A stretch of 63,873 nucleotides of DNA, counting the filler, from Acidimicrobiia bacterium (GTDB taxonomy: Bacteria; Actinomycetota; Acidimicrobiia; Spongiisociales; SHLN01), in assembly GCA_041619515.1 (NCBI GenBank). It is 3 parts of 3 records of this genome, joined end to end, with 100 filler letters (N's around TTAATTAATTAA, not from the genome) between each part and the next. Parts side by side here need not be neighbours in the genome. Positions count along the whole stretch, not along the records: positions 1 to 23,071 come from JBFKDW010000047.1; 2 more parts are not named here. One strand, given 5' to 3'. The position numbers and the translations under genes were made by a program. The notes beneath the pieces are model-generated. The model saw nothing but the letters and a program-made list of their open reading frames with translations. It searched no databases and was not told the DNA's origin. Position 1 is the first letter of the stretch. Each line of letters starts with the position of its first letter. Positions 1-63,873 of the stretch are shown in pieces.

Positions 1-186
1 CCCCCTCCGGGGGGAGAGACCAACCCACCACCACTCCACGAACGCCCCCCTCCCGGCTCCGCCGGACTCCCCCCTCCGGGGGGAGAGACCAACCCACCAC
101 CACCCCAACAACGCCCCCCTCCCGGCCAACCCCGGCTCCTCTCCTCCCCCGGAGGGGGAGGTGGCCCGTAGGGCCGGAGGGGGCGC
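1..186. repeat. REP-like palindromic repeat cluster (family A)
   Basis: Tandem units CCCCCTCCCGGCT(C/G)CGCCGGACTCCCCCCTCCGGGGGGAGAGACCAACC plus TCCTCCCCCGGAGGGGGAGGTGGCCCGTAGGGCCGGAGGGGGCG; same motifs recur at 23172-23420 and inverted at 42926-42978. Confidence 0.8.
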
Positions 187-233
187 TCACGAGAATCCCC
201 GGATCGCGGGCCAGGACCGGAGGAGGAGGTCAT

Positions 234-2033
234 TCAGTCCCGCTCGATCTTCAGGGCGTCGATGAAGGCACCGTTCGGCACCTCGACCGAACCGACCATC
301 TTCATGCGCTTCTTGCCTTCCTTCTGCCGTTCCAGCAGCTTGCGTTTCCGGCTGATGTCACCGCCGTAGCACTTGGCCGTCACATCCTTGCGCTTGGCTT
401 TCACGGTCTCCCGCGCAATCACCCGGCTGCCGATTGCTGCCTGGATCGGGATGTCGAACAGCTGGCGCGGGATCAGCTCTTGCAGCCGCTTGGTCATGGC
501 GCTGCCATAGCTGTAGGCCTTGTCCTTGTGGATGATGGTGGAGAAGGCGTCCACCGGCTGGCCGTTGAGGAGAATGTCGACCTTCGACAGCTCAGAGGAC
601 CGATACCCGACCGGCTCGTAGTCGAGCGAGGCATACCCTCTCGTACGCGATTTCAGCTGATCGAAGAAGTCGAACACGATTTCGGCCAGGGGGATCTCGT
701 AGTCGATCTCCACCCGCTCCGGCGTCAGGTAGTTCAGCTCGCCCATCATCCCCCGCCGCTGCTGGGCAAGCTCCATCACCGCCCCGACATACTCAGAGGG
801 CGCAAGCATCATCACTTTCACGTACGGCTCCTCGATTCCGGCCAGCTGGTTGGCGGCGGGCAGGTCCTGCGGACTGCGAACCTCGACAACTTCCCCCGCC
901 ACCGTCGTCGCCCGATAGGCGACGCTCGGGGCAGTGGAGACGAGCTCGAGGTCATACTCACGCTCGAGCCGTTCGCGCACGATCTCCATGTGGAGCAGCC
1001 CGAGGAACCCGCATCGGAACCCGAAACCGAGCGCCGCCGAGGTCTCCGGCTCGTAGCTGAGAGCGGCATCGTTGAGGCGCAGCTTCTCGAGCGCGTCGCG
1101 CAGACGCTCGAAGTCATCTCCGTCGATGGGGAACATGCCGGAGAAGACCATGGGCTTGGGCTCCCGATAGCCGGGGAGCGCCTCGGCTGCCGGCCGGTCG
1201 GTTCTCGTCACGGTGTCGCCCACCCTGACCAAATCGATGTCCTTGACTCCGGTGATCAGGTAGCCCGACTCCCCGGGTCCGAGCGATGCCACGGGCACCG
1301 CCTGCGGGGTGAGAATGCCGACCTCGTCTGCGTGCTCGACCAGCCCGCTCGCCATGAAGCGGACCGCATCGCCCTTCCCGAGCGTTCCGTCCTTCACCCG
1401 GATGTAGCAGACGACGCCCCGGTAGGCATCGAAATAGGAGTCGAAGATGAGGGCCCGCAGCGGATCACCGGGGTCGCCGTCCGGGGCCGGGAGCCGGTGG
1501 ACGATTGCCTCCAGCAGCTGGTCGATTCCGGCCCCGGTCTTGGCCGAGATCGCGATCATGTCGTCTGCGCTCCCTCCGATGATGGCCGCCACCTCCCGGC
1601 CCACCCGCTCGGGGTCGGCAGCGGGCAGATCGATCTTGTTGATGACGGGAACGATTTCGAGACCGGCCTCGATGGCCAGATAGGTGTTGGCCAACGTCTG
1701 TGCCTCCACCCCCTGGGTGGCGTCGACTACCAGCAGCGCTCCTTCGACGGCGTCGAGTGACCGGGCCACCTCGTAGGAGAAATCAACGTGACCCGGCGTG
1801 TCGATGAGGTTGAGCTCGTAGGAGGCGCCGTCGAGCGCCTGGTACATGATGCGGACGGCTTGCGCCTTGATGGTGATGCCTCGCTCGCGTTCGAGATCCA
1901 TGCTGTCGAGGAGCTGCTCTTTCATGTCGCGGGCGCTGATGGCACCCGTGCGCTCGAGCAACCGGTCGGCCAGGGTGGACTTCCCGTGGTCGATGTGGGC
2001 GATGATGCTGAAGTTGCGGATGCGCGAGGTCAT
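234..2033 (-). CDS. lepA: Translation elongation factor 4 (LepA)
   Basis: [32 protein letters not shown]-terminal [25 protein letters not shown]; start at ATG 2033 (MTSRIRN). Confidence 0.98.
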
Positions 2034-2138
2034 GGGGTGTTCGGTTGGGGACGAATGCGATTGTACGGCGGCGGTGGGCTGATGACTGACTGCTGACAAG
2101 CCGCGGCCGCTATGCTTTCGCCTTCACAAAGGACACGA

Positions 2139-2408
2139 ATGGCCAACATCAAATCCCAGATCAAGCGCAACCGCCAGTCTGAGAAGGCTCGCCTGCGCAA
2201 CAAGACGGTCCGGTCCGAGATCCGGACCCGCTCCAAGTCGGCCCTGGAGGCGGCTCAGGCCGGCGATCCCGCCGCCGCCGCGGAGGCGTTGAAGCTCGCT
2301 CAGGCCCGAATCGACGTGGCGGTGACTCGAGGGGTGCTGCACGCCAAGACTGCTGCCCGTCGCAAGTCGAAGCTCACCAAGCAGGTCCGCACGCTCCTCG
2401 GCTCCTGA
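2139..2408 (+). CDS. rpsT: 30S ribosomal protein S20
   Basis: MANIKSQIKRNRQ...GVLHAKTAARRKS; divergent from lepA as usual. Confidence 0.97.
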   Translation: MANIKSQIKRNRQSEKARLRNKTVRSEIRTRSKSALEAAQAGDPAAAAEALKLAQARIDVAVTRGVLHAKTAARRKSKLTKQVRTLLGS

Positions 2409-2881
2409 TGACCGAAGATGCCACCTGGCTGACTCCCGCCGCCCACGAGAAGCTCCAGGCCGAGTTCGAGGAGCTCACTACCGCCGGCCGGCGCCATATC
2501 GAGGAGCGGATCGCTGAGGCCCGGTCGCACGGCGACCTCCGGGAGAACGCCGATTATGACGCCGCCAAGAACGAGCAAGGGATGATGGAGGCGCGGATCC
2601 GCCAGCTCAAGCATCTGCTCGAGAACGCCGAGGTCCGGGAAGCCCAAGACACCGGGAAGGTGGAGGTGGGCTCAATCGTCACCGTCACGAACGGCGATCT
2701 CACCTTGGAAGTGTTGGTGGCCGGTTCCGAGAATCGAGTTTCGGGCGTCCAGACCGCCGCTCCCGACGGCCCGCTCGGCAAGGCGTTGCTGGGAGCAGAA
2801 GTGGGCGACTCGGTCACGTACGAAGCTCCGGGCGGCACCTTCAGCTACACGGTGGAAAGCATCCGGCCCTTCGAGGGATAG
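2408..2881 (+). CDS. greA: Transcription elongation factor GreA
   Basis: ARSHGDLRENADYDAAKNEQ motif, PLGKALLG; TGATG overlap with rpsT. Confidence 0.95.
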   Translation: MTEDATWLTPAAHEKLQAEFEELTTAGRRHIEERIAEARSHGDLRENADYDAAKNEQGMMEARIRQLKHLLENAEVREAQDTGKVEVGSIVTVTNGDLTLEVLVAGSENRVSGVQTAAPDGPLGKALLGAEVGDSVTYEAPGGTFSYTVESIRPFEG

Positions 2882-2903
2882 CGAGATGCCTTCCCGGCGC
2901 CGC

Positions 2904-3899
2904 TCAGGCGGTGCGTCTGGCGGCGCTTCCCGAGTACCACCGGCACAACGCCACCGTCAGGCGCTCCATCGTGAGCTGGTGGGTGTCCTCCGGGGCGCTC
3001 TTGAGGTGCTGATCGGCCCGGCTGATCGCATCGAGCGCCCGGCGGAGCTCACTATCTGAGGTGCGCCCACGAGCCTGCCAGGCTTTCTTGGTCGGGAAGT
3101 GGTCGGGTGAGGTACCGCTCCACTCGGCGAAGGTGGCCAGGTTTGGGGCCGCGGCCGCGATGGCGCGCCGCTTGAGATCGTTTTCCAGGTAGGCGAGCAA
3201 CACGAGCGGATGGCTGTGGGTCAGGTAGTCGGTGAGCCGGCGCAATGCCTCGCCGACATCACCGGCCGAGACCGCATCGGCGTACAGCCACACCGGCTCG
3301 TCCGGACGGGTACGGAAGCGTTCGATGAGCTCCTCCGCAGACGGGAGGTCGTCGGCCAGCTCCAGCTGGTCGAGCGCACCCGACAGCGCCGCCAGGTCGG
3401 ACCCGAACCGCTGGATGAGCGCGCCCTGTGCTTCGCCGGCCAGTTTTAGCTTGCGGCGCTTGAGCTCGGCGGCCAGCCACTGGCCGGCGTCACGCTCTCG
3501 CAGCTTCTTGACGGTGACGGTCTCACCGGACTCCTTGAGCACGCGGGCCAGCGCAGCCGGGAGTGCTCCCATCGATGTGATGGCCACCTGGACAGCCTCG
3601 GGGAGATCCACCAGCAGCTCGGCGATGATCTCCGCCTCGCCCTTCAGCAGGTTCTGGGCATCGACGACCAGCACCCCCTCGCGACCGCCGAACAGGGACC
3701 CCGATTGCAGGGCCGGAACCACCGCCTCGAGATCCGTTCGCATGGTGGCGCCCTCCTCGGCGGCGCCCGCCCCCTTGGCGGGAACGTCGACCCGCACGAA
3801 GGAATCGGCGCCCGCCAGATAGTCGTGAGCGCGTTCCAGCAGTTCCTGGCGCTCACCCGGGCCGGAATCTCTCGGGCCGACGACGGCGAGGATTGGCAT
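2904..3899 (-). CDS. holA: DNA polymerase III delta subunit
   Basis: SLFGG motif, size, and conserved position downstream of comEC next to rpsT. Confidence 0.8.
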   Translation of the reverse strand: MPILAVVGPRDSGPGERQELLERAHDYLAGADSFVRVDVPAKGAGAAEEGATMRTDLEAVVPALQSGSLFGGREGVLVVDAQNLLKGEAEIIAELLVDLPEAVQVAITSMGALPAALARVLKESGETVTVKKLRERDAGQWLAAELKRRKLKLAGEAQGALIQRFGSDLAALSGALDQLELADDLPSAEELIERFRTRPDEPVWLYADAVSAGDVGEALRRLTDYLTHSHPLVLLAYLENDLKRRAIAAAAPNLATFAEWSGTSPDHFPTKKAWQARGRTSDSELRRALDAISRADQHLKSAPEDTHQLTMERLTVALCRWYSGSAARRTA

Positions 3900-3934
3900 G
3901 GACGGAGGCTACCGCCTGGGCCGGCAATCTCATC

Positions 3935-4777
3935 TCAGCCGAGCTCTGCCAGCACATGCACGACCCAGGCTTCGAGGCGCCGGTTGCCGCCGGCCGACGG
4001 CCGCCAGTTCGGCAGGAAGTCCACACAGGTGACCAGGTCCCAGTACGGATCATGCGAGAGCCCGCTCGCCGCCGTCCAGGTAGACCGGAAGGCGTCGGCG
4101 ACGTGTTCGTCGAAGCCGATGGCGAGATTGGCCCGGCAATGGGCGACATCCATCGTCACCGGGCCCAGACAGGCTTGTGACCAATCCACCACCCCCGCCA
4201 GTCCGCTGCCCCACAGCACATTCCACGGATGAAAGTCACGATGGATGAACCGTTCGGGCGCGGCGGGAGCCGGGCCCCGCACGATTGCGATCGCATCCTC
4301 CCAGACCGACCGGTCATTCGCCCAGTGGGGAGGCTCGGCCTGCCCGGCCGGTATGTAACGGGCGAACGGTCGAATCCAGGCGGGCGCCTCGACCGTGCCG
4401 ATGCGAACCGCCAGCTCCGCCACCGCCCCGAGCCACTCTCCGGGGGCTGCGCAGTCGCCGGCCGGGGCACCGTCGATCCACGAGAGCAGCAGCGAGGGAT
4501 GGCCCGCCTCGACACCGTGAGCGTCGAGCGCAAGCACGCGCGGCACCGGGATGCCGCTGCCTGCCAGCAGCTCGAGCACCGCCGCCTCGTAGGCGACGAC
4601 GTCGGGGCGTTCGGCCAGCCACCGCTCATTCGTCACTTGCTTGAGCACCGCCCTCCGGCTGCCAAGCGATACACCGTGAACACGGGAGGTCACACCCCCG
4701 GCGAGTGCGTCCCCGATCTGCGCGCCCATCCCCAGCTGTGCACGAACCCATCGGACCGTGCGTGCGTCGATGGCCAT
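3935..4777 (-). CDS. Aminoglycoside phosphotransferase (APH/choline kinase-like) family protein
   Basis: HRDFHPWNVL and VVDW kinase motifs. Confidence 0.8.
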   Translation of the reverse strand: MAIDARTVRWVRAQLGMGAQIGDALAGGVTSRVHGVSLGSRRAVLKQVTNERWLAERPDVVAYEAAVLELLAGSGIPVPRVLALDAHGVEAGHPSLLLSWIDGAPAGDCAAPGEWLGAVAELAVRIGTVEAPAWIRPFARYIPAGQAEPPHWANDRSVWEDAIAIVRGPAPAAPERFIHRDFHPWNVLWGSGLAGVVDWSQACLGPVTMDVAHCRANLAIGFDEHVADAFRSTWTAASGLSHDPYWDLVTCVDFLPNWRPSAGGNRRLEAWVVHVLAELG

Positions 4778-4786
4778 CGGCGCACC

Positions 4787-6820
4787 CTACCCATGCCAGG
4801 GCACCGGGAGCACAACGTCGCCCTCCAGATCGGTTCGCCGGATGACGGTGCCCGCCTCCTCCAGGACCCCTATCACGCCTGGGTGGGGATGGCCGAAGTC
4901 GTTCTCACCCACGCTGAGGACCGAAATGGGGGCTGCCGACCGACGCAACCAGCCCAGATCTGTGGTGGCCGCACCATGATGCGGCACCTTCAGGACGTCC
5001 ACGGGCACAACGCCCAGATCCCCCTGGGCGGTGGCTTCGATATCGCCGGTCAGCAGGGCCGACGACGACCCGGCGACAACCCGCAAGACGATCGACTCGT
5101 CGTTGATGCCTGCGTACCGCCGGCCGGGACCGAGCACCTCGATCCGGAACGAGCCGATTTCGGCGACCCATCCGGGCGCGGGCTGCTCGACCAGCAATCC
5201 ATGCGTTTCCGCCGCCTCCAGCAGCGCCGCATACCGGTCGGACCCCTCCACATGGCCCGGATGCCAGAGGCGGGCCACCGCCACCGCACTCATCACCGAT
5301 TCCAGCCCACCGATGTGATCCTGGTCACCATGGGTGGCCACCATGAGGTCGACGTGGTCGACGCCGAACCGGCGGAGCCCCGACAGGAGCCGCCGGGCAT
5401 CCGGGCCGCCGTCGACGAGGACCGTCTCGCCCCCCGGCCCGATCAACAGCGTCGCATCGCCCTGACCGACGTCGAGAAACACCAGCGTGGCGCGGTCGAC
5501 GCCGGCGGCCGGCAGCAGCCCAACCGAAATCACCAGACCGGCTGCGAGCGCCACCCACGGCCGAAGCGGGCGCAGGCGGGAGGCCGCCGCCGCCAGCCCG
5601 GCCCCGGCGACAGCGCCGGCGCCGAGTTGTGGCCAGCCGGCGGCAAGATGGCTGATGGTGAGCACGACCTGCGCCAGCCAACCGGCCGCCGTGACCAGGG
5701 ACGACGAGGCGGTGATGACCGCAACACCCCCGGCGGCGGTGGCCAGGGTCACAACGGGTGCCGCCACGAGGTTCGTGAGCGGCGAGAGCAGCGGGACGCT
5801 ACCGAAATGCCACAGCAGGAGCGGGGTCACCGCCACCTGCGCCCCGAGCGTTATCCCGAGCACCTGCCCGACGCTCCCCCAGCCGGCGGCACGGACCCGT
5901 CGGCTCCCAACCAGGACGCCGGCGGTGGCCGCCGCACTCAGCTGGAACCCCACGTCTCCGCTCAATTGTCCGGCGACGAGCAGAGAAAGCGTCACCGCTG
6001 CGCCGAGGGCCGCCCACGGCGTCAATGCCACCCCGGTAAGACGGCCCGCCAGAACCAGGCCCGCCATCAGCGAGGCGCGGACCACCGAAGGCTCCCACCG
6101 GGTGACCACCAGAAACAATGCCAGCCCGGCCAGCCCAACGAGGACCCGCCGCCGGGGCCCCCATCCCAGCGGGCCGGCTGCGATGAACCAGGCCGCCAGA
6201 AACAAGGCGACGTTGCTGCCGCTGACCGCCACGAAGTGCGACAAACCCGCCAGCCGCAGTTCCTCGAGCTGCGCCTGCGGGAGACGGTCGACATCGCCGA
6301 CGAGGAACCCCGCCAGCAAAGCACCGCGCGCCCCGGAATCCTGAAGGACCGACGCCACCCGGCGGCGGATCGCGTTGCCGGCCTGGAAGAGCGGATCGGT
6401 GGCCGGCCCGAGCCGTTCGACCACCGCCTCGTCGAGCCGCCCGGCAACAGGGTCGCCGCGCACGAAGCCGCTCCGGGCTTCCATGATGCCGGCCACCGCC
6501 ACCCGTTCACCGGCCACCGCCGTCGTCGCCTCGGCGAGAACGATCGCCAGCCGCGGCCCCGGCCACGGCTGCCACCCCCGGGGGGTGCCAAGGTGGGTGG
6601 GTGCGAGCACGGCGCGCAGCTCGGAACCCAAGGGCCGAGGATCGTCGGCCAGCCTGCCCGCCACGGTCACTCGCCCGGACGGCAGCTCGGTCCGCAGTGT
6701 CGCCTGTTCTCGCGCCACCGAGGTGAGCCCGGAAATGAGGCCGGCCACGACGACGGCAACCAGCAACGGGCGTCTCGTCGCTGAGACGGGCACCAGCAGC
6801 AGGATCGCCCACCAGCCCAC
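4787..6820 (-). CDS. comEC: Competence protein ComEC/Rec2
   Basis: LSHFVAVSGSNV, PSVVRA, FLDVGQGD, THGDQDHIGG, LKVPHHG; frame stays open to ~6898, so the true start may be upstream. Confidence 0.93.
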   Translation of the reverse strand: MGWWAILLLVPVSATRRPLLVAVVVAGLISGLTSVAREQATLRTELPSGRVTVAGRLADDPRPLGSELRAVLAPTHLGTPRGWQPWPGPRLAIVLAEATTAVAGERVAVAGIMEARSGFVRGDPVAGRLDEAVVERLGPATDPLFQAGNAIRRRVASVLQDSGARGALLAGFLVGDVDRLPQAQLEELRLAGLSHFVAVSGSNVALFLAAWFIAAGPLGWGPRRRVLVGLAGLALFLVVTRWEPSVVRASLMAGLVLAGRLTGVALTPWAALGAAVTLSLLVAGQLSGDVGFQLSAAATAGVLVGSRRVRAAGWGSVGQVLGITLGAQVAVTPLLLWHFGSVPLLSPLTNLVAAPVVTLATAAGGVAVITASSSLVTAAGWLAQVVLTISHLAAGWPQLGAGAVAGAGLAAAASRLRPLRPWVALAAGLVISVGLLPAAGVDRATLVFLDVGQGDATLLIGPGGETVLVDGGPDARRLLSGLRRFGVDHVDLMVATHGDQDHIGGLESVMSAVAVARLWHPGHVEGSDRYAALLEAAETHGLLVEQPAPGWVAEIGSFRIEVLGPGRRYAGINDESIVLRVVAGSSSALLTGDIEATAQGDLGVVPVDVLKVPHHGAATTDLGWLRRSAAPISVLSVGENDFGHPHPGVIGVLEEAGTVIRRTDLEGDVVLPVPWHG

Positions 6821-6894
6821 AGATCGGCTGGCACCGACCGATGCCCAGGCCGCGACCGCGCCGGCCAGAGCAGCCCGTTCGAGGGGCGTCAGCG

Positions 6895-7473
6895 TCAGGG
6901 GACCGCCACCTCGTCGCGCATGGCGGCGAGCTTGGCCTCACCGATACCGGGAACGTCGAGCAGATCCTCGACGGTCACAAACGGCCCGTTGGTCTCCCGA
7001 TGCTCGACGATTCTCGCCGCCAGCACCGGGCCCACCCCCGGGATCCGCTCGAGGTCGGCGGCTCCGGCGGTGTTGAGATGCACCCGGCCCGGCGCGACGC
7101 TTGCCGGCACCTCACCCCGGCCGCGCACGACCACCTGCTGTCCGTCTACCAGCGGAGCAGCCAGGTTGAGGCCCGCAGGATCGGCCGTGGGGAGCAGGCC
7201 GCCGGCGCGTGCGATCGCCTCGGCCACCCGGGAGCCGGGTGCAACCTCTACCAGCCCGGGGGCGGCCACCTCGCCGGCAACGTGCACGGTCAGCACCCCG
7301 GAGCCGGCCGGAGCGGTCACCCGGAGGGGAGGGGGCGGCTCCGGCACCCCGCCGAACCACCATCCGGCCAGGCCGGCAACCAGCAGCACGGCCCCCGCAA
7401 TCATCCATTGCACCCGGTCCACGGAGGCCCTTCCTGCGAGACGACGGCGCCGGGCGGCACCCGGTCGAGACAT
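6895..7473 (-). CDS. comEA: Competence DNA-binding protein ComEA
   Basis: TM segment, SLBB (VHVAGEVAAPG), HhH motifs IPGVGPVLA and VPGIGEAK. Confidence 0.93.
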   Translation of the reverse strand: MSRPGAARRRRLAGRASVDRVQWMIAGAVLLVAGLAGWWFGGVPEPPPPLRVTAPAGSGVLTVHVAGEVAAPGLVEVAPGSRVAEAIARAGGLLPTADPAGLNLAAPLVDGQQVVVRGRGEVPASVAPGRVHLNTAGAADLERIPGVGPVLAARIVEHRETNGPFVTVEDLLDVPGIGEAKLAAMRDEVAVP

Positions 7474-7547
7474 ATATCAGGACCGCAGTGCCGGGTGAAG
7501 AGGCCTGCCGCTCGCCATAATCACCCCGGCGACTACCAGGAGGGTGA

Positions 7548-8345
7548 GTGGACACGTATCGAGTGGAACCCGGCACGAGGCTCCGGCTGGAGGAGGTGGA
7601 CCCGGCCGACACCATGGGCATCGACAAGGCGGCGGCAAAGACGGAGACGAAGGCGCTCAACCGGCGCCTGGAAGCGCTCCAGGAGCTGCTGTACGCGGAA
7701 GGCAGGCACAAGGTGCTCATCGTGCTCCAGGCCATGGACGCCGCCGGCAAGGACGGAACCATCCGCCATGTGTTCGATCGGGTCAACCCCCAAGGCGTGA
7801 AGGTGGCGTCGTTCAAGAAGCCGACGCCCCAGGAGCTCGCTCACGACTACCTGTGGCGGGTCCACCGGCATACCCCCGGCACCGGTGAGATCGCCATCTT
7901 CAACCGGAGCCACTACGAGGACGTTCTCATCGTCAGGGTCCTCGGCCTGGTGCCGGAGGAGCGCTGGTCACAGCGTTACGAGCACATCCGGGGGTTCGAG
8001 CAACTGCTGGCCGACGAGGGCACCACCATCGTCAAGTTCTATCTGCACATCAGCAAGGACGAGCAACGCGCCCGCCTCCAAGCCCGGCTCGACGACCCGA
8101 GCAAGCATTGGAAGTTCGACATCGGCGACCTCGCCCAGCGCAAGCGGTGGGATGACTACATGGCCGCCTACGAGCAGGCGCTGTCCGAAACCAGCACCCC
8201 ATCCGCCCCCTGGTATGTCATACCGGCCGAGCACAAATGGTTCCGGAACCTGGCCATCAGCCGCATCCTCGTCTCCACACTGGAGGGCTTGAACATGGCC
8301 TACCCGGAACAGACCGAGGACCTGAGCGGGGTGGTGGTGGAGTGA
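7548..8345 (+). CDS. ppk2: Polyphosphate kinase 2 family protein
   Basis: QAMDAAGKDGTI Walker A, FNRSHYEDVL, WKF...D. Confidence 0.92.
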   Translation: MDTYRVEPGTRLRLEEVDPADTMGIDKAAAKTETKALNRRLEALQELLYAEGRHKVLIVLQAMDAAGKDGTIRHVFDRVNPQGVKVASFKKPTPQELAHDYLWRVHRHTPGTGEIAIFNRSHYEDVLIVRVLGLVPEERWSQRYEHIRGFEQLLADEGTTIVKFYLHISKDEQRARLQARLDDPSKHWKFDIGDLAQRKRWDDYMAAYEQALSETSTPSAPWYVIPAEHKWFRNLAISRILVSTLEGLNMAYPEQTEDLSGVVVE

Positions 8346-8358
8346 CGGCTGAGGCGGC

Positions 8359-9125
8359 CTAGAGGGGAACGTTGCCGTCGTCGAAGAGCAGCAACGACAG
8401 GACGAGCGTGACCGCTGTGACGCCGTTGAAGCCCATGTGCATGAGTATCGGCCGGCTGAGCGATCCCCCCGCCCGCTCCCGAACATAACCGAGGACAACC
8501 CCGAGGCCGACGAGGGCGGGCACCAGCAGGAGCGTGGCAGGGTCGGTGAGATGAACGAGGCCGAACACGACACCGGTGATCCATATCGCCGGGCTCACCG
8601 CGAAGCGGGCTTTCAGCACATCCAGGAGCACGCCTCGAAACAGCATCTCCTCCAGGATGGGAGCGACGATCCCGACCACGAGGGCGATGACGACGGTCTC
8701 GCCGAGGTTGTCGCTTTCAGCAGCAGCTTCGATGACTTCCTGGGTGGGGGCGTCGACACCCAGCAACGCGAACACCCCCGCCAGCGCCAGCGACGACACG
8801 ATCAGCAGCCCCGCTCCATAGAGGAGAAACGGCCAATCGGTGGAATCCACATGCAGGTGATAGTCGTTCTGAAAGTTGCCGGTGCCCTTGCGGCTGCTCA
8901 TCAGCCGGAGCCCGAGGTACATGGTGAGGTACTGGCCGACGGCAGCCACCATGATGATTCGAGGCGCCTGATCGGATTCCTCGCCGTTGGCCAATGCAAC
9001 CAGGTCGACCAGGCCGGCGAAATGCGCCAGGAACAGAGCGACGGCCGACGCCACCAGCGCCGCCAGATAGACGAGGATGGGATCGCGCAGCGACCACGGC
9101 GAAGATGGTGTTGGGGTTGGCTCCA

Positions 9126-9126
<1 letters not shown>
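8359..9126 (-). CDS. CPBP (CAAX protease-like) intramembrane metalloprotease
   Basis: PILEEMLFRG, FGLVH, HMGFN motifs; ATG overlaps the leuS stop (TGATG). Confidence 0.9.
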
Positions 9127-11879
<2,753 letters not shown>

Positions 11880-12012
11880 CGTGAGGAGGTTAGTGGCATG
11901 GTTCGCGCCGCTTTGTAGGCTCTGGCCGGCGTGGTGGTCGCGCCGCATTACCGGAAACAAACCGCCTGCGCCGAGCGTCCTAATGACCGGACGAGAAGGA
12001 TCCTGAACCCGC

Positions 12013-13101
12013 GTGCATAGAACGTTCGCTGCTGTGGTGGTCGCCGCTGCCCTCGTGTTGGCCGCGTGCGGCGGTGGGTCGACGGCCACTACTCCCTCCG
12101 GCTTGAACCCGTCCACGACCACGGCGTCCCCCAACCCGGCGACGTCCAGCACCTCGACCCCGGCCCCCACGACTGCTCCGGAGCCGGCCACGAGCACGAC
12201 AACGCCGGCCACCACCACGACGACTACGACCTCTGTGCTCCCCGAGCCCGACCCCGTGACGGCGCTGCCGCCGCTTCCCGACGGGCGGCCGCGTACCTTT
12301 CTGGCGGTGACGAGCGATTTCGAGGCCGTCGAGGTCGACACTGTCACCGGCGCGGTGGTCCGCAGCATCGGCCAGGCCGGCACGCGTGCCGAGCTGGAGG
12401 CAGCCGAGGTGGCAGCAGCCGTCAACGTCATCGACCAGGTGTGGCGCACCATCGACGGATCGCTCACGGTGGTCAGTGAATGCTGCGAACCGGCCGCCGG
12501 AGCCATCCATGTGCTGGGGGCCGGCGACCAGTTCTCTGCCGACGCTCAGACCATCGCCGGATGGGGGATCGGAGCGGCCCCGAGAACGGCCGAGTTCGCC
12601 ATCGTCGGCTATTCCCTGGAGGTGGGGACCCCCGAGCGCTGGCGGATCTCACACTTTCTCGACCCTGCGATCGAAGGCTTCCCCAGCGGATCACCGGGGT
12701 GGAGTCGGGACGGCCGGTACGTCTACTGGTGGTCTGAGTCCGCCGGTGGCGCAGAGTCCACATGGAGTTTGGCGACCCTCGACCTCACGTCCGGCGACGT
12801 GTCCACCTTGGTGCTCGACTGGGTGCCCCAGGACTCACGTCTCACCGGCGTCGCCATCCGGGCATCCGGGGAGCTGGTATCGATCCTGACGACCGATGCC
12901 TTCACGACCACCGAGGGCATCGTGGCCACCCCGGCCGGGGACCTCGTGGAGAGGTTTGCCATCGAGGACGGCTCCGTTCTCGGCAACTACGACCCATCCG
13001 GCACCCATCTCATCTACGTCGACGGTGAGGGAACGGTGCGCTGGACCGACGGATCGACCTCCGGCATCCTCGGCGCCGGGTACGTGTTCGCCAGCTGGTG
13101 A
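12013..13101 (+). CDS. Lipoprotein with Thr/Pro-rich linker and beta-propeller-like C-terminus
   Basis: Signal peptide with lipobox LAAC, poly-Thr tract, WSRDG/YDPSG repeats. Confidence 0.7.
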   Translation: MHRTFAAVVVAAALVLAACGGGSTATTPSGLNPSTTTASPNPATSSTSTPAPTTAPEPATSTTTPATTTTTTTSVLPEPDPVTALPPLPDGRPRTFLAVTSDFEAVEVDTVTGAVVRSIGQAGTRAELEAAEVAAAVNVIDQVWRTIDGSLTVVSECCEPAAGAIHVLGAGDQFSADAQTIAGWGIGAAPRTAEFAIVGYSLEVGTPERWRISHFLDPAIEGFPSGSPGWSRDGRYVYWWSESAGGAESTWSLATLDLTSGDVSTLVLDWVPQDSRLTGVAIRASGELVSILTTDAFTTTEGIVATPAGDLVERFAIEDGSVLGNYDPSGTHLIYVDGEGTVRWTDGSTSGILGAGYVFASW

Positions 13102-13170
13102 GGCCCGGCCTCCGGATCTGCCGGGTCTGAGCTAAAGTCTTCTCACCAGAGAAAGGAGGTGGTCCGAAGA

Positions 13171-13212
13171 ATGACAGGTTTATCGAGGACTCTGGAGGTG
13201 GCCGGGCGCTAA
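13171..13212 (+). CDS. Small ORF MTGLSRTLEVAGR within the structured RNA
   Basis: ATG 13171 to TAA 13212, preceded by AGAAAGGAGGTG. Confidence 0.5.
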   Translation: MTGLSRTLEVAGR

Positions 13213-13348
13213 GCCAGCCATCGAAAGGAGAGCTGGCTTTCCCTTGCGGGACAGGTAGCGACTCCAAACCCGGACCACCGATTCTCTGAGACCCGTGAGT
13301 TGGTCCTCTCACGGCGGCAGATGCCCTGCCGAAGGATCTCGAGTCTTA

Positions 13349-13382
13349 CGAAGACCCCGCCTCCCACGAGGCGGGGTCTTCG
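13349..13382 (+). terminator. Intrinsic terminator-like hairpin
   Basis: CGAAGACCCCGCCT-cccacg-AGGCGGGGTCTTCG, perfect 14-bp stem. Confidence 0.75.
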
Positions 13383-13477
13383 CGTGATGGGTACCGCAAC
13401 GTCCCGGGTGGCAGAACGCACCGCAGATTCTCGCAAAACGTAGACTTCCGGTTGTCACTCATGAAGGGGAGGTTCTT

Positions 13478-14557
13478 GTGACAAGCACCACTGCGACTTC
13501 AGCTGATGCGTTCGCGGAGCGGTTGTTCGAGTCGGTCCTGGGGACGATGGACGTCTGGTCCATCTATGTCGGGGAGCATCTCGGGTTCTACGAGGCACTC
13601 GCCGGGGAAGGCGCGCTCACGAAGGATGACCTCGCCAAGCTCACCAACACCCATCCTCGCTACGCGTGCGAGTGGCTGGAGCAGCAGGCGGTGACCGGCA
13701 TCCTGGTGGTCGACGACCCGTCACAGCCTGCCCCTGAACGGCGCTACTCCCTGCCGGAGGGCCACGCCGAGGTGCTGGTGGGACGGGACAGCCTCAGCTA
13801 TCTCGCTCCGTTCGTCCGGCTCGTCACCGCCGGCGGCTTGCAGTTGCCTGCCCTCCTCGACGCGTACCGGACCGGTGGTGGGGTGTCGTGGGAGCAGTTC
13901 GGAGCCGACATGCGCAGCGGCCAGGCCGAGATGAATCGTCCATGGTTTCTCACGGCTCTTGGCAGGGACTGGTTTCCGTCTGTCCCGGACCTCCATGAGC
14001 GACTGGAACAGGGTGGGAAGGTGGCCGATATCGGGTGCGGAGAGGGCTGGTCTTCGATCTCCATCGGCCTGACCTACCCGAACGTGACGGTGGATGGGTT
14101 CGATGTCGACGGCCCGTCGATCGAGAACGCTCGGAACAACGCCATCGGGTCCGGTGTCGCGGACCGCGTCAAGTTTCACAACGCCGACGCGGCCGGCCTG
14201 GACCTGGATGATCGCTACGACGTCGTGACGGCCTTCGAGTGCATTCACGACCTCCCGCTGCCCGTCGATGTGCTCTCGACGATGCGGCGGCTGGCCAAGG
14301 ACGACGGCCACGTCGTTGTGATGGACGAGAAGGTGTCGGAACATTTTCCCGGCCGGGGTGATGACGTCGAGCGTGCCATGTACGGCTTCTCGCTCTTCAT
14401 ATGCCTGCCGGATGGGATGTCGCACCAACCCTCGGCAGCGACCGGTACGGTGATGCGGCCGGAGACACTCCGCGCCTATGCGCAGCAAGCAGGGTTCGAG
14501 GACATCGAGATTCTCCCCATCGAGAACGACCTCTGGCGGTTCTACCGGCTGTACTGA
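13478..14557 (+). CDS. Class I SAM-dependent methyltransferase with N-terminal wHTH (Rv2258c-like)
   Basis: RYACEWLEQQA, VADIGCGEG, FECIHD, ATGTVMR. Confidence 0.88.
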   Translation: MTSTTATSADAFAERLFESVLGTMDVWSIYVGEHLGFYEALAGEGALTKDDLAKLTNTHPRYACEWLEQQAVTGILVVDDPSQPAPERRYSLPEGHAEVLVGRDSLSYLAPFVRLVTAGGLQLPALLDAYRTGGGVSWEQFGADMRSGQAEMNRPWFLTALGRDWFPSVPDLHERLEQGGKVADIGCGEGWSSISIGLTYPNVTVDGFDVDGPSIENARNNAIGSGVADRVKFHNADAAGLDLDDRYDVVTAFECIHDLPLPVDVLSTMRRLAKDDGHVVVMDEKVSEHFPGRGDDVERAMYGFSLFICLPDGMSHQPSAATGTVMRPETLRAYAQQAGFEDIEILPIENDLWRFYRLY

Positions 14558-14930
14558 GAGCCGGTCGCCGGCCCGGCAGCGGTTTCGCCCGGTGGAACGT
14601 ACGTAGAAGGCGGTCGCCGCACCGGCATTCGCTAGCCGGGTGGGGTGGTGAGCCCGGCGTCCCAGATCTTGGTGGTGGCGTCTTCGAGGACGGTGACCGG
14701 ATCCGACCAGCCATCGGCAGGTGTCGACTTAGTCTTGGATCGATTCACGATGCAAATGTCGCGATGCACCTCGAGCGTTGGTTGCACCTGGCTCAAGTCT
14801 GGTGAGACGACTACTAGCCCTGCAAAGGGTTCCCGATGCAGGAGGCCGTCTCCTCCAAGTTTGCCGTAGGGGCTGTCTTGTCGTAGTGGCTACCTCTAGA
14901 CACGATGCATGTATCGTGATATGTTTTGCG

Positions 14931-15024
14931 GTGAATAGGGGAGTATCCCCGAACGGGCGTCGTCGTCAATACGGCCATCAGGCCCGGCACCGCAGGCCCC
15001 CCCCGGGGCGGGAGAGACCTTCAC
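14931..15024 (+). promoter_or_regulatory. yybP-ykoY (Mn2+) riboswitch
   Basis: GGGGAGTA...TCGTCAATACGG...CCGG...GGGAGAGACCT hallmarks; closing stem GTGAA/TTCAC; 35 nt upstream of an operon. Confidence 0.75.
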
Positions 15025-15058
15025 GACATGTGACGTGTGCTCGACCTCAGGAGGGCCG

Positions 15059-15502
15059 ATGGTCGCCACAACCGCCCGTACCGCCTGCTTTGCACCGAGG
15101 AATCCCGCCAGGCTCGCTGACCTTCTGCTGTCCCGCCGAGAGTTGGTGACGCGGTCCGCTGGAGCGTTGCGGGGCGAGGTGGCCGATGCGATGAGCCAGC
15201 GGGACCTCAGTGACCTGTTCGATCACGAAGATCCGTCGGCGGATCCCACCAACCCGCGTCTCTGGGAGGTAGAGGAGGCGCTGGCTCGGGTCGCCGACGG
15301 CACGCACGGGTACTGCGCCGACTGTGGTATCGGTATCCCGTTGGCGCGGCTCAGGGTATTGCCAGCCACGGCTCGGTGTGTCGGATGCAGACGCCGGTAT
15401 CACTTGGCCGGCACCCTCGACGAGGACGGCATGCGATCCACCAAGTCACAGGGTCGATCACTGGTTGGATCCGGGACATCGGTACGGAGGGATGAGCGAT
15501 GA
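15059..15502 (+). CDS. TraR/DksA-type C4 zinc finger protein
   Basis: ALARVADGTHGYCADCGIGIPLARLRVLPATARCVGC; AGGAGG RBS. Confidence 0.8.
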   Translation: MVATTARTACFAPRNPARLADLLLSRRELVTRSAGALRGEVADAMSQRDLSDLFDHEDPSADPTNPRLWEVEEALARVADGTHGYCADCGIGIPLARLRVLPATARCVGCRRRYHLAGTLDEDGMRSTKSQGRSLVGSGTSVRRDER

Positions 15503-15849
15503 GGGTGTATTACGGTTTTGAGGTGAGGCAGCGGGGCTGGCTTTTGGATGAGCGCGACCGGCTGAGGGATCTGCTCGTGAAGTTGCGGGCCGCGGCTCGC
15601 TCTGATTTCGAGAACCACGACAGCACGGATGACGAATCCGCCAGCCAGGCCGACGCGATCGAAGGCCGACTCGCTTCCATCGATGAGGCCCTCAACCGGA
15701 TCACCTCGGACTGTTACGGCTTGTGCCAGATATGTGGATTGGCCATTCCCATCGGGCGGCTCCGGTCCCTTCCCGCCACGGCGGTGTGCCGGGATTGCGT
15801 GGGCCTGCAACGTGTGGTGGGTTCGGCCGTAGGGCCGGTGTCGTCGTGA
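15499..15849 (+). CDS. TraR/DksA-type C4 zinc finger protein (second paralog)
   Basis: ALNRITSDCYGLCQICGLAIPIGRLRSLPATAVCRDC; ATGA overlap. Confidence 0.8.
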   Translation: MRVYYGFEVRQRGWLLDERDRLRDLLVKLRAAARSDFENHDSTDDESASQADAIEGRLASIDEALNRITSDCYGLCQICGLAIPIGRLRSLPATAVCRDCVGLQRVVGSAVGPVSS

Positions 15850-15901
15850 CCCAGCGGTCAAGTTGGCGCGGGCAGAGGAGCGAGTTCGAGGGGAGTGTGT
15901 G

Positions 15902-16681
15902 ATGCATACTGTCGAAGAGGCCATGACGGTGGAGGTCATCACCGTCGGGCCCGATGAGCCGGTGACCGCGGCGGCCAGGATCATGCGTGATGCCGCTGTC
16001 AGCGGGCTGCCGGTTGTCGATGCGTCCGGTGCGGTCCTCGGGATTCTCACCGAAGCCGACCTTTTGCATCGTGCAGTCCTCGCCGATCTAGCTGACGTTG
16101 GTGATCGAGGCGGTTCACGTGACCGATCATTGGGGTCGACTGTTGCTGATCTGATGAGCTGTGACGTGCTGGCTGTGCGCAGGGATGCGCCGTTGGCCAA
16201 GGCGGCCCGGTTGATGGAGAAGGCCCGGGTGCGACGACTCCTCGTCGTCGGACCCGAGTTCGTGATCGAAGGGGTTATTTCGCGGGCGGACGTAATCGCC
16301 GCTCTTGCACGGTCCGATACTGACATCGAGTCGGAGATCCGCTCCTGCGTGATCGACGAGATCCTCGGCCTCGACCCGCGCCAGATTGACGTTTTGGTGG
16401 ACCAAGGCGTCGTCACGATGAGTGGTGTGGTTGAGCAACGGCGGGAGGCCGTCCGGTTGGAGCGCCTCGCAGGCCAAGTACTAGGGGTCAGTCGGGTCGA
16501 GAGCTCGGTGACGTGGGAAGCCGACGTTGCCGACCGGGGATTGGGTCCGCGCTTCGCCTACTTCTCCAAGTACTTCGCGAAACGCCGAGAAGAATCGAGC
16601 GGATCGGTAACTACATCCGCAGGGGCTGACAAAAACGACGAAGAAACCAGTGACGAGCCGGTCGATCTTGGAAAGGGGTGA
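15902..16681 (+). CDS. CBS domain pair plus BON domain protein
   Basis: VSGLPVVD..GILTEADLL, GVISRAD, V.VDQGVVTMSG.V. Confidence 0.88.
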   Translation: MHTVEEAMTVEVITVGPDEPVTAAARIMRDAAVSGLPVVDASGAVLGILTEADLLHRAVLADLADVGDRGGSRDRSLGSTVADLMSCDVLAVRRDAPLAKAARLMEKARVRRLLVVGPEFVIEGVISRADVIAALARSDTDIESEIRSCVIDEILGLDPRQIDVLVDQGVVTMSGVVEQRREAVRLERLAGQVLGVSRVESSVTWEADVADRGLGPRFAYFSKYFAKRREESSGSVTTSAGADKNDEETSDEPVDLGKG

Positions 16682-16685
16682 TGTG

Positions 16686-17618
16686 ATGGATCGGTTCAAG
16701 CGCATTCTGGTGGCGGCGTCTCCGGGGCATCTGGAGCCGGCTGCCCTCCGCGCCGCTGTCAGACTCGCCGACACTAGCAATGCGCATCTGACGGTGTTGA
16801 GCGTACTTGAGCCACTCCCCCGATGGCGTCGGACGGTCAAGGTGGAGGGCCGCCTGATCGACGTCCAGGACTTGGTGCTCCGAGACCGCAGCGAGCGTCT
16901 CAGTCGCTTTGTCGAATTCACTCGTCCCCGGCAAGAGGTCGCACTGGAGACGAGAATTGGAGAACCGTTGGTCGAGGTGATTCGGTTCGTCCTCAGCCAC
17001 GACTGCGACCTCGTCGTGGTTGGCGAAACCGAACCCTCGAAGGGCTCCCGCTTGGGGGTGAGCAACGGGGTGATGCAGCTGTTTCGCCAATGCCCGGTTC
17101 CGGTGTGGGCGATACGGCCCACCCGAGGGAGGGCGCTGGGGGTCCTGGCATTAGTGGACCCGGATCCAACGGACCCGGAGCGTGCCGGCCTCAACGACCT
17201 GGTTCTGGAGTTGGCAACATCCATGGTTCGTCGGGACGACGAGGAGTTGCATGTAGCACACGCGTGGAACCTGGATGGTGGAGCGACAGCCGAGACCGAG
17301 ATTGTGCAGGCGGTGGTGGACGAGCATCAGGCACAGCTCGATGGGTTGACCGAACGTCACGGCATCTCCCAAGCTGGGGGCTGTGTCCACCTAGTGCAAG
17401 GCGAACCCGGTGAGGTACTCCCGGAACTGGCCGAACGCCTGGATATCAACCTGATCGTGATGGGAACCATGGCGCGGACGGGCTCGAGAGGTCTATTGAT
17501 GGGCAACACCGCCGAGACCATCCTGCGGTCGGTTCGTTGCTCGGTGCTGACGCTCAAGCCAGAGGGGTTCGCCTCGCTCGTGGGCCCCGAACAGCAAAAG
17601 GAGAAGGCAGGGCGATGA
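16686..17618 (+). CDS. Universal stress protein (tandem Usp, UspE-like)
   Basis: FKRILVA, QCPVPVW, LIVMGTMARTG..GLLMGNTAETIL..VRCSVL. Confidence 0.9.
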   Translation: MDRFKRILVAASPGHLEPAALRAAVRLADTSNAHLTVLSVLEPLPRWRRTVKVEGRLIDVQDLVLRDRSERLSRFVEFTRPRQEVALETRIGEPLVEVIRFVLSHDCDLVVVGETEPSKGSRLGVSNGVMQLFRQCPVPVWAIRPTRGRALGVLALVDPDPTDPERAGLNDLVLELATSMVRRDDEELHVAHAWNLDGGATAETEIVQAVVDEHQAQLDGLTERHGISQAGGCVHLVQGEPGEVLPELAERLDINLIVMGTMARTGSRGLLMGNTAETILRSVRCSVLTLKPEGFASLVGPEQQKEKAGR

Positions 17619-18118
17619 CCACACCAAGCACCGTAGAAGTGGACCGGACGCCGCTACCTGGGATCGGCCTGCGGCTCGAATTCGTCATCGGCGACGGCCG
17701 CCGGATCGGCGTGATCCATCGACAAAGGGGAGGCGTCGAGTTGTTTATCAGCCATCCCAGCGAGCCGGATCTGACAGCGACGTCAGTCGATTTGACTGCC
17801 AGCGAGGCCGCCACGCTCACAGAATTGTTCGGTGGTTCGGTGTTCTCGCACGAGCTGTCACACCTCCGGGAAGCCGCCTCGGCTATCGTCGTGGACTGGC
17901 TTCCGATCGAGACCGGATCCCGCTTCGTCGATCGTCCCTTGGGTGACACAGAGCTGCGCACCCGCACCGGTGTGTCGATCGTCGCCGTCATCCGAGACGG
18001 GAAAGCAATACCGTCACCTCCGCCGAGGTTCGTCTTCGCCGCCGGGGACGTCGTGGTAGCAGTCGGGACCGTTGAAGCCCTGGCGGCTGCCACCGAAATT
18101 CTGCGCTCCGAGGCCTAG
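17615..18118 (+). CDS. K+/H+ antiporter regulatory subunit, KhtT-like (TrkA_C)
   Basis: TPLPGIG, ELRTRTGVSIVAVIR, PSPPP.F.F.AGD. Confidence 0.88.
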   Translation: MTTPSTVEVDRTPLPGIGLRLEFVIGDGRRIGVIHRQRGGVELFISHPSEPDLTATSVDLTASEAATLTELFGGSVFSHELSHLREAASAIVVDWLPIETGSRFVDRPLGDTELRTRTGVSIVAVIRDGKAIPSPPPRFVFAAGDVVVAVGTVEALAAATEILRSEA

Positions 18119-18120
18119 TA

Positions 18121-19392
18121 ATGCGAGGGGTGTTCCTCCTCGAACTCGGGGCTGTGCTGCTCTCGCTGACGTTCTTGGCCAGACTGGCCGGCCGATTCTC
18201 GTTCTCTCCCATTCCCCTCTACTTGGGCTTGGGTCTGCTTATCGGTGAGGACAGCCTCCTACCGCTCGATGTGAGCCGGGAGTTCGTTGACCTCGGTGCC
18301 GAACTCGGTGTGATCCTGCTGCTGTTCTTGCTAGGAGTGGAGTACTCCATTGACGAGCTGACTGCCGGAACCAGGCGGGCGTATAGGCCGGGGACGGTCG
18401 ATCTGACCCTCAACTTCCTTCCCGGGTTCCTCGTCGGATGGGTGCTGGGCTGGTCGTTTACAGCGGCATTCCTGCTGGGCGGAGTCACCTACATTTCATC
18501 GTCTGGCATTGCCGCCAAGCTAATGCGAGATCTCGGGTGGCTGGGCAACCGTGAGGCCCCGGCCGTGCTTTCGGTTCTCGTCATCGAGGACCTCGTGATG
18601 GCCATTTACCTGGCAGTGGCCGCAGCTCTGGTCATCGGAGCGAGCGTCGGCGGGGCGGCATGGTCGATTCTCGGCAGCGCTGCGCTGGTGGGGGTGGTGT
18701 TGGTGGCAGCGAGCCGATTCGGTTCTCGCATCAGCCGGCTGGTCTTCACCCATTCCGACGAGTCGGTGCTGCTGGGCATGTTGGGGATCGTCCTGACGGT
18801 GGCAGGCTTAGCCGAGCAGGTTCGGGTGTCGGCTGCCGTGGGTGCCTTTCTTCTCGGATTGGCGGTGTCCGGTGAGGCAGCCCAGCGCGCGGGGCGACTG
18901 CTCGGCCCGTTGCGTGACCTGTTCGGAGCGACGTTCTTTCTGTTCTTCGGACTTCAAGTAGATCCTGGCGCGATTCCACCGATCCTTACACCGGCAATGG
19001 TTCTCGTGGTGGTGGCCGGCACGACGAAACTGGTCACCGGCTGGGTAGCCGCCAGCAGCTTCGGTGCGACGGCAGGGGGCCGCCGGCGGGCCGGTGCATT
19101 GCTGATCGCTCGCGGCGAGTTCTCGATCATCATCGCAGAGCTCGGTGTCGAAGGGGGCTTGGAACCCCAACTGGCCCCACTCGCGACTGCCGTGGTTGTC
19201 GGCCTTGCCGTCCTGGGCCCAGCCGCAGTCCACCTCACCGGCGTGATCGACCGGCGCGGAGTACGCGATGCGATCGTTCTCTACGGGGGACGTCACGATT
19301 CACACGCCGTCGTATCAACTCAATCACCGAGAGAAGTCGAGAAGCGCGGTGACGAGCTCCACATCGAAACGAGAGAAAGCCTGGTGGACTGA
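18121..19392 (+). CDS. CPA2 cation:proton antiporter, KhtU-like
   Basis: SPIPLY, ISSSGI, GNRE, VLVIED, ARGEFSII. Confidence 0.9.
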   Translation: MRGVFLLELGAVLLSLTFLARLAGRFSFSPIPLYLGLGLLIGEDSLLPLDVSREFVDLGAELGVILLLFLLGVEYSIDELTAGTRRAYRPGTVDLTLNFLPGFLVGWVLGWSFTAAFLLGGVTYISSSGIAAKLMRDLGWLGNREAPAVLSVLVIEDLVMAIYLAVAAALVIGASVGGAAWSILGSAALVGVVLVAASRFGSRISRLVFTHSDESVLLGMLGIVLTVAGLAEQVRVSAAVGAFLLGLAVSGEAAQRAGRLLGPLRDLFGATFFLFFGLQVDPGAIPPILTPAMVLVVVAGTTKLVTGWVAASSFGATAGGRRRAGALLIARGEFSIIIAELGVEGGLEPQLAPLATAVVVGLAVLGPAAVHLTGVIDRRGVRDAIVLYGGRHDSHAVVSTQSPREVEKRGDELHIETRESLVD

Positions 19393-19566
19393 GCAAGCCG
19401 ACCAGGTGGTAGCACCGTTACCGCACAAGAACTCTCCAACGCCGCGGCTCGCCGGCGGTGGGTCGAGTCAGGTCTTCGGGATCCGGCGGGCCACGAGCGA
19501 TCGAAGAGCTTCGAACGCAAGACCGACGTGCCCAAACCAAAGCTTTTGGTACGGCCCAAGAGCCCC

Positions 19567-19662
19567 CCGGCGGCATTCCTGAACGGTGAAATCCCCTGCA
19601 GGCACAGGGGATTTCGTGGGTGGAGCTGGAGGGATTTGAACCCTCGACCCCTTGCATGCCAT
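19567..19662. repeat. 96-bp direct repeat, copy 1 (att-like): 3' half of tRNA-Ala plus downstream hairpin
   Basis: Identical to 22900-22995; one end falls exactly at the tRNA anticodon loop. Confidence 0.95.
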
Positions 19663-19809
19663 TGATGAGCGGCCTACTTCGCCGACCTGGCCAGATACCC
19701 GAATAGTTCCGTATTCGTTGACGAGCGCATCATCACCGGTCGTTTCGGGTGTGATACGAGGAGAGCGCGGGAGGGTCAGATCGAGGGTGCGAGGTCGAGC
19801 AACGGTTGC

Positions 19810-20673
19810 CTACGCCCTTCGGTGCGAGCCGAGCCGCATGAGGTGAATGGGCATCGGTGCAGGTGTGTCAGGTCCGAGGCCGTCAAGGAAAGTGCCGGCC
19901 GTGGAGTACGAACTCGCGATGAGCATGGCAGCCTGCCCAAAGTCATGGGGTGCGACGTTTAGCGGACATGGGGGTGGCAAGACAATGAGGTTGACGCGGT
20001 CCTGGAGGTGATCGACTTCGACAACAAGTCGACGCGTGATCAGGAAGCTCATAGATTGCATGAGCAGCGGAACGGCCCCTCGTGGTGCCTGTTTCAAGCC
20101 GCAAGCGGTTCCGCTGGTGAGCACGTAGACAGTGTCCGCCCCCAACTCAACAGCGTGAGAGATCGGCGCGTAGTTCGAAACCCCGCCGTCGACGAGCATC
20201 CGGCCTTCCCACTCGATAGGCGGAAAGACGCCGGGAATTGCCGCGCTGGCCAAAACTGCGTCCACGGTGCTTCCGCCGGACAGGGAAACCTCTTCACCGG
20301 TTCTGGCATCCGTTGCCACCACATGCAGCGGGATCGGGGCGTCCGCTAGATCCATGAACTGTGCCTGGCTCCCTATTACACGGCGCAGGCCGCGATTGGG
20401 AATCAAATGGCTTCGGCGTCCGACGAATCCGAGGAGGCCGACCGAAAGATCCATCGGAAAGACGTGTGGTCTGCGCAGACCACGCCATACCTCACCGAGC
20501 CGGTGCGCAGTTTCCGGCGTCTGCGGCCGAGAGGAAATGTACGTCCCGTTGACGGCTCCGACGGACGTACCGATTATGAGATCCGGCGCAATGCCCCGCT
20601 CGTAGAGGGCTTCCAGCATGCCTACGTGCACGGCGCCGAGGCTGCCTCCCCCGGTAAGCACAAACGCATTCAT
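19810..20673 (-). CDS. Patatin-like phospholipase
   Basis: GGGSLG, GTSVG nucleophile, DGG motif. Confidence 0.92.
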   Translation of the reverse strand: MNAFVLTGGGSLGAVHVGMLEALYERGIAPDLIIGTSVGAVNGTYISSRPQTPETAHRLGEVWRGLRRPHVFPMDLSVGLLGFVGRRSHLIPNRGLRRVIGSQAQFMDLADAPIPLHVVATDARTGEEVSLSGGSTVDAVLASAAIPGVFPPIEWEGRMLVDGGVSNYAPISHAVELGADTVYVLTSGTACGLKQAPRGAVPLLMQSMSFLITRRLVVEVDHLQDRVNLIVLPPPCPLNVAPHDFGQAAMLIASSYSTAGTFLDGLGPDTPAPMPIHLMRLGSHRRA

Positions 20674-20823
20674 GTCTCAGGATCGCCTCTCTATCTACCT
20701 CGGTTCGAGAATGGCGCACGGCCGCGCCTCTGTTTTCGGCTTGCCCTCGGGCTCCAAGTCCTTAGCCGGCTAGGCCGTCCCAAGCGAGCGGCCTACCCGG
20801 TTCAGGGCCCTCGACGTGGAACG

Positions 20824-21444
20824 TCAGTTGGTGAGTTCCCGTATCCGGATCGCCTGGAATCTCAACACCTTGATGATGGTGGCAAGCCCGAGTGCGATGG
20901 ATGCCAGATAGATCGCCACGCCGAGGCGGCGGATACCTTCCAATACGATGAACCGTTGTTCGGAGTCTTCGATCGAGGCGACCGTGTCGGTCACGTCGGC
21001 TGCAAATACGAAGTGGAGGATCACAGGGATGAGGATGAGCATCATTGCCATCATCATTCCGGCCATCATGGCCTTGGCCGTTACCGGCATCTTCAGCGTG
21101 TGCACCGTGGTGCCGACGGTTTCCTGGACCTCACCACCGCCGGCGCGGAACTCTCCGAGAATCCGAGCGATGGCGAAGGTGATGGCGGACAACACCGCAG
21201 CGAACCCGATGAACATGAAGGCAGCCCTTACGTGGTTGAGAGTCTCGCTGGTGCCGGTCACACCGTTGTCGGAGATTTCGCCGGCTTGCACCAGGGAGAC
21301 GATGAAGCCGACCGCGAAGGCCATGAGCGCCATCGCGAGCATCGGCAGCCACAATCTCCGTCCGACCTGCTGGGGTTTGTTGCGCCCCAGCGACTCGGTG
21401 CTGGTGTCAATTGCGAAATCGGTTGAGTGTGTTTCGACTGTCAT
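20824..21444 (-). CDS. Uncharacterized 4-TM membrane protein
   Basis: Hydrophobic helices; paralogous to the C-terminal part of the upstream ORF. Confidence 0.8.
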   Translation of the reverse strand: MTVETHSTDFAIDTSTESLGRNKPQQVGRRLWLPMLAMALMAFAVGFIVSLVQAGEISDNGVTGTSETLNHVRAAFMFIGFAAVLSAITFAIARILGEFRAGGGEVQETVGTTVHTLKMPVTAKAMMAGMMMAMMLILIPVILHFVFAADVTDTVASIEDSEQRFIVLEGIRRLGVAIYLASIALGLATIIKVLRFQAIRIRELTN

Positions 21445-21447
21445 GGC

Positions 21448-22392
21448 TTACCTTCCCGTTGCGGTGATCTCTTTGATCCGGTTGAACTGGAATCCCAGCG
21501 CCGAACCAATCGTGTAGAGGGCGAGCACGATGCTGGCGAGTAGAACGCCGAGACTGAGCTCACGGAGTGGACCCAGCCACGCGAACCACGCCGTCGGATT
21601 GGCAGACGCGTTGGTGGCCACGAAGACGTAGAGGACGAACTGGAGTACCCCCAGCACCATCCCGACCATCATCAGACCAACGAACGCTTTAGCAGACGTC
21701 GGCATCTCGAGGGTCTTGACGGTCAACCCGAGTGACTCTTGGACTTCCCCCCCACCGGCGCGCAGCGCCGCCAGGATGGAACCGAGCAGGAACGCGATCC
21801 CACCGAGCAGCATCGCCTCGCCGAGGAACTGGGTCCCTTGCGCCCATGCGAACGCTGAGTTGAAGCTCCCAGTGTTGGACTGGCCGGCGGCGACCAGTGA
21901 GATGCCGAGCCCCCCGATCACGGCCATGAAACCCATGGCCAGCATCGGGAACCACATGGTCTTGGCCAGCTTGTGGACCGGGAGGGGCCCCTTAGCCGAG
22001 TTGGTAGCGGTCGCGCGACCCCACTGCGTGGGAAATGTGCCGGTGTGAGCGACACCACCGTCGTTGCGCTCTGCTCTCAGACGCGACAGGGCTTCTTTGA
22101 CGGAGTGCACCCGAATCCACAACCGGACCAGGATCCCCACCAGGATGATGGCGATGCCGAGCTTGATGGTTCCAAACGCAGTGGTAGTCAAGCCGAATGA
22201 CCAGGCCAGTGTCTCGCGGGTGCTGGTTCCGTCGCCGACATCACCCGCTGCGACGACGTTGGCAATCAACGTAACCACCGCCAGACCGACCCCGATCAAC
22301 GCCACCAGCAGGCCGATCTGACGCTGCTTGGAAGGTGCTCGGTAGTCCCGGCCGGGGGCGGGGCGGGTGAGTACCTCGAATCTTGCAGCCAT
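21448..22392 (-). CDS. Uncharacterized 6-TM membrane protein
   Basis: AGGAGG RBS before ATG 22392; shares RAGGGEVQE..G.TV.TL.MP..AKA with the downstream ORF. Confidence 0.8.
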   Translation of the reverse strand: MAARFEVLTRPAPGRDYRAPSKQRQIGLLVALIGVGLAVVTLIANVVAAGDVGDGTSTRETLAWSFGLTTTAFGTIKLGIAIILVGILVRLWIRVHSVKEALSRLRAERNDGGVAHTGTFPTQWGRATATNSAKGPLPVHKLAKTMWFPMLAMGFMAVIGGLGISLVAAGQSNTGSFNSAFAWAQGTQFLGEAMLLGGIAFLLGSILAALRAGGGEVQESLGLTVKTLEMPTSAKAFVGLMMVGMVLGVLQFVLYVFVATNASANPTAWFAWLGPLRELSLGVLLASIVLALYTIGSALGFQFNRIKEITATGR

Positions 22393-22584
22393 TGCCTCCT
22401 CCTTTAGTAGGTCGCAACGTTCAAGTGCGCGGGGATGCGCAAGCAGCCCGATCTGTCGGGTGGCCGACAAATCATCTCCCGAGGGGAGCTCGGAGCCGTC
22501 CCGATTGAGCCTGGCCGGACGAAGGTGGCGTCGTTGAGATAGTCCAACGAGAACCGGGCGACCCCAAGCACGTGTCGATCAGCC

Positions 22585-22915
22585 GGCCTCGCCGGATGCT
22601 GCAGAGTCGGTCTCGGTGAACCGGGAAATCTTGTATTGGAAGGAGCATAAGGAGCCCGACGGCATCATTCCAGTGGTGACCGACGGAGAACACAGGTGGT
22701 CCAGTGGTGATATCACCGGCAACCCTGTTCCGGCGGCACTTGCAGGCACCTGTGCCGAAGAGCCCCGATGGGTTGATCTCCGCTTCGCCCGCACTGAAGA
22801 GCAACTCGACCTCAGCAACGACCACTTCTCGGCCGCCATCGCCGACATTGCGTCAGCGTTTCGAGGCGTGCCGAAGGATGAGCTCGAATCCGAAGAGGTC
22901 CGGCGGCATTCCTGA
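22585..22915 (+). pseudogene. Fragment of a TIR-domain protein
   Basis: ASPDAAESVSVNREILYW...PAALAG..AEEPRWVDLRFAR...GVPKDELESEEVRRH resembles actinobacterial TIR_2-WD40 proteins; truncated at both ends. Confidence 0.6.
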
Positions 22916-22995
22916 ACGGTGAAATCCCCTGCAGGCACAGGGGATTTCGTGGGTGGAGCTGGAGGGATTTGAACCCTCGACCCCTTGCATGCCAT
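22900..22995. repeat. 96-bp direct repeat, copy 2
   Basis: Identical to 19567-19662. Confidence 0.95.
22921..22948 (-). terminator. Hairpin downstream of tRNA-Ala
   Basis: GAAATCCCCTG-caggca-CAGGGGATTTC, 11-bp stem. Confidence 0.7.
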
Positions 22996-23027
22996 GCAAG
23001 TGCTCTGCCGAGCTGAGCTACAGCCCC
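22954..23027 (-). tRNA. tRNA-Ala (GGC)
   Basis: GGGGCTGTAGCTCAG...CTTGC-ATGGCAT-GCAAG...GGTTCAAATCCC..AGCTCCA cloverleaf; G3-U70; CCA not encoded. Confidence 0.97.
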
Positions 23028-23071
23028 TTGGGGAAACGCGATTGTAACCCGGCCGGTCGCCTGGGCAATCG

Positions 23072-23171
23072 NNNNNNNNNNNNNNNNNNNNNNNNNNNNN
23101 NNNNNNNNNNNNNNNTTAATTAATTAANNNNNNNNNNNNNNNNNNNNNNNNNNNNNNNNNNNNNNNNNNNN
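23072..23171. other. Assembly gap or contig linker
   Basis: 100-nt N block with central TTAATTAATTAA. Confidence 0.98.
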
Positions 23172-23420
23172 GAGCAACCGTACGCCGGTGTGGGCGGGTG
23201 CCCACCTCCCGGCTGCGCCGGACTCCCCCCTGCGGGGGGGAGAAGCCGTGTTCTCCGCTCTGCGGGGGGAGAGAAACAACCAATCTCCTCCCCCGGAGGG
23301 GGAGGTGGCCCGGAGGGCCGGAGGGGGCGGTGCCTCCTGTGAGCAACCGTACGCCGGTGTGGGTGGCTGCCCCCTCCCGGCTGCGCCGGACTCCCCCCTG
23401 CGGGGGGAGAGAAACAGGGG
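23172..23420. repeat. REP-like palindromic repeat cluster (family A)
   Basis: Two units beginning GAGCAACCGTACGCCGGTGTGGG (23172, 23341) containing CTCCCGGCTGCGCCGGACTCCCCCCTGCGGGGGG. Confidence 0.8.
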
Positions 23421-23425
23421 GCCGG

Positions 23426-23788
23426 CTACTCCTCGCGCCGAAGGCTGAATCCGACCACGTTTCCCTCGGGATCCTCGACCGCGGCCAGCCGGTCTCCCCA
23501 CGGGCGATCGACGGGTTCGATCACCGGAGTGCCGCCGAGGTCGAGGCAGCGCTGATAGGTGTCATCGAGATCGTCGACCCGCACCCAGAAGGTGACCGCC
23601 CCCGGATGGTGATGGGATCCGTCGGACTGGTCGAAGCCGAGGTAGATCTCCCCGAGCTCGAATCCGACGTGACCCTCTTCCTCGACGACCTCGTCATCGT
23701 CAATTCGCAATACCCGGGCGTAGAAGCTCGCGAGCGATTCGAGGTCGTGAGCGAACACGATGACGGTGTCGATGGCGGCGTTCGTCAT
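23426..23788 (-). CDS. VOC/glyoxalase family protein
   Basis: DLESLASFY..VL, RVDDLD, DRPWGDR.A.VEDPEGN. Confidence 0.88.
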   Translation of the reverse strand: MTNAAIDTVIVFAHDLESLASFYARVLRIDDDEVVEEEGHVGFELGEIYLGFDQSDGSHHHPGAVTFWVRVDDLDDTYQRCLDLGGTPVIEPVDRPWGDRLAAVEDPEGNVVGFSLRREE

Positions 23789-23944
23789 AGGCCCGATGCT
23801 AGGGACGGATCACGATCCATCCGCATAGTGCCGGGCGGCGGCACGATCGCAGCCGCCATCTTCTTCTACCGCCGCCGGCCACCTCCAGCGACCGGTAGCC
23901 GGCCTCGCTCCGGTACACTCTCTGCTCCGCCACCCGAGGACCGC

Positions 23945-25039
23945 ATGATCGACGAAGCCGCTCTGCGCGCTGCAATCGGCCGGGTCGAAGACCCCGAAAT
24001 CCACAAACCGCTGGCCGAGCTCAACATGCTGCGTCAGCTCGACATCGCAGCCGACGGGTCGGTCGGCGTGCTGGTGGCTCTCACGGTCCCAGGCTGCCCG
24101 CTCAAGGACAAACTCGAGAGCGATGTCACCGCCGCCGCCCGCAGCGTTGCAGGGGTGCAATCGGTGTCGGTTGATTTCACGGTCATGACCGACGACGAGC
24201 GGGCCCGGCTGACTGCCAGCCTCAAAGGGGGCGATCCCGACAGCCGCCAGGTGACCATTTCGCCCCGCACCCGCGTCCTCACCATCTCGAGCGGTAAGGG
24301 CGGTGTCGGCAAGTCGTCGGTCACCACCAACCTGGGAGTGGCTCTCGCCGCCACCGGCAGGACCGTCGGCGTTATCGACGCCGACGTGTGGGGCTTCTCC
24401 ATTCCCAAGATGCTCGGAATCGATCGGGCGCCCACCGTCGTGGACCAGATGATCATGCCGCCGGAAGCGCACGGGGTGCGGGCGATCTCTATGGACTACT
24501 TCGTCCGTCCCGACCAAGCCGTCATCTGGCGCGGCCCGATGCTGCACAAGGCGCTCGAGCAGTTCCTGGTCGACGCCTATTGGGGAGACGTCGACTATCT
24601 GCTCATCGACATGCCTCCGGGCACCGGCGACATTGCGATCTCGATGAGCCAATTCCTCCCGCGGGCCCAGGCTGTGATCGTGACCACCCCCCAGCCCACC
24701 GCCCAGCGGGTGGCCAAGCGGGCGGCGTTGATGGCCAACAAGGTCAATCAGGAGATCCTCGGAGTGGTCGAGAACATGGCATGGTTCACCGGCGACGACG
24801 GCACGCGCTATCAGCTGTTCGGTGAGGGCGGCGGCCAACTGCTCGCCGACGAGCTGGAGGTGCCGCTGCTGGGCCGGATCCCGCTGGTCCCGGCCATGCG
24901 AGAGGGAGCCGACGCCGGCATTCCGGTTAGCATCGCAGCCCCCGACAGTGAGGCGTCCGAGGCATTCCGGTCGCTCGCCGAGCGGGTGGATGAGCTGCGG
25001 CCACGCCTGCGAACTCATCCGGAACTGATCATCAGCTAG
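23945..25039 (+). CDS. mrp: Mrp/NBP35 family ATP-binding Fe-S carrier
   Basis: DPEI..L, GCPL, SGKGGVGKSS, DADVWGFSIP, WRGPML, DMPPGTGD. Confidence 0.93.
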   Translation: MIDEAALRAAIGRVEDPEIHKPLAELNMLRQLDIAADGSVGVLVALTVPGCPLKDKLESDVTAAARSVAGVQSVSVDFTVMTDDERARLTASLKGGDPDSRQVTISPRTRVLTISSGKGGVGKSSVTTNLGVALAATGRTVGVIDADVWGFSIPKMLGIDRAPTVVDQMIMPPEAHGVRAISMDYFVRPDQAVIWRGPMLHKALEQFLVDAYWGDVDYLLIDMPPGTGDIAISMSQFLPRAQAVIVTTPQPTAQRVAKRAALMANKVNQEILGVVENMAWFTGDDGTRYQLFGEGGGQLLADELEVPLLGRIPLVPAMREGADAGIPVSIAAPDSEASEAFRSLAERVDELRPRLRTHPELIIS

Positions 25040-25055
25040 TGGCCCAGGAGACAGC

Positions 25056-25280
25056 ATGCGAGTGAGGATTGGACTGGCCGACACCGGCACCGACGTCGAG
25101 GTGGACGTCTCGGATATCGATGCTTTCGTCAAGGAGTTGGAGACCGCCATCGAGGCACAGGCGTCGCTCATGTGGGTGGAAGACCCCGAACGCGGCCGCT
25201 ACGCCATCGCCGTCAACAAGATCGCCTACGTCCACATCGAGAGCGAGCGCACCCGCAAGGTTGGTCTGGGCAGCGCCTGA
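25056..25280 (+). CDS. DUF3107-like small protein
   Basis: MRVRIG..., KIAYVHI...RKVG pattern. Confidence 0.7.
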   Translation: MRVRIGLADTGTDVEVDVSDIDAFVKELETAIEAQASLMWVEDPERGRYAIAVNKIAYVHIESERTRKVGLGSA

Positions 25281-25397
25281 CCTCGGGAGGCGGGGATGCC
25301 CTCTCTTGCCGCAGCCGCCCAATCGCCGGCCGGCAACTAGGCTTTTCCGTGATTTCGCGAACCAATCGGGATCGCACGGAATCTGAGGAGCAGCATC

Positions 25398-26180
25398 ATG
25401 CAATCCATTTGGAAAGGGGCCATTTCGTTCGGCCTCGTGACCATTCCCGTCGGCCTCTACAGCGCCACCGAGGACAAGAAGGCCTCGTTCAAGCAACTCC
25501 GGAAGGGTGACCACAGCCCGATTCGCTACAAGCGGATCGCAGAAGCCGACGGCGAGGAAGTGGACTACGCCGACATCGTGCGCGGCTACGAGATCGAGAA
25601 GGGCCGGTACGTCGTCTTCACCAAGGAAGAGCTGGACAACATCGGAAAGGGGCTGGCCGGGACGGTCGACGTGGTGCAATTCGTCGGACAGGAAGAGATC
25701 GACCCGATCTACTTCAAGAAGTCGTACTACCTCGCGCCGGAGAAGGGCGGAGTCAAGGCGTACAAGATCCTCCTCAACTCCCTCAAGGCAGAGAACAAGG
25801 TGGGTATCGCCAAGGTGGCGATCCGCGAGCGGGAGTATGTCGCCACCCTCAGGGCAGAGGATGACGTGCTGGTGCTCGAGACGATGTGGTGGCCCGACGA
25901 GGTCCGCGAGCCCGCCTTCGAGACGCTCCAGGAGGACGTCGAGCCGTCGGCTGAAGAGCTGAAGATGGCTGCCATGATCATCGACAATCTCACCGCCACC
26001 TTCGACCCGACCATGTGGAACGATGCCAGCCGGGAGGCGGTCGAAGCGATGGCTCAGGCCAAGGTCGAGGGACAGGAGATCGTTGCGCCGGAGAGCCCCG
26101 AGCCGACCAAAGTCGTTGATCTGCTCGATGCGCTCAAGGCCAGCGTCGAGGCAACCAAGGCCAAGAAGAAGGCCGGATGA
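25398..26180 (+). CDS. ku: Non-homologous end-joining protein Ku
   Basis: SIWKGAISFGLVTIPV, IVRGYE, YYLAP, VVDLLDALKAS. Confidence 0.96.
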   Translation: MQSIWKGAISFGLVTIPVGLYSATEDKKASFKQLRKGDHSPIRYKRIAEADGEEVDYADIVRGYEIEKGRYVVFTKEELDNIGKGLAGTVDVVQFVGQEEIDPIYFKKSYYLAPEKGGVKAYKILLNSLKAENKVGIAKVAIREREYVATLRAEDDVLVLETMWWPDEVREPAFETLQEDVEPSAEELKMAAMIIDNLTATFDPTMWNDASREAVEAMAQAKVEGQEIVAPESPEPTKVVDLLDALKASVEATKAKKKAG

Positions 26181-26596
26181 GGATCACGTCGGCTTTGCTG
26201 GCCGACTCTGCCCAGGTCCACGCCGGCAAGCTGTTCGTCCTCGGTGGGGGCTTCGACACCATCCGCACTCGATCCGTCCCGGCAGTGCACAAGGCACTGG
26301 CAGTGGTGATGGTGGCCGAGGTCAATCCGGGGGAGCGCGAGACAGACCTCTCCATCGAAGTCACCCTGCTCGATGAGGACATGCAGTCATTGGGACCCCG
26401 GGCGTCGGGGACGCTGCGGGTGGGCGAAACCCCGACCCACCGGCCCGGGCAGAGCAGCATCGTTCCGCTGGCCATTCCGTTCTTCGATCTCCGGTTTCCA
26501 CGTGAGCAGGGGTATGTCTTCCGGGTGACCCATCAGGACGAGGAGCTCACCCGCATCCCTTTCACGGTCCTCGTGGTCCCTCCGCCGTCCACGTAA
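26177..26596 (+). CDS. Conserved hypothetical protein (DUF6941-like)
   Basis: LLADSAQV..GKLFVLGGG; ATGA coupling to ku. Confidence 0.7.
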   Translation: MRITSALLADSAQVHAGKLFVLGGGFDTIRTRSVPAVHKALAVVMVAEVNPGERETDLSIEVTLLDEDMQSLGPRASGTLRVGETPTHRPGQSSIVPLAIPFFDLRFPREQGYVFRVTHQDEELTRIPFTVLVVPPPST

Positions 26597-27515
26597 TCGT
26601 CTCCCAGTCGTCGCCGGTGAAGCCCTTGAAAGCAGGGGCCCGCAACTTGCCCGCCCGGGTCCACTCCTTGAATTCCACCAGCGCCACCAGCTGCGGCTCG
26701 ACGAACACCGCCCCGGCGGGAATGGCCGTCCCCGTGAGGAAGGCCGGCGTCTCCATCGCCATCTCGTCGAGGGCCCCCCGAATTGCCCGCAGCGTCTGGC
26801 CGGTGAAGCCCGTCCCCACCGACCCGATGTACCGGAGACCGTCCCCGTCCACCAGACCCAGGAGCAGCGATCCGAACGTGGCGGCGCGGGCGCCCTCGCC
26901 CGGCAGAAACCCAGCAACCACAGCACGCACCTGATCGACCCTGGCGATCTTGCGCCAATCGGCCGAGCGGATTCCCGGCTGGTACGGGGACGCGCGGCGT
27001 TTGCCCACCATTCCCTCCAGTTTCCGCTCGCCGACGACGTCCCACAATGCTCGGCCCTCCCCGACGACCGGTTCCGGTGCCAGGAACGATGGCGGCAGCT
27101 CGAGCCCGGTCAGCCGCGCGGCTCGGACGTCCCACGGCTGGTCGATGAGCGGTGCCTCCAGGAAGAGGAGATCGAACACCATGAAGGTGACGGGTGTCTC
27201 GTCGACCGATCCTTCCCCGCGACGGAGGTTCATCCGCTGCTGCAGATGCCCGAACGATGGTCGCCCTGCTTCGTCGAAGGTGACGATCTCACCGTCCAGG
27301 ATGCAGGGCGGCAACCCGGCGGGATCGTGCAGCTCCGGATAGGTAGGACCAATCAGACGACCCGTGCGGCTGCGGACAACCGTGCTGCGCCCATCCCAGG
27401 ACAACACCGCCCGCACCCCGTCCCATTTCACCTCGAAGGCCCACTCCGGGTCTGAAAACGGCTCCGTCCAGCGGGTGGCCAGCATCGGCGGGTAGACGGG
27501 CAGCAATCTGCTCAC
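26562..27515 (-). CDS. ligD: ATP-dependent DNA ligase, LigD ligase domain only
   Basis: FEVKWDGVR, LDGEIV, FDLL, LEGMVGKR, Y.PG.RS.DWRK, LRAPAF. Confidence 0.9.
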   Translation of the reverse strand: MSRLLPVYPPMLATRWTEPFSDPEWAFEVKWDGVRAVLSWDGRSTVVRSRTGRLIGPTYPELHDPAGLPPCILDGEIVTFDEAGRPSFGHLQQRMNLRRGEGSVDETPVTFMVFDLLFLEAPLIDQPWDVRAARLTGLELPPSFLAPEPVVGEGRALWDVVGERKLEGMVGKRRASPYQPGIRSADWRKIARVDQVRAVVAGFLPGEGARAATFGSLLLGLVDGDGLRYIGSVGTGFTGQTLRAIRGALDEMAMETPAFLTGTAIPAGAVFVEPQLVALVEFKEWTRAGKLRAPAFKGFTGDDWETITWTAEGPRGP

Positions 27516-27530
27516 CCGGCCGGAGGCTCG

Positions 27531-27989
27531 TCACTCACCGAGCGCTTCGCGCACCAGACGGTTCACCAGGCTGCCGTCGACATTGCCCTTGTGGTCCTTC
27601 ATGATGTGCCCGACCACCCTGCCGGCCTCTTTCGGGCCTTCGGCCCCGAGATCGGAAATGGCCGAGTCGACCAGTTGCTTGGTGGCTGCTTCGTCGAGCG
27701 TCTCGGGCAGCCACCGGGCCAGGTATTCGGTCTCGAAGGCAAGCTTGGCAGCCATCTCCTCGCCCCGGTCGCCCATCTCCCGGTACTCCTCGCTCGCCTT
27801 GGTCATCTTCTTGACGTAAGAGGCGATGACCATCCGGTAGAGGTCGTCGTCGATGTCCCCTTCGAAACCCGGCTGGCTCTTGGTGCGGCTCACCTCGGTC
27901 TCTATGGCTCGTATGACGTCCTTGCGGTTGCGATCGCTGGTCTTGAGCGCGTCCTTCAGTTCGACACCGAGCTCCTCTTGAATAGTCAT
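27531..27989 (-). CDS. GatB/YqeY domain protein
   Basis: ELKDALK, YL..WLP, GRVVG.IMK..KG.VDG. Confidence 0.85.
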   Translation of the reverse strand: MTIQEELGVELKDALKTSDRNRKDVIRAIETEVSRTKSQPGFEGDIDDDLYRMVIASYVKKMTKASEEYREMGDRGEEMAAKLAFETEYLARWLPETLDEAATKQLVDSAISDLGAEGPKEAGRVVGHIMKDHKGNVDGSLVNRLVREALGE

Positions 27990-28113
27990 GGACGCCAGGG
28001 TACTGGAGGCATCGGGCGAGGCGGGGATCGAGCGCGAAAAATACCCTTTGGACACGGGTTCATCATGCGATACGGTGTTCGGCGTCCCGGGGGGATTGTT
28101 TTTTTGGGCAAAT

Positions 28114-28129
28114 TGTGAATGAAATCACA
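28114..28129. promoter_or_regulatory. CRP/GlxR binding site
   Basis: Perfect TGTGA-atgaaa-TCACA upstream of whiB. Confidence 0.85.
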
Positions 28130-28161
28130 TTGCCGCAGAGTTGAATAGGAGGCAGGGAGAC

Positions 28162-28437
28162 ATGGCGATCGCGGCGGAAAGAGGACAGTGGCAAGAGCTC
28201 TCGGCGTGCCGCTCTTCCGATCCTGAGATGTTCTTCCCCGTCGGCACCACCGGTCATGCGCTCGACAACATCGATCGCGCCAAGGCCATCTGTGCGACCT
28301 GCACCGTCCAGGACGAATGCCTCGACTACGCCTTGCACACCAACCAGGAGGCGGGAGTCTGGGGCGGCTACGCCGAGGACGAGCGACGCCGGCTGCGCAA
28401 GCGGTGGCTGGCCGAGCGCCGCAAACGCGCCAGCTAG
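28162..28437 (+). CDS. whiB: WhiB family transcriptional regulator (WhiB1-like)
   Basis: AC...DPEMFFPVGTTG, CATC...CL, GVWGG. Confidence 0.93.
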   Translation: MAIAAERGQWQELSACRSSDPEMFFPVGTTGHALDNIDRAKAICATCTVQDECLDYALHTNQEAGVWGGYAEDERRRLRKRWLAERRKRAS

Positions 28438-28481
28438 ACCCGCGGCGCACGCGGGGCCGGCGCCTCCCGTAGTTTCAGGGA

Positions 28482-29681
28482 GTGAGCGCACCCCCCGGCC
28501 GAACCTGGGCCCCGCTTCTCGCCCTTTCGACAACGGTGGCGATCTCCTTCGGGGTGCTGCTCTATGCGGTGTCGGTGCTCATCACCGAGGAGGCGGCCGG
28601 CTCGGTCTTTTCCACCACCGTCCTCTCCACCGGCTACGGCGGAGCCCTGCTCGTCGGTGGAGGGCTGGCCCCGTTCGTCGGCCGCCGGGCGGATCGACTG
28701 GGGGTTCGGCTGATCTTCATAGTCGGGGTGGGGCTCGGGGCCGGGGGGTTGACGGCGTTATCGGTCGCCGATCGCCCGTGGCAGGTGCTGGCCGCCTTCT
28801 GGATTCTGATCGGACCGGCCGGCGCACTGACGTTCTACGAGCCGGCCTATGTGGCGGTGGAGCAGTGGTTCGGCGCGGTCCGGAGGGCCCGCAGCCTCGC
28901 CATCCTCACGGTGGTCGGGGGCTTGGCAGGGCCTGTCTTCCTTCCCCTCTCCAGTGCCCTGGTGGATGGGCTGGGCTGGCGGGGCGCCGCCCGCGCCCTG
29001 GCGGGCATCTTCGTGGTGGTCGGGGCTCCGGCGGCCACCCTGATGGCCCGGACTGCGGCGGTCCATGACCCGGCAACGGAGCCTGAGGATACGAGCTCCG
29101 TGTTGCCGCGTCTCGTCGGCGACCGCCGGTTCATCCTCTACACCGCATCGGTCGCCCTGATCTTCCTCTCCATGCAGGCGGTCCTGCTCCACCGGATTGC
29201 CCTCTTCGAAGCCGGAGGGTTTGCGGTCGCAACTGCCGCCGCCTGGGGGGCTGCCGCCGGCCTCCTGAGCTTTCCCGGCCGGTTCGCCGCCCCGTTCCTG
29301 GCCCGCGCCTGGGGGGGCCTCCTCATCCAGTCGGTGGCGCTTGGACTGCTGGCAGCCTCGGTCCTGGTCACGATCGATGCCACGAGGGGCTGGCAACTCG
29401 TCACCCACTTCGTGCTGTTCGGGCTGGTCTTCGGCGCCATGCTTCCGATCCGAGCGTCCATCATGGGCGCGTGGTACGCAGGGCCCTCGTACGGGCGCAT
29501 CATGGGATCCCAATGGCTGGTCGCCTCGGTTGCCGGTGCCGTTGGCCCGGCGGCGGTCGGGGTGCTGCGCGACGCCACCGGCAGTTACGACATCCCCATG
29601 CAGGTGATCACGCTGCTCCTGGTGCTCGCAGCCGTCCTCACCGTGGCGAGTGGACGGGCCGGTGCCCGCCGCCCGGCCTGA
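28482..29681 (+). CDS. MFS transporter
   Basis: About 12 TM segments, GRRADRLGVR motif A. Confidence 0.88.
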   Translation: MSAPPGRTWAPLLALSTTVAISFGVLLYAVSVLITEEAAGSVFSTTVLSTGYGGALLVGGGLAPFVGRRADRLGVRLIFIVGVGLGAGGLTALSVADRPWQVLAAFWILIGPAGALTFYEPAYVAVEQWFGAVRRARSLAILTVVGGLAGPVFLPLSSALVDGLGWRGAARALAGIFVVVGAPAATLMARTAAVHDPATEPEDTSSVLPRLVGDRRFILYTASVALIFLSMQAVLLHRIALFEAGGFAVATAAAWGAAAGLLSFPGRFAAPFLARAWGGLLIQSVALGLLAASVLVTIDATRGWQLVTHFVLFGLVFGAMLPIRASIMGAWYAGPSYGRIMGSQWLVASVAGAVGPAAVGVLRDATGSYDIPMQVITLLLVLAAVLTVASGRAGARRPA

Positions 29682-29708
29682 GTCTCGAGTCGGGGGTCGA
29701 CGCTGCGT

Positions 29709-30248
29709 TTACCGGGCGGATCGCCGCAGCCGTGCCCGCCGCAGCGCTACCAGGGCCCCCACGGCCGTGATTGCAGCCAGCACGTTGAACAGGATGTCGA
29801 CCGGATCGAACACCCTGCTGGGTATGAGTGCCTGAATCGATTCGTCGAGCACTCCGACGAGTGCCGTCAGCAGCGCGGCGAGGAGCGCAGGTGCCGGTAC
29901 GCGCTTTCCCTTGACGGCGCGCTCGGTGAGCGCTTCGAACACGAGGACGGCGAGGACCCCGTACTCGATGAGGTGAGTGCGTTCCTCCGGGCTCGCCATC
30001 CTCAGGAACGCGAGGAAATAGACGGCGATGGCTCCCAGGGCCACGCCGATCTCTGCGCTCCCGGCCCGGGTCTTCAACCCGAGGGTCACGATGGCCGCCC
30101 CGATCAGCACCAGTGCCCCGGCGAAGGCGGCATCGATGAGCCCGCGATTGCGGAGCTCCTCGGCGAGCGTCCGCGCCAGGCCGAGGGTCGAGTAGATGGC
30201 GACGACCACGGCCCCCGCCACCAACCACAAACGATGCTCCCGATCCAC
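29709..30248 (-). CDS. VanZ-like membrane protein
   Basis: HLIEYGVL, DESIQALIPSR.FD..D...N; GTG start inferred. Confidence 0.78.
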   Translation of the reverse strand: MDREHRLWLVAGAVVVAIYSTLGLARTLAEELRNRGLIDAAFAGALVLIGAAIVTLGLKTRAGSAEIGVALGAIAVYFLAFLRMASPEERTHLIEYGVLAVLVFEALTERAVKGKRVPAPALLAALLTALVGVLDESIQALIPSRVFDPVDILFNVLAAITAVGALVALRRARLRRSAR

Positions 30249-30411
30249 GGCGGCATTATCCCAAGCGCCGCCGGTGTATCTCGTCGGGGTGCGGTTTCCG
30301 ATCGGGCAGACGACCGGCGTCACCCATTGTGGCGACAGCTTCAGCGTCAGTCGGCACTGAATAGGACCCTGGTCCCTAGCCGACGCGGGCACGACGTGAG
30401 ATCGTCTGAGT

Positions 30412-32058
30412 ATGGCTCGTGTAGCCGGCTGGTGGGCGGCTGCGCAGGCGAAAACCGTCGTCGCTGCTTGCCTGATTCTGGTGGCCGGGGCCTGCGCCGG
30501 CTCCGATGAGGATGGGGCGGATACCACCACGTCCACTTCTCTCGCCCCGACGACATCAACGACCTCCCCCACCGTGCCGTGGCCAACGCACGGCTGGCCG
30601 GCTTCTACGCCCGAGGAGCAGGGAATCGATTCGGGACTGCTGGCCGATCTCGTCGACCAGATCGTGACAGACGAAGGCATCGACAGCGTGATGGTGGTCC
30701 GCAATGGGCACGTCGTGCTCGACACGACCATCTATCCGTTTCCCGACGACACCGGCCACGCGATGTACTCGGTCACCAAGAGCGTCATCGGAACGCTGGT
30801 TGGGATCGCAATCGACCGTGGGCTGCTGGCGGGCGTGGACGTGCCCGTGGTCGATCTGCTGGAAGAGGCCGCCCCGGAGAACGTCGAGGCCGGCAAAGTT
30901 GCGATGACGGTGGAGCACGTCCTGACGATGGCCACCGGACTGGATTGCCGCGACTCGGCACTCTACGGATATCAAGGCTTCCCGGACTTAGTGTCGAGCG
31001 ACGATTGGGCCGCCCACGTGCTCGCGCTTCCGATGACGGAGGACCCCGGTACCCGCTTCGAGTACTGCAACGGAGCCTCGCATCTGTTGTCGGAGATCAT
31101 CACGGCGGTCACGGGCGCACCAGCGTCGGAATTTGCCCAGGACGTGTTGTTCGCCCCGCTCGGGATCACCGACGTCAGGTGGCCGGCCAATGCCGACGGG
31201 GTCACGGTCGGCTTCAGTGAGCTCGTGATCGAGCCCTCCGACGCGGCGAAGATCGGGTACCTGTACCTTCGAGAAGGTGAATGGGATGGGGACCAGGTGG
31301 TGTCCCGGGCATGGGTCGAGGCCGCCACCACCGCCCACGCGTACGGAGGAGTTGTCGGTCGGTACGGGTATCAGTGGTGGGCCGACGCCGCCGGCGTCTC
31401 AGTGACCGCTCGGGGCGCAGGAGGCCAGTTCATCCATGTCGTGCCAAAACTCGACCTGGTTGTGGTGTTCACGGCCGGGCTTCCCCAAAACCAGGAGGGC
31501 CGCCCCATTGAGCTCATGCAACGTTATGTGCTGCTCGCCGCCAAGCCGGACCCTCTTCCACCAAACCCCGACGGATTGGCCCGGCTCGAGGCGGCGATCG
31601 AGGCAGCCCGCACCGGACCGCAGCCGTCCCCCGTCACGTGGCCGGACATGGCGGAATCCATCGACGGTGCTCGGTTCGAGTTCGGGCCGGACGAATCGCC
31701 GCTCGAGTGGTTCACGCTCGCGTTCGACGACGAGTCCGCTCGCCTCACCATCGAGGGCCTTGCGCCCGACATCGACGGTTATGAGGTTGCCGTCATCGGA
31801 TTCGAGCCGGTCGAGGGTCCGGTCGAGTTCGAGATCGGCGTGAACGGTCGCTTTGTGGTCGGTGACCTGTACGGGCTGCCGACGGCATGGCGGGGTCGGT
31901 GGGTTGCCGACGACACATTTGTCGTCGAGTTTCAGGTTCTCGGCCGCACCTCCGACCGCGGCACCTTCGAGTTCACCTTCGGAGACGACACCGCCGAGCT
32001 GCGGTTCCGAAACCTCTCGGGGGTGCCGCTTGTGTCCACAGCCGTTCGAGCCATCTGA
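30412..32058 (+). CDS. Serine hydrolase (beta-lactamase class C-like) lipoprotein
   Basis: SVTK, LTMATG, FEYCN, YGYQWW, ARGAGGQ; Thr-rich linker. Confidence 0.87.
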   Translation: MARVAGWWAAAQAKTVVAACLILVAGACAGSDEDGADTTTSTSLAPTTSTTSPTVPWPTHGWPASTPEEQGIDSGLLADLVDQIVTDEGIDSVMVVRNGHVVLDTTIYPFPDDTGHAMYSVTKSVIGTLVGIAIDRGLLAGVDVPVVDLLEEAAPENVEAGKVAMTVEHVLTMATGLDCRDSALYGYQGFPDLVSSDDWAAHVLALPMTEDPGTRFEYCNGASHLLSEIITAVTGAPASEFAQDVLFAPLGITDVRWPANADGVTVGFSELVIEPSDAAKIGYLYLREGEWDGDQVVSRAWVEAATTAHAYGGVVGRYGYQWWADAAGVSVTARGAGGQFIHVVPKLDLVVVFTAGLPQNQEGRPIELMQRYVLLAAKPDPLPPNPDGLARLEAAIEAARTGPQPSPVTWPDMAESIDGARFEFGPDESPLEWFTLAFDDESARLTIEGLAPDIDGYEVAVIGFEPVEGPVEFEIGVNGRFVVGDLYGLPTAWRGRWVADDTFVVEFQVLGRTSDRGTFEFTFGDDTAELRFRNLSGVPLVSTAVRAI

Positions 32059-32124
32059 CGGTCCGTCAGGCAGATGGCAGCGGACCGAAGCCAAGCGCCT
32101 CACACTGCCTACAATCCGCCGTGT

Positions 32125-32196
<72 letters not shown>

Positions 32197-32213
32197 CGGC
32201 AACGCCTTCGGCG

Positions 32214-32420
32214 TTGCTTGGGAGTTGCTTCGCAACTCCATGGCAATGACGCGGCCTGTGACGCGGCCTGTGCACGGCGGCTTCGCAACTCCATGGCAAT
32301 GACGCGGCCTGTGCACGGCGGCTTCGCAACTCCATGGCAATGACGCGGCCTGCACGGCGGCTTCGCAACTCCATGGCAACAACGCGGCCTGTGCACGGCG
32401 GCTTCGCAACTCCATGGCAA
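32214..32420. repeat. Tandem repeat, ~41-bp unit, 5 copies (family B)
   Basis: GCTTCGCAACTCCATGGCAA at 32227, 32280, 32321, 32360, 32401 with near-identical linkers. Confidence 0.9.
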
Positions 32421-32552
32421 ACCACGTTCGTGCAGGGCACTGGGCTCAGCGGTGTCGCTTCCGCCGGCCGACTGCGAAGCTCGCCACCATCGTCAACAGG
32501 CCTCCGCTCACGAGCAGCGTTACCAGTGGCTGCAAGGATCGTTAGGCGACCA

Positions 32553-33119
32553 TCAGTCTTTCTTTCCGAAGAGCCTCCGGAAGAGCTTGCCGATCCAGCT
32601 CATGAGCCCGCTCAAGAACAGCGAGAAACCCTTGACCTCACCGGCCTCGATCGCAGCCGCTTCTTCGACGGTGGCGGCCGACATCTTCGCCTCCAGGCAT
32701 TCGACGAACTCGTCGATGAGCCGCTTGGTGATCTCTTCAACCAGTCCGCTCCGTCCGAACTGAGCGATGGCTCCCGACAGCGAGATGTCGGCATCGACCG
32801 TCACCACGGCGCCGCCATCTGCGCCGGCTACCTGGTAATCGACCTTGACCTGCCCGCGGCTTCCGCCGCTCCGGTCCACCCCCTTGCCCTCGATATGGCC
32901 GGCCTTGGCGGCATCGTCGCGGGTGACCGTCGCCTCGCCTTCGAACTTGGCGGTCATCGGGCCCAGCTTCATCTGCACCGAGCCTTCGTACGCCCCCCCG
33001 CCCTTGTCGGCAGTGAGATCTGCCCCCGGAAGGCATTGCGCGACCGACGGGACGTCGGCGAACGCCTCCCACACGTCGTCGGCGGGTCGCTTCACCTCGA
33101 AGGTGTTGGTCAGCTTCAT
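32553..33119 (-). CDS. coxG: CoxG (SRPBCC) CO dehydrogenase accessory protein
   Basis: VW....D...VAQCLPGA, KLGP, G.IAQFG. Confidence 0.88.
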   Translation of the reverse strand: MKLTNTFEVKRPADDVWEAFADVPSVAQCLPGADLTADKGGGAYEGSVQMKLGPMTAKFEGEATVTRDDAAKAGHIEGKGVDRSGGSRGQVKVDYQVAGADGGAVVTVDADISLSGAIAQFGRSGLVEEITKRLIDEFVECLEAKMSAATVEEAAAIEAGEVKGFSLFLSGLMSWIGKLFRRLFGKKD

Positions 33120-33132
33120 CTTGCTCCTCTTC

Positions 33133-34089
33133 TCAACCGACGAAGCTCGCCGGCTCGTTCTCGAAGGCTTTCCGGCACCCCGGTGCGCAGAAGTAGTACG
33201 TGGTTCCCTGGTAGTCCGACGTCCAGCGGGCGGTTTCGATGTTGACCACCATCTCGCACACGGGATCGATCGCTTCTTTCTGCTGCGCCACGGTGACGCC
33301 GGTGGCGAGGCCACCGGTAGCTTGCAGCGCCACCATCTCGGCCAGCACTGCCACTGCGATCTCGTGATTGGGCAGGCTCCCCAGATCGAGGCCGGCCGGG
33401 GCGTGGACCCGCGAGAGCGCTTCCTCGCTTGCTCCGGCGTCGCGCAGGAACTCGATGATCGAATCGGCTCGCTTGCGCGACGCGACCAGCCCGACATATC
33501 CGGCTGGAGTGGCCAGCGCAGCCTCGAGCGCCTTCTCGTCGTAATGGCCCTGGGTGGCAACGACGACGAAGTCCCGCTCCCCGATCGCCAGGGGGGCGAG
33601 GTCGAGAACCGTGCGCACATGGGTCACATCGAGGTGGCGCTCCTGCTCGCCGCCATCGTCCACGAGTATCGAATGCCATCCGAGCACTTCGCCCATCCGC
33701 ACCAGCGTCTCGGCGCCGGGCGATCGACCGATCACTACCAGCTGGGGTGCGGGCACGACTGGCTCCAAATAGACCTCCATTGCTCCCTCACTTTCGCATG
33801 CCATCGGCACCGACACCACGCGCTCGCCCGGGTGCGTCCCGAACTCCTCGGCAGGGCCGAGCTGCAACAAGCGCGATTGGCCATCCACCAGCGCTTGCAG
33901 CGCCTGCTTGATCACGGTCGGCTCGGCACAGGCGCCGCCCAACCAGCCGCCCATCTCTCCGTCGGCCGTGATGATCGCCTTGGCGCCCTCCCGCCCGGAC
34001 GAAGGGCCTCGTCGCCACACGACGGTGGCGAGCACAAACGGAGTCCGTTCCGCGGCGAGCAGCGCTGCGAGCGTCAGCGAATCCTGCAC
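33133..34089 (-). CDS. XdhC/CoxF family protein with C-terminal YHS domain
   Basis: GWLGGACAE, MACESEG, YVGLVASRKR, PAGLDLG, DPVCEM...YYFCAPGC. Confidence 0.88.
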   Translation of the reverse strand: MQDSLTLAALLAAERTPFVLATVVWRRGPSSGREGAKAIITADGEMGGWLGGACAEPTVIKQALQALVDGQSRLLQLGPAEEFGTHPGERVVSVPMACESEGAMEVYLEPVVPAPQLVVIGRSPGAETLVRMGEVLGWHSILVDDGGEQERHLDVTHVRTVLDLAPLAIGERDFVVVATQGHYDEKALEAALATPAGYVGLVASRKRADSIIEFLRDAGASEEALSRVHAPAGLDLGSLPNHEIAVAVLAEMVALQATGGLATGVTVAQQKEAIDPVCEMVVNIETARWTSDYQGTTYYFCAPGCRKAFENEPASFVG

Positions 34090-34091
34090 GC

Positions 34092-36470
<2,379 letters not shown>

Positions 36471-36480
36471 CGTGGTCTCC

Positions 36481-36945
36481 TCAGCTCTCGCGGATCAGGT
36501 CGCCGGCGTGCTGCACGGCCTTGACGATGTTGACATACCCGGTGCAGCGGCAGAGGTTGCCGCTGATCGCCCAGCGCACGTCGTCCTCGGATGGTTCCGG
36601 GTTCTCCTCCAGCAGAGCCGCTCCGGTGAGCATCATCCCCGGGGTACAGAACCCGCATTGCAGGCCGTGCTTCTCCTTGAAGGCAGCCTGGATCGGGTGC
36701 AACGCTCCGTCCTGCTTGAGGCCCTCGACCGTCGTCAGAGATTTCCCGTTTGCCTGGACGGCGAACATGGTGCACGTTTTCATGGGCGTGCCGTCGACCA
36801 GTACCGTGCACGCTCCGCAGCTGGTGGTGTCGCAGCCGATATGGGTACCGGTGTTTCCGGTGCCCCGGATGTAGTCGACGAGCAACTGGCGAGGCTCCAC
36901 TTCGTCGGTGCGTGATGTCCCGTTGAGGGTCACGTTGATCTGCAT
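36481..36945 (-). CDS. coxS: CO dehydrogenase small (2Fe-2S) subunit
   Basis: [27 protein letters not shown]. Confidence 0.95.
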   Translation of the reverse strand: MQINVTLNGTSRTDEVEPRQLLVDYIRGTGNTGTHIGCDTTSCGACTVLVDGTPMKTCTMFAVQANGKSLTTVEGLKQDGALHPIQAAFKEKHGLQCGFCTPGMMLTGAALLEENPEPSEDDVRWAISGNLCRCTGYVNIVKAVQHAGDLIRES

Positions 36946-36953
36946 CTGCTCTC

Positions 36954-37823
36954 CTATCCCTGTGCCTGTGCCAGAGCCGTTTCCAGGCCCCGTCTGGTGT
37001 AGACCCTGACGATCTCGCGTTTCCATTCGGCCGTGCCGCGCACGTTCGTCTCCGGGTTGGCGGCCTGAGCGGCCAGCTCACCGGCTTCGCGGAAGAGCTC
37101 GTCGGACGGGGTTTCGCCGACCAACACGTCCTCGGCGGCGCTCGCCCGGGTGTTCTTGTTGTTGACCGCAGTGAGGGCGATGCCCGCTTTGGCGATCTTG
37201 CCGGCGTCGTCCAGCTCGAGCTGGCTTGCCACCGCCACCGTGGCGTAATCGCCGATCTTGCGCTCCAGCTTGAGGTAGGCGCCTCCACCCTTGCCCGAGT
37301 ATTTCGGCACCCGGACTTCTTCGACGATCTCTCCCGGCTGCAGCGAGTTGGTGAAGAAATCGACGATGAAGTCGTCGATCGGTATCACCCGCTCGCCGCC
37401 GGCCGATCGAGCCACCACCTCGGCCCGGGCGGCCAGCATCACCGAGTTCCAATCCCCCTCGGGATCGCAGTGAGCGACCGAGCCGCACAGCGTTCCGCGG
37501 TTGCGCACGAGCGGGTCGGCGATCCAGGGGGCGGCAGACGCCATCGCATGGTTGGTGGTGCCGATCAGCTCGGAGTTCACTATGTCGCGGTGGCGGACCA
37601 GTGCTCCGATCCGAATGTATCCGTTGGCAGCCTCGATGTGATCCAGTCCCTGGACGTTGTTGATGTCGACCAAAAAGGCGGGGGATGCCAGCCGCAGTTT
37701 CATCATGGGAATGAGGCTCTGGCCTCCGGCCAGGACACGGGAGCCTTCCCCCTCCCGGGCCAGCGTGGCCAGAACCTCCTCGACGGTGGTTGGTGCGGAG
37801 TATTCAAACGCGGGTGGAAACAT
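36954..37823 (-). CDS. coxM: CO dehydrogenase medium (FAD) subunit
   Basis: AGGQSLIPMMKLRLA, IADPLVRNRGT. Confidence 0.93.
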   Translation of the reverse strand: MFPPAFEYSAPTTVEEVLATLAREGEGSRVLAGGQSLIPMMKLRLASPAFLVDINNVQGLDHIEAANGYIRIGALVRHRDIVNSELIGTTNHAMASAAPWIADPLVRNRGTLCGSVAHCDPEGDWNSVMLAARAEVVARSAGGERVIPIDDFIVDFFTNSLQPGEIVEEVRVPKYSGKGGGAYLKLERKIGDYATVAVASQLELDDAGKIAKAGIALTAVNNKNTRASAAEDVLVGETPSDELFREAGELAAQAANPETNVRGTAEWKREIVRVYTRRGLETALAQAQG

Positions 37824-38166
37824 CAATCCTCCTCGGAGGGACACAACGGAGACACACGAAACGAGCGATCAACTGTCGCTCCTTCGACATGCGGGCTCCC
37901 GTGGCCAACGGCTGTTTCCGACACTAATCGGCTGCGGAACCCCATGGTCCGCCGACCCAGTAATGAATTTCGCGACCTGAGCCATAGTGGCGCAGATCGA
38001 GCAGCGGCTCGTTGACGCGCAGTTCCAACGCTGGGAGGTTCGCCGCCACCGGTCTCGGCGACACGCCGTCGGCGGCGCGCGTAGTCTCGGCCGAAGAACA
38101 CCCGGAGGAGACGATGGCACCAAGCGCCCCAGCCGCCGAACCGGTTCGTCGCTAGAGAGGAGAGCA

Positions 38167-38715
38167 GTGGAAATATCAATCACGGTCAACGGGACCGCCC
38201 ACAAACGCGACATCGAGGCCCGGACGATGCTCGTCGATTTCATCCGAGAACACGTCGGCCTGACGGGCACCAACGTCGGATGTGACACCAGCCAGTGCGG
38301 CGCCTGCACCGTGCACCTGGACGGGGCGGCAGTCAAATCCTGCACGGTCCTGGCAGTGCAGGCCGACGGCGCCTCGGTCACCACCATTGAAGGTCTCGCC
38401 GTCAACGGCGAGCTTCACGAGATGCAGAAGACGTTCACCGAGAAGCACGGGCTGCAATGCGGCTTCTGCACATCGGGAATGATCATGACAGCCGTCAAGC
38501 TGGTCGAGTCCCATCCCGACATCGAAGAAGACGACATACGCCACGGCCTGGAAGGGAACCTGTGCCGGTGCACCGGGTACGAGAACATCGTACGAGCCGT
38601 CGCCGAGGCCGCCCGCCGGTTCGATCCTCACAGCCCGTGGGAGATGGAGCCGGCCGAGCACAAGATCACGCTGCGCGAAGCAGAACGCCGGGCTCGGGAA
38701 AGGAGCCGCGCATGA
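38167..38715 (+). CDS. Mo-hydroxylase (form II CODH-like) small subunit
   Basis: [30 protein letters not shown] start. Confidence 0.93.
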
Positions 38716-41078
38716 CTGCCACACAACGAGCATTCGGCTCGTCCGTTCTCCGGCTGGAAGACCCCCGTTTGATCACGGGGAAGGGCCGGTTCACCGACAA
38801 CCTGTCCCGGCCGGGCATGGCTCATATGGTGGTGGTGCGGTCCCCATACGCTCACGCCCTGGTCAAGCGCGTCGATGCCTCGGCCGCCGTCGGCATGCCC
38901 GGAGTGCTGGCGGTCTACACCGGGGCCGACATGGCGGCGGCGGGCTTCGGCGGCATCCCCTGTGCCTGGGTGGTGCCGGACAGCGACACGCGAACGCCCG
39001 AGCATCCGCCTATCGCCATCGATACCGTCCGCTACGTCGGAGATGCCGTCGCCATCGTGCTGGCCGAGTCGGAGCCACAGGCCCGGGACGCGGCCTATGC
39101 CGTCGACGTCGACTACGAAACCCTCGGCGTCGTCGTCAACGCCAAGGCTGCCACCGAAGACGGTGCCCCCCTCGTACACGACGATGTGCCCGGCAACCAG
39201 TGCTTCCACTGGACGGTGAGCGGCGGGGACGTCGAGGCTGCTTTCAGCGAAGCCGACGTGGTGGTCGGCGAGACCATTCTCAACCAGCGGCTCATCCCGA
39301 CCGCCATGGAACCCCGGGCGGCCCTTGCCGACTGGGATTCTTCCATGGAGTCGGTGACATTGTGGGTCACCAGCCAGAACCCGCACATTGCCCGCTTCCT
39401 CCTGTCACTCGACACCGGCATCCCTGAGCACAAGATCCGGGTAGTGGCTCCCGACGTCGGTGGCGGATTCGGCTCCAAGATCCCCCACTATCCGGAAGAC
39501 AGCATGGTGATCTTCGCCTCGCAGAAGCTCGATCGGCCGGTCAAATGGACTGAGACCCGCAGCGAGAACTACCTGGCCACCATCCACGGCCGCGACCACG
39601 TGGAAGAGGTCGAGATGGCGGCCAAGAGCGACGGCACGATCCTCGGGCTGCGGGCCAAGACCTGGGCCAATCTCGGGGCCTACCTGTCCACGGCGTCCAC
39701 GGGGGTCCCGACGATCCTCCATGGGCTCATGCTTTCGGGGGCCTACAACATCCCGGCGATTCACGAGGACGTCTACGGGGTGTTCACCAACACCACTCCC
39801 GTCGACGCCTATCGCGGTGCCGGGCGGCCCGAAGCCACCTTCATGGTGGAGCGGCTGGTGGATCTGGTGGCACGAGAGCTGTCGATGGATCCAGTAGATA
39901 TCCGCCGCAAGAACCTCATCGAGCCGTTCACCGAAGGGCACGAGGTTGCCACCGGCCTGATCTACGACACCGGCAACTACGAGCCGGCGCTCGATCAGGC
40001 TCTCGAGATGTTCGGCTACGAGGAAGCTCGCAAACAGCAGGCCGAAGCTCGCGCCAAGGGCCGGCTGGTGGGGATCGGCGTTGTGACCTACACCGAGATC
40101 TGTGGGCTGGGGCCCTCAGAGGTAGCCGGTGCCGTCGGCTTCGGCGGCGGCCTGTGGGAGAGCGCCATCGTGCGATTCCATCCCTCGGGGAAGGTGCACC
40201 TCATGGTGGGCGTCAGCCCGCACGGTCAGGGAGAAGCAACCACCTTCGCCCAGATCGTGTCCGACCAGCTGGGCGTGGCCACCGAAGACGTCGAGGTCAT
40301 ATACGGAGATACCGACCAGACCCCGATGGGCTGGGGCACCTACGGGAGCCGAACCACGCCGGTGGCGAGCGGCGCCATCATGGGGGCAATCGAGGAGCTC
40401 AAGGAGAAAGGCATCAAGATCGCCGCCCACTTGCTGGAGGCGGCTGAAGCCGACGTGGAGTTCCACGACGGTGTGTTCTCGGTCAAGGGCTCGCGGGAGG
40501 AGGGACTGTCCATCCAGGACATCGTCCTGGCCGCCAACACCGCCTGGAACATGCCCGAGGGCGTCGATCCCGGGTTTGAGGCTTCGTCGTTCTTCAACCC
40601 GTCCAACTTCGTCTACCCGTTCGGAACCCATATCGCCCAGGTCGAAGTCGATCCAGAGACCGGTGAGATCGAGTTCCAGCGGTACGTGGCCGTCGACGAC
40701 TGTGGTCCGATCATCAACCCGATGATCGTGGAGGGTCAGATCCACGGCGGCATCGTGCAGGGCGCCGCCCAGGTGTTGTGGGAGGGCGCCCACTATGACG
40801 ACGACGGCAACCTGCTGACCGGCTCGCTGATGGACTACGCCATCCCCAAGGCCGAGTTCCTGCCCAAGTTCGAGCTCGGCAAGACCGAGACGCCCACTCC
40901 GGTCAACCCGCTTGGCGTGAAGGGTGTCGGTGAGACCGGGACCATCGGATCGACCCCGACCGTGTACAACGCCGTGATGGACGCTCTGGCGCCACTGGGG
41001 GTCAAGCAGGTGCACATGCCGCTGACTCCCGAACGGCTGTGGCGAGCTATGCGCGAGGCGCAGCAAGGAGGCAACTGA
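38712..41078 (+). CDS. Mo-hydroxylase (form II CODH-like) large subunit
   Basis: [10 protein letters not shown] motif, GGGFGSK, TYGSR, KGVGE. Confidence 0.93.
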
Positions 41079-41947
41079 TGCAAACCGCGCCGTTTGATTA
41101 TTACCGGCCCGACACGGTCGGCGAGGCGGTCGATCTCCTCACCTCCGTTGAAGGCGCTCGGCCGATTGCCGGGGGGCACAGCTTGCTGCCGGCGATGAAG
41201 CTGCGGGTCGCCAACCCGGCTGCCCTCGTCGACCTGGGGCGTATTCCGGGTCTCGGGGAGATCACTCGCAGCGGCGATTCGCTGATGATCGGGGCACTCG
41301 CCACCCACGCAGCGGTGGCGGCGTCTGAGGTGGCGAGGGCCGACTGCCCGATCTTGTCGGAGGTCGCTTCCCATATCGGCGATCCGCAGGTGCGCAACCG
41401 CGGGACCATCGGTGGAAGCCTGGCTCATGCTGATCCGGCGGCCGATTATCCGACACTCATGCGGACGATCGGAGCCACCATCCACGTGACGGGTCCAGGC
41501 GGGGCGGAACGGTCGATTTCGGCCGATGACTTCTTCGTGGACATCTTCACGACCGGCCTGGCGGCCGGCGAACTGGTGACTGCGGTGGAAGTCCCGGTCA
41601 TGCGTGCCGGCCAAGGTTCCGCCTACGTGAAACACCGGCATCCGGCATCCAGCTATGCGGTGGTCGGCGTAGCTGCGATTGTGACGGTTGACGGCGGTTC
41701 CTGCACCGCGGCCGCCATCGGCATCGGTGGGGTGACCGGCAAGCCCGAGCGGGCCGCGGCCGCGGAAGCTGCGCTCGTTGGCCAGGCGCCGACGGGCGAC
41801 GCGATTGCGGCGGCTGCGGCCACCGTGGCCGGAGATCTGGCCAACCCGATCGGCGACCTCTACGCCTCCGGCGAGTTCCGGGTCCACCTGGCCTCGGTGC
41901 TGACAAAGCGGGCGCTCGCCGACGCATTCGGGAACGCCTCGGCATAG
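41078..41947 (+). CDS. Mo-hydroxylase FAD subunit
   Basis: AGGHSLLPAMKLR, IGDPQVRNRGTIGGSLAHADP. Confidence 0.93.
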   Translation: MQTAPFDYYRPDTVGEAVDLLTSVEGARPIAGGHSLLPAMKLRVANPAALVDLGRIPGLGEITRSGDSLMIGALATHAAVAASEVARADCPILSEVASHIGDPQVRNRGTIGGSLAHADPAADYPTLMRTIGATIHVTGPGGAERSISADDFFVDIFTTGLAAGELVTAVEVPVMRAGQGSAYVKHRHPASSYAVVGVAAIVTVDGGSCTAAAIGIGGVTGKPERAAAAEAALVGQAPTGDAIAAAAATVAGDLANPIGDLYASGEFRVHLASVLTKRALADAFGNASA

Positions 41948-41968
41948 CGAGGACTAAGTTGCAGTGCG

Positions 41969-42862
41969 ATGTCACGCACAATCAACAACGTCGACGAGGT
42001 CCTCGAGGCTCTGGCGGCTGAGCGCTACGTAGCCGAGCGCTCGCTCGGCGTCGCCGTCCATCTTGCTCTCCAGCTCGGGAAGCCGCTTTTCCTGGAAGGT
42101 GAGGCTGGTGTCGGCAAGACCGAAGTGGCCAAGGTGCTCGCCACCATCCTCGGGACGCCCCTCATCCGGCTTCAGTGCTACGAGGGGCTCGACGTCGGCC
42201 ATGCCGTATACGAGTGGGACTACCCCCGCCAGATGCTCGCCATCCGCCTCATCGAGGCCAGGGGGGAGGGCGCCCACGCCGACGTGCACGACATCATGAG
42301 CCGCGACTATCTGGTCGCCCGCCCGCTGCTCCAGGCGGTGGAGGCGACTGCCAAGGGGGAGCGACCCGTCTTGCTCATCGACGAGCTGGACCGGGCCGAC
42401 GAGGAGTTCGAGGCCTATCTCCTCGAGATGCTGAGCGACTTCCAGGTCACCATCCCCGAGATCGGGACCATCGCCGCCGACCGACCGCCGGTGGTCATCC
42501 TCACCTCCAACCGGACCCGCGAGATCCACGACGCTCTGAAGCGCCGCTGCATCTACCACTGGATCGACTATCCCGACTTCGACCGGGAGGTCGAGATCGT
42601 GCTCCGCAAGATCCCCGACGTCCCAGAGGAGCTGGCCGGCGACCTCGCCCGGGCCATGGAGAAGCTCCGGTCGATGGACCTCTTCAAGCCGCCCGGGGTG
42701 GCCGAGACCCTCGACTGGGCGGCCGCCCTCGCAGTGCTCGGCACCACCCGCCTGTCGCCCGAGGCCGCAGATGACACCCTGGGGGTGATCCTCAAATACC
42801 AGGAGGACATCGAGCGATTGCGTTCCGGGGGTGTCGAAGAGCTGCTGGCCCCGGCGGGGTAG
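41969..42862 (+). CDS. coxD: MoxR AAA+ ATPase, CoxD-like
   Basis: GEAGVGKT, RLQCYEG, LLIDELDRAD, TSNRTRE. Confidence 0.9.
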   Translation: MSRTINNVDEVLEALAAERYVAERSLGVAVHLALQLGKPLFLEGEAGVGKTEVAKVLATILGTPLIRLQCYEGLDVGHAVYEWDYPRQMLAIRLIEARGEGAHADVHDIMSRDYLVARPLLQAVEATAKGERPVLLIDELDRADEEFEAYLLEMLSDFQVTIPEIGTIAADRPPVVILTSNRTREIHDALKRRCIYHWIDYPDFDREVEIVLRKIPDVPEELAGDLARAMEKLRSMDLFKPPGVAETLDWAAALAVLGTTRLSPEAADDTLGVILKYQEDIERLRSGGVEELLAPAG

Positions 42863-42894
42863 CCGGCGCGTGCGTGTTTGGGTTGTCACGGCTA

Positions 42895-42980
42895 CCTTCC
42901 CCTCCGGGGGAAGGGAAAGGATTACGGTTGGTCTCTCCCCCCGGAGGGGGGAGTCCGGCGCAGCCGGGAGGGGGGCGGGC
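42895..42980. repeat. REP-like palindrome (family A, inverted)
   Basis: Reverse complement of the units at 1-186 and 23341-23420. Confidence 0.8.
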
Positions 42981-43015
42981 GTGACGGCTCCCCGCCGGCC
43001 CGGAAAGGCGGTTGA

Positions 43016-44167
43016 ATGGCCGAGCCGCTGACTCACAACCTCGTTCACTTCACCCGCTACTTGCGTGCCAAGGGCTTGCGGGTGGTTCCCGACACCACGA
43101 CTGATCTCATCGAGGCCGCCGGCGCCGTCGGGTTGGAGAACCGGGAGGACGCCTACTACGCATTCCAGGCGGTCACCGTCTCGAGGCCCGAGGAGATCCC
43201 GGTCTTCGATGCCGCGTTCGATCTCTTCTTCGGAACCGGTCGGCGCCGCGTCACTCCCATCGACCCGATAGAACTGGAGGTCCATCCCCGCGGTCCGAAA
43301 GTGCACATCATCGCCCCAACTGCGGTCACGGCTGACGTGGGGGACCAGGACATGTCGGAGGTGAGCGACCAGGTCGGGGCCAGTGCGGTCGAGCGTCTCG
43401 CCACCCGTGATTTCTCCGAGCTGACATCCGCAGAGCACGCCGAGGTACAGCGTCTGATCGCCCGTATGGTGTGGCGGCCCGCCGATGCCCTCTCGCGGCG
43501 GTGGGCACCATCGTCCAAGGGAGCCCGGCCCGATCTGCGCCGGACTCTGCGCAAGATGACCGGGCCGGCGCGCGATTTGATGCTCCTCGAGATGAACGCC
43601 CCCCGGCCGCGCCGGCGCCCGCTGGTGGTGATCGCCGACATCAGTGGCTCCATGGAGCGCTACACCGAGATGCTGCTCTATTTCATCCATGCAGCTCGCG
43701 GCCGCCTCGGCAGGGTCGAGGCGTTCGTGTTCTCGACCGGCCTGTCCCGCATCACCCGGGAACTGCGCCACCGCGATCCGCGTGTGGCCCTCTCCCAGGT
43801 AGGAATGGTCGTGCACGACTGGTCCAGCGGCACCCTCATCGGTGATGCATTTGCCGAGTTCAATCGCACGTGGAGCCGGCGGGTGACCAGGGGCGGCCCG
43901 GTGGCGGTCGTGATTTCAGACGGCTGGGATCGAGGAGATCCGGCCAGGCTGCGCAAGGAGTTTGCGACGTTCGCCCGGAGCGTTCACCGGGTGGTGTGGC
44001 TCAATCCATTGGCCGGCAGGGCCGGATTCGAGCCGCAGACCCGCGGCATGCAGGCGGTGCTGCCGTTCGTCGACGACTTCATGCCCGTCGGCAACCTGGC
44101 AGACCTCACAGCCGTCGTCCGCCTCCTAGAGTCGATCCCGAAGCGCAAGGAGTTGGCACGAAGATGA
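43016..44167 (+). CDS. coxE: vWA domain protein, CoxE-like
   Basis: DISGSM MIDAS, SDGWDRG, WLNPL. Confidence 0.9.
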
Positions 44168-44472
44168 AGGAAGCACTGGGAACGTACGAGAAGTGGAAGG
44201 CCGACGGCAAGGGCGTGGCCGTTGCGACCGTTGTGCGCGTGCAGGGCTCGGCCCCCCGGCCCGAGGGAGCCAAGTTCCTCGTGTCTTCGGCCGGCGACAT
44301 GGAGGGATCGGTTTCCGGGGGTTGCGTCGAAAACGACGTGTTCCTCCACGCCCAACAGGTGCTGGAATCCGGAGAGCCTCGATTGGTCACCTATGGAATC
44401 GCCGACGAGGATGCCTTCGAGGTGGGCCTGGCCTGCGGCGGAACCATCCAGGTGCTGGTCGAGCGGTGGTAG
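44164..44472 (+). CDS. XdhC family protein, N-terminal (CoxI-like) module
   Basis: [22 protein letters not shown]. Confidence 0.88.
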
Positions 44473-45245
44473 TCGAGGCGGTCGAACGGCTGGTTGCCGA
44501 GGAGCGGCTCGGCGCCGTTGCCACTGTGGTGGCAGGTCCCGCAATTGGCGCCAAAGCGGTCATCGATTTCGACGCCGGGTACGTCGCGGGCGAGTTGCCC
44601 TCCGAGGTGGCCGCCGATGTCCTCGCCGACGCCAAGGCGCTCATGGGACACGAGCAGAATCGCACGCTCACCTACGGGGCGACGGAGGTATTCATCGAAA
44701 CGGTTGCCCCTCCACCTCACCTGGTTGTGTTCGGCGCCGTCCACACTGCCCAATCACTGGCGACGATCGCCAAGCACCTGGGCTTTCACGTCACCGTCAG
44801 CGACGCCCGTCCCGTCTTCACGACCCCCGAGCGGTTCCCGGATGCCGATCGGGTGCTCGTCGGCTGGCCCGACGAGCTGAAGGATCAGATCAAACTGGAT
44901 AGGCGGACCTACGTCGTGCTGCTCAGTCACGACGCCCGCTTCGAGGATCCCGTGCTTCCCTGGGTGCTGGACAGCCCGGTCAAATACATCGGTGCCATGG
45001 GAAGCCGCCGCACCTCCGCCAAGCGGGTCGACAAGCTCAAGGCGATGGGGTACTCCGACGAGCACATCGGCCGCATCCATGGCCCGGTCGGTCTCGACAT
45101 CGGCGCCGAACAGCCCGGTGAAACGGCGATCTCGATCCTGGCCGAGATGATCCAGGTCCGCTACGGGGCGGGAACCGGTGAGTCGCTGGTGGGTACCACG
45201 ACCCGCATCCATCCCCAGCGGACCGAAGACGCCGGAGACGGCTGA
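44466..45245 (+). CDS. XdhC family protein, C-terminal module
   Basis: [36 protein letters not shown] start inferred. Confidence 0.86.
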
Positions 45246-45251
45246 CCACAT

Positions 45252-45383
45252 CGATTGAAGGCGGCCTCTCTCCTCGCTGGAGGGAAGTGATCGTCGCCGG
45301 GCAGAGCCGTCCGGGCTTGCCACCCTGTCCGGGAACGGCTGTTGGGTGGGTGCTCCTATCCTCCTGCTCATGTCCCTGATCAC
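45252..45383 (+). mobile_element. Probable IS110-family left end, truncated by contig end
   Basis: GCTGGAGGGAAGTGATCGTCGCC..GGCAGAGC.GTCCGGG...GCTC.TGTCCCTGATCAC pattern recalled from actinobacterial IS110 ends; nested stems; contig breaks here. Confidence 0.5.
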
Positions 45384-45483
45384 NNNNNNNNNNNNNNNNN
45401 NNNNNNNNNNNNNNNNNNNNNNNNNNNTTAATTAATTAANNNNNNNNNNNNNNNNNNNNNNNNNNNNNNNNNNNNNNNNNNNN
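45384..45483. other. Assembly gap or contig linker
   Basis: 100-nt N block with central TTAATTAATTAA. Confidence 0.98.
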
Positions 45484-45539
45484 ACCGCCAAGTCGGCTCT
45501 CGCCTGGCAGGTGTTCGGCGGCACACTGGCCGGCTGAGT

Positions 45540-45745
45540 GCCCGGGAGTTGCCAAGCGTTCCCAGGATCCCGAAGGGTTCCCATTCCCCCGAGCTGCAAA
45601 GCAACAGGTGTGTTCCCCCGAGTTGCGAAGCAACTCGCCAGGAACGCGGAGCGTTCCCAGGATCCCGAAGGGTTCCCGTTCCCCCGAGGTGCGAAGCAAC
45701 TCGCCAGGAACCCGAAGGGTTCCCAGGATCCCGAAGGGTTCCCAG
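45540..45745. repeat. Compound short repeats (family B-related)
   Basis: GTTCCCAGGATCCCGAAGGGTTCCC three times; GAGTTGCGAAGCAACTC hairpin variants. Confidence 0.8.
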
Positions 45746-46234
45746 CTACCAGCCCCGCGTGCCCGGCCCGCCCTTGAAGGGCCCGACCACGTCGGGGGTG
45801 ATCCACCCGCCGTAGAAGTCGCCGGGCTGTGACACGACCCGCTCACCGCCGACGTAGCAGGCGTCGACCCTGTTGGGATAGAAGGCCACCATTGCGGTGA
45901 TTCCTTCGTATCCGGAAGACGGCTCGAGATAGGTCCAGGCCGCATCGGCGGACACCTCGTCGCCTACCCTCAGGGTGTAGTAGGAAGCCAGGCCTTTGAA
46001 TTCACAGAACGTGCGAGTGGGGCTCGGCTCGAGCATCCCGGGCTCGACGTCGTCGAGGGGCAGGTAGTAGACGGGCGGGTGGCTGGTTTCGAGCACTCGC
46101 ATCGCACGGTGTGATCGGGCCACCTCCACACCGGCAAACTCCACTCTGATGTCGTGTCGGGACGGCTCGACCGCCGGCGGTCGGGGGTAATCCCAGACCG
46201 ATTCTCGACCCGGGCCGGGCTCCATTCGTTGCAT
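45746..46234 (-). CDS. DUF427 domain protein
   Basis: ESVWDYPRPP, VLETSHPPVYY, CEFKG.A, PGDFYGGWIT. Confidence 0.9.
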   Translation of the reverse strand: MQRMEPGPGRESVWDYPRPPAVEPSRHDIRVEFAGVEVARSHRAMRVLETSHPPVYYLPLDDVEPGMLEPSPTRTFCEFKGLASYYTLRVGDEVSADAAWTYLEPSSGYEGITAMVAFYPNRVDACYVGGERVVSQPGDFYGGWITPDVVGPFKGGPGTRGW

Positions 46235-46308
46235 GTGGGGAGGCTAGGAACCGGGCTGTCTCTATTCCCCCACCGCTCCCGGCGGGCAGGGCGCACCGCA
46301 GCTCCGGC

Positions 46309-47025
46309 CTAGCGCAGATGGGCTCCGCCGTTGAGCCGCTGAATCTCGCCGGTGAGGAAATCGTTTCTGATGAAGTGGAGAACCGCCTCGGCGACGACCT
46401 CGACCCCGCCGACCTTCTCGAGCGGTGTATCGGCCGCGAGGCGCTCGGCATGGCCTTCGTCGGCATCGGCGGGCGGGAGGATGACGCCGAGCGCAACAGC
46501 ATTCACCCGGATGCGGGGCGCCAACTCGCTGGCCGCCACTCTCGTGAACGTGTCGAGGGCCCCCTTGGCGATCGTGTAGCTGAACCGCGGCCCGCGGTAG
46601 GGTCGCTCGGTCTTCCAATCCGTGACGTTGATGACGACCCCGTTGCGGTCATCGGGCAACGCCCGCGCAAAGGCCTGGGTCAGGAACACCGGCGCCGTCA
46701 GGTTGAGGTCGAGGGTGTGGTTCCATTGCTCGAGCGAAACGTCCACCAGGCGGTCGCTGGGAAAGCCCGCTGCGCTGTTGATGAGGATGTCGACCGGATC
46801 GGCCAGGAGCTCGGCTATCGAGTCCGGGTCGCTCAGGTCGGCCTGGCGAACCGCAACATCGGCGCCCAGCGCGCCGACTTCGGCAGCGGTTTCCTCAGCG
46901 GCCTCAGCCGACCGGTTGTAGTGCAGCACGAGATCGGCGCCCGCACGGGCGAGGGCGAGCGTGATGCCCTTGCCCACCCGATGGGCGCCGCCCGTCACGA
47001 GGGCCCTGCTGCCGGAGATGTCCAC
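46309..47025 (-). CDS. SDR oxidoreductase (pteridine reductase-like)
   Basis: TGGAHRVG, HYNRS, YTIAK. Confidence 0.87.
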   Translation of the reverse strand: MDISGSRALVTGGAHRVGKGITLALARAGADLVLHYNRSAEAAEETAAEVGALGADVAVRQADLSDPDSIAELLADPVDILINSAAGFPSDRLVDVSLEQWNHTLDLNLTAPVFLTQAFARALPDDRNGVVINVTDWKTERPYRGPRFSYTIAKGALDTFTRVAASELAPRIRVNAVALGVILPPADADEGHAERLAADTPLEKVGGVEVVAEAVLHFIRNDFLTGEIQRLNGGAHLR

Positions 47026-47063
47026 GAGCAGCAGGGTAACCGCCCGGAAAATGAGAAGTTGAC

Positions 47064-47696
47064 TTGGGCGGAGCGACTACCCTCCAGCCCGTGCAGCCGA
47101 ACCCCGACCCGAAGCCCGGCCGCTGGATCTTGCCTGTTGTCATACTGGCCATGATGGGATTCGCGTGGCTCTTCATCAACGCCGCTGAGGACCCGGTGGT
47201 GGGTGCCACGCCGACGACCGTCGGTGGCTCCGTCGGCGCGACCACCACCACCCTGGCAGAGCCAACCGATACCACAACCACCACCACCCTCCCCGCCGAC
47301 ATCGTCCAGTACAACGTCGACATCACCGGCAAGGGAATCGAGATTGCCGGCATTCAGGAACGCCTGGCCAAAGCCAATGCCGATTGGAACGCCCGCACGG
47401 TGGGGTATGCCGACACGCTGGCATCGTTCCGGGAGCTGGACACGGAGGTGAAGGCCTGGCGCTCCAGCATCGACGCCCTCACCATCCCCACCTCACTCCC
47501 CGAGTATGCCGACTTCCACTCGATCATGGCAGCAGCGGCTACCGAGGTGTCGAAGAGTGCCGGCGACGTGGTTACCGGGTTGCAGGCGCCCGACAGCGGC
47601 GAAGCCCGCACAGCGGCGGTGGCGGCTTTCAACGAGGCGATTACCGCCTTCGGCAACCAGGTCAACACGATCGCCGCCTACCGGCCGCCCGCCTAG
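47064..47696 (+). CDS. Membrane-anchored protein with Thr-rich linker
   Basis: Single TM, poly-Thr tract, helical C-terminus; start uncertain. Confidence 0.65.
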   Translation: MGGATTLQPVQPNPDPKPGRWILPVVILAMMGFAWLFINAAEDPVVGATPTTVGGSVGATTTTLAEPTDTTTTTTLPADIVQYNVDITGKGIEIAGIQERLAKANADWNARTVGYADTLASFRELDTEVKAWRSSIDALTIPTSLPEYADFHSIMAAAATEVSKSAGDVVTGLQAPDSGEARTAAVAAFNEAITAFGNQVNTIAAYRPPA

Positions 47697-47708
47697 CCCC
47701 GCACGGTT

Positions 47709-47746
47709 GTAACAGAGCGTTCACACGAAAGAAACGCCTCCGCAAC
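47709..47746 (+). promoter_or_regulatory. GlnR box
   Basis: GTAAC-n6-TTCAC-n6-GAAAC-n6-GCAAC, 11-bp periodicity, upstream of glnII. Confidence 0.8.
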
Positions 47747-47792
47747 CCGATGCTGCAATAGTGCTGCGGATAACCAAGTCAGAGGAGATCAC

Positions 47793-48794
47793 GTGCCCTA
47801 TCGCGCTGAATACATCTGGATCGACGGGTCGGAGCCGACCCAGTTGCTCCGCTCGAAGACCAAGGTCCTGCCCGACGGCGCCGAGCTGCCGATCTGGGGT
47901 TTCGACGGGTCGAGCACCAATCAAGCGCCCGGAAGCGAATCAGATTGCGTCCTGCGCCCGGTGCGGTCGATCCCCGACCCGATCCGCGGAGGCGACAATG
48001 TGCTCGTGCTGTGCGAAGTGCTCAACACGGACATGACGCCCCATCCGTCCAACAAGCGCGCAGCTCTGGTCGAGGTGGCCGAACGCTACGCCAGCCACGA
48101 CCCGTGGTTCGGAATCGAGCAGGAATACACCTTCTTCAAGGACGGCCGACCGCTCGGCTGGCCGCAGGGCGGGTTCCCGGCACCGCAGGGGGGCTACTAC
48201 TGCGGGATCGGCGACGATGAGGTCTTCGGGCGCGAGGTGGTGGAAGCACATACCAACGCCTGCATCGAGTCCGGTTTGGAGATCTCCGGCACCAACGCAG
48301 AGGTGATGATGGGCCAGTGGGAGTTCCAGATCGGGCCCCGGGGCCCGGTCGACTGCGCGGACGAGGTGTGGCTGGCGCGCTGGTTGCTCTACCGGATCGG
48401 CGAGGATCATGGGATCTCGGCAACCCTCAATCCCAAGCCGATCCAGGGCGACTGGAACGGCGCCGGCGCGCACACCAACTTCTCCACCAAGGAGATGCGG
48501 GAGGGCTACGACCCGGTGATCGCCGCCGCAGAAGCGCTCGGCAAGGCCCACGACGAGCATATTGAGAACTACGGGGCTGGAATCGAGCAGCGGCTCACCG
48601 GCCTCCACGAAACCGCCCCCTGGACCGAGTTCTCCTACGGCGTGTCCGACCGGGGCGCCTCGGTGCGGATCCCGTGGCAGGTCAAGGTCGAGGGCAAGGG
48701 GTACATCGAGGATCGGCGTCCGAACGCAAACATGGACCCGTACGTCGTGACCCGCCTCATCACCGAGACCGTCTGCAAGGACGCCGAGGGCTAG
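47793..48794 (+). CDS. glnII: Glutamine synthetase type II
   Basis: AEYIWIDG, WGFDGSST, NAEVMMGQWEFQIGP, GDWNGAG.HTNFST, EDRRP.AN.DPY. Confidence 0.96.
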   Translation: MPYRAEYIWIDGSEPTQLLRSKTKVLPDGAELPIWGFDGSSTNQAPGSESDCVLRPVRSIPDPIRGGDNVLVLCEVLNTDMTPHPSNKRAALVEVAERYASHDPWFGIEQEYTFFKDGRPLGWPQGGFPAPQGGYYCGIGDDEVFGREVVEAHTNACIESGLEISGTNAEVMMGQWEFQIGPRGPVDCADEVWLARWLLYRIGEDHGISATLNPKPIQGDWNGAGAHTNFSTKEMREGYDPVIAAAEALGKAHDEHIENYGAGIEQRLTGLHETAPWTEFSYGVSDRGASVRIPWQVKVEGKGYIEDRRPNANMDPYVVTRLITETVCKDAEG

Positions 48795-48885
48795 GCGCTG
48801 CTTCTCGGCAGCTGGTACATACCCGTTGCGAGGGGGCGGAATAGTTCCGCTCCCTCGCCTTTTTGGGAAGGTTGGCCTACATTCA

Positions 48886-50214
48886 ATGTCGATGGACAAG
48901 CAAGCCGAATACGTGCTCAGCACAGTTGAAGAGCGGGGGATCAGGTTCGTCCGGCTCTGGTTCACCGACGTCCTCGGGTTTCTGAAATCGGTGGCCATCA
49001 CGCCTGCCGAGCTGGAGGGAGTGATGGAGGATGGGATGAGCTTCGACGGCTCCTCCATAGACGGCTTCTCGCGCATTCAGGAAGCGGACATGATCGCCAA
49101 GCCCGACCCGACGACGTTCCAGTTGCTGCCGTGGCGGCCCGACGAGGGTGGGGTGGCCCGGATATTCTGCGACATCGTGACGCCGGCCGGTGACCCGTTC
49201 GAAGGCGACCCGCGCTGGGCGCTCAAGCGCAACTTGCGGCGGCTCTCCGAGCGCGGCTTCACCCTCGACGTGGCTCCGGAGCTCGAGTTCTACTATTTCA
49301 CCGATGCGAGCCCCGAACGCAAGGTTCTCGATCGAGGCGGATACTTCGATCTCACCCCACTCGACGTGGCCCAGGAATACCGGCGGCGCTCGATCGTCGT
49401 CCTCGAGCAGCTCGGCATTCCGGTTGAGTCCTCCCACCACGAGCAATCGCCCGGACAGCACGAGATCGACCTGCGGGGCGCCGATGCTCTCAGCATGGCC
49501 GACCAGCTGCTCACCGCCCGCCTGGCGATCAAGGAAGTGGCGATGGAGAGCGGCATGTACGCCACCTTCATGCCCAAGCCGCTGGAGGAGGCAGCAGGCA
49601 GCGCCCTGCACCTGCACCTGACACTGTTCGAAGGCGATGTCAACGCTTTTCACGAGCCAACGGACGGCATCTCGAAGGTGGGCGAAGCGTTCATCGCCGG
49701 CCTGCTCACCCATGCCAGGGAGATGACTGCGATCACCAACCAGTGGGTGAACTCCTACAAGCGGCTCCACGGTGGCTTCGAGGCCCCCACCTTCGTCACC
49801 TGGGCCCACAACAACGAATCCGCGCTCATCCGGGTCCCGACCCTGCAGCCGGGCAAACCGGAGCGGACCCGCATCGAGTACCGCTCCCCCGATCCCGCCT
49901 GCAATCCCTACCTGGCATTCTCGGCCATCGTCGCAGCCGGCCTGGCCGGAATCGAGCGAGGGTACGAGCTGGCGCCGGAGGTGATGGAGAACGTCTCGGT
50001 CACCGATGGCGATGCCGGGCAGCTGTCCGGGATCGACCGGCTCCCTCTGGGGCTGGACGAGGCACTCGACGAGCTGGAAGGGTCCGACCTGATGAAGGAT
50101 GCGCTCGGCGAGCATATCGTCGAGTGGTTCCTCAAGAACAAGCGACACGAGTGGCGGCGGTACCGGCGGCATGTCTCGCTGTTCGAGATCGAGGAGAACC
50201 TGCCGATCCTGTGA
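48886..50214 (+). CDS. glnA: Glutamine synthetase type I family (GlnA2-like)
   Basis: FVRLWFTDVLG.LK, FDGSSI, HHE.SPGQHEI, TFMPKP, RIEYRSPD.ACNPYL. Confidence 0.92.
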   Translation: MSMDKQAEYVLSTVEERGIRFVRLWFTDVLGFLKSVAITPAELEGVMEDGMSFDGSSIDGFSRIQEADMIAKPDPTTFQLLPWRPDEGGVARIFCDIVTPAGDPFEGDPRWALKRNLRRLSERGFTLDVAPELEFYYFTDASPERKVLDRGGYFDLTPLDVAQEYRRRSIVVLEQLGIPVESSHHEQSPGQHEIDLRGADALSMADQLLTARLAIKEVAMESGMYATFMPKPLEEAAGSALHLHLTLFEGDVNAFHEPTDGISKVGEAFIAGLLTHAREMTAITNQWVNSYKRLHGGFEAPTFVTWAHNNESALIRVPTLQPGKPERTRIEYRSPDPACNPYLAFSAIVAAGLAGIERGYELAPEVMENVSVTDGDAGQLSGIDRLPLGLDEALDELEGSDLMKDALGEHIVEWFLKNKRHEWRRYRRHVSLFEIEENLPIL

Positions 50215-50846
50215 TCATGCTCGCTGTCATCGCGGCTCGCCCCGAGCTCTCCGAGGCCCTGGCCGGCATCGGGGTCAGCTGCGTGACGGTGGCCGACGCC
50301 ACCGAGGTGGTCGACCGTCAGCCGGAAGCAGGATGGGATGCGCTGGTCGTCGACCTGGGCGCCGACCCCGGCCGCGCCGTCGCCCTCTGCAGGAGGATCA
50401 AGGAGGCGCTCGGGCTGCCGATCGTCGCGCTCGCCGACCGGGCCACCGACGTCGCCAACGTGTCCGAAATCGATGACTTTTTGCTTGCCCCGGTCGACCA
50501 GGACGAGCTGCGGATTCGCCTCCGCCGGCTCACCTCGCCAACCAGGACCGAGGACGAGACCATTCGCTTCAAGGATCTCGAGCTGAACCTGGCGACGTAT
50601 CAAGCCACCGTCGACGAGGTACCGGTCGACCTCACGTTCATGGAGTACGAGCTGCTCAAGTTCTTCGCGACCCACCCGACCAGGGCCTGGAGCCGTTCTC
50701 AGATACTGTCCCAGGTGTGGGGCTACGAGTACTTCGGCGGCTCGCGCACCGTCGACGTCCACGTCCGGAGGCTGCGTGCAAAGCTTGGAGAAGAGCGCGC
50801 TTCCTGGATCGCCACGGTGCGATCAGTCGGGTACCGCTTCGGCTAG
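50211..50846 (+). CDS. glnR: GlnR-like orphan OmpR-family regulator
   Basis: DLTFMEYELLKF..THP, VWGYEYFGGSRTVDVHVRRLRAKLGEE; degenerate receiver domain; start 50211 or 50217. Confidence 0.8.
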   Translation: MIMLAVIAARPELSEALAGIGVSCVTVADATEVVDRQPEAGWDALVVDLGADPGRAVALCRRIKEALGLPIVALADRATDVANVSEIDDFLLAPVDQDELRIRLRRLTSPTRTEDETIRFKDLELNLATYQATVDEVPVDLTFMEYELLKFFATHPTRAWSRSQILSQVWGYEYFGGSRTVDVHVRRLRAKLGEERASWIATVRSVGYRFG

Positions 50847-50870
50847 CCGAACCAGGCGACGAGCAGGGCC

Positions 50871-51734
50871 TCAGGAATCGAGCGCATCCAGCAGCTCGTC
50901 TTCGCCCATCACGCCCTCAAAGCGCGCCGTCACCACCCCGGATCCGTCGATGACGAATGCCCACGGCTCGGTGGGTAGGTTCCAGTAATCGGGTCCCGCC
51001 GCCGGCGCAAGGTGGGCGGCGTCGGGCGCGAAGTCCGGTTCGGTGAGCCCGGTATACACCTCCACGTGGATGAAATCGACCTCGGGAAATGACGGTGAGA
51101 TGCCCTTGACCGTTTCCAGAAGGGGCCCGCACGCAGATGTTTGGCAGTACGCCGGGGTGGAAAACACCAGCACCGTCCTGCGCCCGTTGGCCAGCGCCTC
51201 GTCCAGCGACAGGTCGTAGAAGGCCGGGTCGGGTGACGGGTCGGTGGTGAGCTCTTCGAGGGTGAACTCGCCAAGGGTGGGGGTGGGTACCGAGACCGCC
51301 GGCCGGCCGACCGCCGGAGCGAGCGACTCCTCGTACACGATGAGCGTTGCCGGCGCGGGGTCCGTGCCTGCGGCGGCCCGGACGGAGACTTCCCAGGTTC
51401 CGGCACGTTCGAAGTCGAACTCAGCCCGGTAGAGGCCGGCGGCATCCTCGACGATCCAGGTGAAGACTCCGGGTCTCGTTTGAGCCCGGTCCGGGTCGTC
51501 GAGCGGCGTGGCCGTCAACTCGACGGCCACCTCTGGTGACCCGTAGCGTTTGCCGTCGGCGTCGGAAACTGCGATCAACACCCGGGAGGCGCCCCGAGCA
51601 ATATCCCGGTTGGCGATGAGGGCGAAGCTGTCCTCCGGAAACCCCGCAGCCGGGCCGGATCCGCAGGCTGCGAGCAGGAGGGAGCCGACGAAGCCGGCAA
51701 GGACGATGAGGGTGGCGGGGCGCACGTCAGGCAT
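50871..51734 (-). CDS. Lipoprotein with thioredoxin-like C-terminal domain
   Basis: Lipobox LAAC; FSTPAYCQTSACGP, FIHVEVY, LPTEPW. Confidence 0.75.
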   Translation of the reverse strand: MPDVRPATLIVLAGFVGSLLLAACGSGPAAGFPEDSFALIANRDIARGASRVLIAVSDADGKRYGSPEVAVELTATPLDDPDRAQTRPGVFTWIVEDAAGLYRAEFDFERAGTWEVSVRAAAGTDPAPATLIVYEESLAPAVGRPAVSVPTPTLGEFTLEELTTDPSPDPAFYDLSLDEALANGRRTVLVFSTPAYCQTSACGPLLETVKGISPSFPEVDFIHVEVYTGLTEPDFAPDAAHLAPAAGPDYWNLPTEPWAFVIDGSGVVTARFEGVMGEDELLDALDS

Positions 51735-52056
51735 CTTCCACCAGCACCGCCGAGAGTGTCCCGTCGGCGAGAACCACGTAACCCACTCTCACCGGCGCGC
51801 CGCTGGCCAGGTGGTCTTGCAGGTGGCTGATCGGGGCAGAGCCGTCGAAGAGCACCCCTTCGGCCGGTACCAATACGAGGTCCCGACCGTCGGGCAGCCG
51901 CAGAGTGAACGAGGCAACCGCGGCCAAGGTCCCGTCGACGGCAATCACCGTTCCTTCCACCACGGTGTCCTCTTCGCGGGTCAGATCAGCCGACCCGCCG
52001 CGGCAGGCAGGCAGCATCAGGACGAGCGCCGCCATGGCAACAAGCCGCACTGACAT
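51727..52056 (-). CDS. Small putative lipoprotein (OB-fold-like)
   Basis: Signal peptide with PAC; overlaps downstream gene start. Confidence 0.65.
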   Translation of the reverse strand: MSVRLVAMAALVLMLPACRGGSADLTREEDTVVEGTVIAVDGTLAAVASFTLRLPDGRDLVLVPAEGVLFDGSAPISHLQDHLASGAPVRVGYVVLADGTLSAVLVEDA

Positions 52057-52203
52057 CGTGGTAGAAGGCTCCTCGGTCGGAGAGAGGGCGCAGCATATCG
52101 CCCTTCCGGAGACAGTCGGAGGGCAGGCGGGCCCCGGCGGAAAGGGCTAAACCTCGCCCGCCGACATGCCGATAAAGCGGTTCCAAGAAGGCAGAGGAGA
52201 CTC

Positions 52204-52461
52204 ATGGTCATCAAGACACTGATTGTCGACACCATGCCACTTGTCGACACCATGCCACGCCGCCCGGCCGAGGACACCGTCACTCAGGAGGGCGGCGTTC
52301 TTCGTGCCCGCACCAGCGCACCGGTCACGCCGCCGGACTGGAACGCCTTCCAGGAGCTCGACGCCGAGGGACGGGTCCACCTCCGGGTACGGGGGCACCT
52401 CCAATCCGAGGACGACGCCGAACTCATTCCCGACGGGATGGAAGGCAGCTACTACCTGTAG
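52204..52461 (+). CDS. Hypothetical small protein
   Basis: GAGGAG RBS before ATG; fills an intergenic gap. Confidence 0.5.
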   Translation: MVIKTLIVDTMPLVDTMPRRPAEDTVTQEGGVLRARTSAPVTPPDWNAFQELDAEGRVHLRVRGHLQSEDDAELIPDGMEGSYYL

Positions 52462-52482
52462 GCCGGGCGTGACGCCGCGGGC

Positions 52483-52857
52483 TCAGCGAGCGGCAATGGT
52501 CTCGATCTCAACCGAGACGCCCTTGGGCAGTGCCGCCACCTCGACCGCCGACCGGGCAGGCGGCTCGTCGTCGAAGAACGAACCGTACACGTCGTTGACG
52601 GCGCCGAAGTCAGACATGTCGGCCAGGAAGATCGTCGCCTTCACCAGGTCCGGATAGCCGAGGCCGACATCGGAGAGGAGGCCCCCGATCTGTTCCATGA
52701 TGCGATGCGCCTGCTCGGCCGTCGAGCCGGCCGGCTTGCCGTCGTCATCAAGCGCTATCTGACCGGAGAAGAAGACGAGTCCGTTCGCCTCAACCGCCAC
52801 CGAGTAGGGCCCGAGCGCGGCGGGGGCGGACGGAGTGGAGAGAATCTGTTTGCCCAT
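52483..52857 (-). CDS. ridA: RidA/YjgF family imine deaminase
   Basis: APAALGPYS, SGQI, PARSAVEVAALPKG..VEIE. Confidence 0.92.
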   Translation of the reverse strand: MGKQILSTPSAPAALGPYSVAVEANGLVFFSGQIALDDDGKPAGSTAEQAHRIMEQIGGLLSDVGLGYPDLVKATIFLADMSDFGAVNDVYGSFFDDEPPARSAVEVAALPKGVSVEIETIAAR

Positions 52858-52904
52858 GAGAGCGAGAATACCGGTTCGGCGACCGGGGCGGGGCGGCCTC
52901 TCCG

Positions 52905-53225
52905 CTAGGAGAAGCTGCTGCCGCAGCCGCAGGTGCGGCTGACGTTCGGGTTGTTTATGGCGAACCCGGCACCTTGGAGGCCGTCGCGATAATCGACTTC
53001 CGCCCCCTCGAGGTGGGGGGCACTGTCGGAGTCCACGACCACCTTCACACCGTCGAATTCGGCAACCTGGTCCTCGGCACCGAGGTCGCCGTCGAAGAAC
53101 ATCTCATACGAGAAGCCCGAGCAACCACCGGGGCGGACGGCGACACGCAATGCCAGGGAGGTGTCACCCTCCTGCTCGAGCAGCGATTTCACCTTGGCGG
53201 CGGCGGGCGGGGTCAGCGTCAGCAT
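52905..53225 (-). CDS. HesB/IscA/ErpA A-type Fe-S carrier
   Basis: GGCSGFSY, F.INNPN..RTCGCGSSF. Confidence 0.94.
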   Translation of the reverse strand: MLTLTPPAAAKVKSLLEQEGDTSLALRVAVRPGGCSGFSYEMFFDGDLGAEDQVAEFDGVKVVVDSDSAPHLEGAEVDYRDGLQGAGFAINNPNVSRTCGCGSSFS

Positions 53226-53323
53226 GTACGAGGTCTCCTGTCCGGTAGAGACGTCATTATACGGCAGTATTGGCCACAGCTGTATAGATAGTTGCCCAGT
53301 CGCGGATACTCTTGGCCATCGCA

Positions 53324-54460
53324 ATGACCACCACTGGAGACATCGAACAGGCCCTGCGAGGCGTCGTCGACCCGGAGCTCGGCGGAGACGTCGTCGAGCT
53401 CGGCATGATCAAGGGCATCGACCTTGCCGAAGGCGTCGCCACCATCACGGTGGCCCTCACCATCGCCGGCTGCCCAATGCGCAACCAGATTGAAGGCGAC
53501 GTGCAGCGCAAAGTGGCCGCCCTCCCGGGAGTTGATTCCGTCTCGGTCGTCATGGGCGAGATGACGTCCGAGGAACGCGCCGCGGTCATGTCCAAGGCGC
53601 GATTTCGCGCTCGTGAGAATGCCGAGCCCACGATGGTCGACCCGGTTACCCGGGTCATCGCGGTCAGCAGCGGCAAGGGAGGGGTCGGCAAGTCCTCCGT
53701 CAGTGTCAACTTGGCGCTGGCGCTGGCCGATCAGGGTTTCTCCGTTGGGCTGCTCGATGCCGACATCTGGGGCTTCTCGATCCCCCGCATGCTCGGAGTC
53801 TCCTCCAAGCGGTTGGAGGCCGATGAAGACGGCAAGATCGTGCCCCTCGAGGCCCACGGCCTGAAGCTCGTGTCAACCGGGTTGCTGGTCGATGACGAGG
53901 ACAAGGCACTCATGTGGCGGGGCCTCATGCTCTCGAAGGCGCTCGAACAATTCCTCACCGACGTCGCCTGGGGCCATGTCGACTATCTGGTGGTGGACAT
54001 GCCGCCGGGCACCGGAGACATTCAGATGGCACTGGCCCGTCTACTGCCGCAGGCGGAGATGGTGGTGGTGACAACTCCTCAGCGAGCGGCCCAGAAGGTC
54101 GCCGCCCGCGTTGCCGACATGGCCCGGCGCAGCTTCATGCCCGTGATCGGCGTCATCGAGAACATGGCGGGGTTCACCACCCCCGCCGGTGAGCATTTCA
54201 AGCTCTTCGGCGAGGGCGGAGGCCAGGAGCTGGCCGACGAGCTGGGTGTCCCCCTGATCGCATCGATCCCCCTCGATCCCTTCGTGGTAGAGGGCGGCGA
54301 CGGCGGCGCCCCGGTGGTGGGCGCCCATCCGACGGCCCCGGCCGCGGTCGAGGTGACCAGAGCCGCCAAACGACTCGTCGAGCTGGTACCACCGGCCGAG
54401 GACGAGACGTGCACAGCTCGAATCGACCGGCTGCTCGAAGGATTGAAGGCCCGGGCGTAG
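53324..54460 (+). CDS. mrp: Mrp/NBP35 family ATPase (second paralog)
   Basis: DPELG, AGCPM, SGKGGVGKSS, MWRGLML, DMPPGTGD. Confidence 0.92.
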   Translation: MTTTGDIEQALRGVVDPELGGDVVELGMIKGIDLAEGVATITVALTIAGCPMRNQIEGDVQRKVAALPGVDSVSVVMGEMTSEERAAVMSKARFRARENAEPTMVDPVTRVIAVSSGKGGVGKSSVSVNLALALADQGFSVGLLDADIWGFSIPRMLGVSSKRLEADEDGKIVPLEAHGLKLVSTGLLVDDEDKALMWRGLMLSKALEQFLTDVAWGHVDYLVVDMPPGTGDIQMALARLLPQAEMVVVTTPQRAAQKVAARVADMARRSFMPVIGVIENMAGFTTPAGEHFKLFGEGGGQELADELGVPLIASIPLDPFVVEGGDGGAPVVGAHPTAPAAVEVTRAAKRLVELVPPAEDETCTARIDRLLEGLKARA

Positions 54461-54715
54461 CGGCGCCGGGAGGGCCATTCGAGCCGGATGTTCGCACCAC
54501 ATCGGGTGGCGTACTACCCTCACATTGGGCGACGAGGGCGGCAGGCTTCTTTGCGATGACGGAGCGCCCGGCGGCCTGCGCTGCCGGAACGAAACCCTGC
54601 ATGCGGGGGTCTCTTGTGAGCCTCAGGAGGGCCGCGGTGGCCGGGATTCGGTCCACCGGAGCCCGGGCGAGAGATAGGGCTGAGGGAGCCCCGGTTTCGG
54701 GAGTTTGAGAACTAC

Positions 54716-56365
54716 ATGATCATCGACGGCCGCACTGTTCCCTCCGGATCACGCATCGAGGCCGACGTCTGCATCGTCGGCGGCGGCATCGCCGGGATCA
54801 CGCTGGCGCTGCAATTCATCGGAACCGGGACCACCGTCGCGCTCGTGGAAAGCGGCGGCACCAGGTGGGACGACCGAACCCAGGACCTCTCGGCGGCCAC
54901 CAGCAGCGGCCAGGCCTATTTCCCGGTCAAGGAGACCCACCTGCGCGTGCTCGGCGGCAGCTCGCTCTCGTACGGGGGGATCTGTGCAGAACTTCCCCCG
55001 CTTCAGTTCGAGAAGCGGCCATGGGTTCCGGACAGCGGCTGGCCGTTTCCCAAACAGGAGCTCGACCCGTACTACCCCAGGGCGTACGAGCTGTTCGAGG
55101 TGGGCAAGGTCACCGAAGAGCCCGCCCTTCCCGCCACCGCCGGCACCACGGAATGGAGGAGGGTGCGGTTCAGCCCTCCGACGCGCTTTGGCACCCGGTA
55201 CGCCGGGGCCTTGGACAAGGCCGGCACCGTCACCACCTATCTGCATTCGACCGTGACCAGAATCGAGGCAGAGACCGGCGGTAGCCACATCAACGGAGTC
55301 CTGGTCTCCACCTTCGGAGGCAACCGGTACCGCATCGTTGCACGGCACTACGTTCTGGCCGGTGGGGGGATCGAGGTTCCCAGGCTGATGCTCGCCTCCA
55401 ACAACGTGGTCGCAACCGGCATCGGCAACCAGCATGACAACGTCGGGCGCTACTTCCAGGAGCATCCGAGAGTCGTCGACCGGTACTGGGTTTCGGGGAG
55501 GGCCGCCGCGCTCACGGGCAGCATTACGAGCAGCAGTCGTACCCTCCGCTTCTCACGGCTGGGGCTCAGCGAGACGGCCCAGCGCCAACACGAGCTGCTC
55601 GACTATCACGTCAACCTGTCCTTCGGCTTCGACGGCCAGGACAGCCCCCAGTGGTCGGCTCTCCGTCGCCTCATCAACGCGGGCCGCTCCCCGTGGAAGG
55701 ACAGCCCGTACTACCAGGACATCGGCGGAGGGCCGAACCGGGTGCGGTGGGCGGATGTCAAGAGCCTGCTGGCCCGGCCCGACCGGACCGTGCGAGGGAT
55801 CCTCGGAGCCACCCTTCGCCCCCGGTTCATCCGTCGATGGGTCGAGCTGCAGAGCAGTATCGAGCAGGTACCCCGCCGCGATAATCGGGTCGTGCTGACC
55901 ACTGCCAAGGACGAGCTGGGAATGCCCCGCGCAGAACTGCGCTGGAGCCTCGACGCCCGTGAGAAGCACACCTACTACCGGGGCCGGGAGCTGGTGCTCG
56001 AAGAGCTGGAGCGGCTCGAGCCCGGCCTGAGCGCCAACCGCAAGGACGAGCCGGAGCAATGGCCGGACCACGTGCTCGGTACCTGGCATCACTCCGGAAC
56101 CACCCGGATGAGCCGCCGCCCTCGTGACGGCGTGGTGGACCACAACGCCAGGGTCCACGGGACGGACAACCTGTTCGTGGCCGGGAGCTCGGTGTTCCCG
56201 ACCAGTGGCTCGACCGGGCCCTCACTCACCATCGCCTGTTTGAGCCTGAGGCTCGCCGATCACTTACAGGCGCGACTACGCAAACCACCTTCCGCCCTGG
56301 GCCGGGTGGAAGCGCCCGACACCGCTTTGCCCAGCCGGGTGGCCCGGCCCCCGGCCCGCGCCTGA
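54716..56365 (+). CDS. GMC family oxidoreductase
   Basis: VGGGIAG, VGRYFQEH, HHSGTTRM, NLFVAGSSVFPT.G..P.LT. Confidence 0.9.
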   Translation: MIIDGRTVPSGSRIEADVCIVGGGIAGITLALQFIGTGTTVALVESGGTRWDDRTQDLSAATSSGQAYFPVKETHLRVLGGSSLSYGGICAELPPLQFEKRPWVPDSGWPFPKQELDPYYPRAYELFEVGKVTEEPALPATAGTTEWRRVRFSPPTRFGTRYAGALDKAGTVTTYLHSTVTRIEAETGGSHINGVLVSTFGGNRYRIVARHYVLAGGGIEVPRLMLASNNVVATGIGNQHDNVGRYFQEHPRVVDRYWVSGRAAALTGSITSSSRTLRFSRLGLSETAQRQHELLDYHVNLSFGFDGQDSPQWSALRRLINAGRSPWKDSPYYQDIGGGPNRVRWADVKSLLARPDRTVRGILGATLRPRFIRRWVELQSSIEQVPRRDNRVVLTTAKDELGMPRAELRWSLDAREKHTYYRGRELVLEELERLEPGLSANRKDEPEQWPDHVLGTWHHSGTTRMSRRPRDGVVDHNARVHGTDNLFVAGSSVFPTSGSTGPSLTIACLSLRLADHLQARLRKPPSALGRVEAPDTALPSRVARPPARA

Positions 56366-56391
56366 TCTACCACCCGCCCACGACAGGGGGC

Positions 56392-58467
56392 TCAGGATTC
56401 GGCGGAGAGCTCCGTTACCTCGCGCCGGAACGGGGTGATATCCGGGTCGATGTCCACATCCAGCTCCCGGGCGTAGCGGTGCCCGTCCCACACCGCGGCT
56501 GCGATGGTCCCGGGGGCCCAGGCGTCCCCGACCGCCCGCACCGACGACAAGCCCGCCGATGCCCACTCGTTCCGCCTGGCTTCCAGCTCGGCGACGAGCC
56601 CGTCGTGAGGAAGCCGCCCCGTCACGGTCACGAGCGAGTCGGCGGTGATGTTCCCTTCCCGGCCCGTGTGGCCGTCGGCGATGGTCACCCCGTCGGCGTC
56701 GGCTCCGACCACGGCCGCCGACAGCTTCATCTCCACTCCCATCTCGAGCAAACGCCGGGCGATGAGATGCTGTTCGAGCGTGTTCGTGGTCCACTGTGAG
56801 ACCTGGGCGGCCGGCGTGACGAGCACGACGGCGAACCCCTCGGCATCCAGCAGCTCGGCGAGCACTCCGCCCATGTAGTAGTGGTCGTCGTCGAACAACA
56901 CCACCCGGCGACCGCGCGGTCGGAGACCGGCCATGATGTCGTCCGGGGTGAGCACTTCCATGCGGTCGTCGATCGGCACGGGGTGGGTATGCCAGCGCCC
57001 CACTCCGTCGCGACGCCAGCTGGAGCCGGTGGTGACGGCAACGTGATCGAAGTCGTATGTCAGGACCTCGTTCGCCGTCATCGGGCTCTCGAAGTAGTGC
57101 TCGACCGTGTCGAGCCGGCGCAACTGGCCCTCCCGATAATCCACCACCCGTATCCAGGCGGCCAGGCCGGGGAGTCGAGCCTCCCGTGCCACTCGCCCTC
57201 CGAGCTGTCGCGACTGTTCCACCAGCACCACCCGGTAGCCGCGCTTGCCGAGCGACACTGCCGCCTCCAACCCGGCGGGGCCGGCCCCGACGACGAGCAC
57301 CTTGGCATCGCTTTCCTTGGGCTCGATGCGCTCGGGGTGCCAGCCGCGCCGCCACTCCTCGCCCATCGACGGGTTCTGCGTGCACCGAATCGGCGACATC
57401 GTCCAGTCACCGGAGACACAGATGTTGCAGCCGATGCATTCGCGTATCTCGTCGATGCGGCCTTCCGAGATCTTGTTGGGGAGGAACGGGTCGGCGATGG
57501 AGGGACGGGCGGCGCCGATGAAGTCCAGGATGCCCTGGCGGATCATCCTGACCATGGTGTCGGGCGACGTGAACCGGCCGACCCCGACCACCGGCTTCGA
57601 AGTGAGCTGCTTGAGCCCCTTCACCCATTCTTCCTGGTGGGCTTCGGGGCTGAAGCGGGATGTCATCGAGTCGTCTGCCCAGCTGCCGGGGACGAAATCC
57701 CACAGATCGGGGTGTTCGCCGATGGTGCCGACGACCTCTTCGATCTCAGGCCGGGTGATGCCCGCATCACCGATCAGCTCGTCGACGGTGATTCGGCAGG
57801 CGATGGCCGCTCCGCCGTCGGCTTCCTCCACGGCATCTTCGATCAACTCCCGCAGCAGCCGCATCCGATTCTCGAGGCTGCCGCCGTATTCGTCGGCCCG
57901 CTGGTTGTAGCGCGGGGACAGAAAGTGATGGACTCCGCCGAGGTTGTGTCCTGCGTAGACGTAGACGAGATCGAACCCCGCCTGGATCGAGCGGCGAACT
58001 GCGGCACGGTGCCAGCGCCTGAGATCACCGATGTCGCGTTTTGACATGCGCCGTGCCTGCACCGGGTCATAGCCGGAACCGGTGACCGGCAGGTGGCCGG
58101 GACCCATGGGAGCTATTCGGGTGTAGTGGTTGGGAACGTGCATGCCGTTGTACGCCAGCTCGATGCCGGCCAGGCTCCCGTAGTCGTGCACCCGCTGGGC
58201 GGTTCTGGCCAGGGCCGGGATGTCGGCGTCGTCCCACAGGCGGCCCTCGATGTTGGGTGTGAATTCGGAGGAGTGGTGAATCTCGGTTTCTTCGGTGCAT
58301 ACCACCGCCCAGCCACCCTCGGCCTTGACCGCCCGCACCTCGGCAATAGCGGTGGGATCGCGGTAACCCATGCCGTTGCAATGGGGCACCTGAAAGAACC
58401 GATTGCGAGCAGTCACCGGCCCGATCTGCACGGGCTCGAACAAGATGTCGTACCGGGGGTCGCGCAC
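56392..58467 (-). CDS. Trimethylamine/histamine dehydrogenase-family flavoprotein
   Basis: NRFFQVPHC (6-S-cysteinyl-FMN Cys), RECIGCNIC [4Fe-4S], CTQNP, VGAGPAG. Confidence 0.88.
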   Translation of the reverse strand: MRDPRYDILFEPVQIGPVTARNRFFQVPHCNGMGYRDPTAIAEVRAVKAEGGWAVVCTEETEIHHSSEFTPNIEGRLWDDADIPALARTAQRVHDYGSLAGIELAYNGMHVPNHYTRIAPMGPGHLPVTGSGYDPVQARRMSKRDIGDLRRWHRAAVRRSIQAGFDLVYVYAGHNLGGVHHFLSPRYNQRADEYGGSLENRMRLLRELIEDAVEEADGGAAIACRITVDELIGDAGITRPEIEEVVGTIGEHPDLWDFVPGSWADDSMTSRFSPEAHQEEWVKGLKQLTSKPVVGVGRFTSPDTMVRMIRQGILDFIGAARPSIADPFLPNKISEGRIDEIRECIGCNICVSGDWTMSPIRCTQNPSMGEEWRRGWHPERIEPKESDAKVLVVGAGPAGLEAAVSLGKRGYRVVLVEQSRQLGGRVAREARLPGLAAWIRVVDYREGQLRRLDTVEHYFESPMTANEVLTYDFDHVAVTTGSSWRRDGVGRWHTHPVPIDDRMEVLTPDDIMAGLRPRGRRVVLFDDDHYYMGGVLAELLDAEGFAVVLVTPAAQVSQWTTNTLEQHLIARRLLEMGVEMKLSAAVVGADADGVTIADGHTGREGNITADSLVTVTGRLPHDGLVAELEARRNEWASAGLSSVRAVGDAWAPGTIAAAVWDGHRYARELDVDIDPDITPFRREVTELSAES

Positions 58468-58491
58468 ACAGGCACGCTACCAGCAACCGCC

Positions 58492-59676
58492 TCAGGGGCA
58501 GATGGCGTCGACGGTGGGGTAGGGGTTGACCGCATCGCCTCCGCCCGGGTGGATTTCGAAGTGGAGGTGGGGCCATTCTTCGGGAGCATTGCCGGTGCTG
58601 CCGACCGTCCCGAGAGTTTCGCCGGCCGCAAGACGCTGGCCTTCCACGAGACCCGGTGCCCAGGCATCCAGGTGGGCGTAGTAGTACTCATCGCCTCCGT
58701 CACCGGCCAACCACACCGTGATGCCGCCGAGGCCGCCGTCGGAAAGCCGTACGACGGTGCCGCTCTCGATCGCTACGAGGGGTGTGCCGCGGTCGGCCAT
58801 CATGTCGACCCCCTGATGGGTGCGACCGCCGGATCGGGGATCGCCCCAGGAGTCGCGGAAATGGTGCGGGCCCTGCACCGGACATATCAGCCCGTCGACG
58901 GGGAGTGCAGGCACCGTGGTCGTGGTGGTCGATGGCATCACCGTGGTCGTGGTCGTTGTGGTATCGACCGGCACCGTAGTCGTCGTGGTCCCGGCCGCCA
59001 GAGTGGTGGTGGTGGCGGCCGGAGGTGAGATGCTGGTCGTCGTCGTGGCAGGGGTGGTGGTCGTGGTCGTGGCCGTAGCGGTGGTCGTCGTTGCAATAGT
59101 GCTGCTCGTTGTCGTGGTGGCGTTGTATCGGAGCTCGGCTTCGTAGGCGGCGGCCAGGGAGGCGTACTCGGCGTCGAGCTGGTCGACTCTCCGGGACAGC
59201 TCATCGACGCGGCCGGCGGCATCGGCGGCGGTCGCCGCAAACCCATCGATCTCGGATTGCAGGAACTCGAGATCGGTCTCGAGGCCATCCACCAGCTCGG
59301 CGTGAGCCGAGACCATTTCCCGGTCGGCGCCGAGAGCCGCTTCGAGGTAGCGGCGGCCGATCGTCCGGTCGTACCACGGGCCTTCCGGCGCCCCGACGAA
59401 CAGGGCCAGCGACCGCCCGGCGGCCAGGCTGCGGCGTTCCGCTTGCTCGGCCAGGACGGCCTCGGCGTCGCCGGCGAGCTCGTCGTACTCGAACTGCACG
59501 AGACCGGCCGAATCGGAGGCCACCCGCTCATCCCAGGTCGCCGCCTCGAGCTGACCGAGTGCGTCCTGCAGTTCGAGCCGCAGATCCCGCAAATCCTCCT
59601 CGGTGATCGCCGAAGCCGGGGCCGTGACGATGCCGAGCGTGACGGCTGACGCCACGAGGATGACGAGCAGTCTCAT
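58492..59676 (-). CDS. M23 family metallopeptidase with coiled coil and Thr-rich linker
   Basis: HQGVD, YAHL, HLHFEIH. Confidence 0.9.
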   Translation of the reverse strand: MRLLVILVASAVTLGIVTAPASAITEEDLRDLRLELQDALGQLEAATWDERVASDSAGLVQFEYDELAGDAEAVLAEQAERRSLAAGRSLALFVGAPEGPWYDRTIGRRYLEAALGADREMVSAHAELVDGLETDLEFLQSEIDGFAATAADAAGRVDELSRRVDQLDAEYASLAAAYEAELRYNATTTTSSTIATTTTATATTTTTTPATTTTSISPPAATTTTLAAGTTTTTVPVDTTTTTTTVMPSTTTTTVPALPVDGLICPVQGPHHFRDSWGDPRSGGRTHQGVDMMADRGTPLVAIESGTVVRLSDGGLGGITVWLAGDGGDEYYYAHLDAWAPGLVEGQRLAAGETLGTVGSTGNAPEEWPHLHFEIHPGGGDAVNPYPTVDAICP

Positions 59677-60431
59677 CGCAGCGAGTACTCCCCGCCGTGG
59701 CGTCTCACCCGGCCGTCGGCGACGAGTTTTCGAAGATGAGCTTGGGCCGATTGGGTGGCCAGGGCCACGAGGGCCGGATCGAGGTCCGGATACACCGCCG
59801 CCACCACAGCCTCGATGCTGCGGGGGCCGCCGGACAGCGCGCCCACCACCTGGGTCTCGCGAGCACGCCGGTGCGCGATGTAGTCCGAGATCACCGTGGC
59901 CGGATCATGGATCTGATCGCCGTGACCGGGGAAGATCCGCACCGGGGCCAGCCGGGCGAGCCGATCCAGCGTCGCCATGTAGGCGGACATGTCCTCGACG
60001 ACGACGGTGGTTCCCGACTTGATGGTGTCTCCGGTGAAGACACCTTCGGAGACGGCAAAGCACATTGAATCTGGTGTATGGCCCGGTGTGTGCAGCACTT
60101 CGATCGACTCGGTTCCCACTACGACAACATCACCTTCGGCAATCGTGGAAATTGCTTGAAAACCGCCGTAATCGCCGAACCCGTACGAGGGAGCCCCGTA
60201 CTCGCGTGCCAGTGGATTGGCCGCCGGAGCGTGGTCCTGATGATGGTGGGTCACGAGGACACCGGCCACCGTTAGCCCGGAGACCGCCAGGCGGATGCGG
60301 TCGAGATGGGATTCGATGAGCGGCCCGGGGTCGAGGATCATCGCCTCGCCGTCCGAGACGAGGACGTAGCTGTTGGTGCCGGGCCCGGTGAACGGCCCCG
60401 GATTGGGAGCCAGGAGGCGTGTGATGCGCAT
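59673..60431 (-). CDS. MBL-fold metallo-hydrolase (LACTB2-like)
   Basis: APNPGPFTGPGTNSY, THHHQDH, TPGHT, PGHG. Confidence 0.9.
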   Translation of the reverse strand: MRITRLLAPNPGPFTGPGTNSYVLVSDGEAMILDPGPLIESHLDRIRLAVSGLTVAGVLVTHHHQDHAPAANPLAREYGAPSYGFGDYGGFQAISTIAEGDVVVVGTESIEVLHTPGHTPDSMCFAVSEGVFTGDTIKSGTTVVVEDMSAYMATLDRLARLAPVRIFPGHGDQIHDPATVISDYIAHRRARETQVVGALSGGPRSIEAVVAAVYPDLDPALVALATQSAQAHLRKLVADGRVRRHGGEYSLR

Positions 60432-60583
60432 GAGGCATTATTCCGGACCAAGGCCGCTTCCCCGGTATCGAGTAGACCGCCGCCGGTTGCGGGTATGGTT
60501 CGCACCGTGACGGGGCCGCACACACCGACGAGGGCGCCACGGCGACGCAGCACCGCGGCCGACCCGCCCGGGAAGCTGGCTTG

Positions 60584-63241
60584 ATGCGCTGGCTGGAACC
60601 GTTCCATACCGATCGAGTGCCCGATCCCGCCCGGCTGGGAGGGAAGGGGGCCGGTCTCGTGAGCATGCAGCAGGCCGGGTTCCCGGTTCCGCCCGGGTTC
60701 GTGATCACCTCCGACACCTGCCGTCAATACTTCGAGAACGAGAACACCTTCCCGGATGACCTGTGGACTGAGGTCGAGGATGCGGTCTCGGGCCTCGAAG
60801 AGGAGACCGGCAAGAGCTTCGGCGGAGCCTCGAACCCACTGCTGCTGTCGGTTCGGTCCGGGGCGGCGGTCTCGATGCCCGGCATGATGGACACGGTGCT
60901 CAACCTCGGGTTGAACCGGCCGGCCGTGGCCGGCTTGGCCGAGCTCACCGGCAACGCCCGGTTCGCCTGGGAGTCGTATCGCCGGTTCATCCAGATGTTC
61001 GCCGAGATCGTCTTCGACGTGCCGAGCGCCCGGCTGGCAGCGGCCGTCACGTCTGCTCGCTCCAGGGCGGGAGCGGGGGGCGGCGCTCTGCCGGTCGCGG
61101 CGGAACAGGAGCTGGTCGGACGGCTTGCCCAGATCGTGCAGGGTGTGGCCCGCCGCCCGATTCCCGACGATCCGATGGAGCAGCTGCGCCTCGCGATCGG
61201 CGCCGTGTTCGACAGCTGGACGAACCGCCGGGCGGTCGACTATCGCCGCACCAACAACATTCCTGATCACCTAGGCACGGCGGTGACGATCCAGACGATG
61301 GTGTTCGGCAACGCCGGTGGTGAATCGGGGACGGGGGTCGCCTTCACCCGCCACCCAGCCACCGGAGAGCCCACGTTCTACGGTGAGTATCTTCCCAATG
61401 CCCAGGGCGAGGAGGTGGTCGCCGGCCTGCGAACGCCGCTGTCACTGGGCGCCCTCTCGGAGCAGCTGCCCTCGATCCACCAGCAGCTCACCGAGATCGC
61501 CGCCCGGCTGGAAGCAAAGTACCGGGACATGCAGGACATCGAGTTCACCGTCGAGCACGGCAAGCTGTGGATGCTCCAAACCCGCACCGGCAAACGGACG
61601 GCCCGGGCGGCCGTCCGCATTGCCATCGACCTCGTACACGAGGGAATCATCTCGCGGGAGGAGGCGGTGCGCCGCGTCACCCCCGGCCGGATCGACGAGT
61701 TGCTCCACCCGGTTGTGAAGCCCGGCCCCGCCGACGTCGTGCTGGCGGTCGGCCTGCCTGCTTCACCGGGAGGGGCTTCGGGAACGGTGGTGTTCGATCC
61801 CGACGAGGCGCACGAACTAGCTGCGCAAGGCCATCCCGTCGTGCTCGTTCGGACCGAGACGAGCCCCGACGACTTCCACGGGATGGTGGCGGCAGCCGCG
61901 GTTGTCACCACACGCGGCGGGGTGACTTCCCACGCCGCCGTCGTCGCACGGGGCATGGGCAAGAGCTGTGTAGTCGGATGCGGCGACATCGAGGTCGACT
62001 ACGGCGCCCAGCTGTTCTCCGCGTCGGGAACCGAAGTATCCAAAGGGGATTGGATCACCGTCGACGGCACTACCGGCAGCGTGTATCAGGGACGGGTCGA
62101 GACGGCCAGCCCCGAGCTCGACGAGTACTTCGAGACCTTGATGGATTGGGCGGACGGCTTCCGCCGGCTTCGCATCCGGGCCAATGCCGATACCCCCGGG
62201 GATGCCCGCACCGCCCGCCAGTTCGGAGCCGAGGGCATCGGCCTGTGCCGTACCGAGCACATGTTCTTCGGCGAGGATCGCACCGCAGCGATGCGCGAGA
62301 TGATCATGGCGCCGAACGCGGTGTTGCGGGCGGAGGCGCTGGCGGTGCTCGAGCCGCTCCTCACCCACGACTTCGAGGGCATATTCGAGGTGATGGATGG
62401 GTACCCGGCCACGGTTCGCTTGCTGGACCCTCCACTCCACGAGTTCCTCCCCGGGCACGCCGAAACCGTACGCGAGATCGTCAGCCTCAAGCTCCATTTG
62501 CGTGAAGCAGTCGACCTCGTGGACATCGACCGCCTCCTCGCCGAGATCAACCGCCTGGAGGCAACACTGGACCGGATCGAGCGAGTGTCCGAGTCCAATC
62601 CGATGCTGGGCCATCGCGGCTGCCGGCTGGGGATCGCCTACCCCGAGATCACCGAGATGCAAGCGAGGGCACTGTTCACGGCGGCGGTCCGGTGCCATGA
62701 TCGAGGTATCGACGTACAGCCGGAGGTCATGGTCCCGTTGGTGGCGTTTCCCTCTGAGTTCCGGTCACAGGAAGCCTTGATCCGCGAGGTGGCGGGCCGG
62801 GTGTTCGCCGAGCACGGCATGTCCGTTGCCTACATCGTGGGAACGATGATCGAACTGCCGAGGGCCGCCCTCGCTGCCGGGGAGATCGCCCAAGACGCTG
62901 AGTTCTTCTCGTTTGGCACCAACGACCTCACCCAGACGACCATCGGGTTGAGTCGCGACGACTCGGGCCGCTTCCTACCCGGCTACATCTCCCGGGGCGT
63001 GATCCAGGAGGATCCGTTTCGATCGCTCGACATCGACGGGGTGGGTGAGTTGGTCAGGACCGGCGTGGAGAGGGGGCGGGCCAGCCGGCCCGATCTGAAG
63101 ATCGGCGTGTGCGGCGAGCACGGAGGCGACGCGGCGTCGATCGCCTTCTTCGACGAGATCGGCCTCGACTATGTGAGCTGCTCGCCGTACCGGGTGCCCG
63201 TCGCCCGGCTGGCCGCCGCCCACTCGGCGCTGCAGGTCTAG
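60584..63241 (+). CDS. ppdK: Pyruvate, phosphate dikinase
   Basis: LGGKGA, LLSVRSGA, GGVTSHAAVVARGMG, GLCRTEHMFF, SFGTNDLTQ, YVSCSPYRVP. Confidence 0.97.
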   Translation: MRWLEPFHTDRVPDPARLGGKGAGLVSMQQAGFPVPPGFVITSDTCRQYFENENTFPDDLWTEVEDAVSGLEEETGKSFGGASNPLLLSVRSGAAVSMPGMMDTVLNLGLNRPAVAGLAELTGNARFAWESYRRFIQMFAEIVFDVPSARLAAAVTSARSRAGAGGGALPVAAEQELVGRLAQIVQGVARRPIPDDPMEQLRLAIGAVFDSWTNRRAVDYRRTNNIPDHLGTAVTIQTMVFGNAGGESGTGVAFTRHPATGEPTFYGEYLPNAQGEEVVAGLRTPLSLGALSEQLPSIHQQLTEIAARLEAKYRDMQDIEFTVEHGKLWMLQTRTGKRTARAAVRIAIDLVHEGIISREEAVRRVTPGRIDELLHPVVKPGPADVVLAVGLPASPGGASGTVVFDPDEAHELAAQGHPVVLVRTETSPDDFHGMVAAAAVVTTRGGVTSHAAVVARGMGKSCVVGCGDIEVDYGAQLFSASGTEVSKGDWITVDGTTGSVYQGRVETASPELDEYFETLMDWADGFRRLRIRANADTPGDARTARQFGAEGIGLCRTEHMFFGEDRTAAMREMIMAPNAVLRAEALAVLEPLLTHDFEGIFEVMDGYPATVRLLDPPLHEFLPGHAETVREIVSLKLHLREAVDLVDIDRLLAEINRLEATLDRIERVSESNPMLGHRGCRLGIAYPEITEMQARALFTAAVRCHDRGIDVQPEVMVPLVAFPSEFRSQEALIREVAGRVFAEHGMSVAYIVGTMIELPRAALAAGEIAQDAEFFSFGTNDLTQTTIGLSRDDSGRFLPGYISRGVIQEDPFRSLDIDGVGELVRTGVERGRASRPDLKIGVCGEHGGDAASIAFFDEIGLDYVSCSPYRVPVARLAAAHSALQV

Positions 63242-63707
63242 CGCCCACCGAGCAGAAGGCCGCGGTCCCGGGAGGGGATGATCTCGCCGGATCCGCAGGG
63301 TTGGAGCACCGAGTTCCGCCGCGGGGTCGGGGCCGTCCTCGATGGCAGGATCGTCCGATCGAATGACCTGGTTCCGGCGGTGGTTGGCGCGTCCACCAGA
63401 CGAACCACCCGGTGGTTATGGCATATGGCTCGCCTCGCGTCGGCACGAGATGCGAGGCGATCGGTTCCAAGCCCGATTGCAGTTCAGGCCGCTGAGGAGC
63501 GGCTCGAAATCAGAAACTCCCGTGGGGTCGAAGCTCCGGGTGCGGATTCACCGGCATCGGCAGCGACGGCCACGAGAAGGAACGGCGTTCACGCCGGGCT
63601 TGCTGTGGCTCGAGCATCGACCACGCAACCTGACCCGAGCTGCGACGCCTGGCCCGTCCGAACGGCGAAGCGGTCGCCCCGTCCAAGGATGTGCGACCCT
63701 TCCGACC

Positions 63708-63873
63708 ATGCTGACGAAGAAGGGTGGCTATGCGGTGGGAGCAGTCCTCGACATCGCCCGCCACCACCCCAAGCTGCGAACGACCCGCCAAATCACCGAG
63801 ACGATGGACCTGCCGCGGGACTTCATCAGCCAAATCCTGGCGTCGCTGGTGCGCTACGGGGTTCTCCGATCAG
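63708..63873 (+). CDS. Rrf2 family transcriptional regulator (partial, runs off window)
   Basis: MLTKKGGYAVGAVLDIARH...RQITETMDLPRDFISQILASLVRYGVL. Confidence 0.75.
   Translation, partial: MLTKKGGYAVGAVLDIARHHPKLRTTRQITETMDLPRDFISQILASLVRYGVLRS

What the first reader, a model, noticed from the sequence alone, without database searches (positions are those of the whole stretch)
13133..13382. Candidate novel structured RNA: 16-nt anti-16S leader, 13-codon ORF, fold-back sequestration, own promoter and terminator
Seen: (1) -10-like TAAAGT at 13133-13138. (2) AGAAAGGAGGTGGTCC at 13150-13165, which can pair over 16 nt (one G-U) with the usual actinobacterial 16S 3' end GGAUCACCUCCUUUCU, far beyond a normal SD. 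(3) ORF MTGLSRTLEVAGR* at 13171-13212, with a second GGAGGTG inside it. (4) Long-range helix CAGAGAA..GGTGGTCCG (13147-13166) with CGGACCACC..TTCTCTG (13271-13288) that buries the SD. (5) Inner helices TGGAG/CTCCA, AAGCCAGC/GCTGGCTT and TCCC/GGGA. (6) A second domain with CCGTGAG/CTCACGG and CGGCAG/CTGCCG, whose GTCCTC (13303-13308) could pseudoknot with GAGGAC (13185-13190) in the ORF. (7) A 14-bp terminal hairpin. I do not recognise it as tmRNA, RNase P, SRP, 6S/Ms1 or a riboswitch. The peptide is too short and polar for a typical type I toxin. Inference: a standalone ~240-nt ribosome-interacting RNA (30S sponge, hibernation RNA, or switchable micropeptide mRNA).
Basis: partly seen in the sequence, partly recalled or inferred. 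Interest (0 to 1): 0.85.

Follow-up and report, generated by a model that had tools for sequence, protein, structure and literature searches.

The report
Pseudoknotted ribosome-docking mini-mRNA of Actinobacteria
This is a real, stand-alone RNA gene of about 240 bases whose start can pair with the whole free tail of the ribosome's 16S RNA in front of a 13-codon reading frame; it is a distant member of a catalogued but unexplained actinobacterial RNA family, and it probably works by catching and holding ribosomes rather than through its peptide.

Summary
The element is real and conserved. A model built from this order finds it in 110 of 121 order genomes, nearly always once. It is a divergent homolog of Rfam Ms_IGR-5 (26.8 bits, below the cut-off of 45; homology shown in both directions). 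It resembles the published rreB/rreR mRNAs, which bind 30S through a 17-nt SD and have no known function. The scan noted this kind before in other genomes.

Across 100 chosen homologs, covariation supports a fold that leaves the SD and start codon open in a loop, then a pseudoknot and two helices over the ORF's 3' half. The frame is selected for translation but the peptide is not conserved. A second SD lies a fixed 8 nt before the last codon.

Best reading: a translated RNA that captures ribosomes and holds them at initiation and again at termination. Why the cell does this is inferred, not shown.

The parts
13133..13138 (+). -10 element (TAAAGT); no -35 found. Inferred start of transcription near A13145
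   Evidence: YAnnnT lies upstream of AGGAGG in 77 of 100 homologs (73 at 19-22 nt; here 21 nt), against 14 of 100 in a control window. The sigma-70 scan found nothing. Start site inferred.
13146..13150 (+). [quoted passage not shown]
   Evidence: Two P1 pairs are the top MI-APC pairs (z 22; 100 of 100 paired; 54 and 57 two-sided changes). Loop 34-45 nt in 100 homologs.
13150..13165 (+). Extended SD (SD1): 16-nt complement of the 16S 3' tail, one G-U
   Evidence: predicted duplex -27.8 kcal/mol; a 15-19 nt complementary run in 100 of 100 homologs (the 12-nt core was part of the search pattern).
13171..13212 (+). 13-codon ORF, MTGLSRTLEVAGR*; AU-rich variable first half, RNA-constrained second half; uses UUA, the rarest codon of this genome
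   Evidence: Canonical start in this frame in 80 of 100 homologs, against 3 and 0 in the other frames; linker stops 0, against 68 and 18; 12-15 codons.
13186..13190 (+). Pseudoknot strand (AGGAC) inside the ORF; pairs with 13303-13307
   Evidence: An exact 4-nt partner in a hairpin loop in 93 of 100, 12 of them compensatory variants of four kinds; MI-APC z 7.5 although the pair was not in the model.
13194..13200 (+). Second SD-like motif (SD2, GGAGGUG); ends 8 nt before the last sense codon
   Evidence: Invariant in 29 of 29 order sequences found without requiring it; stop exactly 5 codons after GAG in 100 of 100 chosen homologs; predicted duplex with the tail -16.0 kcal/mol.
13197..13206 (+). 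P2 5' strand; pairs with 13269-13279 (A13274 bulged)
   Evidence: 95% of cells paired, 7 of 10 pairs with two-sided change; also predicted de novo by RNAalifold.
13207..13211 (+). P3 5' strand, including the stop codon; pairs with 13256-13260
   Evidence: 90% of cells paired, 5 of 5 pairs with two-sided change.
13212..13251 (+). Variable domain: P4 (13213-13218/13232-13237) and P4b (13240-13243/13248-13251); 13227-13235 can instead pair with 13256-13265 (alternative state)
   Evidence: Weak column counts because of poor alignment (54% and 65%). The alternative duplex is possible in 19 of 19 order members, -9.7 to -19.7 kcal/mol.
13261..13268 (+). Conserved single-stranded linker (ACUCC here, AAUCC commonest); partner unknown
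13269..13279 (+). P2 3' strand, an internal anti-SD copy (GGACCACC); in this order it can also bury SD1
   Evidence: Duplex with SD1 -18.7 against -19.2 kcal/mol with the ORF in 19 order members; -9.9 against -16.5 in 81 others.
13280..13345 (+). 3' domain: P5 closing P6 (13293-13299/13308-13314, whose loop carries the pseudoknot partner) and P7 (13315-13320/13326-13331)
   Evidence: P6: 7 of 7 pairs with two-sided change. P7 82% and inner P5 79% paired; outer P5 poorly aligned, 38-61%.
13349..13382 (+). 15-bp terminal hairpin, likely terminator (no U-tract)
   Evidence: not called by the terminator scan. Role inferred.

Best explanation
A stand-alone, translated mini-mRNA whose product is the RNA-ribosome complex, not the peptide. 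(1) Shown by covariation: the folded RNA keeps SD1, the start codon and 4-6 AU-rich codons single-stranded in a loop closed by P1, while a pseudoknot, P1, P2 and P3 lock the rest of the ORF, starting 14-23 nt after the start codon. (2) Inferred from complementarity and from rreB: a 30S subunit docks through a 16-bp duplex over its entire free 16S tail and initiates weakly, facing the structured block at its mRNA entry site. (3) Inferred: a ribosome that escapes unwinds the core and, on reaching the stop codon, is re-anchored by SD2 at ordinary SD spacing, so it dwells at termination. (4) Inferred, this order only: the freed 3' anti-SD strand then folds back on SD1 and blocks reloading. The RNA would thus hold about one ribosome at a time and turn over in step with translation. 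Most likely purpose: a small reserve or gauge of intact, free ribosomes.
For: Single copy and stably inherited: 110 of 121 order genomes, 86 of 89 high-quality ones, three with two copies. Neighbour genes vary in family and orientation. Conserved -10 position. Covariation: 91% of cells paired, 26 of 32 pairs with two-sided change, 0 of 500 shuffles as high (four of the five helices were in the model, the pseudoknot was not). Frame selected while residues follow RNA pairing: the codon before T is AGG, GGG, CGG or TGG. Fixed SD2-stop spacing. With a stop-codon footprint masked, SD1 pairs with the 3' strand in 17 of 19 order members. rreB co-sediments with 30S, is weakly translated, and is stabilised from 10 to 37 min by a start-codon mutation (PMC5711450). 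Actinobacterial homologs are transcribed (M. smegmatis; S. lividans).
Against: No ribosome-binding or translation data were found for any actinobacterial member. rreB is far less abundant than ribosomes and its overexpression had no growth effect, so bulk storage is doubtful. Step 4 has no covariation and is predicted in only 26 of 81 non-order members. With an initiation footprint masked, P2 passes 0.5 in only 8 of 19 order members and 49 of 81 others, without pseudoknot energy. Homology to rreB/rreR is not shown. Not found in many small genomes of the class (68 of 121 positive), so it is dispensable. Six shorter variants left out of the 100 lack the pseudoknot strand and the five-codon spacing.
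Confidence: 0.55

Rival explanations
1. Protective cap or clamp: the RNA stores idle 30S/70S by pairing with the whole 16S tail, shielding it from RNase R; P1 may close the RNA around the 30S neck.
For: The duplex covers the whole free tail. An SD oligonucleotide protects 30S from RNase R in vitro (PMC10901742 passages). The open segment is 32-39 nt, about one initiation footprint (from; footprint size recalled). Not found in streamlined genomes of about 1.1 Mb (0 of 12 in family f81).
Against: rreB copy number is far below that of ribosomes. A cap needs neither an open frame nor a fixed stop. The clamp geometry was not modelled.
Confidence: 0.17
2. The peptide is the functional product, and the SD and structure only ration its synthesis.
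For: The frame is strongly selected. Linker codons AGU, UCU and CAU are enriched over shuffles (41 vs 7.9, 22 vs 8.2, 21 vs 7.6; relatives are not independent). RreB and RreR are conserved within their clades.
Against: Only E-V is invariant, always as GAG GTG/GTA. Other positions change with their pairing partners. Length varies from 12 to 15 codons; 20 of 100 have only near-cognate starts; one order member has a broken frame (L005).
Confidence: 0.12
3. A trans-acting sRNA or protein-binding RNA whose activity is gated by ribosome occupancy: translation unfolds it or triggers decay, exposing a strand that acts elsewhere.
For: Conserved unpaired AAUCC/ACUCC linker without a known partner; two-state fold in this order; rreB yields a stable 60-nt ORF fragment off ribosomes.
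Against: No target or protein partner was identified or tested; most conserved bases are explained by 16S pairing or internal pairing.
Confidence: 0.12
4. Type I toxin mRNA, CreT-like RNA toxin, or cis-acting attenuator of the downstream gene.
For: A 5'-3' fold-back burying an SD is typical of type I toxin mRNAs (recalled); rare codons in the ORF; a same-strand methyltransferase gene follows.
Against: Peptides are polar (mean GRAVY -0.42, none above 1). Single chromosomal copy; none among 80 viral pattern hits. No conserved rare-codon pair after the start. Downstream genes differ in family and often face the element. An antisense RNA was not searched for.
Confidence: 0.04

Closest known systems
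Ms_IGR-5, Rfam RF02471 (Actinobacteria sRNA, first reported in Mycobacterium smegmatis)
   Same: Same extended SD, short ORF ending EVxxx-stop, P1/P2/P3 and pseudoknot. The order-only model R1 scores all 6 loci that passed the Rfam cut-off at 26-55 bits. RF02471 hits the same locus in 23 of 41 relatives.
   Different: This copy scores 26.8 bits, under the cut-off of 45. It has a 13-codon rather than 12-codon ORF, a three-way 3' domain, and a perfect 8-nt internal complement to SD1. Rfam lists the family as an sRNA; the structure line shown pairs the SD with the ORF end, which is not the covarying fold found here. No function was found in the papers searched.
rreB / rreR small mRNAs of Alphaproteobacteria (Hahn et al., RNA Biol 2016, PMC5711450)
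   Same: Stand-alone small mRNA, 16-17 nt complement to the 16S tail, 14-18 codon ORF, weak start, unknown function.
   Different: There the complement runs into the GUG start and the SD is predicted to be mostly buried; here the start lies 1-6 nt further on and the conserved fold leaves the SD open. rreR-like loci score at most 15.6 bits with R1, so kinship by descent is not shown. The rreB sequence itself was not seen (figures are not held).
CC2171, Rfam RF01867 (Caulobacter sRNA)
   Same: Shares the extended SD followed by a start codon.
   Different: 19.8 bits against a cut-off of 75; the match is confined to the SD and a terminal hairpin.
tmRNA
   Same: A short internal ORF flanked by pseudoknotted structure that engages ribosomes (recalled).
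   Different: No tRNA-like domain; the genome has a separate tmRNA gene; this RNA has its own SD and start codon.

Membership tests
Ms_IGR-5 (RF02471) | Score at or above the Rfam gathering cut-off (45 bits) | tested here: not met
   26.8 bits, E 8.5e-4. Among 41 relatives, 2 pass (both unpublished genomes) and a third reaches 44.4.
Ms_IGR-5 (RF02471) | Homology in sequence and structure to curated-threshold members | tested here: met
   R1, built from order sequences only, finds 6 of 6 cut-off-passing loci at 26.4-54.7 bits. Control: 0 of 80 viral loci carrying the same two motifs score at E<=0.001.
Ms_IGR-5 (RF02471) | Discrete intergenic transcript | tested here: inconclusive
   Contigs of 4 of 4 metatranscriptome runs (4 studies) cover 13162-13320 with related sequence; contigs cannot show ends, strand or level.
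rre small mRNAs (rreB/rreR) | At least 16 nt complementary to the 16S 3' end upstream of a short ORF | tested here: met
   16 nt with one G-U (the published cases are perfect matches).
rre small mRNAs (rreB/rreR) | [quoted passage not shown] | tested here: not met
   AUG begins 5 nt after the run here, and 1-6 nt after it in 100 homologs.
rre small mRNAs (rreB/rreR) | Co-sedimentation with 30S and weak translation | not testable with these tools
   Needs gradients and reporters.
rre small mRNAs (rreB/rreR) | Sequence homology beyond the SD | tested here: inconclusive
   rreR-like loci L034 and L101 score 15.6 and 13.5 bits; L040, L087 and L140 give no hit at E<=0.1. I assigned these to rreR from the paper's description; rreB itself was not tested.
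Type I toxin-antitoxin | Hydrophobic membrane peptide | tested here: not met
   GRAVY mean -0.42, maximum 0.93 in 100 peptides.
Type I toxin-antitoxin | Antisense antitoxin RNA | not tested
   Contig data cannot give the strand; no antisense search was run.
tmRNA | tRNA-like domain and resume codon without an SD | tested here: not met
   ARAGORN finds none here and one tmRNA elsewhere in the genome.

The most novel reading that the evidence does not exclude
An RNA-based ribosome protection factor: it pairs with the entire 16S tail, clamps round the 30S neck through P1 and the pseudoknot, and uses a second SD at the stop codon to keep hold of the ribosome after one round of translation. It would be the actinobacterial form of a class spread over several phyla, of which rreB, rreR, CC2171 and Ms_IGR-5 are separately catalogued pieces.
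Probability: 0.15. Interest if true: 0.88.

Novelty: new variant of a known kind. Interest (0 to 1): 0.6.

Why it matters
An RNA kept as a single copy across much of a phylum, with a 16S-tail match longer than any other in its genome, has no assigned function. The analysis reclassifies Ms_IGR-5 from 'sRNA' to a translated, pseudoknotted mini-mRNA and gives a covariation-backed fold with exact mutational predictions. The open question of what rre-type RNAs do becomes testable in M. smegmatis and Streptomyces, where the homolog is already known to be transcribed.

Tried and rejected
Paralogs in the own genome: none. Viral copies: 117 pattern hits, 80 returned as loci, none a homolog. Sigma-70 and terminator scans: nothing. 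TGGAG/CTCCA helix: rejected (it overlaps P1). The CAGAGAA/TTCTCTG extension is paired in only 66% and 28% of cells in the order. scr4389 as the Streptomyces homolog: a recalled lead that passages did not confirm. Ribosome-profiling evidence: no entry for the small ORF in 12 of 13 supplement files of PMC4633059 or 3 files of PMC9094748; the search terms may not fit those tables. The supplement of PMC10454040 is held as only 98 characters, so expression levels were not seen. Li et al. 2013, the original IGR-5 paper, is not held. Absence of RNA contigs on the flanking genes is not used as evidence, because those genes are not conserved. Searches of the scan's notes by sequence and by place returned nothing. 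No protein structure or complex prediction was run, as the peptide has 13 residues.

Full report
OBSERVATION. All motifs are present as described. The element fills the gap between an unannotated 362-aa gene and a methyltransferase gene. It folds far better than shuffles (z -6.3). The assembly lacks a 16S 3' end, but 12 of 12 order loci examined, one from the same genus, read GGAUCACCUCCUUUCU. The 16-nt match is the longest of about 8,700 SD-like sites in the genome.

DISTRIBUTION. A pattern of SD plus start codon matched 35 of 41 related genomes. Of 30 loci returned, 27 are homologs (one is the window itself) and 3 are chance hits. A covariance model, R1, from 29 order sequences finds the element in 110 of 121 order genomes, 86 of 89 high-quality ones, with two copies in three. 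It finds 68 of 121 in the class, with losses mainly in small genomes. A stricter pattern matches 111 of 301 phylum genomes, some by chance. Tallies include unpublished genomes (G017, G028; seven more); none went into an alignment. Neighbour genes vary in family and orientation (105 ORFs scanned). A -10-like hexamer sits at a fixed distance in 77 of 100 homologs, against 14 of 100 in a control window. It is a stand-alone gene. Related sequence occurs in contigs of 4 of 4 metatranscriptome runs laid, of 22 listed; this is weak evidence of expression.

FAMILY. Rfam gives Ms_IGR-5 at 26.8 bits, below its cut-off of 45. Homology holds in both directions. R1 scores the six loci that passed the cut-off (of 20 scanned) at 26-55 bits, whereas 80 viral loci with the same two motifs give no hit. 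RF02471 finds the same locus in 23 of 41 relatives and passes the cut-off in two, both unpublished genomes. Ms_IGR-5 is transcribed and NAD-capped in M. smegmatis (10.1101/2021.12.14.472595, passages; PMC10454040, passages) and RNA-seq-validated in S. lividans (PMC8079986, passages). Earlier scan notes led me to Hahn et al. (PMC5711450; parts 1-4 of 6 read: abstract to discussion, no figures or supplement). rreB is a 165-nt mRNA with a 17-nt SD and a 14-aa ORF. It binds 30S, is weakly translated, is stabilised by loss of the start codon, gives no overexpression phenotype, and has no known function; only Alphaproteobacteria are named. Nine literature searches found no paper linking Ms_IGR-5 to rre mRNAs or describing its ORF or pseudoknot; most subscription journals are not covered, and Li et al. 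2013 was not available.

STRUCTURE. I aligned 100 homologs that I chose for diversity (19 counted as this order, 81 others). The 81 were found with a pattern requiring GAGGT. Six variants without the pseudoknot strand and one frame-broken copy (L005) are not among them. Five helices hold 91% paired cells, 26 of 32 pairs show two-sided changes, and 0 of 500 shuffles reach this. P1, P2, P3 and P6 were in the model, so those counts lean towards it; P1 and P2 also covary in the plain MAFFT alignment, and RNAalifold predicts P2, P3 and the pseudoknot helix unaided. The pseudoknot was not in the model: 93 of 100 have an exact partner, with four kinds of compensatory change in 12 sequences; four more carry the partner but failed my loop test and three mismatch. 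Its paired fraction is 81.3% against 80.8% in shuffles. Its 8-bp core is near-invariant in the order, including the A that is merely bulged in P2 (19 of 19), and a second alternative helix is possible in 19 of 19. A two-state fold in this order is plausible, not shown.

READING FRAME. A canonical start lies 1-6 nt after the SD in the right frame in 80 of 100, against 3 and 0 in the other frames; the other 20 have near-cognate starts. Linker stops number 0, against 68 and 18. The stop is exactly five codons after GAG in 100 of 100. Residues follow the RNA pairing and the first half is variable, so translation is selected and the peptide largely is not. SD2 ends 8 nt before the last sense codon, which is ordinary SD-to-P-site spacing (general knowledge) for a ribosome at the stop. 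The structured block begins 14-23 nt after the start, near the leading edge of an initiating ribosome (recalled).

MECHANISM. Shown: conservation, fold, frame selection, spacing. Inferred: 30S docking through the 16-bp duplex, slow escape, re-anchoring at the stop and, in this order, closure of SD1 by the freed 3' strand (17 of 19 order members, 26 of 81 others in a masked-fold calculation). Against: with an initiation footprint masked, P2 dominates in only 8 of 19 order members, and the rreB data argue against bulk sequestration. I put the ribosome-holding reading at 0.55. Protection of the 16S tail from RNase R, suggested by PMC10901742 (passages), gets 0.17; a peptide function 0.12; a gated trans-acting RNA 0.12; toxin or attenuator 0.04.

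VERDICT. Real, not categorically new: a divergent Ms_IGR-5 homolog that works like the rre mRNAs, with membership of rre by descent unproven. The scan has noted this kind on other DNA. New here are the covariation-backed fold, the evidence that the frame is translated, the fixed SD2-stop spacing and the order-specific second state. Supplements that I could not see (Hahn et al.; the bioRxiv NAD-capping paper; Table S4 of PMC10454040) may bear on homology and expression level. Interest 0.6.

Noticed in passing
window 23072-23171 and 45384-45483: Runs of N; only 1-23071 lies on contig C47, so the window is stitched from several pieces.
   Followed up: partly
window 12013-13101: A 362-aa Thr/Pro-rich, lipoprotein-like ORF with no Pfam hit sits between leuS and the element; in six close relatives (L017-L020, L023, L024) leuS is the divergent upstream neighbour, so this gene looks inserted.
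   Followed up: partly
window 15035-15849: Two tandem genes, each with a DksA/TraR zinc finger.
   Followed up: no
L035, L038, L094, L123, L130, L133, L141: Loci with the same extended SD and a stop exactly five codons after GAG; L035, L038 and L094 are titled Thermodesulfobacteriota, Ignavibacteria and Terriglobales. R1 scores are 16-47 bits, L130 13.9. The family probably extends beyond Actinomycetota.
   Followed up: partly
L044, L136, L236, L237, L238, L259: Variants that lack the pseudoknot strand and the five-codon spacing; left out of the 100-sequence alignment.
   Followed up: partly
L003, L008, L009, L025, L026, L048, L185, L186, L187: The element often neighbours Cys/Met-metabolism or PALP-family enzyme genes, in either orientation; probably ancestral gene order.
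   Followed up: no
class-wide search, family f81: Not found in 12 of 12 genomes of family f81 (those listed are about 1.1 Mb), nor in several of 1.8-2.5 Mb.
   Followed up: partly
L048:623-714: A tRNA-Sec gene lies about 780 nt upstream of the homolog.
   Followed up: no
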